In this document: in pieces, positions 1-43,743 of the stretch
Layout of the letters: every line of letters begins with the position of its first letter
Position numbering within the stretch: the first letter of the stretch is position 1
Source: an uncultured Myxococcales bacterium
Lineage (GTDB): Bacteria; Myxococcota; UBA4151
Length of the DNA: 43,743 nucleotides
Reading direction: 5' to 3'
Assembly: GCA_964013405.1 (NCBI GenBank)
Contig: CAXGWI010000014.1
Span: forward strand, 1 to 43,743
Program-made: the position numbers and the translations under genes
The notes under the pieces: generated by a model
What the model was told of the DNA's origin: nothing
What the model saw: the letters and a program-made list of their open reading frames with translations, nothing else
The model's database searches: none

Positions 1-1535
1 CCGGCCGTTTCTCGCCGATAGCTCGCCTTCAAGCGAAGCCCTGGCGCCCGCAACGTGAACGTGCCCCTCCGCTCCAGTGGGACACCACCGGCCGGCAGAT
101 CGCTGCGCATGCCTGTCACGGCCAGTCGCGCCGCCGGAAGGCCTGGTGTCGTGCCCCCCCCATCGACCAAAGCCCTCACCGGCTTCGCCCCAACGTCTTT
201 GGCCAACGGGACCGAGCGTGTTTTGCCGGCGTCCACGATACCCGCGGGGGTGATGGGTGCAGCGACAGTGTTCAGCGCATCCGAGTCCCCGTCGAAGCCG
301 ATGGAAAACGCGAGCCAACCAAGTCCCAAAAGGAGCGGTAATGCGGCGATGGCCATCGACCAGCGCTGTGGCTTTGGGTCGATCCAGTCCGTTTGTAATG
401 AGTTCTCGGCTTCGGCCGCCTCGCCCGGCCTGCCGGCGACTTGAACCCGGGTGCTGTTGTCTGAACGCTCCCCATGGCCCTCGAGTAAGCCGGTCCAGCC
501 TGGCTCACCTGCTAAGCCCTCGATCAGCGAAGTCGGCAGCTTCAGGGGCCGGGTCTGGTCGGCGGCAAGTCGCCGCAAATCCGCCGGGTCCTGGATCGAC
601 AACAGTGTTTTCTCTAGCTGGATTTGTTCTTCGAAGAGATCCTGGAGCAAGGCCGTCAGATCGGTCGGATCATCCCAGCCCTCGGCCAGTGTTTTCAGGG
701 CCTGAGCAAACGAGGCTGAGGATTCGTATCGGTCCTCGGGCGCCTTCGCTAAAGCCCGACGGAGTACCTTGTTCGCATCCCGCAGGGACGGATTTTCCAG
801 CAACGGCATGGCTGCGCTTTGGATCGCAGCCAGGGTTAAGGCCAGTCCCTCCCGATGGAAGGGATGACTCCCTGCCAGTCCCTCATAAACGACCAGACCG
901 AGGGCGAAGAGATCGCTACTCGCATCTAAGTCTAATCCTTCACTCTGTTCCGGCGACATATACCGGTATTTTCCTTTGAGCATTCCCGTCTGAGTACGCC
1001 CCTGGGCCAACACGCTCTTGGCGATACCGAGATCGATAATCTTTAAGTGGCCATCCCAGCCGATCAAGAGATTCGAAGGATTGATGTCCCGGTGGACCAA
1101 CTGCAGCGGGCTGCCGTCGTGGTCGGTCGCCTTGTGGGCATAGTCTAAGCCCTCGGCTGCTTCGGCCATCGCACGACAGAAAGCCGCCGGGGGCACCGGT
1201 TTCCCAGCGGCTTGAGCCGCATCAAGAAGCTGGCGAAGATTGACCCCCCGCACGTGCTCCATGACCAGATAGTAGTTGCCTTCCCACTCGCCGACCTCAA
1301 GCACCTGGACGATGCGGTCATGGTGTAGACGGGAAGCCAGCCGCGCTTCGGCAAAGAACATCTCCACATATTCGGGCCTGTCGAGATACTGGGGAAGCAT
1401 CCGCTTGAGCACCACGTGCCGAACAAAGCCCTGGGGCCCGCTGCGGCGAGCAACGAAAACCTCCCCCATACCGCCTTGAGCGATTTTATGAAGGAGCAGG
1501 TAATCGGCGAATCGATCGCCAGCTCGAGCGCTCAT
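1..1535 (-). CDS. Hanks-type Ser/Thr protein kinase with a downstream TM helix (runs off the left edge)
   Basis: Not in the ORF track; translated by hand from ATG 1535: MSARAGDRFADYLLLHKIAQGGMGEVF..VVLKR..HRDINPSN..IIDLGIAK..KGKYRYMSPEQ..SDLFALG. A hydrophobic segment (MAIAALPLLLGLGWLAFSIG) follows; no stop found before position 1. Confidence 0.92.
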   Translation of the reverse strand, partial: MSARAGDRFADYLLLHKIAQGGMGEVFVARRSGPQGFVRHVVLKRMLPQYLDRPEYVEMFFAEARLASRLHHDRIVQVLEVGEWEGNYYLVMEHVRGVNLRQLLDAAQAAGKPVPPAAFCRAMAEAAEGLDYAHKATDHDGSPLQLVHRDINPSNLLIGWDGHLKIIDLGIAKSVLAQGRTQTGMLKGKYRYMSPEQSEGLDLDASSDLFALGLVVYEGLAGSHPFHREGLALTLAAIQSAAMPLLENPSLRDANKVLRRALAKAPEDRYESSASFAQALKTLAEGWDDPTDLTALLQDLFEEQIQLEKTLLSIQDPADLRRLAADQTRPLKLPTSLIEGLAGEPGWTGLLEGHGERSDNSTRVQVAGRPGEAAEAENSLQTDWIDPKPQRWSMAIAALPLLLGLGWLAFSIGFDGDSDALNTVAAPITPAGIVDAGKTRSVPLAKDVGAKPVRALVDGGGTTPGLPAARLAVTGMRSDLPAGGVPLERRGTFTLRAPGLRLKASYRRETA

Positions 1536-1546
1536 GCCATGGCTGT

Positions 1547-4500
1547 CTATTTGAAGCGGTTAAGGGTCTCGAGTTCGTCCTGCGCCCGCTCGTAATGCTC
1601 TCCCTGAACCTTCACGCTCTCTTTGAGGTGATCCCGGGCTTTCTCGTAGTTGCCCCGATCCTTATAGAGCATGGCCATGGCGAGCTGGCCGGGCCCGTTG
1701 GTCTTGTCCAGGTCCACACAGCGACGAGCGAATTTCCAAGCTCGTTTGAGTTTGCCACCGTCGACGTAGATTTCCGCACTGCGGCAGTAGGCCGGTGCGT
1801 ACTTCCGATCGACCTTGATCCCCTTCTTATACTCCTTGAGCGCATCACCATTCTTTGCCCAATGGCGATAGATTTCGCCGCGCTGGTAAAAGAGCGGGGC
1901 TTCCTCACCTCGGATACGAATCGCCTGGTCGAGGTCGAGCAGCGCTTCTCGGAACTGACCTTGGTCTCGATAGGCTCGAGCCCGCCATAGCCTCGCATCC
2001 GCATCGCCCGAATCCACACCGATAGACTCACTCAAACGATCCACCGCATCGAGCAGTCGATTCGCCCGGTAGTGGGACTCACCCATCAACAGGAGGGTCC
2101 GGGAGTGTTTCGATCGGAGTTGATCCGCTGTTTGCAGATAACCAAGGGCCTTCTCTGGATCGTCTCGGACGTAGGTTTTCCCGAGCAGGAAGTGTACCTC
2201 GGCATTCTCCCGGTCGAGACCGGCCGCAGTCTGGAGGTGATTACGAGCCTCACCGATGTTGCCTCTCTCGATAAGAAAGTCGGACAACTGAACGTAGAAC
2301 TTGTCTTCGTTGGGCATGACACGAATCGCTCGTTTCATCAGGTTAATCGCTTCGCTATGCCGCTCCATGCTGTCGAGTACGCGGGCCCGCTCCACCATAA
2401 ACTTCGGGTTTCGCTCTTCGATAACGAGGGACTGGTCAATGGACTTAAGGGCTTCCTTACGCCGGCCTTGGAGGAGCAGCGCCTTGGCGAGAAGGTAATG
2501 GGCCCGGGGCTCGTCTGGGTCCGACCGAACGGCCTCACGATAGCTTTTCTCAGCCATCTCGAAGTTCTTCTGACTCTTGTAATAGTCACCCCAACCGATG
2601 AAGACCCAAGGATTCTTCGGATCGACGGTTTCCGCCGCCTTCAAGCGCTTAGTGGCCGTATCAATGTTGTTTTCCTCAAGGTCGATTCGACCCAGCGCAA
2701 CGATGGCTCGCACGTAGCCTGTGTCCACTTTGAGGACCTTCTGGTAGAGGGTTTTCGCGGTTTTCTTGTCCCCCATGAACCAGGTTAATTCAGCCTCCCA
2801 AAAGATCATGGATGGGGTTGGATTCTTCTGCCCGGCCACCAACGCTGCCAGTCTCGTCGCCCCGGCCTCGTACTTGGCCGTCTGAATATAGATGTCAGCG
2901 ATCCCGACGATCCCGTTCTCATTGCCCGGCTCCACCTCCAACAGGCGCTCCCAGGTTTGTTTCGCACCGTCAAAGTCCCCACCGAGCCGCAACACATGGG
3001 CGACTCGGGCGATCAGTTCGGTGTCCTTAGGTAAGTAGGTCAGACCTTTTTCCATGATGCGAGCGGCTTCTGCGTAGTCGCTCCGGAAGACCTGTAACTC
3101 GCCCATGTAGCGGTAGATCTGTCCGGCCCAATCCTTTTTCGCTCGGAGGGCATCGATCGCCTTTTCAGCCTCCTGCAAGGCCCTTTCGATGGGCTCGAGG
3201 TCATCCTCATCGGGGGCTTCATCGAGCAGTTCCATGGCAACTCGGGCTTGGCCTAGCCACGCGTCCGCCCGCGTCGAGTCCCGGTCGGTCACGTTGACGA
3301 AGGCTTCTCTTGCCTCCTCGAAGGCTTTCGAACGCTCGAAGGACCGGGCTGCGGTAAACCAGAGTCGGGCCTCATAATCATCGCCGCTCGCCCCCAAAGC
3401 CAAGTCGAGGTTGCGCTGGATCTCGTCGACCTTCTTCTCCTCGGCCGCGAGCAACATCGCTAGATTAAGAGCCTCTACGTCCTTCGCCCCGAGATAGGGT
3501 GAGAGATATTTCGCCGCCTGGGGTCCTTGGTTTTCCACCATCGCATTGCAGGCGCGAGCGAGATCATAGGCATTACCCCGGATCTGGTCGGCACTGAGCC
3601 CTGCGACTGTTCGCTTGAGCTTTGACCGAGCCAGGGGCTTGCCAAATCGAAGGGCTAACTCACAGTAGAGCCGGGCGAGGGCAACCTTCGACTCAAGGTC
3701 CTGTGGGTTCTGCTTAACCTCCGTCTCCAGCCGAGTCGCCCGGCGTGACGTTCCGTCGAGACTATCCTTTTTGAGGACATCATCGATGGCCGCGAACTTG
3801 CTGACTTGGACGACGATCGCTCCGTCACCACCGGTGCCGGCAGCACCAAAGCTGACCCAACCCATCCACCAAGCACCACCGACCAAAAGGAGAAGAAGAC
3901 CCAGGCCTCCACCGATGACACGCAGGTTCGGCCCCTTGCGCTTGACCTGAGCGATGACGGCACCATCTCCAGCCACGCCGGCCGCCTGAGCGGCAACTTC
4001 GGCTAACTCCGGCAGTTCCTCCTCACTGGGATCAGCGAAGGGGAACGCTGGCGCGTCCATCGCGCCACTTTCCACCAATTGGGTTTGGTCCACCTGGCCA
4101 GCGAATGCAGGGTGTTGCGCAAGGATCGACCAATTCTCGTCGTCGGTACTAACCTCTTCGGCACCAAGGAGCATGCCGGAACTGAGCATGTTCTCGATCT
4201 GGGATGCCGTGTACGGACCGAGGATATCGCCGCCTGACGTCCGCACGGAATAGCTTTCTTCAGCGGGCTCGGCGAGGAACTCGTCGAGGTCCCCGTCGAG
4301 AATATCGAGAAGAGGATCCTCCGCAACGACGCTCCGTTCCACTGGGTCATCGATGGTCGCGACAGCACCGACGTCCTCATCACCGAAGAGGTCGTCAAAT
4401 GCGGCATCCCCGCCACCGCCACCGCCACCGGTGTCGACATCGTCATCACCGAAGAGATCATCGAAGCCGAGACCTCCTCCTTCGTCGCCGCTTGCCGGGG

Positions 4501-4744
4501 CCGGTTCAGGGGCAGGCCCACCACCACCGGGTAAGGGCACGATGTCTAAGCCATCATCCTCAAGAGAGGGCAGCGCGATCACAGGTATCTCGTCTGCATC
4601 GGCAAGAACCGTGTCATCGCTATGAAGGTCTGGCGCTGAAGGTGCGGATGCGTCCCCTGCTCCAGGTAGAGGAATGAGTTCCTCGTCCATCAGAGCACTT
4701 AGGTCCGCGAGCAGATCGTCGCCGCCATTTTTATCGTCGCTCAC
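1547..4744 (-). CDS. Large single-pass membrane TPR-repeat protein with an acidic low-complexity N-terminus and a GYF_2-like domain
   Basis: 1065-aa ORF, GTG start with GGGAG SD. D/E/G-rich N-terminus, GYF_2-like segment (ILGPYTASQIENMLSSGML..EEVS..W), TM helix (GLGLLLLLVGGAWWMGWV), then many TPR-like helical repeats. Confidence 0.85.
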   Translation of the reverse strand: MSDDKNGGDDLLADLSALMDEELIPLPGAGDASAPSAPDLHSDDTVLADADEIPVIALPSLEDDGLDIVPLPGGGGPAPEPAPASGDEGGGLGFDDLFGDDDVDTGGGGGGGDAAFDDLFGDEDVGAVATIDDPVERSVVAEDPLLDILDGDLDEFLAEPAEESYSVRTSGGDILGPYTASQIENMLSSGMLLGAEEVSTDDENWSILAQHPAFAGQVDQTQLVESGAMDAPAFPFADPSEEELPELAEVAAQAAGVAGDGAVIAQVKRKGPNLRVIGGGLGLLLLLVGGAWWMGWVSFGAAGTGGDGAIVVQVSKFAAIDDVLKKDSLDGTSRRATRLETEVKQNPQDLESKVALARLYCELALRFGKPLARSKLKRTVAGLSADQIRGNAYDLARACNAMVENQGPQAAKYLSPYLGAKDVEALNLAMLLAAEEKKVDEIQRNLDLALGASGDDYEARLWFTAARSFERSKAFEEAREAFVNVTDRDSTRADAWLGQARVAMELLDEAPDEDDLEPIERALQEAEKAIDALRAKKDWAGQIYRYMGELQVFRSDYAEAARIMEKGLTYLPKDTELIARVAHVLRLGGDFDGAKQTWERLLEVEPGNENGIVGIADIYIQTAKYEAGATRLAALVAGQKNPTPSMIFWEAELTWFMGDKKTAKTLYQKVLKVDTGYVRAIVALGRIDLEENNIDTATKRLKAAETVDPKNPWVFIGWGDYYKSQKNFEMAEKSYREAVRSDPDEPRAHYLLAKALLLQGRRKEALKSIDQSLVIEERNPKFMVERARVLDSMERHSEAINLMKRAIRVMPNEDKFYVQLSDFLIERGNIGEARNHLQTAAGLDRENAEVHFLLGKTYVRDDPEKALGYLQTADQLRSKHSRTLLLMGESHYRANRLLDAVDRLSESIGVDSGDADARLWRARAYRDQGQFREALLDLDQAIRIRGEEAPLFYQRGEIYRHWAKNGDALKEYKKGIKVDRKYAPAYCRSAEIYVDGGKLKRAWKFARRCVDLDKTNGPGQLAMAMLYKDRGNYEKARDHLKESVKVQGEHYERAQDELETLNRFK

Positions 4745-4839
4745 ATTCGCTCCCGATCATCGAGTTTCGGCCCCGGGGGCCAAGCCACATCGACTAGACC
4801 ACCACTGTCGCCTTGCGTCAAACATTGCGAATGCACTGA

Positions 4840-4868
4840 TTGACCCCTTGCCCACTGTGGCCCACACT
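4840..4868 (+). promoter_or_regulatory. Possible sigma70-type promoter
   Basis: TTGACC (4840-4845), 17 nt spacer, CACACT (4863-4868); lies 6 nt before ATG 4875. Confidence 0.35.
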
Positions 4869-4874
4869 GACGCT

Positions 4875-5774
4875 ATGGCAACCCATCGAAACGCCCTTTT
4901 GTTTCCGATGCTCCTCATCGCCTGTACGGGCGGTGGCGAATTCATCGCGAATCGGGCCCCCCAGGCCTTTGCAGGCTTCGATCAAATAAGCCCATCGGGG
5001 GCAACGCTGATTCTCGATGGGCGTCAAAGCAGCGATCCAGATGGCAATGCGCTTGTCTTCGCCTGGACGCTGCTGGAACCCTTAGATGGATCGGTTGTGC
5101 TCGATGATGGTGACGGGCCCAGCCCAAGTCTCACTGGGAGCCCCGGCTTCTCCGGGCGCAGTATCGTTCAACTCATCGTGAGTGATGGGGTAGAATCATC
5201 GTTCCCCGATTTGGTGGCCATCCATTTTTCGGCCACGGCCAGTTCCCTCCCGGTGGCCAGGGCCGGCAATAACTTTCTCCACCCAGACCCAACGGAACCC
5301 CTCGTGCTGAGGAGTGAAACTGCGGGAACCGACCTCGAACAACGCTGGCTCCACATTCTGGGCCCCAGCGAGGACCTCCTTGCCATCGAGCCGGGCCCCG
5401 AGGCAGAGGTCGACGAACTTATTGAAGGCCCATACCTTTTTGCCCTTTTGGTCGAGGATACCCACGGCGTCTCACTGCCCGACTTTCTCGCTGTCGCCGT
5501 CGGTCCATCCTTCACAGCGAGCGATTTACCTCAGATCACGGGCCCCAACCGAACAACGATCGGTGTCGACACAGTTTTTCGAGCCACCCACAGCGAGGCC
5601 GGTCACTGGTCCATCGTGAACGCACCGGGCGACCCCCCTCTCCTCAATGATCCAGAGCCCCTCGGTGCGGGGGCCACAAGTATCCGACTTACCTTCGAGG
5701 CCAGAGGTCGGTATGTAATCAGCGTCACCGCAGCATCTGGTCTGACCGACTGGCATGCGCTGGAGGTTCTATGA
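4875..5774 (+). CDS. Putative lipoprotein with PKD/K319-like Ig-fold repeats
   Basis: Start moved to ATG 4875, giving lipobox LLIAC. Motifs 'NRAPQAFAGFDQ..LILDGRQSSDPDGNALVFAW' and 'LPVARAG' are typical of PKD-like repeats. Confidence 0.75.
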   Translation: MATHRNALLFPMLLIACTGGGEFIANRAPQAFAGFDQISPSGATLILDGRQSSDPDGNALVFAWTLLEPLDGSVVLDDGDGPSPSLTGSPGFSGRSIVQLIVSDGVESSFPDLVAIHFSATASSLPVARAGNNFLHPDPTEPLVLRSETAGTDLEQRWLHILGPSEDLLAIEPGPEAEVDELIEGPYLFALLVEDTHGVSLPDFLAVAVGPSFTASDLPQITGPNRTTIGVDTVFRATHSEAGHWSIVNAPGDPPLLNDPEPLGAGATSIRLTFEARGRYVISVTAASGLTDWHALEVL

Positions 5775-6904
5775 TGACGACGAGTCTACTTTCCTGCCTT
5801 CTTTTTGCGACGCCGGCCGCGGTCGCACCAGCCAATGGTGTCGAGGCGGCCGTAGGCCCAGAAGGCACTTATCATCTCTTCAAGGGGAACGCCCCGGCCC
5901 TCTACGAACTGACCGGTCCCGGCACCGTGAAGGTTCATGTTCGTCGAGCCCAAACGACCCAAGGACCAGAAAAGATTCGAGTGCTCGGTCTCATCGATGG
6001 CGAAGAAGTGTGGGCGACCGTCCTGGGTAATGGGACCGACGAGGCCAGCGGCCTCCCGGCCGCCGGAAAACTTCAGCAGGGCGAATTCAAGATTGGCGCC
6101 GGACCGAAGACCCTGGTCTTACGGGTCCCCGACGCTGATGCCGGTGGTTTTCATGTGCTGCTCATGCTTCAGGCAGCGCCCCAAGAAGCGCCGAAGCCGA
6201 TTAACCTAGATCAACCAGCCCTTGCGCCCATGCCGCCTGCAGCACCGGCAGCAGTGGCCGCGGCACCGGAGGCTCCGGAGGCTCCGCCTGCTCCCACCGC
6301 ACCCGCGGCGGCGAGCACACCCTCTGAGCCCGCAGCGCCTCCAGCACCGGCGGCCCCAGCAGCAACAGCCGCGACACCGGGCAAGGGCCTGGCCTTACGG
6401 GTCCATGCAGCGCTCGTAAACTCGCTCGTCTTCGGTGGCCTCAACTCGACCGGCAGTGAACTCCGGCTGGGCGCCGATGCAGCGATGGCTGGCGGTCAGC
6501 TCGGTGTTCGCATCGGCGTGACTGGAGCCAGTGCCCAAGGCATGCTCGCTCCCTCGGTTGCGGGGTTGAGCGCGAGCGGTGCCGATAAGGCCTCCTCGAT
6601 GACCAAAATCTCGAGCACGCAAATCCCGGTCACGCTTCGCTACGGCCTCAAACTCCCTGGGACTTCACTGCATGTAAATGCGCAAGGCGGTGTCGTCCTC
6701 GGTAGCCTTTCGGGCTCGATCGCAGAGGGTGAATCCCAAGGTGGCGGTGCTTTTGGCCTGGCCGGTTCTCTGGGCGCTTCCGTGAGCTTACCCGCTGGAC
6801 TTGAGGTCGGCATCGAGTTGGGTGGCAGAAGCCTTTCGAATGCAATTGGTAGCAGCAGCACAGCGGCACTGGGTGTCGGAATCGGCTACGCTTACGATCT
6901 GTGA
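5771..6904 (+). CDS. Secreted protein with N-terminal domain, Pro/Ala linker and probable C-terminal outer-membrane beta-barrel
   Basis: Signal peptide, PAAP-rich linker, Gly-rich alternating beta-strands ending LGVGIGYAYDL; ATGA overlap with the upstream gene. Confidence 0.65.
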   Translation: MMTTSLLSCLLFATPAAVAPANGVEAAVGPEGTYHLFKGNAPALYELTGPGTVKVHVRRAQTTQGPEKIRVLGLIDGEEVWATVLGNGTDEASGLPAAGKLQQGEFKIGAGPKTLVLRVPDADAGGFHVLLMLQAAPQEAPKPINLDQPALAPMPPAAPAAVAAAPEAPEAPPAPTAPAAASTPSEPAAPPAPAAPAATAATPGKGLALRVHAALVNSLVFGGLNSTGSELRLGADAAMAGGQLGVRIGVTGASAQGMLAPSVAGLSASGADKASSMTKISSTQIPVTLRYGLKLPGTSLHVNAQGGVVLGSLSGSIAEGESQGGGAFGLAGSLGASVSLPAGLEVGIELGGRSLSNAIGSSSTAALGVGIGYAYDL

Positions 6905-7305
6905 GAACCTGCCTTCTTAGTTTGTTGTTCGCCGCCTCCTGCGCTGCGCCAGCAGAGGTCATTGTCCAGGCCCCCGCTGCCTTGGTGGACAGCTATCCTG
7001 GCAACGGCGCCGTCTTACCCGCTGACCAAGTATCGCCTTTGTTGCTCATCTTCAGTTCGGAGTTGGATGGGGACGGTGAGTTTACCCGCCACCTAACACT
7101 GTCGGTCATGGGGGAAGACGCCCTCCTTCCCATCGTTTCCTGTGAGCGCTCCGAAGCGACCTTGCTGACCTGCCCCTTGGGTGTCCCTCCCCGACCAGAG
7201 ACCCGTTATGAGTTGGCGATCAGCCCCGATCTCCCCTTCGCATCTGGGCAAACACTTGGGGTAGGCTACTCTCGGTGGTTCGAGACCACAGCGAACGATG
7301 ACTAG
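6901..7305 (+). CDS. Small lipoprotein with Ig-like (Big_5-like) domain
   Basis: Lipobox FAASC; 'VDSYPGNGA..LLLIFSSELD..TRYELAI..WFET' pattern; GTGA overlap. Confidence 0.7.
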   Translation: MRTCLLSLLFAASCAAPAEVIVQAPAALVDSYPGNGAVLPADQVSPLLLIFSSELDGDGEFTRHLTLSVMGEDALLPIVSCERSEATLLTCPLGVPPRPETRYELAISPDLPFASGQTLGVGYSRWFETTANDD

Positions 7306-8150
7306 TCGACCAAGCCCCGCAGCACACGTAACGAGCTAAATCCGCCCCAACGCAACGGGGCATTCGACTGACTCGCAACGAAGAGAATCAGCCGCCCCGA
7401 CGAGAAACCAACCGGTCGCTTAACGAGGACGTCTGGGCGCCCCGATTCCCGCAGGCGCAGGGCATCGTCACTGATGGTCAACTCGACCTCGACTCGACCG
7501 ATCGAACGCCCTTCCTTACCCCGCTCAGGCCAGCCCTCCAGGTCTTCCCAGACCGTGCTCTTGGCCTTCCGCAGACGCATCACACGGCGGGCCTGGGCAC
7601 CGGGGGGTACACCGGCAAAGAACAAGGCTAGATTCCGTTCCGCTAAACGCGGATCACTTGCTAGGTCAAAGCCCTCGGGCACCAACAGCAAACCCACACT
7701 CAAGTAACTGGCATTCTTCTTCTCGAGCCAATCCATTGCCACCCGGATCGTGATCGGGTCCTCTGACCAGTCCAGAACCTCCCTGTGTACCAGGCCGTTG
7801 ACCGACATCTCGCCCGGTTTCCGTTTGAGTGTATCCAGGCCCATGCGAAGGGCTGATGCTTCAAACCGCTGGGGTGCCTCCCCCGGCTCAAGGTGGGTTA
7901 ACCTCGAAGTCCAAAGCTTCGAGAGTGAGGGCCCCGACAAGGGGTCTTCAAAAAGAAGGACCGCAGACGACGCTGGTTTGGCCGCCGCCGGGGGCGCCGG
8001 TTGGGTACCGACCGCAACCGCGGCATCAAGGGGCGGGACAAGCCCTAGATCCCTCGCAGGCTCCGGTGCGCTCTGATTCTGGCAGGCCGCGACCAGAAGC
8101 AGGCAGCTAGTCCGCGACCAACCGATAAACACCGTACGCTGCCACCGCAA
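7302..8150 (-). CDS. Hypothetical lipoprotein, possibly with a beta-sandwich domain; start uncertain (TTG 8150 or GTG 8132)
   Basis: 282-aa ORF with lipobox LVAAC and a P/A linker; its stop overlaps the convergent gene's stop (CTAG 7302-7305). Confidence 0.6.
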   Translation of the reverse strand: MRWQRTVFIGWSRTSCLLLVAACQNQSAPEPARDLGLVPPLDAAVAVGTQPAPPAAAKPASSAVLLFEDPLSGPSLSKLWTSRLTHLEPGEAPQRFEASALRMGLDTLKRKPGEMSVNGLVHREVLDWSEDPITIRVAMDWLEKKNASYLSVGLLLVPEGFDLASDPRLAERNLALFFAGVPPGAQARRVMRLRKAKSTVWEDLEGWPERGKEGRSIGRVEVELTISDDALRLRESGRPDVLVKRPVGFSSGRLILFVASQSNAPLRWGGFSSLRVLRGLVD

Positions 8151-8967
8151 TTCCCGTGATACCTACCACGTCGGCCAACTGCCGATTGCGGAGAAATTCC
8201 TGTGATGTCTGGTCGTACAGGGGTCCCTTTTCAATGCCGGCTTCAAGCTGCTTATGCAGATCGGCTGCCTTCGTCCCAAAGGTTCCATAGCCCCCAGCAG
8301 TAATCGCCGCCCCCACACCGATCAACACGTAAGGCACTGTTTTGCTCTTGCCGGCAGGGGCTGCTGCCACCGCGGGTGCTGTGTCTGCGGCGGGTGCTGC
8401 TTCGGCAGGGGCTGCTTCAGCAGGGGCTGCCTCAGTTGTAGGAGCCGCTTCAGCCGAAGCCGCTGCTTCGCCGGCAGGAGCTGCTTCAGGCTCAGGCTCA
8501 GGCTCCGGTTCAGGCTCCGGTTCGGGTTCGGGAGGTACCACCTTGGGAAGGAGGGCGACCGCCTTTGCAGCAACCCCACTGCCCAGTTTCCCGCCAGCGA
8601 CGCCCATGTGCTTGCCGTCGCTCACCACATGGACGGAGACGTAGACTTTCCGTTTCACCTTGCTCACATGTGTAATCACAACGTGGCCACCCACTTTCGC
8701 CGCTGCTTTTTTTAGACAGGCCTTTGTCCGCTTACCTCGACACCGAGCCGCTTGTTTCAGCAGTTTCTTTCCGCCCACGAGCTTGGTCGTGTGTCCTGCC
8801 TCGGTGAGGGCAGCGATCAACTTCGCTTGGAAGCCCTTGGCCTGTTTGCGGGGAGCACGTTTCCCTCGCCCTTTTGCAGCCGCTGGAAAGACGGAGACCT
8901 CCGCTGCCTGAGCATCCAGCGCCAGGCCTATGGAACAGAGAGCGATCGTAAGTAGCCGCAAGCGCAT
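8107..8967 (-). CDS. Exported protein with Lys-rich N-domain, (PE)n/Ala linker and C-terminal hydrophobic helices
   Basis: Signal peptide ending AQA, AAGGA SD, PEPEPE repeat, two C-terminal hydrophobic segments. Confidence 0.75.
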   Translation of the reverse strand: MRLRLLTIALCSIGLALDAQAAEVSVFPAAAKGRGKRAPRKQAKGFQAKLIAALTEAGHTTKLVGGKKLLKQAARCRGKRTKACLKKAAAKVGGHVVITHVSKVKRKVYVSVHVVSDGKHMGVAGGKLGSGVAAKAVALLPKVVPPEPEPEPEPEPEPEPEAAPAGEAAASAEAAPTTEAAPAEAAPAEAAPAADTAPAVAAAPAGKSKTVPYVLIGVGAAITAGGYGTFGTKAADLHKQLEAGIEKGPLYDQTSQEFLRNRQLADVVGITGIAVAAYGVYRLVAD

Positions 8968-9087
8968 ATTGATTCCTTAGAATTTAGGCTGAGCTAGCTT
9001 CTTCCGACTCGGAGAAAAAGACAAGAAAGCTCCGTGACCAGAGCTTAGGGGCTCACGCGCCACGATCTAAGGGACTTTTCCACTAGA

Positions 9088-9128
9088 CAGCCTACCGCTC
9101 GGTCAGTATCAGCCTACCGCTCGGTAGG
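9088..9128. promoter_or_regulatory. Tandem palindromic operator (TetR-like) overlapping a putative promoter
   Basis: CAGCCTACCGCTCGGT occurs at 9088-9103 and 9110-9125. The second copy forms CCTACCG-CT-CGGTAGG (9113-9128). TAGACA-17-TATCAG at 9084-9112. Confidence 0.7.
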
Positions 9129-9144
9129 TTCCAAAGGAAAAGCC

Positions 9145-10440
9145 TTGTCTGATTATCTCGTCAATCTAAGCCGAAAGGGCTGGTTTCGGGGCACTGTCCG
9201 AGGCCTAGGCCTACCCATTCCTCTACCAGCTACCCTCAAGCGAGTTGAGGGGCCCTGGGCCGAGCAACCCCTAGAGCACTGCAGCTTTGAATCATGGGGT
9301 GGGAATCTCGACGTCTTGCTCAACGGCCTCGGCGCTTCACCGGCGAGTCACGATGAAGCACTCGGACTCGCCGTCTTCGATGCCCGGGCCCTCAAAACAC
9401 CGATGGATTTAGCTTCATTACATGAATTCTTCAGCCCGCGAATGAAACGGCTGGAATCCTCTGGAAGACTCATCATCATTGGTCATTCGCCAAAGCGTTG
9501 CGACCAACCCGCAAGCCAAGCCACGGCCGGCGCTCTTGCTGGATTTATTCGCAGTTGTGCCAAGGAATTGGGCAAGAGAGGCGTTACCGCCAATCTAATC
9601 TCCTGCGTCGGAAACCCAGATCTGGCACCGCCACTGGCCTTTTTCGGCAGCCCGCGGAGCGCCTTCATCACGGGACAAGTTATCGAATTAGAAGGCGATG
9701 GGCTGGTGACACACGCCTGGTCGAAGGCCCTCCAAGGTCAACGAGCGGTCATCACGGGTGCGGCCCGCGGGATCGGACTTGCCACGGCGGAACGCTTCGT
9801 CAGCGAGGGCGCTGATCTCCTCATGGTCGACCTGGGGGGTGACGACGGCAGCCTGGAACGGGAGGCTGACCGCCTTGGAGCCAAAGCGCTGGCTCTCGAT
9901 ATTACCTCAGAGACTGCCGGTGCGCAGATGCTCGAGGCCCTGGGCGGATCGGTTGATCTGGCTATCCACAATGCAGGTATCACTCGGGATCGCACCCTGG
10001 CGAAGATGTCCGCGGACAACTGGAACCAGGCGGTAGCGGTGAATCTAGGGGCCGTCGAACGCATGCTTGAGACGCTCCCCGTTCAAGACGGTGGCCGGAT
10101 CGTCGTGCTGAGCTCGGTTGCAGGCTTAGCCGGCAACTTTGGGCAAACCAACTATGCCGCAGCCAAAAGCGGGCTCGCCGCCATGGTCAGATACCATGCC
10201 CCTAGCCTTCGCCCACGGGGCATCACCCTCAACGCAATCGCTCCCGGTTTCATCGAAACCCGCCTTACTGCAGCTATTCCGTTTGCCACCCGGGAGGGAG
10301 GGCGCCGGCTCGCTGCATTGGGTCAAGGTGGGCTACCCATCGATGTGGCCGAGGCCATCACCTTCCTCTCTCTCCCCGCCGCCAAGCATATCTCAGGTCA
10401 GGTGCTTCGAGTCTGTGGTGGCAGCTACCTCGGAGCCTAG
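9145..10440 (+). CDS. fabG: High-molecular-weight 3-oxoacyl-ACP/CoA reductase (FabG4-like SDR)
   Basis: N-terminal extension 'LGLPIP..LKR'; SDR motifs TGAARGIG, HNAGITRD, NYAAAK, NAIAPGFIET; C-terminus LRVCGGSYLGA. Confidence 0.9.
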   Translation: MSDYLVNLSRKGWFRGTVRGLGLPIPLPATLKRVEGPWAEQPLEHCSFESWGGNLDVLLNGLGASPASHDEALGLAVFDARALKTPMDLASLHEFFSPRMKRLESSGRLIIIGHSPKRCDQPASQATAGALAGFIRSCAKELGKRGVTANLISCVGNPDLAPPLAFFGSPRSAFITGQVIELEGDGLVTHAWSKALQGQRAVITGAARGIGLATAERFVSEGADLLMVDLGGDDGSLEREADRLGAKALALDITSETAGAQMLEALGGSVDLAIHNAGITRDRTLAKMSADNWNQAVAVNLGAVERMLETLPVQDGGRIVVLSSVAGLAGNFGQTNYAAAKSGLAAMVRYHAPSLRPRGITLNAIAPGFIETRLTAAIPFATREGGRRLAALGQGGLPIDVAEAITFLSLPAAKHISGQVLRVCGGSYLGA

Positions 10441-10445
10441 TGCCC

Positions 10446-11729
10446 ATGTCTGAACGCGCCGTCATCGTCGCCGGGTCAAGAACCCCCTTTGCTCGGGCCT
10501 TCGCCCAGATGCACAAGTTGGATGCTATTCAACTGGCCAATGCTGCTGTGACCGGCTTGCTTGAGCGTACTCAGTTAGAGAAGGACCAAGTCGATGCCGT
10601 CCGTTGGGGAGGTGTTGTCTTGCCTAGTGCAAGTCCCAACATCGCTCGAGAGTTGGCCATTGACCTAGACTTACCGGCGGAGGCTGAGGCCATGACCGTC
10701 ACCCGGGCCTGCGCCAGCGGCCTGCAAGCGGTCGTCGAAGCAGTCGAACTCATCGAGCGCGGCCACGCGGAGGTGGTCATCGCTGGGGGTGGTGATTCAA
10801 GTTCCAACTTCGAGGTCGCTCTTCCACCACATGTCATCCATGCCTTCGCACCATTGGCCCTTGGAAAAGGCTTGGGATTTGGCGGCTGGATGAATGCGCT
10901 AGGGCAATTCGTCCCCCCCTGGAAGGCGCTGCCACGGGCACCCAAAGTCGCTGAGCGCAGCACCGGCGAGGTCATGGGGGAGTCGGCCGAGAAGATGGCG
11001 GCCATCCATGGGATTTCAAGACAGGCGCAAGACGAGTTGGCCCTTTTGAGCCAGCAGAGAGCCGCTGCAGCCTGGGATTCCGGATTCCTTCAAGAGGAAG
11101 TCGTCGGCGTCGAGTTGCCAAACGGCGAACGACTCGAACGGGATACGCTGGTTCGCCCCAACACCAGCGTAGAACGGCTCGCCAAACTCCGCCCGGCTTT
11201 TGCCGAAAATGGCACCTTGACCGCTGGAAACTCTACGGCATTGACGGATGGTGCTGCGGCTGTTTTGCTCATGAGTGAATCGAAAGCCCAGCGTCTAGGC
11301 TATCAGCCATTGGCTGCCTTCAAGAGCTGGTCTTTCGTCGGTGTCGACCCACGGGACCAACTGCTGATCGGCCCTGCACTGGCCATGCCCTTGGCCCTGG
11401 AGCGGGCCGGTCTAACCCTTGACGATATGGACCTCGTCGATATCCATGAGGCCTTCGCCGCAGTGGTTCTCTGCTGCTTGAAGGCCATGGAAAGTGGGGA
11501 CTTCTGCCGAGAACGCCTGGGCCTAACCGAAGCCGTTGGCTCAATCGATTCTGATCGCTTGAATGTCTACGGGGGCAGTATCGCCCTCGGTCACCCCTTC
11601 GCCGCAACCGGCGCAAGGATGGTCACCACGATGGCCAGAGGCTTACACGACGGCGACCGTCAGCATGCTCTGCTTGGCCTATGTGCTGCCGGCGGCCTGG
11701 GGGCCGCCGCCGTCCTAGAGCGCCTCTAA
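10446..11729 (+). CDS. Acetyl-CoA C-acyltransferase (thiolase), FadI/TFE-beta-like
   Basis: RTPF, VTRACASG (catalytic Cys), HEAF, GHPFAATG and LCAAGG motifs. Confidence 0.92.
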   Translation: MSERAVIVAGSRTPFARAFAQMHKLDAIQLANAAVTGLLERTQLEKDQVDAVRWGGVVLPSASPNIARELAIDLDLPAEAEAMTVTRACASGLQAVVEAVELIERGHAEVVIAGGGDSSSNFEVALPPHVIHAFAPLALGKGLGFGGWMNALGQFVPPWKALPRAPKVAERSTGEVMGESAEKMAAIHGISRQAQDELALLSQQRAAAAWDSGFLQEEVVGVELPNGERLERDTLVRPNTSVERLAKLRPAFAENGTLTAGNSTALTDGAAAVLLMSESKAQRLGYQPLAAFKSWSFVGVDPRDQLLIGPALAMPLALERAGLTLDDMDLVDIHEAFAAVVLCCLKAMESGDFCRERLGLTEAVGSIDSDRLNVYGGSIALGHPFAATGARMVTTMARGLHDGDRQHALLGLCAAGGLGAAAVLERL

Positions 11730-11745
11730 GTCTCAACGCTTCGCT

Positions 11746-11777
11746 AAAAAAAACAAACCGGCGGGTTTCCCCGCCGG
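11746..11777 (-). terminator. Intrinsic terminator of the giant gene, possibly bidirectional
   Basis: Hairpin CCGGCGGG-TTTC-CCCGCCGG (11758-11777) flanked by an A-tract at 11746-11757, which is a U-tract on the minus strand. Confidence 0.85.
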
Positions 11778-11805
11778 CTCGCTTTTCTCAACCGGATGCG
11801 AAGAC

Positions 11806-14800
11806 TTAGTCGTCGCAGTAATCAGCCTCGTTGATCGGTCCCAAGGACGGATCCTCAGGATCGGCGTAGTACTCGTTGTACAACACCACCATCCGGCAAC
11901 GGTTTGCCAGATACCGGTTCAAGGCCACATCCACATCACCAGCACGAAGCTCTTCGGTGCCGAGACGATACTGCTCCAGGGCTTCAAGCGCCTCGGGGTT
12001 CTCGTCGTAGCCTTCGAAGGTCACCAACGCATTGATGCTGTGGTAGATGGAGATGTCCAGCATACCGAACACCGAGGCAGCCAACAGGCTACGCCAGGTG
12101 TAGGTCTCAACCAACGCACCCTGCACCTGCCGCAGCTGATGGACGATCTCGACGATGTCCAAGTAGCAGAGGGTAAAGGTACGGTCGTTCAGGTTGTCAC
12201 GAACCAAGCGGTCCATGCAGCCCTGCACTTGGTTGAGGCGACGAATCACAACATCCAACTGATCACCACCCGCGTTGTTCACGTCACGGGCGCTGCGGAT
12301 CTCTTCCTTGATCACCGAGTGGATGATGTTGTTCAGCGCATAGACAAGGTCACGAAGTTCGCCATCCTCGATGGGATCTTCGCTCTCGTCCGCCGCCACG
12401 GTCCGCTCCGTCACCCGTTGCAGGTGGTCGTAGCGCAACTCGTAGAGCGCCGCCGCATCGTTGTACGCGTCCGCTGCACGGTCCGCCTGGGTCCGACCAT
12501 AGGCCTGGGCACGGGCATCGGCCAGCGTCGCACGGGCATCAGCCAAGGTCTCATCCCACCAGGCCGGGATCTGATCTTCGTTCGGATCCTGACCCTCTGG
12601 CGGATTGAGCAGGCCTTCTTGCTCGTCCAGATACAGCTGCATCTGACCGATCATCGCCTGGGAAATGTCCGTCTCAAGGATGCGGAAGTAGCTCGGTGCA
12701 TCGTTACGACGGGCACGACTCAAAGCCACCACACCACGCTCGGAGCGGCGGAAGCTCGGACCCCACTGAATCTGGCGCCGGCTAAAGTCAGGGCCGATGC
12801 CCTCACCCGTCCGAGCTTCCCAGTAGGACAAGGCCACCTCGAGATGGCTCTTCGCTTCGTCAAGATCCGTCTGATACTCCTCGTCGGCCGCATCCAACAG
12901 CGCCGTCTCGATCCGGTTCGCAACATCCGTCAGCGCACGCTTGTAGTCACGCAGCAGGAAGTAGCGATCATCGATCGTCCGGTTACCAGCGAAGTCCAGA
13001 ATCTCGATCCGCAGCACGTGCTGACGCACCTGGTCACGGTCGAAGGTCCGAAGCTTCGTCAAGTCGAGGTGTGCACGTCCGTCCACCATCATGCAGGGAA
13101 CAGCACCCTCACGGCACGTGAAGTCGGTGACCTCCGCCGGACCATGGATCAGACGACCCGAGCCCGCGATCGTGCGCTGCATCAACACCAACTCACGACC
13201 CCACTCACTGGCTTCCTCACCACCCTGACCCGGGTTCAACATCACTCGAATGAAGCGCACGCCAGAACGGTCATCGCTCACGGTCATGTTGCCCAGATCA
13301 AGCTTGTTACCCACAAAGAGGCGAGGCCAGGTGTCCACATTTTCTGGATCCACACTCGCCTGGTCCAAAGCCTCCATGTCGTGCTCCGGAAGGATCGTGT
13401 CCTTACCGAAGGTCAGGTTCGGTACCAGGGCGAACTCGTCGCAGTGCCACAACTGAACGTTCGTGCCCAAGTAGTCACCGTCACTGGTATAGGAACCGAT
13501 GAACTCACCTTCGCCACCATCATCCACTTGATCCGGCTCCGGCAGCCAGACGCTGCGAGCCGCATTGCGAGGATCATTGCACTCGTCGCTGAAGCGAGTC
13601 AGTCGTGCACGCACCGTCACGTTTCCATTGACGTAGGTGCCCATCTCGACCGCACGACCACCCACCGTGATGGTGTGCTCCGCAGCCAAGGTCGGACGCC
13701 GAACTTCAACACGCTGAATCGCCTCACGGCAGTTCTGCGCCGGATCGCAACCCGTCCAGGTCACATCGTGGACAATGATGCTGCCCTCAACACGACCGCC
13801 AGGACCAGGAATCCGAGTCCCCTGGGCATCCGAAGTCGCCCAGCAGTAGTCGTCACCCTTGTCAGGCGCCACCGTCAGCTCGTGGGGGAAGTACGAGTTA
13901 TCCTCGATCCGAGGACGGGGAATGTATGACGTCACACAGTCGCTCTCGTCATCACCCACAACCAAGGTCGGCAGCGGACTAAACGTCGGCGCTGTCGTAT
14001 CTTGGATCGTCACCTCATACGTGCCCACCGTGCTGTTACCGGAGTTATCCCGCAACAACACACGCACGGTGTGGTTCCCCACCCCGCCCGGGTTGCTGGA
14101 ACGCTGGTAGACCACGTCAGCGGCAGGCAACCAATCGCCTTCGCCGTCTTGTCGACTCGTCTGCGTCACCGCCAACTCAGCATCACAGGCATCCCAGCCA
14201 CGGAACTGGGTCCCGTTGGCCGTCTCACCATGCAAGCTCTTCGGCGTGATCTGCGTCCCTTGAGGACTCGTCGCTTCCACCACCAAGGGCGGACCCGCTG
14301 CAAACGTCGGACGGGTCGTGTCTCGAACATCCACACGCTGCAGACCCGAATAGCCCACATTGCCCGCACTGTCCGAAGCACGCCAACGCACATGGTGCGT
14401 ACCCAACTGCAAGGCGACGCCATCCACAGGAATATCACCCCGACCGATCACCTCAGGTGTGGCGATGTTCGTGGCGCTCATCCGCTTGTCCACAAGGTCT
14501 CGAACCTCTGGAAGACCCAGGTTCGCCTTGTTCACAACCGTACCCTGCAGATTCTCCTGTTCCAGAATCACGTAGGCAGGTGCCGTGACCGTCGGCGGCG
14601 TCTTGTCGAAGACGAAGCTCTGGCTCGGACCCGTCACCACCGTCCGGTAAGGTGCACCACGGGGATACTCCGTCACCGCACGCCAGCAGTAGTGCATACC
14701 GTCGACCAGGTTGCTCAGCGTCAGACGATGGCTGTCCATCGCTTGGTTCGCCGAGTTGATCGCCGACCAGCCACCACCGTCACAGCCGCCATTCGCATAG

Positions 14801-17800
14801 CGGCCAGCAGCCTTGTACTGGACCTGACCAAAGGCACCCGGCGTGCTGTTAAACACCACCGTCGCCGCATTCCGAGCCTTGTCGATGTTCGCCACCGATT
14901 CGCCCGAAGTGAAGGGGAACCGGCGCAGCTGCCAGCCCGTCTCCACCGAGCCCGCCAAGTTCTCAAGGCGGATGTTCACGGTGTAGTCACGACCCGCCGT
15001 CAACTGGGCCGACGGATAGATCCGCTGACCACTACCGTTGACGCCGATGCTCTCCAGGTTCTCCGTACCGATGGCCTGGTTGCCGTGACGCAAGGTCATC
15101 GTCGCCTGCACATCCGTGTTCGGTGTCACGTTCCAGCGCAAGTTACCGCCGGTACCGTTGACCACGAAGGGACCTTCGACAGCCAACTTGTCCACCAGCA
15201 TGTTCCGGTCCGTACGGCCAAACTCATCAGCCTCACCGGCCCAGTCGTTCATTAGCTCAGCGCGATACGTGTGCTCACCCGCGGCCAGTTGAACCGTCGT
15301 TTGATACCACTGCATCTCACCCCAGCCGTCACCCACAATCCGGCTGTTCTCACCCACTTGGTTCCCGTCGATCAGGAAACCAGCTTCGAGAAGATCAGAG
15401 CCTGCCTGCTGGGCACCCAAACGAGCGCTCAGAATGTAGGTGCCAGCCTCAGAGGCTGTGAAGGTGGCTTCGGAGCCACCGCCATTACGACAGTGATTGA
15501 CACCATCGCCACTCGGTCCACAGGTCCCAGCGCCGGCGGCGGGCAGGCTCTCGGCCTCCCACACCGTACGACTGGCATTCACACGCACGCTGATGCGGGC
15601 GTCGTAACCCAGAATACGGGGGATCAACTGCAGGACAGGGGTGTTGAGACCCTTGACCGCAACACCGGCCGTGTTCTCGGCCTCCATCCGGATGCAGTAG
15701 GCATGACCACGAACCAGGTTATCGAAAGTCTGGTTGAAGTCCGTCGCCTTCTGCGGCGTCGCCAGGTTGCGCAGGTAGAAACCACCGGAGCAATTGTTAC
15801 CATTGCCACCACGGAACAGCTTCGCCCGCAGGAACGCACGTTCCGTCGAGGTGAAGCGGACCTGCACCGTCGCATTGCGCTGATCCAAGCTCACACTCGG
15901 ACCCGTGATCCGCGGGAGATACTCTTCGTAAGCCGGGTTCCGATACAGCACCTTGCCGTCCTGACCACCCGCAGCGGGCAGCAGGTTGTTCGACAGCGGC
16001 ACGTATTGGTTATTGGAGCTCATGCCGATCTTCACCCGACCACCACCAGAGAACTGGGCGTAGTGGGCATCACGACCCGCACGGTGCTGAGCGCCGTAAC
16101 GGAACTCAACCCGGTTCAAGCCACGGTACAACACAGCTTGCACATCCACAGAGTGCGGATCACGGCCACGCTCACGACAATCCCAGGTGATCACGAAGCG
16201 CTCCGGCGGCGCCGTCAGACGCTTCCAGTACACACCATCGCAGTAGAGGTTGGCGAACAGCGGCGCCACCAAATGGGGACGGTCACCGGCTGCACCCCAA
16301 GCCGCAGGCACGGGGTCACTGTCCACATTGTTGTCGCCGAAACTGAACCAACCGTTGGTACTGATCGCCACTCGGTTCTGGTAACGACCGAAGTAGATGA
16401 AATCGAAGCCGAGGGCCACCGAAGCGGTCGCATCGTCCCGATCACGCATACGACCCGGGTTCAGATCGGTGATCTCATCCCAGACCCGCTCGCTGGTCAT
16501 GTTCGCCGTGTAACCCGCACCCGTAACCGTTGTCGGCAGACCAGCCACACTGGCGGCCCGAGCCGTGTTCAGCACCCCGTTATGGGCCACCACCTTGACG
16601 CAATGCTGCGTCCGGCGACGGACCCTGGAGGCCATCCAATCGATGCGGTCACGATGGTAACCCGAATCACTGTTCGTGACTCGAGCCACCTGTTGACCGC
16701 TACAACTGTTACCGTCGACAGCACCACGGAACAGCATAGCTTCCCAGCGCTCCGTATCACCCACTCGGGCGTAGGCGTGCACCGCACCACCCGCAGCCAC
16801 ACCGGTGACCGCGAAATTCTGCACCGTTGGCACCCTCAGGATGTTCGGTGACATCTCGGAGTGGCGGGCGTAGACCCGCGGTGGATTCACACCCACAGCC
16901 TTCAGGTAAATATAGACACAATAACGGTAACCACGGCTGACACGGAACTCCCAGTCGATGGACCGAGACTGCCCGAAGCCACGGCTCGCTTCCACGCCCT
17001 GGTGGTTGTTACAGACGTTGTTCTGCGCTGCACCACCACGATACAGTGTGACCACACTCTCCGCCTGGTAGGTCCAGTCGGAACGAACCCGCAACACCGC
17101 CCGCCGTTGATCCGCAGTGACGTTCACGCTGCTGAAGCGAGGCACCAGCAGCTGACCGTAGCGGAAGATTCGACGCTGTCGACCGAGACGAACCTCGGCG
17201 CAGTAGTTGTAGCCACGGACGATGCCGCCCACGTTGCGCTGATTCCAAGTGCGCGAGTCGCCGGTTCCGTTCCAGGGAATGTTGTAGCGATAGAGTCGGG
17301 CCGAGCGACAGTCGTTATCCCGATAGAAACTCAGATACGAAGCGTCGCCCGCGTTCCCGTGCCAGTCCGCGTTGATGTAGAACTCACCATTGTTCTGGTT
17401 GATGCTGCCTGTAAACGTTGACCAGCCCGCATTCGGTGCGGTCGTCGAATCGGCAGCTTGTCGATTACCACCGTCCCGTGTCGAGACCTGCAAACAGTAG
17501 AACTCGCCCCGCTGGATCTTATGCCAGCTACGGGAGTTGGTGTAGTTGAAGTAGTGGCGAGATGCCGCCCCTCGATCCCAAGGACCATGGACCTTTGTGC
17601 CATTACGACAGCTGCTGCCCGAACGATAACCACCCCGATAGAGATAGGCTCGGATCGGTGCCGAACTTGATAGATGAACATCCGCGGCGAACTGCGGCGT
17701 ATGCACGTGGCTTGTTCTTAAATCGATGCTCGTGATCGTCGCCCAACCCACATGAGGCGTCATCTTCGCCCACCAACGACGGGCCTGGTTACGATGGCGA

Positions 17801-19386
17801 CCATTACGGTTGTTATAGACTTCTACGCAGTACTTATAGCCGCGCGGCAGGTTGGTAAAATGAGCGCGCCAGTTACGACTCATTCCGTTGAAGTTCACGA
17901 TCCGGTAGGCCCCCCCCGTGCCATTGCCAAAGGGAGAGTGGTACTGGTGGCAGTGATTACCATGCCAAATCCCACCGTGCCTATGGTTGGTGTTGCCGCC
18001 CCGGAAGAGCTTGATCCAACCCACTGCAGGCCTGTCGTAATCCATATTCACCGTCACGTTTGCCCGGGCCTGATCAACGCTGATCGTCGGATGACCGCCC
18101 TGTGCACTGGCAACCCTTGGCCAGCCATTGGTGCCACCGCCACCGAGACCGTTATCTAGCGTCACGTACCAACAGTAAGGCTTGGCACCGTAGTAATCGG
18201 AGTACCACGCGTCGTTGTTTCGAATCCAATCCGCACCACCGACACGGATGTCAAAACTACGCCCACCGCCGACGCGCCAGCGGCCCTTATAACCACTGGT
18301 ATAACGGCAGCGGCGTTGACCATTGCCACCGGAGTTGTACGACTGACCGCCACGGTACACGTACACCCAGCCGGAGGAGCTGGTGCTGTAGGAACCCCAC
18401 ATGCGGAGCCTTGCACTGTTGTCATCCCACGAGCTGTGGGGCCCGCTGGTCCAGCGCGGCAGCTCGGTGAAGCGGTAGTGATAACGGTAGTTACCGGTCT
18501 GACCGTGGGCGTAAGAGTGCGAGCGAGCATAGAAGTAGGTCGCTCCACCCCAGTGGGTCCGCACGATTCGAGAACAGAGCCCACCACCGCCGTCATCGTT
18601 ACGTACGAGGTGACCGCCGCCCGAATTGTAGAGGTGCAGATAGGTGTCAGGACGACAACTGTTTGAGTTGTTATTACCCTTCGTCCAAATCTCTAAGCGA
18701 CCCGATGTCGGGACTCGAATCTGAACATAATCTTCATCGCCGTTGTGGTGATAGTTGTGGGCCTCGTCGGAACGGGGATGACCGAAGCGACGGCTCCGGT
18801 TGCGGGCCTGGGTCCAACTGTTGTCCGGCTCGTAACGGTCCGGACTGATGTTGGGCGGATAGTTCATATACCACTGGTAATAGCCCGTCTTACAGGTGGT
18901 CCAACCGAACCACCACCAGCCCCAGCGATAACAATAAGGATAGTTTCGAAAGAAGAATCTACCGCCGCCGACATGACGGCTGATGTGGGGCATGGCGGCG
19001 CAGGAGTTGTCGTTGTAGCCCAGTTGCCGACCGTGTCGGTCGTACATCCACATGATGGGGTCCGGATCCCAGGAGCACCAGTGCCACCAGTTCCGGTCAT
19101 AGCTCCAAGCATGTCCAGGACCGGAGTCGAAATAACTGTAATCGTTGTCGTACCAGTCAAGATAGTGGAACTGCCACTGCCCCCGACCGTGCCGACGCCC
19201 ATAACGCTCCGCTTGCCAGCGGTCGTTGTTCGGCTCATAGGCCCAGCGCCACTGGTGCGTCGCATTCGCGTCGGTCGCGGAGAAAAGCAGCGCCCCCGCC
19301 AGAATAGGCGCGGTCACGCTAAGCAGCGGGAAGAGACTTCCAACCGCAGCCGCCACCGAACCGATCGTTTTCGACATTCTCATCAC
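11806..19386 (-). CDS. Giant secreted multidomain adhesin-like protein (2 PPC-like domains, about 8 Cys-paired FN3-like repeats, NIDO-like, CBM-like and HYR-like domains, acidic helical C-terminus)
   Basis: 2526-aa ORF, AGGAGGT SD, signal peptide ending ANA. PPC-like 'YEPDNS..DEDY..DTYLHLY..NDD'; NIDO-like 'DDATASVALGFDFIYFG..ISTNGWFSF'; HYR-like 'DKTPPTVTAP', 'DTTRPTF', 'DTTAPTF'. Confidence 0.85.
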   Translation of the reverse strand: MMRMSKTIGSVAAAVGSLFPLLSVTAPILAGALLFSATDANATHQWRWAYEPNNDRWQAERYGRRHGRGQWQFHYLDWYDNDYSYFDSGPGHAWSYDRNWWHWCSWDPDPIMWMYDRHGRQLGYNDNSCAAMPHISRHVGGGRFFFRNYPYCYRWGWWWFGWTTCKTGYYQWYMNYPPNISPDRYEPDNSWTQARNRSRRFGHPRSDEAHNYHHNGDEDYVQIRVPTSGRLEIWTKGNNNSNSCRPDTYLHLYNSGGGHLVRNDDGGGGLCSRIVRTHWGGATYFYARSHSYAHGQTGNYRYHYRFTELPRWTSGPHSSWDDNSARLRMWGSYSTSSSGWVYVYRGGQSYNSGGNGQRRCRYTSGYKGRWRVGGGRSFDIRVGGADWIRNNDAWYSDYYGAKPYCWYVTLDNGLGGGGTNGWPRVASAQGGHPTISVDQARANVTVNMDYDRPAVGWIKLFRGGNTNHRHGGIWHGNHCHQYHSPFGNGTGGAYRIVNFNGMSRNWRAHFTNLPRGYKYCVEVYNNRNGRHRNQARRWWAKMTPHVGWATITSIDLRTSHVHTPQFAADVHLSSSAPIRAYLYRGGYRSGSSCRNGTKVHGPWDRGAASRHYFNYTNSRSWHKIQRGEFYCLQVSTRDGGNRQAADSTTAPNAGWSTFTGSINQNNGEFYINADWHGNAGDASYLSFYRDNDCRSARLYRYNIPWNGTGDSRTWNQRNVGGIVRGYNYCAEVRLGRQRRIFRYGQLLVPRFSSVNVTADQRRAVLRVRSDWTYQAESVVTLYRGGAAQNNVCNNHQGVEASRGFGQSRSIDWEFRVSRGYRYCVYIYLKAVGVNPPRVYARHSEMSPNILRVPTVQNFAVTGVAAGGAVHAYARVGDTERWEAMLFRGAVDGNSCSGQQVARVTNSDSGYHRDRIDWMASRVRRRTQHCVKVVAHNGVLNTARAASVAGLPTTVTGAGYTANMTSERVWDEITDLNPGRMRDRDDATASVALGFDFIYFGRYQNRVAISTNGWFSFGDNNVDSDPVPAAWGAAGDRPHLVAPLFANLYCDGVYWKRLTAPPERFVITWDCRERGRDPHSVDVQAVLYRGLNRVEFRYGAQHRAGRDAHYAQFSGGGRVKIGMSSNNQYVPLSNNLLPAAGGQDGKVLYRNPAYEEYLPRITGPSVSLDQRNATVQVRFTSTERAFLRAKLFRGGNGNNCSGGFYLRNLATPQKATDFNQTFDNLVRGHAYCIRMEAENTAGVAVKGLNTPVLQLIPRILGYDARISVRVNASRTVWEAESLPAAGAGTCGPSGDGVNHCRNGGGSEATFTASEAGTYILSARLGAQQAGSDLLEAGFLIDGNQVGENSRIVGDGWGEMQWYQTTVQLAAGEHTYRAELMNDWAGEADEFGRTDRNMLVDKLAVEGPFVVNGTGGNLRWNVTPNTDVQATMTLRHGNQAIGTENLESIGVNGSGQRIYPSAQLTAGRDYTVNIRLENLAGSVETGWQLRRFPFTSGESVANIDKARNAATVVFNSTPGAFGQVQYKAAGRYANGGCDGGGWSAINSANQAMDSHRLTLSNLVDGMHYCWRAVTEYPRGAPYRTVVTGPSQSFVFDKTPPTVTAPAYVILEQENLQGTVVNKANLGLPEVRDLVDKRMSATNIATPEVIGRGDIPVDGVALQLGTHHVRWRASDSAGNVGYSGLQRVDVRDTTRPTFAAGPPLVVEATSPQGTQITPKSLHGETANGTQFRGWDACDAELAVTQTSRQDGEGDWLPAADVVYQRSSNPGGVGNHTVRVLLRDNSGNSTVGTYEVTIQDTTAPTFSPLPTLVVGDDESDCVTSYIPRPRIEDNSYFPHELTVAPDKGDDYCWATSDAQGTRIPGPGGRVEGSIIVHDVTWTGCDPAQNCREAIQRVEVRRPTLAAEHTITVGGRAVEMGTYVNGNVTVRARLTRFSDECNDPRNAARSVWLPEPDQVDDGGEGEFIGSYTSDGDYLGTNVQLWHCDEFALVPNLTFGKDTILPEHDMEALDQASVDPENVDTWPRLFVGNKLDLGNMTVSDDRSGVRFIRVMLNPGQGGEEASEWGRELVLMQRTIAGSGRLIHGPAEVTDFTCREGAVPCMMVDGRAHLDLTKLRTFDRDQVRQHVLRIEILDFAGNRTIDDRYFLLRDYKRALTDVANRIETALLDAADEEYQTDLDEAKSHLEVALSYWEARTGEGIGPDFSRRQIQWGPSFRRSERGVVALSRARRNDAPSYFRILETDISQAMIGQMQLYLDEQEGLLNPPEGQDPNEDQIPAWWDETLADARATLADARAQAYGRTQADRAADAYNDAAALYELRYDHLQRVTERTVAADESEDPIEDGELRDLVYALNNIIHSVIKEEIRSARDVNNAGGDQLDVVIRRLNQVQGCMDRLVRDNLNDRTFTLCYLDIVEIVHQLRQVQGALVETYTWRSLLAASVFGMLDISIYHSINALVTFEGYDENPEALEALEQYRLGTEELRAGDVDVALNRYLANRCRMVVLYNEYYADPEDPSLGPINEADYCDD

Positions 19387-19457
19387 AACTACCTCCTGCT
19401 GTCGCTTCCGGACCGGGGCGACATCAAATTCTACACATCCTAAACGCCACAGGATTA

Positions 19458-19473
19458 TGCACGATTTATGCCA
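19458..19473 (-). promoter_or_regulatory. Sigma54 (-24/-12) promoter for the giant gene
   Basis: Minus strand TGGCATAAATCGTGCA, with GG-N10-GC spacing, about 70 nt upstream of the start codon. Confidence 0.7.
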
Positions 19474-19620
19474 TTAGAGCCAGCGGGCTAACCCTTGCGA
19501 TTTCAGTAGCTTGAAGCGACACATTCAAGGTGCAGGAAGCACGATGATGCAGAAAGTGCCGATCACTGACACCGATTTAGGGCAAGGCCTGTCAGAGGAG
19601 GCACAGCCAAGGACTGGGAA

Positions 19621-19648
19621 GAAACACAAAACCGCCCGAGATGGGCGG
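19621..19648 (-). terminator. Intrinsic terminator downstream of the Cys-rich lipoprotein gene
   Basis: CCGCCC-GAGAT-GGGCGG hairpin (19632-19648) followed on the minus strand by TTTTGTGTTTC. Confidence 0.65.
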
Positions 19649-19692
19649 CCCTGTGCTGACTTCGAAGAATCGCTCTTCTTAGTCGCTATGAT

Positions 19693-21435
19693 TTACTGGC
19701 AGTCTGCAGCGATAGCACAGAAGCGGCTGCCTGGATCCTCGCAAGTCCCATTGACACATTCCCAGCGGGGGTCGTCACAGTCCTCAGCGTTCGCACACTC
19801 ACCACCACGTTGCAGCGTCACACAGCAGTTATCGCCGCCACAGATCTCCTGGTCTTCCGCACAACTCTGACTGCAGTACCACAGGTTAGCGTTGCGCATG
19901 CTCCGCGTACAGAAGCGATCCTGACCACAGGCCGCTGGATCGTTTTGGTCACATGGGTCACCGATTTCACCCTGCTCGACCGGTGCCCAACGCTCGCCAG
20001 GACCGCAAACACGCCCAGGGTAGTCCTCTGGCAACTCCGGATGGCGACTCGCGTCCATACAGGTCATGCCTTCGAGTTGCGCACAGTCCTCATCATCATC
20101 GCAGAACCATGTACAGAAGCTCTGTCCATTTTGCGGCATGTTGTCCTGGTACCAACTGGCATCGCCCACAGCTGCACCATCGAAGGTCCGATGGATACAT
20201 GTGGCCTGGCGCCCTTCTACCGGTGCACAGTCCAAGGGAGAACGACAAGCAGCCCCTGGCTCGGCCGGGTCGTGCTCCGCCTCACCCTCTCCAGCGGGAA
20301 TCCCGCCAGGGTGACAAGCATTGAAGAAGCAGCCGCCAGCCCGTGGGCAGTCCTCATGGGCCTCGCAAGGCCTAATGTCCGGACGCATGTTCTCCTCAAG
20401 CTGGGGACACTCCCCTTCTGCTCGACAGAGACCTTCATCTTCACCCGGCAACTGCTGGCAGCACGCCCCGGCGGGGCAGTCTGAAGCATAGGAGCACGTG
20501 CTCGTACAGAATCGGGGCGGATCGACCACGAAGTCGTAGGTGTCGATGCACTGCAGTTCCCCCGTGCACTGGCGGTCCGAACAATTCTGGTACCAGATGG
20601 CGGGCGGCGGCCCGGTGTCTGGTCCAAGATCCTTCGTCGTCGCGTCCGGCCGGGTGTCTGGAACACCCGCATCAAGCAGAGCAGTATCCGGGTCGCTTAC
20701 ATCAGGGATACCAGCGTCGTTGGCACCGATATCCATCGGCGGGCCAGCGTCGAAGATACCCGCGTCATCGTTGCCTAGATCGGGGAACGGGATATCCGGA
20801 AGTGCGAGCCGGACGTCCAGGAGCCCACTATCGTAGGAGCCGGAGTCTCCGGTGCCACCATCGAAATCCAAAGAGCCACCGGCATCGGGCAAGGCCTCAC
20901 CCATACGACCGAGCATATAATCCCCGGATGTGCTCGACGAGGTCGTGAAGTAACGCTCGCCAAAGGCTGTCTCCTGACGAGTCCACTCATCACTCGGGCT
21001 GGCTCGGTGCCAGATCGAGTAGCGCTCAACTTCAGCACCCTCGAAGCCTTGCGGCTCCTGAATGCGAACCGTCGCTGCGGCTGCCAAGGACTTTGACGGC
21101 AGCACGCGCCAACCATGCCCGTTGTGGGAGATCCCAACGTTGCTGGGGCCGGCAGAGATCAAGAAGGTTGAGGGCGGGCAATTAAGTTGGTCATCAGGGT
21201 TGTGAAGAAATTGAAACCGCCCGTCTGCCGTCTCGCAGAGGGCCACTCCAGCATCGCCTTTGCCCGCATCAGCCCGTCTTCCGCCACCCGTCGCCTCCTG
21301 ACAGGTGCCATCGATGCAACGGAACCCAGCACTACAGTCACCGGGCCCATCACAGGGAATACCGGCACCCTGCGGGCAAGCAGCCAGGGCCACTGTGATA
21401 AACACCGTCCCTAGCGATGAAAGTAGATTTCTCAT
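19693..21435 (-). CDS. Cys-rich repeat lipoprotein with a D-A-G/P low-complexity linker
   Basis: Start ATG 21435 (MRNLLSS) after GGGGAG; lipobox LAAC; many C-x(4-5)-C modules; DAG/DSG/DTG linker typical of myxobacterial lipoproteins. Confidence 0.82.
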   Translation of the reverse strand: MRNLLSSLGTVFITVALAACPQGAGIPCDGPGDCSAGFRCIDGTCQEATGGGRRADAGKGDAGVALCETADGRFQFLHNPDDQLNCPPSTFLISAGPSNVGISHNGHGWRVLPSKSLAAAATVRIQEPQGFEGAEVERYSIWHRASPSDEWTRQETAFGERYFTTSSSTSGDYMLGRMGEALPDAGGSLDFDGGTGDSGSYDSGLLDVRLALPDIPFPDLGNDDAGIFDAGPPMDIGANDAGIPDVSDPDTALLDAGVPDTRPDATTKDLGPDTGPPPAIWYQNCSDRQCTGELQCIDTYDFVVDPPRFCTSTCSYASDCPAGACCQQLPGEDEGLCRAEGECPQLEENMRPDIRPCEAHEDCPRAGGCFFNACHPGGIPAGEGEAEHDPAEPGAACRSPLDCAPVEGRQATCIHRTFDGAAVGDASWYQDNMPQNGQSFCTWFCDDDEDCAQLEGMTCMDASRHPELPEDYPGRVCGPGERWAPVEQGEIGDPCDQNDPAACGQDRFCTRSMRNANLWYCSQSCAEDQEICGGDNCCVTLQRGGECANAEDCDDPRWECVNGTCEDPGSRFCAIAADCQ

Positions 21436-21475
21436 CTTAACACTCCCCACAGGCCTCGATATGCCTCTATTTCAG

Positions 21476-21491
21476 AGCAGGATCCATGCCA
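21476..21491 (-). promoter_or_regulatory. Sigma54 (-24/-12) promoter
   Basis: Minus strand TGGCATGGATCCTGCT (GG-N10-GC), 40 nt upstream of ATG 21435. Confidence 0.7.
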
Positions 21492-21590
21492 AATTCGAAA
21501 CGGTTCACAAGCCGCAATTCCAATAGCTTCGGCCGCCCTACTCGCTCCTTACAGCGCAGACTTTGCGCAGATTGATGCTCTCTCTTACCC

Positions 21591-24500
21591 CTACGGCGCT
21601 GACACCGCATAGAAGACGTCATTGTCCGGCGTGTCGGAATCGTCACTCTGCTGCCACAGCACGTGGGCCGCGCCCGAAGCATCAAGGGCGATACTCGGGT
21701 AACGACTGTTCGCAGTCGTGTTATCCTCATCCACTGTCGGCTCACTCAGCACAACGTAGCCCTGGGCGAGCGGCGAATCATCCCGATCATAGCGACGCAG
21801 AATCACATCATAATCGTTACCCGAACTCTGCAGGGAGGCCTTCGACTGGAAGCCGACCACAACGACATGTTCGCCCATCGGGCGATCTGCCACCGCATGG
21901 ACCTTGATAGAGGGGCCGCCGTTCCTGCTGACTTCTTCCTCCATGAAGATCGCTTCATCATTGACCGTCACCGGCGTCGTGAACTGCGGCGCCTGACCTT
22001 CATGCCACGAGAACCGAACAGAGGTGCCACCCACGTCTTGGGCTGCCGCATCCGCACAATCACCCCGGGCTCGGAAAGCAATGTAAGCCCGGTTATTGAG
22101 GTCTTCCATATCGACAGCGATGGATGGTTCCGAGGCCCCGCCGGAGCAGTTTCCGTTGGCAACACGAATCCCCTCCTCGCCGATGACCCGGTAAAGCACG
22201 TCGTCATCATCCACGAGGTCGCCGTCAACATCACCGTTGTCGACCCATGCCACGTGACGACGGTCATCCTTGTCGATGGCGATCACAGCATGCTTCGCAC
22301 CGAAGTCGAGATCTGTGGTTGGCAGATCGCGAGCTGAAATCATGACCGAAGCCCAGCCATCCTGAGCTCGAGCCGAGTAGAACGTTTCGTACTCTCGGGG
22401 CGGATCGAAAGGACCTCCACCAAAGACGACTGCTGGGCCACTCTCACCCACGGCGATGCGGGGGTCCTCCATATCGAAGTCACCCACATCTTCACCGACT
22501 GAAACGACCTCAACAACGCTCAAGCCTTCGGCTCCAGCGGTACCATCCCAGGTCCGATACACAATGTCGCGGCTACCGTCGCGCATTGCGCCGGACCAAA
22601 CAGGAGCCCCACCGGCTCCTTCACGACCGGTACCCGCATCTGACCAAACGATGTGGGCAACGCCATCCGCATCAACAGCCACATCGGGCTGAATAGAAAG
22701 CGCTGTACGCAATCCGTCGATGGCGCCATCAGGTGCGCTTCCCGTCAGGTAGGTGATCACGACGGGTTCACCCCAAGAGCCGTCTTCGCCAACAGTGGCT
22801 GCGTAAACACGCGTGTCAGAGCAGGCATCTGCTCCATCGCAGTGCTGCCAAACCGCATACATGTGACCGTTCGGGCCGATCGCCACCCTCGGGTCAACCG
22901 AGTTGAGACTCGCCTCTTCCGGCGTCAACTGCACGGAAGCACCCGTCTTTGAGAGGTTGATCGTTGTGCGTGACTCGTTGCCGACATTATCCGTAGCGAC
23001 AACCCAAAGCACGAAGTGGTCCCCCTCGTCAGGAATCGTGACCGTTCCGCCGTAGATATCAGATTCACCTTCAACCTGAAGTTCTGGGAAGGGCACACCT
23101 TCGGCTTCGCCCACACCGCCCGTCACCGAGGCGACACCGTTAAAGTTGTCGACAACCTGAACGCGCACGTCGACCTCGCCGGGATCAACCCAAGCGTTGG
23201 GGCGAGGCGAAATAAAGGTGACATCCGGCCCCGCTGAATCAACGTTGAGAAGGCGGGACCGGCCACGGCTGGCTTCGTCTTCGTTCATCGCACTGCTGTT
23301 TCGAGCGCGGTCGATCACGGTGACGTAGAGCTGATTCTGCCCCTCGCCGAGGTCGCAGGCGACGCAATAGCTACCGTCATCCTGAGCCATGCCTTCGCAG
23401 GTACCAATCGGCTCGCCATCAGCGTCGGTATTGGAGATCTGAACCTGAGCGCCGGGCTCCGTTTCACCGCAAACCTGGACCGTCCCACTGTTCGTATTAC
23501 TCCCTTCAATGGTCTCACCGTTTTCATCCTTCACCGTAATCTCGCCAACGGCCGGAGGGGTGAAGTCGAAGACAACCTTCGCAAACTGGTGGGTCGATTC
23601 ACGACCATTGTCGAGACGAGCCCAAACTTCGAGCAGATGTTCGCCCTCGTTTGGGGTATCGACATCCGTCCACGCTCGCTCGACCGAATGACTCCAACTC
23701 ACCTCAGCGCTGGGCTCCTTGATCTGAACCTCATCACCACCGTCCTGCTTCAGGACCACGGCGGAGCCCTCACAGGAGCGACCCTCAAGTGCGTAGGCTC
23801 CCTTTTTAATGACAGGGTCGCCTTCCTCGAGGGTCTTTGAGGTCCAGGCGCAGAAGCCTGGGCGCTCCTCGCCGTTCACTTCGATCAGACAGCCGTTGAC
23901 CTCCGAGAACTCAGCGCCCTCAACAGCCTCGTGTTCCGCGAAACGCATCGTGCAACCGCTCGTGTCGTAATCCACTTGGATGGTCGTCGGTGCGGACTGA
24001 ACTGCGTCCGTCTGCCACGAGAAGAACTCAAAGGTGTTCACGTTGGTGAACCCATCATCGGTCTCAGACAAGGTGATGTCCTCAATGGACCAGTCCGTCC
24101 CCGGCCCCGGCGGCACAACCGTCTCGTCACGCTGAACCACGCCATCGACGGTGATCACCATCCGAATGCCGCTGCCCTCTGGACGAGTCCCGGCCCAGTC
24201 GATGGTTTCCTCCGCATGAATCAACAGGCTACTGTTATCAGGATCAATGCATTCGCCATCAACAAAGCCGCCAACGCAGGCATTCACCACCGGCGCATCG
24301 GGTCGCCGTACCAGTTGAATCGTCGCAATCACCTTCGTACTGCGCTTGCCGCCGTTGTCCACCGCTTCGATCTCAAACTTGTTCTCGCCCTCGACCAACT
24401 CCATTTCGAAGCTGAAGTCAGTGCGCTCGTTCAAGACGACCACTTCGGAACCGTTCGCATGAATGCCTGTACTCGACTGCTTGATGCCAGAGAGTTGAAT

Positions 24501-24671
24501 CTTATCGGAACAACCGTCCTCGATGCACTTCAGCAGGCTTGTTTCGAAGGGGTCCAGAACCGGTGGGTCCGGTCGGTCACCCTCGGTGACTCCACCTCCT
24601 CCACACTCACACCCGCTCGCGGCCGCGAAAAAAGCTACAAATAGAAAAACGGAGCGCTGACGATACGTCAT
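21591..24671 (-). CDS. Large acidic lipoprotein with tandem Ig-like domains and a C-terminal beta-propeller; start may lie up to 24722
   Basis: Lipobox ASGC. Ig-like motifs 'LVEGENKFEIEAVDNGG', 'GETEPGAQV', 'ATDNVGN'. Propeller blades 'P.(V/I)A.D..G..H(I/V).W' recur several times. Confidence 0.82.
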   Translation of the reverse strand: MTYRQRSVFLFVAFFAAASGCECGGGGVTEGDRPDPPVLDPFETSLLKCIEDGCSDKIQLSGIKQSSTGIHANGSEVVVLNERTDFSFEMELVEGENKFEIEAVDNGGKRSTKVIATIQLVRRPDAPVVNACVGGFVDGECIDPDNSSLLIHAEETIDWAGTRPEGSGIRMVITVDGVVQRDETVVPPGPGTDWSIEDITLSETDDGFTNVNTFEFFSWQTDAVQSAPTTIQVDYDTSGCTMRFAEHEAVEGAEFSEVNGCLIEVNGEERPGFCAWTSKTLEEGDPVIKKGAYALEGRSCEGSAVVLKQDGGDEVQIKEPSAEVSWSHSVERAWTDVDTPNEGEHLLEVWARLDNGRESTHQFAKVVFDFTPPAVGEITVKDENGETIEGSNTNSGTVQVCGETEPGAQVQISNTDADGEPIGTCEGMAQDDGSYCVACDLGEGQNQLYVTVIDRARNSSAMNEDEASRGRSRLLNVDSAGPDVTFISPRPNAWVDPGEVDVRVQVVDNFNGVASVTGGVGEAEGVPFPELQVEGESDIYGGTVTIPDEGDHFVLWVVATDNVGNESRTTINLSKTGASVQLTPEEASLNSVDPRVAIGPNGHMYAVWQHCDGADACSDTRVYAATVGEDGSWGEPVVITYLTGSAPDGAIDGLRTALSIQPDVAVDADGVAHIVWSDAGTGREGAGGAPVWSGAMRDGSRDIVYRTWDGTAGAEGLSVVEVVSVGEDVGDFDMEDPRIAVGESGPAVVFGGGPFDPPREYETFYSARAQDGWASVMISARDLPTTDLDFGAKHAVIAIDKDDRRHVAWVDNGDVDGDLVDDDDVLYRVIGEEGIRVANGNCSGGASEPSIAVDMEDLNNRAYIAFRARGDCADAAAQDVGGTSVRFSWHEGQAPQFTTPVTVNDEAIFMEEEVSRNGGPSIKVHAVADRPMGEHVVVVGFQSKASLQSSGNDYDVILRRYDRDDSPLAQGYVVLSEPTVDEDNTTANSRYPSIALDASGAAHVLWQQSDDSDTPDNDVFYAVSAP

Positions 24672-24804
24672 GGGCAAAAGCCTCCAGTCACGTTGGCGGG
24701 ATTGTTTCATGCTCGCGAGCATCTGGCAACCCAGCCCGGTTTAAATCAGCAGCCTTCACATCATACCATCGGTTGGTTTATCCAGTACTTGGGGAACCGA
24801 GCCG

Positions 24805-26691
24805 ATGGCGAAAGACTACTACCTCGCAATTAACGGTCAAGCGGACGGTCCGTTTAGCGAGGCAGAGCTCCGGCGAAGGCTAGCTGATGGCACCTTAAGC
24901 CCGGACACTTTAGCAGCACAGGACGGGGCTGCCACTTGGGAACCCGTCGAAGGCCTCGTGGGCAACCCTGCAACCGAGCCAAAGTCCGTCCGCACGCTCA
25001 GGGCGGTGCGGGATCGGCTGCAGGGCAAGGGCCCAGCCGAACGTCTTGGACTCACTGGAGACCCGCCCGAATCTCTCGTCCGAGAACACCTCCAACGACT
25101 TCAGAAACAACTCCAGAAGCAAATGGCGGAAGCCGAAGGGCCTGTCGCCCAAGGGCTCGCTGATGAAATCGAAGCCCTGCTTGAAGACGCGGCCATCGCA
25201 CTGACCAACCCCCTCGAGCGTTTTATTAGAAGTCGGGCCCAGAGCCTCGGTGTGGATCCGACATCGGAGAGCAACCGAGGCTATATCGTCAATCTCTATT
25301 ACCAAGAAGAGGGCAGCCGTGCGCTGGCCGCAGAACAGTGGGCGAAAGCGGCTGAGTTCTTTGGCAAACTTCTCGAAACCCAGCCGGACAATGTTGATGG
25401 GCAGTGGCAGCATGCCCTGGCTCTTTATCAAGCGAATCCGCTCAAGACGCAGGAGTCCCTGGCCACCCTGCGAAAAGTCGTCGCCGAATATCCCCAGCGT
25501 GTGGAGCCCCTCAGCGCACTCGTGGACCTCCTGATCAGCCTCGGTCGACGAGATGAGGCGCTCAGTCTCCTGAAGACGGCCATGGAGAACAGTGACAAAA
25601 AGGCGAAAATTAAAGCGATCTTCGACCGAGTTAGGGCTTCCGGTGGGTCTGCTGATTCACCACGAGGGCGGGCAGGAACGGCACCTAAACCGACCTCCCG
25701 CAAGTCCACACAGTCAAAAGGGAAGCGCAACACAAAACCTGGCACCTCGAGAGCAGACAGCCTGATCGCCGCAGCATCCGAAGGATCAGGCGAAAAGACC
25801 CATGATGGCATGGCCTTCGTCAAGGTCGCGCTGGTCTGCGCCGCCCTCTTCGGTTGGCTATGGCACGCGTCTACCGCCACTCCGAACCGCTGTTTCCCGG
25901 CCGGCGAGCAGGAGTACTTTTACGATCCTGGAAACTATTATCAGTACGCGGTGCCCGGCGGTGAAAGCACCGGTCAATGCCTGCCGTCGATGAAGCCACG
26001 GCCAGGAAAGAGCTTTTTCAATAACCTAGAGGCGGAACTAGACTGCCGAGGAAAGAACGCTGGCTTAGGCGCCGCAGAACTGCAGCAGCGCTGTGCGCGA
26101 ATTCCCTACCCGGATGCCAGTTCGAGCGTGGGCTCGGCGCAAAACTTCTTTTATGTTCGGCGCTTAGCGCTCCTCTTCATCGGTCTCCTCCTGATCGTTT
26201 TTCTTGGCTCCGGAGAGGGATTTGGTGCCCGCCTGCAGAATGTGGGCTTTGGACTCGACCCCGCCGGGATGGCCGCCGCTGTCTTCTTTGGCCTGGTGCT
26301 AGGCCTGATGGCGCCAACACAGTTCGTCCTCAATGCATCCCTCGGCGGCCTCCTTGGCCTCACCCTTTTGCATGTTCTTTCCGAAGAGGTGTTCTTCCGT
26401 GGCTTCGTCACCCGAAAACTGATGGATCAGTTTGATGCCCCCATGGTGGTGATCGTTGTCTCCGGTCTCATCTTTGGGATCTACCACCTCACCTTTGCTT
26501 CCTTTTACTGGATGGATCCGGGGCGCCTCCCCATGGCCGTTGGGATGCTGACGGTCGGTGCAGGCATCCCCTACGCTTGGCTCTATGTTAAGTCCGAGAG
26601 CATCTTCCCGCCGCTGACATGTCACCTGCTCGTCAACGGCCTCATGATGTGGTCTTCTCACGGGAACGTTCAAGGGCTCCTGGCCGGTTAG
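24805..26691 (+). CDS. Fusion of GYF_2 domain, J-domain-like segment, TPR and CPBP (Abi/CAAX-type) intramembrane protease
   Basis: N-terminus 'YYLAINGQADGPFS..L..GTLSPDTL..W'; TPR helices; multiple TMs with EEVFFRG, FGIYH and HLLVN motifs. Confidence 0.85.
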   Translation: MAKDYYLAINGQADGPFSEAELRRRLADGTLSPDTLAAQDGAATWEPVEGLVGNPATEPKSVRTLRAVRDRLQGKGPAERLGLTGDPPESLVREHLQRLQKQLQKQMAEAEGPVAQGLADEIEALLEDAAIALTNPLERFIRSRAQSLGVDPTSESNRGYIVNLYYQEEGSRALAAEQWAKAAEFFGKLLETQPDNVDGQWQHALALYQANPLKTQESLATLRKVVAEYPQRVEPLSALVDLLISLGRRDEALSLLKTAMENSDKKAKIKAIFDRVRASGGSADSPRGRAGTAPKPTSRKSTQSKGKRNTKPGTSRADSLIAAASEGSGEKTHDGMAFVKVALVCAALFGWLWHASTATPNRCFPAGEQEYFYDPGNYYQYAVPGGESTGQCLPSMKPRPGKSFFNNLEAELDCRGKNAGLGAAELQQRCARIPYPDASSSVGSAQNFFYVRRLALLFIGLLLIVFLGSGEGFGARLQNVGFGLDPAGMAAAVFFGLVLGLMAPTQFVLNASLGGLLGLTLLHVLSEEVFFRGFVTRKLMDQFDAPMVVIVVSGLIFGIYHLTFASFYWMDPGRLPMAVGMLTVGAGIPYAWLYVKSESIFPPLTCHLLVNGLMMWSSHGNVQGLLAG

Positions 26692-26737
26692 GCTACCGGT
26701 TGACTTGCGTTGCCCCATAGGCGAGCAACCCATTGAT

Positions 26738-26812
26738 GGGTCGATAGCTCAGCGGTAGAGCGTCGCCTTTACACGGCGAGGGTCGCAGGTTCGATCCCTG
26801 CTCGACCCACCA
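26738..26812 (+). tRNA. tRNA-Val(TAC)
   Basis: Cloverleaf: acceptor GGGTCGA/TCGACCC, anticodon arm TCGCC-TTTACAC-GGCGA, GGTTCGATCCC T-arm, encoded CCA. Confidence 0.97.
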
Positions 26813-27598
26813 TCAGGTGTCCTGGATCTCCATTTCGCTCGCTAGCGGTTCCGGCTCAAGCCGGCGAACGATTTGGAGCAGGACGTAAATCAAGATGCCG
26901 AAGCAGACGAAAGCCGGGAGGTCATGGATCCAGCCCTCCCAGGGGCCGCGCCCTAAAGCCCAGCCTGTCCACATGCTGATCGCAACCCGCACACCATTGA
27001 TCAACACGGCGATCAAAGGGGCACAGACCACGAGAATGATCGCCGGCCGCTGGCGAAAACGGTCCACAGCGACGAGCAACATGGCCGAAATGAGTGCGAG
27101 CATACTCTCAACCTGGGCAAGACCAGCGCACTTGTCGTTGATCATAAACGGCTCTAGACCACCGTGTTTGGGAGCATCAGCGGTCCAAGGCACGGGCAAC
27201 CAGGTCCCCGTTGAGTCGTAAGGCACACAAAGGGACAATGCACCGCCAAGGAGTGCGGTCACGCGCCGTAAAGGCCAAGCGAGGGGTTCCGCAAGCCAAG
27301 GATCGAGCGGAAGCGTTAGAGCAGCCAAAATGAAGATGGGCCAACGGGGCAGCAACCGGTAACCAAGCCAGGCCAAGGCTAAACTTGGGCCGATGACCGG
27401 AACCAGGCTAAGCCCTACGGTCAAGAGGACCGTGAGCAGAAGGTGACCAGACGCTCGTCGACCTTTAAGTAGGACGATTCCCACAAGCGCCAGGGTCACG
27501 GCGACCCGGAACAGGTGTTGATCGTCGAGGACGTCCGAGCCCCTCGTCCAGGCAGCATAAACGCCCAGAAGGACGAGGGTCGCCCGAGATACGCTCAG
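26813..27598 (-). CDS. Exosortase/archaeosortase-family transpeptidase; start proposed at CTG 27598 (ORF track uses GTG 27499)
   Basis: Multi-TM protein with 'LAWPLRRVTA', catalytic Cys in 'INDKCAGL', Arg in 'LINGVRV' and His in 'WIHDL'. Confidence 0.88.
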   Translation of the reverse strand: MSVSRATLVLLGVYAAWTRGSDVLDDQHLFRVAVTLALVGIVLLKGRRASGHLLLTVLLTVGLSLVPVIGPSLALAWLGYRLLPRWPIFILAALTLPLDPWLAEPLAWPLRRVTALLGGALSLCVPYDSTGTWLPVPWTADAPKHGGLEPFMINDKCAGLAQVESMLALISAMLLVAVDRFRQRPAIILVVCAPLIAVLINGVRVAISMWTGWALGRGPWEGWIHDLPAFVCFGILIYVLLQIVRRLEPEPLASEMEIQDT

Positions 27599-27759
27599 CG
27601 CTTACGCGCGGCCCACCACGTGGCTGCGCCCATCGTAAGCAATGCCAGCGCTGAAGGCTCAGCACCGCCACCACCGCCGCCGCCGCCGCCACCGCCTGCA
27701 TACGCAGCGGAGGCAGCCAAGAAGACCGCAAGTCCGAGAATTAGCTTCGTTGAATTCAT
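27595..27759 (-). CDS. 54-aa PEP-CTERM-like exosortase substrate (signal peptide, Gly11, AEP sorting signal)
   Basis: MNSTKLILGLAVFLAASAAYA-GGGGGGGGGGG-AEPSALALLTMGAATWWAARKR; AGGGAG SD before ATG 27759; directly upstream of the exosortase. Confidence 0.85.
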   Translation of the reverse strand: MNSTKLILGLAVFLAASAAYAGGGGGGGGGGGAEPSALALLTMGAATWWAARKR

Positions 27760-27796
27760 GATGTGCTCCCTGTCGGAGTGTTCCGGACTAGTGCTC

Positions 27797-27811
27797 GCAA
27801 GTCGCGTGCCA
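27797..27811 (-). promoter_or_regulatory. Sigma54 promoter of the exosortase cassette
   Basis: Minus strand TGGCACGCGACTTGC matches the consensus TGGCACG-N4-TTGC exactly. Confidence 0.85.
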
Positions 27812-27937
27812 GCCATATATCACCCCAATATCACCCAACCTAACACCGGCTTAAACGTTACCTTGAAGTGGAATTCGGGCAAAAATTACAAAGTTTTAGG
27901 TCCTGCCCGATTTCGGCGCCGCCCCTGACGGTTTTGG

Positions 27938-30310
27938 TCAGGCGTCCGGCGTCAGCCGACCGCCGAGAAAGCCATCGGGGGCTAAAGGTTCAAGTTCGAG
28001 ATCAGGCAGATCAAGAGCGACCTGAAGAACCTCGTCGACCCAGGCAACGGCCGTCACACTCAGCTCTTTAAGGACCTCAGCCGGCACGTCATCTAAATCC
28101 GGCAGGTTCTCTCGGGGAATCAGCACTCGGTCGAAGCCAAAGCGGTGGGCGGCCAGGAGCTTCTCTCGAAGCCCCCCGATGCGTAACACTCGTCCCCTCA
28201 GCGTCACCTCGCCGGTCATGGCCAGGCCTCCAACAACAGGCCGATCCAACAAGGCACTCACAATCGCTGTCACCAGCGTAATCCCGGCACTGGGACCATC
28301 CTTTGGGGTTGCCCCTTCGGGCGCATGCACATGCACATCCACCCGCTGGTACCAGTCTCGATCAAGCCCGAGGGCACCGGCCCGGGACCGTATAAAGGTG
28401 AGTGCCGTGCGGGCCGACTCCTGCATCACGTCTCCCAGGCGTCCCGTGGTCTCTACGCGAGCGGTCCCAGGGACAACACTGGCCTCAATATGCAGAACAG
28501 AGCCGCCGGTCGACGACCAGGCCAGCCCGCAGGCCAGGCCTGGCCGGTCCCCGCCACTGTGGTCCGGCTCAGCAAAGTGCTCCGTCCCCAAAAGGGCGCT
28601 GACATGTCGCGGAGCGAGCCGACGACGGGCTCCCGTCCTCACCTGGGCGGCAGGCTCTTGCTCCAGCAACTGCCGAGTGACCTTCCTCATGCAGGCCCCG
28701 ATCTGGCGCTCCAGCGACCGCACGCCAGCTTCCCGGGTGTAGCGCCGAATCAAATGCAGCATGGCCGGCTTAGAAAAGTTCACCTGATCCGGGCGCAGAC
28801 CCGCTCCTTCGGCCTGACGGGGAACCAAGTGATTGCGTGCGATCGCCAGCTTTTCGACTTCTGTGTAACCAGACAACTCGATGATTTCGAGTCGGTCTCT
28901 AAGGGCTGGTGGCACATTGGCGAGGGAATTGGCCGTACACAGAAAAAGGATCTGGGAGAGGTCTAAGTCCAGTTCGAGATAGTTATCGACGAACTCACGG
29001 TTTTGCTCCGGATCTAGGACCTCAAGGAGCGCCGCGGCTGGATCACCGCGTAAGTCGGCCGTCAACTTATCCACTTCATCCAAAAGCATCACGGCATCGA
29101 GGGCACCAGCCCGCTTCACCGCCTGGGCAATGCGACCAGGCATCGCCCCCACGTAAGTCCGACGATGACCTCGGATCTGGGCTTCGTCGTGAACCCCGCC
29201 CAACGCCACACGCACGAAGGGACGAGCCGTTGCCCGAGCAACACTGCGGGCAAGAGAGGTCTTGCCCACACCAGGAGGTCCGACCAGGCAGAGGATGGGA
29301 CCAGGGGCGTCAGGCACCTGACTCCGAACCGCGAGGTGCTCTAAAATCCGCTCCTTAGGATCATCGAGACCACAATGGTCTTCGTCGAGGCACTGCCTCG
29401 CCTCGGCCAAACTCGGCGAGCCATCCGTAAAATGCCCCCAAGGGATTTCGGCGATGACCTCAAGCCAGTTCCGTAAAACATTCGCCTCCGCACTCATGGC
29501 GTGCATCTTTGCCAAGCGCCCAAGGGCCGTTTCAGTGCGTGCCCGAGCCTCTTCGGTCAAATCTAAACTCGCGATCCGTGCTCTCAACTCGTCCAACTCG
29601 GGATCGGTGGGCTCGGCTTTTTCAACCTGGCCCTTGCGGGGCTTACGGCGGGCCCGCCGGCGAACCCCTTGCGCCATCCGCTCTTGGTTTCGCTGCTCCG
29701 CAAGTTCCAGTTCAAGACTGCGAAGAATCGCCTGAGCCCGATGGCGAACGTCGAGCTCTTCGAGAAGTTCTTGGCGACTCAAAAGATCGAGATCAAGACA
29801 ACCACATAGCTTGTCGACGAGGACACCCAGGTCGACCGCCCCAAGGAGGTCGATTCGATCGATCGCTTCGCTACGGTAACGAGCCAACTCATTCACACGG
29901 CCCAGAAGGTTCCGCCTCAGTTCTTCTGCAACCTCACCCTGCAGACCTCGCTCCTTGACCTCCTCGACGGTCGCGGTGAACGCGCCGTTGCGGCCCTCTT
30001 GAACACCACGAAGTCGGATCCTCGTCAGCCCTTCGACGCAGACACGAACCACTCGGCGATCTCCCCCTGGGAGTTGCTCCTGTGGCTCGACCAGTCGGGC
30101 CAAAACACCCACGGGGAAGAGATCCCCCTCAACCGGTTGCTCAACACGCCGGTCAACTTGGGCTGCAAGGACAATGGCCCGACTCGGGTCCGCCAGGGCC
30201 AGCCGAAGCGATGCGAGAGACCCCCGTCTTCCAACTCGAAGATGGGCTCGCATATGGGGGAAGATCACGAACTCCCGTAAAGGCAGGAGTGGATAGACGA
30301 CCTCCGTCAT
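27938..30310 (-). CDS. lon: ATP-dependent protease La (LonA)
   Basis: Lon N-domain, Walker [24 protein letters not shown] (catalytic Ser) and GGLREK. Confidence 0.97.
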
Positions 30311-31551
30311 GCAGCCTCTTCCGGCTCAACCCGTACCACTTCGGGCTTGGCTTCACCGGTGACCGACGCGGGCGTGACCTCAAGCCGAGCGACCGTCCGG
30401 TCACCACAGAGCTTGTACATCGGATGGATCAGAATATCCTCTAGGATAGCTCGCAAGCCTCTCGCTCCGGTCTTTCGCTCCAAAGCCAGTTGGGCGATCG
30501 CGGACAACGAATCGTCACCCAAGGCCAGTTCAATACCGTCCATCTCAAACAAAGCGACGTATTGTTTAATAAGCGCATTCTTCGGCTCGGTGAGGATTTG
30601 AACCAGGGCATCCTCGTCGAGAGGGTGAAGGGCCGAAATCACCGGCAAACGACCGACAAACTCGGGAATCAAACCATAGTTCAACAGATCCTCTTGGTTG
30701 GTTTGGACCAACAGTTCAGGACCCGGTTCGACCCGCTCTCCCGACTCACCAAAACCAATTCGATTGCCCCCAAGGCGAGTGGCGATGGTCCGCTCCATTC
30801 CGGAGAAAGCACCTCCACAAATAAACAGGACCTGCGAGGTGTCGACCTTATGGACATCGCCGTGGGGATGCTTCCGCCCCCCTTTGGTGGGGACGTGGGC
30901 GACGGTCCCCTCAATGATTTTCAGAAGGGCCTGTTGGACGCCCTCGCCGCTCACATCTCGGGTGATCGACGGGTTCTCGCTGCGCCGGCTCACTTTGTCG
31001 ATTTCGTCGATGTAGACGATGCCCCGTTCGGCTCGAGCGATGTCGCCGTCTGCGGCATGCACAAGGGCACCGATGATGTTCTCAACGTCATCGCCCACGT
31101 AGCCGGCCTCCGTCAGCGAGGTGGCGTCAGCAATGGCGAAGGGGACGTTGAGAAACCGAGCCAATGTCCGAGCCAAATGGGTCTTACCCGTACCAGTCGG
31201 CCCGATCAGGAGGATATTGCTCTTTTCGAGTTCAACCTCGTCGCCATCCTCCTCATCGAGGATGCGAAGGCGCTGATAATGATTGTGCACTGCCACAGCC
31301 AAAACCTTCTTCGCCCGGTCTTGGCCGATCACATATTGATCCAAAGCCTCTTTGATTTCTGAGGGCGTGGGCAAATGATCGCTATGATCCTCACCCTCGG
31401 TACTTCCCGATGGGGTTGGCTCATCCAGAAGTTCTGCGCAAAGAAGAACGCAGGAATCGCAGATCTGATCGCTCGGTCCTGCGATCAGATGCTGAACTTG
31501 GTTCTGCGGCTTTTTGCAGAACGAGCAGTTTTTCATTCGCTTACTGCTCAA
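30307..31551 (-). CDS. clpX: ClpX ATPase subunit
   Basis: C4 zinc finger [26 protein letters not shown] and IGF loops, TGARGLR. Confidence 0.98.
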
Positions 31552-32150
31552 TTTTCCTCCTGGGGGCCCTGTCCAAAGTGGATCTGGTCGATCAAGCCAT
31601 ACGCCAGGGCCTCGTCCGCGGACATATAGTAATCCCGATCGGAGTCCTCATGCACTTTGTCGACGGGTTTCCCGGTCGCGTCGGCCAGGATTTGGGCCAA
31701 CAGGTCCTTGGCCTTTTGGATCTCTTGGGCCTGAATCTGGATATCCGATGCCTGCCCCCTGGCCCCACCAAGGGGTTGGTGAATCATCACCCGAGCGTGA
31801 GGGAGGCTATAGCGTTTCCCCTTGGCGCCCGCTGCCAAAAGCACGGCGCCCATGGATGCGGCCTTGCCAACACAGATCGTCGCAACATCGGGCCGAATGT
31901 AATTCATCGTATCGAGGATGGCCAAGCCATCATCGATGACGCCCCCCGGGCTGTTGATGTAGAGATGGATGTCCTGCTCGGGATCCTGGCTGTCGAGAAA
32001 CAACAACTGGGCGACGATCGAATTCGCAACCAAGTCGTTAATCGCACCACCTAGGAAGATGATTCGGTCTTTGAGGAGCCGGCTCCAAATATCGTAGCTG
32101 CGCTCGCCGCGATGGTCCTGCTCGATGACAACGGGGGTCAAAAGGCCCAT
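31548..32150 (-). CDS. clpP: ClpP protease subunit
   Basis: [31 protein letters not shown] and MIHQP motifs. Confidence 0.98.
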
Positions 32151-32153
32151 GGA

Positions 32154-33491
32154 TCAACTCTCCTCTTCTTCACTGCCGGCTTCCACCGGTTCGTCCTGTG
32201 TTTCCTCGACCGGCGCCTCCGGCGCTAGACTGTTCTCTGCACCGTCCACAACGAAGGCCAACGCCTTTCGATTCCGCAGTTCAGCAACGATACCAGCCAT
32301 GGCATCGGCACTTTTGAACTTCTGCTGCACTGCTGCCAGCGGCTGGCCCAGCTCCCGGCTCATGCGAACGAGTTCCTGAGCCAAATCCTGAGGCGCTGGT
32401 TCCAGTTCCTCTGCCTCAGCGATCTCCTCCAAAAGAAGGCCAGCCTGTACGGCTCGCACTGCTCCTGGACGGGCTTCTTCACGCAGCTTCTCAAGATCGA
32501 GACCGATCTCATCATAACGCTCCGGCGGAATGCCCTGAAGGGCTTGCCGGACCATGCGGTCAAGGTGGGAATTCACCAAACCGGGAGGCACCTCAATGGG
32601 ATTGTGCTCGATGAGTTGATCGAGGACTTTCTCCTCCATCTCGGTCTGATAACCCTGCTCGAAGCGATACTCCAACGACGCCCTGACCTGCTCCTTTAAG
32701 GTGGCGAAGTCGTCGAAGCCAATGCCCTTGGCCAACTCGTCGTCGAGCGCGGGAAGTTCGCCCGCTTCGATCAACTCGACTTCAAAGGTGTGGGCAACGG
32801 CTTGGCCCTGCAGCTTCTCGTTGGGGTTATCCTCGCTAAACGTAATGCTGGCCTCGAAGGGCTCACCGACCTTTTTGCCGATAAGAGCCGCCTTAATGTC
32901 CGGTTCCAAGCTCACGTCGTCCAAGGTGAAGGTTTGAACCTGGTCCTCGGCCAAGACCTCGTCACCCAACTTTGCGGTAAACTTAACCCGCACACGATGC
33001 TCATCGGCGATCTCAACGCCAGACTCAGCTTCTGACCATTCCGTTCGAGATCGCTGTAGGCGCTCGAGTTCTGCGTCGAGATCATCATCGGTACAGATCT
33101 TCTTTTCGACCGCGACCTGAAGCCCGCTCACCTGTTTCAGATCAATGTCCGGCCGAACCTCGAGATTGATCGTAAAGCGAAAGGGCTGTCCTTCTTCCAC
33201 ATGGGGGTGCCCCTCCACCTTGGGCGGGGTCACCGGCCGGAGCCCCTCATCGTCGACAGCCTTACGAAAAGCCTTCTCGATGATCTGCTCGCTGACTTGG
33301 TGAATCACGAGGCCCCGGGCTTCCTTCATAATCCGTCGAACAGGCACTTTGCCTGGGCGAAAGCCCGGCAGGCGCTTGCGCGACGCATAGAGTTGATAGG
33401 CCCTGTTCAAGTCCCGTTCACAGTCGCCCGGGCTAATCTCGAACTGAAGACGGACTTGCACTCCGTCCAGTTTCTCCACTTCAACTTGCAT
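32154..33491 (-). CDS. tig: Trigger factor
   Basis: True start ATG 33491 (MQVEVEK) after AGGAGG; ribosome-binding motif PGFRPGKVP; tig-clpP-clpX-lon order. Confidence 0.95.
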   Translation of the reverse strand: MQVEVEKLDGVQVRLQFEISPGDCERDLNRAYQLYASRKRLPGFRPGKVPVRRIMKEARGLVIHQVSEQIIEKAFRKAVDDEGLRPVTPPKVEGHPHVEEGQPFRFTINLEVRPDIDLKQVSGLQVAVEKKICTDDDLDAELERLQRSRTEWSEAESGVEIADEHRVRVKFTAKLGDEVLAEDQVQTFTLDDVSLEPDIKAALIGKKVGEPFEASITFSEDNPNEKLQGQAVAHTFEVELIEAGELPALDDELAKGIGFDDFATLKEQVRASLEYRFEQGYQTEMEEKVLDQLIEHNPIEVPPGLVNSHLDRMVRQALQGIPPERYDEIGLDLEKLREEARPGAVRAVQAGLLLEEIAEAEELEPAPQDLAQELVRMSRELGQPLAAVQQKFKSADAMAGIVAELRNRKALAFVVDGAENSLAPEAPVEETQDEPVEAGSEEEES

Positions 33492-33502
33492 TGATTCCTC
33501 CT

Positions 33503-33587
33503 TGGTACGAGCGGGGGGAATCGAACCCCCACGGGCAAGCCCACTGGAACCTAAATCCAGCGCGTCTACCAGTTCCGCCACGCTCGT
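33503..33587 (-). tRNA. tRNA-Leu(TAG)
   Basis: Acceptor ACGAGCG/CGCTCGT, D-arm GGCGGAACTGGTAGACGC, anticodon arm CTGGA-TTTAGGT-TCCAG, variable arm, GGTTCGATTCC, CCA end. Confidence 0.96.
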
Positions 33588-33646
33588 CGATTCTTCGGCT
33601 TGCCTTTGGCAGCCCGCATCCTTGCTGGCAAGCGGGAAGAGGCCTA

Positions 33647-34561
33647 CTAGAGTCGTTGTACAAAATGGGCGCAGATGTCGGGCCCTCCCCCTGCGAGAAC
33701 CTCCTCGACCCCAGTGGGACTCGTCACGTTGATCTCGGTGAGGAAGCCATCGATGATATCAAGGCCAACAAAGCGCAGGCCCAGTTCCCGAAAACTCTCG
33801 GCCACAGCGCTACAGATCCGTAGATCATCGCCATTGAGCGGTACGAAACTCGCCCTGGCCCCCACATGCATGTTGGCCCGATGTTCGTCGTCGGCTGGCA
33901 GGCGGTTCAGAACAGCGAGCGGCTCCCCATCGACCAACAGGACCCGCCGGTCCCCTTCGCGCACCTTATCGAGGTACTTCTGAGCCATGACTTGGCGACG
34001 GCCTTCCTCGGTGGCTGTCTCCAACAAGGCAGAGAGATTACGGTCATCGTCCGCTGCGACAAAAATCCCGCGGCCGCCGTTACCATCTAAAGGCTTGAGA
34101 ACAATGGTTCCCTCAGCCCGGATCATCGCCTTCAACTCATCGATTCGATTGGTCACTCGAGTCGGTGGAATCAGCGTTGGATAGCGTAAGATCAACGTTT
34201 TCTCGTTCGCCCAAGTCAAAGTGCTCGGCCGATTCCAAACTGAAAGCCCGGTCTTTTCTGCGGCATCGAGCAACCAAAGGCCGGCCAGATACTCCCGTCC
34301 AACCGGGGGGTCGGTGCGAACAAAGGCTGCCTGGAAATGCGCCGCTGCATCCACCCATTGCCCCGGAAGCACCTCATGGTTGCCGTCAAACTTCCGAGCA
34401 AAGACAAAGAGCCGGTCGTGGCGCCAGATCAAATCCTCCATCAAACACCAATGGCTTTCATAGCCGGCCTCCCGACTCGCCCGGGCCATCGCCAGGGTGG
34501 TGTCGACGCCAGGGCGAAGACTTGAAAGATGATCGCAAACGTAGAGATGTGCAGGTTTCAT
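33647..34561 (-). CDS. gshB: Glutathione synthetase
   Basis: DTT, RTDPP, NEK, KPLDGNGGRG, EGDRR, RANMHVG and TEINVTSPTG motifs. Confidence 0.95.
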   Translation of the reverse strand: MKPAHLYVCDHLSSLRPGVDTTLAMARASREAGYESHWCLMEDLIWRHDRLFVFARKFDGNHEVLPGQWVDAAAHFQAAFVRTDPPVGREYLAGLWLLDAAEKTGLSVWNRPSTLTWANEKTLILRYPTLIPPTRVTNRIDELKAMIRAEGTIVLKPLDGNGGRGIFVAADDDRNLSALLETATEEGRRQVMAQKYLDKVREGDRRVLLVDGEPLAVLNRLPADDEHRANMHVGARASFVPLNGDDLRICSAVAESFRELGLRFVGLDIIDGFLTEINVTSPTGVEEVLAGGGPDICAHFVQRL

Positions 34562-34606
34562 TGGCTTCTAGTTGCCGCGAGACCATGGGCTGAGTAAAGC
34601 GCCGCC

Positions 34607-35950
34607 ATGAAGAGCACCCATGACCTCCCATTGGAACTCATCGCGGCCCACCGCGACGGTGCCACACAGCGAGCGGACTGGCTGACCGGCGCAGAGCACG
34701 AATTGCTCGCCGTCGATGCCGATGGGCGGGCCCCAAAATTCGACGGTGACCAGGGTATTGAGCGGGTCCTCCTAGGCATTGGATCGGAGGTCGCTGGCCT
34801 CGATGGCATGGAGGAACGAGGGCGGATCATCGCGCTCAAAGGACGAGGGGGGAGTGTCACGCTGGAGCCGGGAGGCCAGGTCGAACTCTCTGGTGCTGCC
34901 CACAAGGATCTGCACGCGCTGGCCTCGGAAACCCAATGCTATCAGTCCGCACTCGAGCGGGTCGCTGAGGACCTAGGCTTACGCTTTTTCGCCATGGGAC
35001 TGCGGCCCGTGCTTCCCGTTCCCGATGTACCACGCATGCCCAAAGCTCGTTATCGAGTGATGGAAGACGTGATGCCCTCCCTTGGTTCTCGTAGCCTTGA
35101 GATGATGTTCTCGACGGCCACCATCCAGTGCAATCTAGATTACAGCGATGAAGCCGATATGGTGGCCAAGTTTCGATGCGGCGCCCTGCTCTCACCGGTT
35201 TTGACGGCCCTCGTCGCCAACTCGCCCTACCAGGCTGGCCAACGCACCGGGCTGATGAGCACGAGGCAGGCGATCTGGGATGAGACGGCGACGGCCCGCA
35301 GTGGTCGCTTCCCCTGGATGGTCGAGGGGCCCATCAGCTACCGGGACTATGCAACCTTCGCCAGCGACCAACCCCTCTTGTTCCGGCAACAAGGAGATCA
35401 ACTCTCAGAGGCCGACCAGCAATCGTTCCTTAGCCACTTCAAAAAGGGTGAGCTAGACCTCGAAGACTGGGCGCTTCACCTCACGACCCTCTTCCCGGAG
35501 GTGCGCCTTAAGCACATGCTGGAGTTGCGGGGAGCCGATGGCGGTACAGGCGATCTCGTCATCGCCGTCAATGCCTTTTGGACCGGTATTCTCTATGACG
35601 ATGAGGCCCGTAACGAGGCCATTGCGCAACTGACCTCACTGGATGGGACCACCTGGGACCAGCTGGCCAAGGCCTGTCAAAAAGATGGGCTTCGTGCGCA
35701 AACACAAGGCCTCCCCCCAGTCGCAGAGATTGCAGCTGCAGCCGTCGGTTGGGCGAAAGATGGTCTCAAGCGTCGCGCCCGCTGCAACGAAGCCGGTGAA
35801 GACGAAAGCATCTGGTTACGTCCATTGGAGCAGTTCCTTGAACTCGGGGCCTCCCCGGCGGAGTTACTCATTGCGAGATTTGGCGATGATGCATTGGCTG
35901 CTCGATCCTTCCTCGCGGGCGATGTCCAGCGGTCACCATGGCTCGCTTGA
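34607..35950 (+). CDS. gshA: Glutamate--cysteine ligase (GCS2 family, plant/alphaproteobacterial type)
   Basis: GAEHE, TLEPGGQVELSGA, MPKARY, QCNLDYSDEADM, ANSP, HLTTLFPEVRLK and LELRGADGG motifs. Confidence 0.93.
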   Translation: MKSTHDLPLELIAAHRDGATQRADWLTGAEHELLAVDADGRAPKFDGDQGIERVLLGIGSEVAGLDGMEERGRIIALKGRGGSVTLEPGGQVELSGAAHKDLHALASETQCYQSALERVAEDLGLRFFAMGLRPVLPVPDVPRMPKARYRVMEDVMPSLGSRSLEMMFSTATIQCNLDYSDEADMVAKFRCGALLSPVLTALVANSPYQAGQRTGLMSTRQAIWDETATARSGRFPWMVEGPISYRDYATFASDQPLLFRQQGDQLSEADQQSFLSHFKKGELDLEDWALHLTTLFPEVRLKHMLELRGADGGTGDLVIAVNAFWTGILYDDEARNEAIAQLTSLDGTTWDQLAKACQKDGLRAQTQGLPPVAEIAAAAVGWAKDGLKRRARCNEAGEDESIWLRPLEQFLELGASPAELLIARFGDDALAARSFLAGDVQRSPWLA

Positions 35951-35981
35951 GATCCCTGGGCCGCAAAGGTATCGGGGGGCC

Positions 35982-36995
35982 ATGATGCGGCGTCTCCTAT
36001 GGGTGTTTGGCTGTCTCCTCTTCGCAGGCCCTGCGGCTGCGGGGCCCGGCGTCTACGTGGATCTGAACCCGGTGGTTCCTCTTGGCAAAAAGCCCTCAGT
36101 CAACGTGGTGACCAAAGAGCGGGTCCGAACCCTTCGACTCCACATCGTTCGCAGTGATGGGCAGGTGATCAAAAAGCGTAAAACCCGCCTGATTCGGAAC
36201 AAGCGCGTGCGCTTCTACCTCGACCAGCCTGAGGGAACCTTTACCTATGAAGGACACCTCTTCGTTCAATTCAAAAAGAAGGATGAAGAGCAGCCCATGC
36301 CTCTGAAGTTCGAGGCGACCGTGCAGGGCCCCTTGGACATCCGAGTTGCCAGTGAGGATATCGACCTGAAGAACCGACGTCTTCATCTCCAGGTGAGTCG
36401 AGCCTGCGTAAAGATCATCTGGTCGGTGCACGGCGATGACGGCAAAATCCTCGGTAAGGGGGAGGAAAACTACGACCCACCCCGGCCAGCCCACCAGCGC
36501 TTTGCTCTTGATTGGCATGGGAAAGAAGGGGTCGCCCTCAAGATTAAACTCAAGGCTGTCGATACGAGAGGATTCTTCAAGTCCGTTGCGCTCTTTCCAT
36601 GGAAGATTGAGATTCCCCACGAAGAGGTGGTCTTCGCCAGTGGCTCCCACCGAATTGAGAAAGATCAACGACCCAAGCTTGATGAGACGGTCAAAAAGCT
36701 TGCGCTCATCGTGAAGCGTTACCGTCGTTTCGCCCCCGTTAAACTCTGGGTTGCAGGGCACACGGATACGGTGGGTGATGCTGGAAGTAACAAGAGCCTG
36801 TCCCGGCGCCGGGCCCGGGCTATTGCTGATTATCTCGCTCGGAAAGGTCGGCTCAATCTTCCGGTCCGAGTCACTGGCTACGGCGAAAGTCGCCTCTTGG
36901 TGGAGACCGAAGATGAGGTGGACGAGGCCCGCAACCGACGGGCCGAGTACATACTAAGTGTTGAACAACCCATGGCCGGTGACTGGGGACGCTAA
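35982..36995 (+). CDS. Exported OmpA-family (peptidoglycan-binding C-terminal domain) protein
   Basis: Start ATG 35982 gives a signal peptide; C-terminal 'VAGHTD..N..LS.RRA..GYGE..NRRAE'. Confidence 0.88.
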   Translation: MMRRLLWVFGCLLFAGPAAAGPGVYVDLNPVVPLGKKPSVNVVTKERVRTLRLHIVRSDGQVIKKRKTRLIRNKRVRFYLDQPEGTFTYEGHLFVQFKKKDEEQPMPLKFEATVQGPLDIRVASEDIDLKNRRLHLQVSRACVKIIWSVHGDDGKILGKGEENYDPPRPAHQRFALDWHGKEGVALKIKLKAVDTRGFFKSVALFPWKIEIPHEEVVFASGSHRIEKDQRPKLDETVKKLALIVKRYRRFAPVKLWVAGHTDTVGDAGSNKSLSRRRARAIADYLARKGRLNLPVRVTGYGESRLLVETEDEVDEARNRRAEYILSVEQPMAGDWGR

Positions 36996-37592
36996 TTACT
37001 CCGGACCCGCATCCACCGGGGCATCGGCGACCCGCTTGACCAACTCGTGGATCTTACCCGAGCGAAAGCGGACTGATTCGATCTCCGCATAATGACTTCG
37101 AACCATACAGGGCCGAATACCTGTTCGATGGTAGAGCTGCCCGTCGTTCACGTCGCGCCGAAAACAAGGGCGCCAATACCGATCAAACTCTGCGAGACTC
37201 GTGCCTTTGCTGAGTGCATCAAGCCACACCTGCTCCCGGTCGTCCTTGCCCTTCAGCCCAGGCGGTTTCGGCTTGCTCGATACCGCGCTGGCGAGCAACT
37301 CTTCCGCACTACGGGCCTTGGGGCCCGCACGACCAAAACGGCGGCGGTCCGATTCGATTTGTTCCGCAAGCCCACGGGCCTCAGCGACGAGGTCCTTGCT
37401 ACCAGCAAAGGTCCTTAACTCATCGAGGATTTGATCCACCTGGGGACCAAAAAGGCTCGCAGGAAAGTCTTTGCTGATAATCTCGGCATAACGGACGCGG
37501 TGCGCCTCCAATTGCTCAACCCCCCGAAGGTCACCGCTTCGGTCACAAGCGAGCGCAAGGAAGAGGATCAGTAAGCGTCTAGTAGACTTCAC
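36996..37592 (-). CDS. Hypothetical lipoprotein, last gene of the minor pilin operon
   Basis: Lipobox LALAC; start overlaps the end of pilY1 by 14 nt. Confidence 0.7.
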   Translation of the reverse strand: MKSTRRLLILFLALACDRSGDLRGVEQLEAHRVRYAEIISKDFPASLFGPQVDQILDELRTFAGSKDLVAEARGLAEQIESDRRRFGRAGPKARSAEELLASAVSSKPKPPGLKGKDDREQVWLDALSKGTSLAEFDRYWRPCFRRDVNDGQLYHRTGIRPCMVRSHYAEIESVRFRSGKIHELVKRVADAPVDAGPE

Positions 37593-40500
37593 GCCAGTGG
37601 AGCATCAAATTCTTTGGCTGGTTCTGGTTCGGGTCGAGCCCCGACACATTGCCGCCTCCTGCCTCGCCAGGCAAGAGATTGAAACGGCCCCCATCTGCCT
37701 CCTGGATCTCCCCGTCGACGGTCACCCGAACCACCGCATTGAGACGCCCGCTATCGGGGGAGTACGAGTACAGACGACCATCGGCCAGATAGGAGGGTGG
37801 TGGTGGCTCGGCTCCACAGGTCTCCTGTGTTGGATCACAAAGCACCACGTTGCAGGTCAACTCACAGCGGTCCAAATTCACACAGCGCATACGATGGGTA
37901 GCGCCGCCGCAGGTATCCCCGCCCTGCACAGTGGTAAAGAATGCAGTCCGCTCGGCGACGATTGGCCGGCCCACTGGATGTTCTGAAGAAGGCATGCGCG
38001 CCCCGCCCCCCGCAGGACGGGCCCTCAGCAAGTCACAGCCTCGCCGCAAGGTTGCATTGGAGGCGACCCCGGCCCGATGATCAGTGTGAACTTGGAGCGC
38101 ACCCTTGCGACCTGTCGCACCCACTTCTTTCACATCGGCCGAACTCAAAATCAGGTCGAGCGTGGGGGCCTCAAGGGCCGCGATGTCGATGACTGGAGCG
38201 CCAGTCATCGGTAGGGCCCGATTGTAGGTGCCCTGCCGTAGCATCAGTCGGGGGCCTCGGTTGGTGAAATGGAGGGTCAGCATCCGCCCAGCGGTTGTGC
38301 CGAAGTAGACAAAGTCCAGATTCCCATCGCCGTCATGATCCAAGGCAGAAGCGTCGGCCATGACCCCTTGAGTATTGGGCAAACGAGGCCGGCGCTCAGC
38401 GATCACTGATCCATCGGCCAAGTCGAGAACATAGACCGTCACCCGATCATTACACCACCGACCTTTGCAATTCCGGTTGTTGCCGGCTCCAGGTACCGAA
38501 TCAACCCCCGACGCAAACACTGCCACCGAGCGCCTCGCACCTTGGCGGTCCTGAATCCGCCCCATGACTGGCAGGCTCCAGGTCTCGCCCATCCCCGAGT
38601 CGGTGAACTCCCAGAGGGGAGTCGGGCCCGCCGGATCTGCAACGTCTAGAGCCACCATGTGTCGGCCTCCGGTGCCCAGGGCACAGAGAAGAACCGCCGA
38701 CCATCCCCCCCGCCGACGGGCGTGTTCCAGATCGAGCTTCGCTTCGAAGAGACGACAGCGGTTGTCGACCATGCCCAACTGATCATGACGGAAGTCGCTG
38801 AAGTCACCGGTAAACGCCTCCCGCAGGCGGGGTTGAACTGCGCGAGGTAAATAGGCCCAAGCCTCTTCGCCGGCCTCGTGCTCCTGGTTGAGCAGCTCAT
38901 AGCCATCGACCTCACTGTCGTTGGCGAAGAAGGCATGAATCAAGTGACCCGCGGGCACATAGATCATGGGCGGTGACTCCCGAACAGCGTCGGCATAAAG
39001 CTTATAGCTGGCTTCGGAGGCCAAAAGGTTCTGGTCCAAGCCCAACTCAGCCGTGACCGGCGAGCTGTGCACGAGCGGACCAAGCTTCCATTGATTCACG
39101 CCGTCGATGTAGCCACGGCTCGAATCGACGATTTCATCACCTGTGGTCGCTTCGGGTGCCTGCGGATTAATCAGCGCACCGCGAAGCCGCATGACCATCC
39201 GCCCCAAGGCCAAGCGACGATCAAAGTCATCCCCGGCGGCGTGGCCTGAGCGGTTGATGTCCGGCACTCGGCGACACAGATCGTTGGCGGCTTCACCACC
39301 GTCACACTTCAAGCGAGTGTTGCGATACCAGAGCAGGCGATCTTCTTGCGGCACGGGCCAAGTCAACTCCACCCGTCTCAGGCTCTCACCAGGGAAGTTC
39401 CCGTCGATGGCACCTCGAGGATTCACCTCAAGGGCGGAGAACATGCGCCGGGGCTTGTTCACGACGGTCGCGGCATTGCCCCGTGGGTAACTTGTGCGTT
39501 GGGCCAACAAAGCACCGGCATCCCAGCGTAGACTGGGCTCACCTCGAAAGGTCCACTTGTTGGCGTAGTCTTGTTCTTCGTGAAAGAGGCGGAACGCATA
39601 GAGATGGCCCCGGTGCCCAGGCAGCTCCGTCGTTGGAACAAGCATGCCGTTATCCCGAACTCGGCCAATCTCAGCCGCACGGGTCCATAGGGTTGTAACC
39701 TCAGATCGCGCCCCCTGGAACTCGCCTTGCTCAAGGCTTCCGAAGGCTTCATTCAGGGCGGCACTTAACTCCTCGGGACGGCGTGCAAACAAGGCTTCCC
39801 CAGCGAATGTGTCCACGTTGCCGGTCTCCGGGTCTCGAGCCAGACCCCCAGCCCGAGCCAAGCCATTAAGGACCTCCCGGTTAGACCCAAACCGAAACTC
39901 AGGTCCAAAGCCCACGACGAGCGTTTTGATGGTGTCCGCACCGGCTCGAATGCCTCGAGCACGGCTTAACTCTCGCCGCACGTTCGATCTGGAATTGTTC
40001 GGCGTACTGCACCACTCTACGCTGTCTGTGACATAGATATTGAAATGTCGGCGACAGGACTCCTGGGCCCGAGCACCCCGATTTGCATTCCGCTCATGCA
40101 TGCGCCGAGCCAAATTCAACATCCCCTGGGCATTGCTAGAACCAAGCCCGCGCAACTCTGGGTCCATCGGGCTTGCCCCTTGATCCACTCGACCGTTCAA
40201 CCAACGAAGCGCCTCGGGGCGACTCTCCTCGATGGGCTTCGAGTCCACGCTGACAAAGGAGCGGTGACCAAAGGCCGGCGCAGTTTCTTCACAAACCGCA
40301 CGCGACGGGGCTCGCATGTGCAGAAGCTGCATCTCTCCCCGGGGCCCCGGTGGGAAGCGATAGCTCGGTGCAGGGGTGCAATTCTGGCGTCCGTTGCCGT
40401 CCCGACAGTCCTCGGGCGACGCATCCCAGGTCTGACCGGAGTGAAGCAGGGCCAACTTACCGCTGTCCATCTGCTCAATCGCATCGTGAAGTTCGGCCTT

Positions 40501-40764
40501 CACATACTGGAAACGGGATCGGCCATCGCCGATTTTACAGAACGTCCGCTGGCCTGCCAGGCGCTCATCCTGGTCTCCATCACCGAAGCAGTAGTTGTAC
40601 TGGTTGTCACCACAGAGGTCGTAGGTCATGCTCGCGGAGGTATCCACAGCGACCACCACATCGGGCCCGAGGGGACTTCCGATACTGCGGGGCAGATAGT
40701 CGGCTAAGACCGTCGAAGGCACCAGACCCCCGACGAGAACACCACAGAGAAGAAGCCGGCTCAT
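37579..40764 (-). CDS. pilY1: PilY1/PilC type IV pilus tip adhesin with vWA domain
   Basis: MIDAS-like DTSAS; PilC propeller motifs 'LGPLVHSSP', 'GEEAWAYLP', 'ALDVADP..PLWEF', 'GETWSLP'; Ca-binding loop DHDGDGNLD; C-terminal WREV. Confidence 0.9.
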   Translation of the reverse strand: MSRLLLCGVLVGGLVPSTVLADYLPRSIGSPLGPDVVVAVDTSASMTYDLCGDNQYNYCFGDGDQDERLAGQRTFCKIGDGRSRFQYVKAELHDAIEQMDSGKLALLHSGQTWDASPEDCRDGNGRQNCTPAPSYRFPPGPRGEMQLLHMRAPSRAVCEETAPAFGHRSFVSVDSKPIEESRPEALRWLNGRVDQGASPMDPELRGLGSSNAQGMLNLARRMHERNANRGARAQESCRRHFNIYVTDSVEWCSTPNNSRSNVRRELSRARGIRAGADTIKTLVVGFGPEFRFGSNREVLNGLARAGGLARDPETGNVDTFAGEALFARRPEELSAALNEAFGSLEQGEFQGARSEVTTLWTRAAEIGRVRDNGMLVPTTELPGHRGHLYAFRLFHEEQDYANKWTFRGEPSLRWDAGALLAQRTSYPRGNAATVVNKPRRMFSALEVNPRGAIDGNFPGESLRRVELTWPVPQEDRLLWYRNTRLKCDGGEAANDLCRRVPDINRSGHAAGDDFDRRLALGRMVMRLRGALINPQAPEATTGDEIVDSSRGYIDGVNQWKLGPLVHSSPVTAELGLDQNLLASEASYKLYADAVRESPPMIYVPAGHLIHAFFANDSEVDGYELLNQEHEAGEEAWAYLPRAVQPRLREAFTGDFSDFRHDQLGMVDNRCRLFEAKLDLEHARRRGGWSAVLLCALGTGGRHMVALDVADPAGPTPLWEFTDSGMGETWSLPVMGRIQDRQGARRSVAVFASGVDSVPGAGNNRNCKGRWCNDRVTVYVLDLADGSVIAERRPRLPNTQGVMADASALDHDGDGNLDFVYFGTTAGRMLTLHFTNRGPRLMLRQGTYNRALPMTGAPVIDIAALEAPTLDLILSSADVKEVGATGRKGALQVHTDHRAGVASNATLRRGCDLLRARPAGGGARMPSSEHPVGRPIVAERTAFFTTVQGGDTCGGATHRMRCVNLDRCELTCNVVLCDPTQETCGAEPPPPSYLADGRLYSYSPDSGRLNAVVRVTVDGEIQEADGGRFNLLPGEAGGGNVSGLDPNQNQPKNLMLHWREVY

Positions 40765-41327
40765 CGTGGACTCCTTGGTAGCTCAGCGATACTCGTCACC
40801 GAACCTCGAGAGCCGCTCTGACTTGCGAGGGCCCGATCCGAAAGTGCTCCTTGGGCCTCCCGGTCTACTGCGGTCAGGCCTGGATCGAAGGTCTCAACAA
40901 TGGCCGAAATCCGAGACGTTGCGTAGATCCTGTCGCCGCGACGAATCGAGCCTTCGCTAAGAACTCGGAACTGATTTGGCGGCAATGGCGCGCCATCGGG
41001 CTCACAACAAAAGCCAACCTTCACCGTATAGTGACCTCGGCGGGTATTTGTCAGGCCATCGACGGGTGTCAGGGGGATGATCTCAAAGCCTTCGCGCCCA
41101 GCGGCTGCGGCGCGGACGCCATCGGCACGAATCGCCTGGGCAAAGAAGTGGGCCATGCCCGCCTCGGCTGCAAAGCGAGCCACCTTCGCACGGCGCCGAT
41201 TGCCCGCGATCAGAATCTCGTCTCGAGACGCGACCAGAATCCCCACGGCCGCCATACCGACCACGGTAATCATCGCCATCGTGATGATGAGAGCGACGCC
41301 CTTACGTTTAAAGGGGTAGTGACTCAT
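40761..41327 (-). CDS. pilX: Minor pilin PilX-like
   Basis: KRKG|VALII leader lacking Glu5; 'IAGN..ARFAAEAG' PilX N-terminal motif. Confidence 0.85.
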   Translation of the reverse strand: MSHYPFKRKGVALIITMAMITVVGMAAVGILVASRDEILIAGNRRRAKVARFAAEAGMAHFFAQAIRADGVRAAAAGREGFEIIPLTPVDGLTNTRRGHYTVKVGFCCEPDGAPLPPNQFRVLSEGSIRRGDRIYATSRISAIVETFDPGLTAVDREAQGALSDRALASQSGSRGSVTSIAELPRSPR

Positions 41328-42274
41328 CCACCCCCCCTTCCGGCGACATATGAGCGCCAGGCCATGACATTCTTCGCCACAAGCCCAATCTCAAAATAGC
41401 GGAGGCCCTTGCTGATCCCCTGCTCACCCCCCGGATCACAGACGTACTGCGCAATCCCGCTCCGCCCATCACGAATTTTCCGGCCGTCTCCTGCGCAGAA
41501 ACGAAGATGCACCCCTGCGATCAAGGAGCCCGTCCGCAAGGTATCCCAGTCCTGTTGGTCACCGGGACGCCCATCACCGTTCACGTCGAAGAGTTCATTT
41601 TGTACAAGAGCCGCGGCTGGCGTCAGGTCACGGTCCAGCGGGTGGTCAATCATCATCCGTCGAGTAACAGTGGCCTGGTTCGCAGCATTCCGAGTCAGAA
41701 TATCGTAGCGAAAGGCGGCACCATCGGGCGGGATGACAAGGGCGTCGGCCAAGACCATACACTGCCACGGCGAACCGACCTCGCCGGTGCGGAAGGCCCT
41801 CCTCAAGCGCCAGAGGTTCCGAACGTTGTCGTATTTCTCAAAGAAGTAGGCGACCTCCTCGTCCAGATCGTCCAAGGTCCCATCGGGGGTCTGCCCCACG
41901 GCGCCGGGCACCATATCGGCCGAGGCCGTGGCCGGAAAGCGGTCGGAGCGCAAAACAACCAGTTGGGGCTTCACGATCGAAAAGCCCACCTCAGGCGTCG
42001 CAGGCGTGTCGATCTCGATATTGCAGAACCCACGTGGTCGAGCCACGCCCTGACTCAGCCCCCCGGTGTTGGCCCGCATCCCCGCATGTTCGATGTCGGC
42101 ACGAATCAAATCGACGGCCGCGGTCGCCGTTGAGGTCGCATCCTGTCGCCCTTGATTTCTCGTCAGCGCATCATTCAAGCGGACGCTAAGCTCCAGCACC
42201 ATCCCGGTCACCACCGCGCTTAAACTGATGGCGACCATCAATTCGATCAGCGTATGTCCACGACGAATCATCAT
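41324..42274 (-). CDS. pilW: Minor pilin PilW-like
   Basis: RRG|HTLIELMVAI class III signal; 'DIEHAG' motif; position in the operon. Confidence 0.82.
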   Translation of the reverse strand: MMIRRGHTLIELMVAISLSAVVTGMVLELSVRLNDALTRNQGRQDATSTATAAVDLIRADIEHAGMRANTGGLSQGVARPRGFCNIEIDTPATPEVGFSIVKPQLVVLRSDRFPATASADMVPGAVGQTPDGTLDDLDEEVAYFFEKYDNVRNLWRLRRAFRTGEVGSPWQCMVLADALVIPPDGAAFRYDILTRNAANQATVTRRMMIDHPLDRDLTPAAALVQNELFDVNGDGRPGDQQDWDTLRTGSLIAGVHLRFCAGDGRKIRDGRSGIAQYVCDPGGEQGISKGLRYFEIGLVAKNVMAWRSYVAGRGGG

Positions 42275-42777
42275 CGTTGCACCCGGAATGTGGTTTCAAT
42301 GGAATGCACTCGCCGGTCACTGCTGCGCCAACCCACTTGGACTTCAACGCGATCGAGATTGCTGTCGCCGGCCAATACGGTCTCTCGCTGAATCGTCCAG
42401 GCAACCATGTACCGATCCGAGACATCCTCCCGGGAGATCAGCGCATTGTTGCCCACTTCGATGCAGCCGTCGGGGGCTGGGGGCACCCGCGGGTCGAGGG
42501 AGGCGAGCCAGTAACAAACGGGCCCACCCACCGGTGTCGCCATGACGTTCGGTGGTTGGTCGGCGGGCCCAGGATAGACCAAGTCATTCGCTCGACCCGT
42601 TGTCACCCGATCAGCGACCAGGTTCATGACCTCGCTGGACTTGTTCAAGTCGTGGGCCTGACGACCGGCCTTCAAACCCATGAGAATCAAGGGAGCCATG
42701 CCGCTCATCGCCAGCGCAAAGATCATCGAAGCCATCAAAACCTCGATCAGCGTAAAGCCTCGGCGCTCCTGCATCAT
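42271..42777 (-). CDS. pilV: Minor pilin PilV-like
   Basis: RRG|FTLIEVLMA class III signal; C-terminal 'VEVQVGW'; ATGA overlap with the upstream gene. Confidence 0.82.
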   Translation of the reverse strand: MMQERRGFTLIEVLMASMIFALAMSGMAPLILMGLKAGRQAHDLNKSSEVMNLVADRVTTGRANDLVYPGPADQPPNVMATPVGGPVCYWLASLDPRVPPAPDGCIEVGNNALISREDVSDRYMVAWTIQRETVLAGDSNLDRVEVQVGWRSSDRRVHSIETTFRVQR

Positions 42778-43409
42778 TTCCACATGCCCCCGTTAAAACC
42801 GTAGGCTCGGGTGCTGCCGGTAAGACCGTTAAAGGCAATGGCTCGATTGTATTGACTGGGCTCTACACCCCCGGGGTACGTTGGAACGACGGAAAATGCG
42901 CCCGTGACCGGAAGGCCATTGATATCGACAAAGAGCCCTCGGGGGGTTGCGAAGATCGTCTCGATTCGCCCACCACTGCAAAAAGTGCAGGGCAACTCAT
43001 CCAGCTCTGCGTAGGGCTCAGGCAAGCTGGGCAGCCCAGAAGCGACCTCAGACTCCATGATTTTGATCCCCTTAGGCCACTCTTTTGCGGCCTCCCGACG
43101 GCGGGTCTCCGTCGTGAGTTCTTTGAGGATTTCATGACTGGAAACTCGGAAGAATTCCCGGCCGTTCGGCGTCCCGATCGCATAGACTGTGATGGTATTA
43201 TAAGTCCTGTTAAATGAGATACCTACGTTATTCCTACGCCGCACCGCCTCAGAGCGGGCATAGCGCAAAGTCAGCATGGCCTGACGGGCTGCAGAGTTCA
43301 CCGTCGAGCGTTTCCTAGACTCCAAAAAACCCGGCACTGCCAGCGTCCCCATCACGCCGATGAGCGCGACGACGGTCATCATCTCTGCCAGGGTCATCCC
43401 ACGCTGCAA
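42774..43409 (-). CDS. Minor pilin FimU/FimT-like (GspH family); start TTG 43409 or GTG 43418
   Basis: QRG|MTLAEMMTVVALIGV..AVP and 'LRYARSEAVRR'; GGAG lies 8 nt before TTG 43409. Confidence 0.85.
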   Translation of the reverse strand: MQRGMTLAEMMTVVALIGVMGTLAVPGFLESRKRSTVNSAARQAMLTLRYARSEAVRRRNNVGISFNRTYNTITVYAIGTPNGREFFRVSSHEILKELTTETRRREAAKEWPKGIKIMESEVASGLPSLPEPYAELDELPCTFCSGGRIETIFATPRGLFVDINGLPVTGAFSVVPTYPGGVEPSQYNRAIAFNGLTGSTRAYGFNGGMWK

Positions 43410-43445
43410 ACCGTACACTCCAAGCCCGATACTCAACGGGTAAGC

Positions 43446-43461
43446 TGCATGGTCTATGCCA
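43446..43461 (-). promoter_or_regulatory. Sigma54 promoter of the minor pilin operon
   Basis: Minus strand TGGCATAGACCATGCA (GG-N10-GC) in the gap between the glycosyltransferase stop and the pilin start. Confidence 0.7.
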
Positions 43462-43488
43462 GATTGCCTCGTGCGCGCGAGGGTGCGC

Positions 43489-43743
43489 TTAAGGGCGCGG
43501 GGGGCCGGTTCCGCCCCGGCCCTGGAGCAAGCGCTCGTAGAGGGCAACGTGCTGGGGCACGATGTGCCGAATATCAAAATGATCGAGCCCTTCTGGGCCA
43601 GCCGCAGAGAAGCGCTCGTACAATGCCGGGTCGCCGAGGATGCGCAAACAGGCTTCCGCAACTTGATCTGGTCGATGCATGGGTACCACGAGGCCGTGGC
43701 GACCGTGCTCGATCGCCTCCGGGTTGCCGCAGGTATCCGTCAC
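43489..43743 (-). CDS. GT4-family glycosyltransferase, C-terminal fragment (runs off the right edge)
   Basis: 'VTDTCGNPEAIEHGRHGLVVP..VAEAC..IL.DP..F..LYE' matches the GT-B/GT4 C-terminus. Confidence 0.85.
   Translation of the reverse strand: MTDTCGNPEAIEHGRHGLVVPMHRPDQVAEACLRILGDPALYERFSAAGPEGLDHFDIRHIVPQHVALYERLLQGRGGTGPPRP

Follow-up and report, generated by a model that had tools for sequence, protein, structure and literature searches.

A dedicated exosortase with a probable glycine-rich 54-residue substrate in an uncultured myxobacterial lineage, and its possible link to an Lnt-like acyltransferase

In an uncultured myxobacterial lineage, the gene of a tiny glycine-rich peptide adjoins the sole exosortase gene found in the genome. 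The two almost certainly form a real, translated pair, and sequence comparison makes it very probable that the exosortase processes the 54-amino-acid (aa) peptide. Since related genomes place an Lnt-like acyltransferase gene beside such pairs, the peptide is likely both cut at its tail and N-acylated at its first glycine (Gly1). That the pair belongs to a module making a short membrane lipopeptide, taken as a whole explanation, we rate slightly below an even chance.

Results

Organization of the locus

All elements of the locus lie on the minus strand of the window (the whole 43,743-nt stretch of DNA analyzed), which comes from a 3.9-Mb host genome (G000) that is 94% complete. The order is a promoter-like site, a ribosome-binding site, the 54-aa gene, and the exosortase, and the sigma54 promoter, Shine-Dalgarno sequence, small gene, and Cys/Arg/His enzyme of the original prediction were all recovered in the sequence. 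A sigma54 (-24/-12) promoter-like site, TGGCAC-N5-TTGC (27797..27811), was recognized by sequence and conservation, and the Shine-Dalgarno sequence AGGGAG (27766..27771) ends 6 nt before the ATG at 27759; homologs likewise carry purine-rich sites resembling ribosome-binding sites. The precursor (27595..27759) consists of a 21-aa signal ending in AYA, exactly 11 glycines, an AEP motif, a hydrophobic helix, and a terminal RKR, so that the predicted GAEP in place of VPEP holds for this peptide. The glycine run (27664..27696) is written in mixed GGC and GGT codons and is followed by Ala and Glu-Pro. Its first residue is the predicted mature N terminus, and the predicted mature substrate has 33 residues, with the cleavage site placed by the AxA rule and conservation and not by a signal-peptide predictor. 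The tail can be called PEP-CTERM-like on account of near misses to TIGR02595 (15.5 bits; cut-off, 16) and PF07589 (16.8 bits; cut-off, 20.7).

In each of two marine metatranscriptomes, a single short contig maps to the locus (27386-27549, with 1 difference, and 27427-27628, with 4 differences), which we did not count as expression because DNA carry-over is possible and there is no silent control.

An exosortase outside the named subfamilies

The exosortase (26813..27598, minus strand) has 261 aa when read from its likely CTG start, and its frame is open from 27601 to 26813. It passed the family models TIGR04178 (39 bits; cut-off, 23) and PF09721 (50.9 bits; cut-off, 25.7) and failed every named subfamily model against which it was scored, including TIGR03109 (XrtA; 24.6 bits; cut-off, 208) and TIGR02602 (EpsH; 30.1 bits; cut-off, 105.55), while TIGR04162 gave no match at an E value of ≤0.1. 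By these profile scores the enzyme is outside the named Xrt subfamilies, which were reportedly defined by Haft et al. in 2012. It is the only PF09721 match in the host genome, and a scan of 64,093 frames for similar tails returned 6 pattern matches with a single plausible EP-helix-basic tail and no second donor substrate. The HMM scores and genome scans thus support the earlier idea of a dedicated pair of one enzyme and one substrate.

The putative catalytic residues C157 (27128-27130), R204 (26987-26989), and H225 (26924-26926) are invariant in 9/9 aligned homologs and read as C157-A-G, N201-G-V-R204, and H225, in agreement with the Cys-x-Gly/Asn-x-x-Arg/His motif as given in the excerpted text of PMC1569441. 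In the His-x-x-x-Gly motif, the Gly is replaced by Ala in the window enzyme and is present in some homologs. An AlphaFold2 model (mean pLDDT, 80) puts the triad at or in three consecutive helices (residues 160-177, 193-215, and 222-246). Foldseek found no PDB structure matching the enzyme at an E value of ≤0.001, a search of the ESM Atlas returned exosortase family matches only, and a plasmid collection yielded none.

The first ATG, GTG, or TTG of the frame is residue 34 (27499) in the host genus, and the Pfam match begins at residue 10. The start is probably the CTG at 27598, overlapping the TGA of the peptide gene; the CGC-TGA junction is found at 8/8 loci (5 distinct sequences), and in sister species the frame is intact with 71-73% identity, residues 1-33 included. 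A programmed frameshift or read-through fusing peptide and enzyme was rejected as a general rule, as the frame relation varies (same frame in G075 and G121; -1 in the host family, G006, and G060) and there is no evident slippery site. In a single assembly, G073, peptide and exosortase share one continuous reading frame as a fusion.

Conservation of the pair and of the glycine region

The cassette is present in 4/5 relatives from the host family, three found through an exosortase match and one (G002) through the promoter and the start of the peptide at a contig end, and also in two further metagenomic lineages. The G002 peptide breaks off before the glycine run and is not among the 11 complete peptides analyzed below; some loci were picked after weak matches had been seen, and genomes of close kin are not independent. 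In one relative (G065; 92% complete), the exosortase, the peptide, and the Lnt paralog described below are jointly absent, and about 370 nt separate the genes that flank the cassette in its relatives.

The predicted signal peptidase I site followed by Gly (A21|G22) is invariant in 14/14 aligned peptides. Across codons 22-35, three pairwise comparisons show 9, 7, and 9 synonymous and 0 nonsynonymous differences; as judged from these codons, the peptide is under purifying, protein-level selection. The pair is conserved across the host's Myxococcota family, with only synonymous change in the glycine region. The run of exactly 11 glycines, which is correct for the window, is not a rule of the family, in which the run has 11 or 12 residues or, in three relatives, the form G-(S/A)-D-N-G8. 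Likewise, an essentially oligoglycine product is what the window predicts, but peptides of the paralog-bearing genomes are often not pure polyglycine, and in relatives the run is broken by Asp, Asn, Ser, Val, or Arg. A peptide profile gave 5 weak extra matches in 226 genomes, none a mini-peptide of the glycine type; its strong matches are circular, as the profile was built from those sequences.

Promoter and upstream palindrome

When the bases of the 178-nt intergenic region were shuffled 20,000 times, a strict sigma54 match arose with a frequency of 0.00035. The site is kept in both genera of the host family and was not seen upstream of the related peptide genes inspected from other families (8/8 without it); no sigma70 promoter was found at the locus. 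A palindrome, TGAC-N7-GTCA (27926..27940, minus strand), lies upstream and is a candidate enhancer, that is, a putative binding site of a bacterial enhancer-binding protein. In the window, L003, L004, L008, L010, and G002, it precedes the sigma54 box by 78 to 129 nt, and the two elements occur together in 5 distinct sequences of the host family. The first TGA of the palindrome doubles as the lon stop codon in the host genus. The motif has 91 sites across the 3.9-Mb genome and coincides with only 1/38 sigma54-like sites. A regulon for it was rejected after one perfect and one single-mismatch copy were seen at 10 sigma54-like sites checked.

The arrangement is reminiscent of XrtA/PEP-CTERM with PrsK-PrsR (TIGR02595, TIGR03109, and TIGR02915), which, in the portions available of PMC1569441 and PMC9850573, shares the motif-helix-basic tail, the Cys/Arg/His residues, and a sigma54 promoter preceded by an activator site. 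As sigma54 control is already described there for PEP-CTERM (PMC1569441), it cannot count as a novelty of this locus. The window pair differs from the system outlined in those portions in having one target instead of many and no passenger domain, and polysaccharide genes are absent near its locus. Control by PrsR was rejected, given that 0/17 TIGR02915 matches in the genome exceed the cut-off and that the palindrome differs from the TTTACA-ending motif in the excerpted PMC1569441. The genome encodes nine candidate sigma54 activators.

Neighboring genes

A convergent tRNA-Val(TAC) gene (26738..26812, plus strand), the CCA end of which abuts the exosortase stop, is a conserved neighbor in the host family and probably lies outside the mechanism. 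Next to it, a gene on the plus strand (24805..26691) encodes a protein with Pfam domains GYF_2 and TPR_19 and an Rce1-like CPBP intramembrane protease domain, which is a candidate accessory. In 12 genomes from five families (f1, f5, f17, f23, and f24), a homolog of it lies no more than about 5 kb from the exosortase, and the protein may correspond, as a separate gene product, to the CPBP domain that XrtE carries in fusion. Several carriers have a degenerate form of its motif, and G065, which lacks the cassette, retains the gene. It was rejected as a myxosortase (NF040914 Mrt_core, 24.4 bits; cut-off, 100); the true myxosortase of the host is encoded at C1:107989 (113.9 bits). An Ig-like repeat protein with a lipoprotein-like N terminus (21591..24722, minus strand) is a possible, weakly linked accessory, with a homolog inside a same-strand cluster of G057 and homologs on other contigs in 3/5 genomes tested.

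An Lnt-like paralog associated with glycine-starting peptides

A paralog of the apolipoprotein acyltransferase-like Lnt family was found in 14/401 genomes of the phylum, by a search with one query (E ≤ 1e-12) that scored up to 4 candidates per genome and may therefore have missed further paralogs. An exosortase match is present in 12 of these 14 genomes and in 98 of the 401 overall. The paralog adjoins the exosortase in six genomes of four families (G006, G057, G060, G073, G075, and G121), keeps the Glu-Lys-Cys triad in 9/9 aligned sequences, and groups on a branch distinct from that of canonical Lnt (SH-aLRT, 83). The host genome has a separate canonical Lnt besides the paralog, and in the plasmid collection the paralog draws only generic lnt matches. 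Every complete peptide from paralog-bearing genomes starts with Gly after Ala (11/11, from 8 genera, kin not being independent), compared with 5/15 XrtE-type cargoes from genomes without the paralog. In line with this contrast, G045, which has an exosortase and no paralog, encodes a glycine-rich mini-peptide that starts with Leu, as seen in one assembly and at a site not beside the exosortase.

Several observations weigh against a module. The host paralog (G000:C168:4781-6184) lies on another contig amid housekeeping genes, and the paralog is not beside the exosortase in six host-family genomes, G095, or G100. Family f23 keeps an exosortase without the paralog. The exosortases of the module are not established as a single clade (3 label changes on the tree; p-AU, 0.15), and the C-terminal motif of the peptides varies among AEP, APEP, and xVP, with no Pro in G060, G075, and G121.

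A precedent for glycine acylation is AatD, an Lnt homolog that, according to the available parts of PMC7943197 and PMC8689077, N-palmitoylates Gly1 after signal peptidase I cleavage, with more glycines giving more acylation. The likeness to the AatD and CexE-Aap system in those parts comprises a signal peptidase I site followed by Gly-Gly (AFA, then GG, in Aap) and an Lnt-family Glu-Lys-Cys enzyme. The paralog was nevertheless rejected as an AatD ortholog (hhalign E value, 0.007; 16% identity; AatD outside the paralog branch), and no AatPABC secretion genes were seen in the loci read. Its presumed target also differs, being a peptide of 12-17 residues with a C-terminal sorting tail, paired with an exosortase, and not a folded protein, and its acylation is predicted. 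From the sequence associations above, N-acylation of Gly1 by the paralog appears somewhat more probable than its absence.

Discussion

The genes, motifs, conservation, and neighborhoods described above are observations, from which each chemical step of the proposed lipopeptide module is predicted. Signal peptidase would expose Gly1, to which the Lnt-like acyltransferase would likely add a fatty acid, and the exosortase would likely remove the C-terminal helix near AEP. The new C terminus may then be joined to phosphatidylethanolamine, by analogy with archaeosortase and rhombosortase, and the product would be a flexible peptide of roughly 13 residues with a lipid at each end. The glycine run would be both the site recognized by the acyltransferase and a fixed-length spacer. 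In the host family, the activator-dependent sigma54 promoter would supply an excess of peptide, while the enzyme would be produced sparingly, through reinitiation at the CTG inside the peptide's stop. Archaeosortase A/PGF-CTERM and rhombosortase/GlyGly-CTERM provide the model in which the tail is removed and an ethanolamine lipid attached: as far as the accessible text of the two sources goes, processing by ArtA requires PssA and PssD (PMC7157517), and rhombosortase targets acquire glycerophosphoethanolamine (bioRxiv 10.1101/2023.06.07.544157). Those systems differ in their large passengers, many targets, and lack of an N-terminal acylation partner, and rhombosortase has a fold unrelated to exosortase. 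By this analogy, a C-terminal lipid on the processed peptide is modestly favored. Bolder is the proposal of a doubly lipidated, glycine-rich ribosomal peptide, made by the paralog and an exosortase that transfers to phospholipid, as a tether within or between membranes in at least five Myxococcota families, which we regard as tentative. A double-lipid pathway to ribosomal lipopeptides was not found in the searches made, and one genome has a precursor-protease fusion; we advance such a pathway with equal reserve.

Small low-complexity cargoes are known from VPEID-CTERM, and the PID-CTERM/exosortase X system (NF046080) of Bacteroidota places a tiny Gly/Pro-rich cargo beside a dedicated exosortase. 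The window pair could be an ordinary system of this kind, with C-terminal anchoring only, glycine as a neutral spacer, and an Lnt paralog that serves other proteins. It resembles XrtE/VPEID-CTERM (TIGR04162 and TIGR04161) in that one exosortase directly follows one small, low-complexity signal-linker-tail gene and a CPBP protease is associated. Of the phylum's 30 best exosortase loci, half (15/30) encode a signal, a linker of 11-48 residues of varied composition, and (V/A)PE(L/F)(D/N), and the lack of a passenger domain is shared with such XrtE-type loci and is not new; an example from the same phylum, L016, reaches 172.5 bits with TIGR04162 (cut-off, 150) and has an 85-aa VPEFD cargo upstream. 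Glycine runs of up to 16 are common as linkers in host proteins, 17 host frames fit a loose signal-plus-GG pattern, a few of them being plausible secreted proteins, and the paralog is unlinked in the host family. However, the window enzyme occupies a separate tree branch, its CPBP partner is a separate GYF/TPR-bearing gene instead of a fused domain, its peptide has AEP and a Gly start, with no VPE(I/L/F)D motif or TIGR04161 match, and an Lnt paralog co-occurs. Neither peptide nor enzyme matches NF046080 or XrtX, and the PID-CTERM system differs in motif and phylum. Against an ordinary system stand the contrast in Gly starts (11/11 versus 5/15), the run length of 11-12 under synonymous-only change, and the adjacency and joint absence of the genes, and we consider the ordinary system possible but doubtful.

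The product might instead act as a signal, with the (lipo)peptide, or a fragment cut by exosortase and CPBP protease, being sensed and feeding back on the sigma54 activator. The conserved pairing of palindrome and sigma54 site, seen at only 1/38 sigma54-like sites of the genome, and the proximity of CPBP genes in 12 genomes are in line with this, and MroQ is said to be a CPBP protease that matures quorum-sensing peptides. We nonetheless find a signal unlikely, as none of the loci read has a linked kinase or activator gene, the promoter is missing at all eight loci of other families, a near-homopolymer carries little information, and the CPBP protease has a degenerate motif in several carriers and outlives the cassette in G065.

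The original prediction had also raised a free oligoglycine N terminus as a sortase-type nucleophile attacking the exosortase acyl-enzyme, which would cyclize or polymerize glycine peptides or give an acceptor anchored by a lipid. The importance of an N-terminal glycine was borne out by its invariance, the Cys/Arg/His triad is sortase-like, and transpeptidation is suspected for the family in the portion available of bioRxiv 10.1101/2023.06.07.544157. Polymerization or cyclization fared poorly, in that relatives' N termini such as G-S-D-N, G-A-D-N, G-V-N, and G-L-R have one leading Gly and interrupted runs, no other donor tail was found in the genome, and acceptors known for related enzymes point to ethanolamine lipids. 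The Lnt-like gene tracks the Gly start, which points to Gly1 receiving a fatty acid and not a peptide, and we judge the nucleophile reading quite improbable. A decaying exosortase with a relic peptide, suggested by the missing canonical start before residue 34, is very improbable in view of the intact frame, invariant triad, conserved junction, and purifying selection on the peptide.

Systems with tiny substrates or sigma54 control were already known, and the wider module linked to the Lnt paralog is the addition made here. Whether exosortase-family enzymes carry out one-step transpeptidation, and what the bacterial attachment partner is, are open questions in the accessible text of bioRxiv 10.1101/2023.06.07.544157. 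With an enzyme of 261 aa and a single mature substrate of 33 residues, the pair is a minimal system, in which the mass of the product would answer these questions directly. If Gly1 is not acylated, what remains is an exosortase subfamily that has no name but belongs to a type already catalogued. If the paralog does acylate Gly1, glycine N-acylation would no longer be confined to enteric pathogens and their Aat system, and ribosome-made lipopeptides would have a new route, in which two membrane enzymes build them from a ribosomal precursor.

Peptide/exosortase gene pair and its promoter

The 54-codon peptide gene lies on the minus strand at 27759-27595 and encodes a 21-residue signal peptide ending in AYA, 11 glycines, an AEP motif, a hydrophobic helix, and a terminal RKR. 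A ribosome site (AGGGAG, minus strand) stands 6 nt 5′ of the ATG at 27759, a sigma54-type site was recognized by sequence match at 27811-27797 (minus strand), and the next frame after the peptide gene, open from 27601 to 26813 on the minus strand, is of the exosortase family. The promoter, ribosome site, small gene, and following enzyme of the original prediction were all recovered at their positions. The strict sigma54 match has a frequency of 0.00035 in base shuffles of the intergenic region. Further upstream are the tig-clpP-clpX-lon housekeeping operon (27938-33581) and back-to-back genes for glutathione synthase and glutamate-cysteine ligase (33647-35950).

In five distinct sequences, a TGAC-N7-GTCA palindrome is located 78 to 129 nt upstream of the sigma54 box; of the 38 sigma54-like sites of G000, the genome that holds the window, only 1 has it. 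The PrsR motif was ruled out as its identity, being a different motif, and no PrsR candidate in G000 exceeded the HMM cut-off. Neither palindrome nor sigma54 site was found upstream of related peptides from other families (0/8). Looser sigma54-like sites on the minus strand precede a 585-aa Cys-rich lipoprotein-like gene (21491), a 2,526-aa secreted protein gene (19473), and a minor-pilin/PilY1 cluster (43461), and the palindrome is absent from all three. Control of PEP-CTERM genes by sigma54 has already been described (PMC1569441; PMC9850573).

The exosortase scored 39 bits with TIGR04178 (cut-off, 23) and 50.9 with PF09721 (cut-off, 25.7), fell far below every cut-off of the named Xrt subfamily HMMs, and gave no XrtE or XrtX match in the family HMM scan. 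Residues C157, R204, and H225 are invariant in 9/9 aligned sequences and, in an AlphaFold2 model (pLDDT 80), are placed at three successive helices, an arrangement described for the exosortase family (PMC1569441). It is the sole PF09721 match in G000 (94% complete). Among 64,093 frames of this genome, 6 matched an EP motif followed by a hydrophobic segment and basic end, and only the Gly11 peptide was judged to bear a signal with a proper tail.

The first ATG, GTG, or TTG of the exosortase frame in the host genus is residue 34, and homology begins earlier. In all 8 loci, the peptide ends CGC-TGA and the exosortase frame reads CTG across the stop; CGC is the final codon in 32 of the 143 long G000 frames ending Arg-TGA. 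The G006 genome (family f2) has the same overlap in a GTG-A version, and four-base overlaps are a known mark of termination-reinitiation (PMC6728339, whose available text does not discuss CTG). Translation from the CTG is likely, not certain, since other lineages carry ATG or TTG at residue 10. The exosortase stop directly abuts the CCA end of a convergent tRNA-Val in the host genus (26812-26815); in the sister genus, the two are a few bases apart.

Conservation and selection

Close relatives of the exosortase are few: 5 matches including itself in one search and 3 at E ≤ 1e-10 in another. It was detected in 3 of the 5 other host-family genomes and in 0 of 55 other genomes of the phylum. The G002 contig carries the same promoter and breaks off within the peptide gene, the G004 contig ends within the exosortase, and the G005 assembly is 59% complete. 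Eight loci with five distinct sequences encode a signal, Gly11 or Gly12, AEP, helix, and basic end directly 5′ of the enzyme, with lon upstream and the convergent tRNA-Val downstream as far as the contigs reach. Three pairwise comparisons of codons 22 to 35 yielded 9, 7, and 9 synonymous differences and no nonsynonymous ones, versus 9 to 17 nonsynonymous differences in the signal peptide. By these sequence criteria, the gene pair is real.

The count of exactly 11 glycines holds in the window and fails as a rule, with Gly12 in some relatives and G-(S/A)-D-N-G8 in three further host-family peptides. The latter indicate that length (12 to 13 residues before EP) is better kept than glycine purity. 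Runs of 10 to 16 glycines are frequent within larger G000 proteins (C26, C182, C7, C13, and C41), so the poly-Gly run by itself is unremarkable in this genome.

ACYLTRANSFERASE: Lnt-like gene and the N-terminal glycine

A putative acyltransferase gene, an Lnt paralog present besides the canonical Lnt, was identified in 14 of the 401 Myxococcota genomes (6/6 of the host family, G006, G057, G073, and 5/6 of family f24). Twelve of these have an exosortase match, the other two being G002 and G005; the Lnt-like gene adjoins the exosortase in 6 genomes and is unlinked in 8, including G000 (G000:C168:4781-6184), where the canonical Lnt gene is divided between the ends of two contigs. The Glu-Lys-Cys triad is kept in 9/9 aligned Lnt-like proteins, which form their own branch (SH-aLRT, 83) in a quick tree of 13 rows that left out two canonical sequences. 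A third Lnt-like match in G006 (C81:1097-2203) lies in a 1,004-aa open frame on a long branch.

The sixth f24 genome, G065, lacks the exosortase, Lnt-like gene, and peptide together, and the flanking genes are ∼370 nt apart. In family f23, which lacks the Lnt-like gene, the single Gly-rich mini-peptide found starts with Leu after AWA, away from the exosortase. This stand-alone gene (L125, G045:C39:14807-14992) adjoins a flagellin-like gene. Glycine is the first mature residue in 11/11 complete peptides of Lnt-like-bearing genomes versus 5/15 XrtE-type cargoes, with cleavage sites set by the AxA rule and kin among the peptides not independent. AatD, an Lnt homolog, N-palmitoylates Gly1 after signal peptidase I cleavage; one Gly is enough, and more Gly gives more label (PMC7943197; PMC8689077). 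The Lnt-like protein is not its ortholog (E = 0.007, 16% identity), so the likeness is one of working alike and not of membership. For exosortase together with apolipoprotein N-acyltransferase, the literature searched, which excluded most subscription papers, contained archaeal papers only.

The module in other families

Loci in other families were reached through weak matches of the enzyme profile, with 11 regions and 6 more hand-picked after such matches were seen. Gly-start mini-peptides are encoded directly 5′ of the exosortase in G006 and in G060, G075, G095, G100, and G121 (f24). In G057 (f5), one strand carries genes for a pilin, the peptide, a CPBP protease, an Ig-like protein, a small open reading frame, the Lnt-like protein, and the exosortase. 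The mini-peptide gene there begins ∼10 nt after the type IV pilin-like gene (L102:11792-12593, G057:C63), and in G000 a sigma54 site lies upstream of a PilA-like gene (C2:86497); judging from these arrangements, the peptide may be co-expressed with the major pilin. In the one assembly of G073 (f17), a single frame runs from the signal through a Gly-rich segment and a helix into the exosortase (L116:3970-4872, G073:C256), possibly as a self-processing precursor-protease fusion or through an assembly error, and the Lnt-like gene comes next. The f23 regions of G045 and G050 have no peptide adjoining the exosortase, and the G025 region was rejected as holding an unrelated exosortase.

Across 14 aligned peptides, the only invariant positions are the A|G cleavage site and a single inner Gly, and the C-terminal motif is variable. 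Host-family exosortases form one clade (100/100) and those of f2, f17, f23, and f24 another (95/88), with the G057 enzyme apart from both; a single origin received a p-AU of 0.15, consistent with one or several origins. In f23 and f24, the CPBP gene and the exosortase cassette flank a gene for a conserved protein of ∼235 aa with 48 to 73% identity (L095:3613-4581, L096:1226-1942, L097:4703-5482, L098:6423-7127, L099:862-1575, and L119:10312-11055), and tblastn found no match to this protein in G000.

The neighboring GYF-TPR-CPBP gene (24805-26691) has homologs in 16 of the 401 genomes. In 12 genomes from five families, whose flanking genes differ, the exosortase has a homolog of this gene, or a cut-off part of one, within ∼5 kb; the G121 contig was too short to judge, G082, G087, and G111 were left out of the count, and in G006 the gene is unlinked. 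The gene recalls the CPBP domain that is fused to the enzyme in XrtE. A role as myxosortase was ruled out by profile score; MYXO-CTERM-like tails in G000 number 16 by pattern and 3 above the TIGR03901 cut-off. The catalytic motif is intact in G000; its degeneration in several carriers and the retention of the gene in G065 count against a core role. The protein is likely an accessory of the module that perhaps clears the cut-off helix.

Proposed product and alternatives

The genes, motifs, selection, and neighborhoods of the module are established. The reading that competes best, itself unlikely, is an ordinary mini-substrate beside an unrelated Lnt paralog. The main weakness of our proposal is that the link to the acyltransferase is one of genomic context, with the Lnt-like gene physically separate in G000. 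Dedicated one-to-one exosortase systems are a recognized class (bioRxiv 10.1101/2023.06.07.544157), exosortases are present in 98 of the 401 genomes, and a gene for a signal, a short linker (11 to 48 residues), and (V/A)PE(L/F)(D/N) adjoins the enzyme in 15 of the 30 best-scoring loci. The one enzyme of this type that was scored reached 172.5 bits with XrtE (cut-off, 150), and nine long XrtE-type enzymes form one branch. The metagenomic mini-peptides P0019, P0020, and P0026 pass TIGR02595 with a canonical PEP motif. Given these linkers and mini-peptides, the lack of a passenger domain is ordinary. Gly at +1 with a canonical (V/I/A)PEP tail also occurs in P0019, P0020, P0062, and P0072 and in P0026 and P0073, and in one group the mature part contains a conserved Cys. 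Searches for VPEID, XrtE, PID-CTERM, and exosortase E returned nothing relevant in the literature covered, which excluded most subscription papers. Against the mini-substrate reading stands the co-occurrence of the Lnt-like gene, exosortase, and Gly-start peptides. Of the other rivals, a signal product is improbable, a sortase-type polymer or ring more so, and a relic pair is hardly credible beside the constraint on codons 22 to 35.

In the lipopeptide model that we favor, the precursor would be exported and its signal cleaved before Gly22. The Lnt-like protein would then, with somewhat better than even chances, N-acylate Gly22 (mature Gly1), and the exosortase would very probably cleave near AEP in a Cys157-dependent manner. 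Transfer of the cleaved C terminus to an ethanolamine lipid is about as probable as the acylation, by analogy to ArtA (PMC7157517) and to rhombosortase (bioRxiv 10.1101/2023.06.07.544157). These steps would yield a membrane lipopeptide of ∼13 residues, possibly with lipid at both ends, which could serve as an envelope tether, a surface coat, or a signal.
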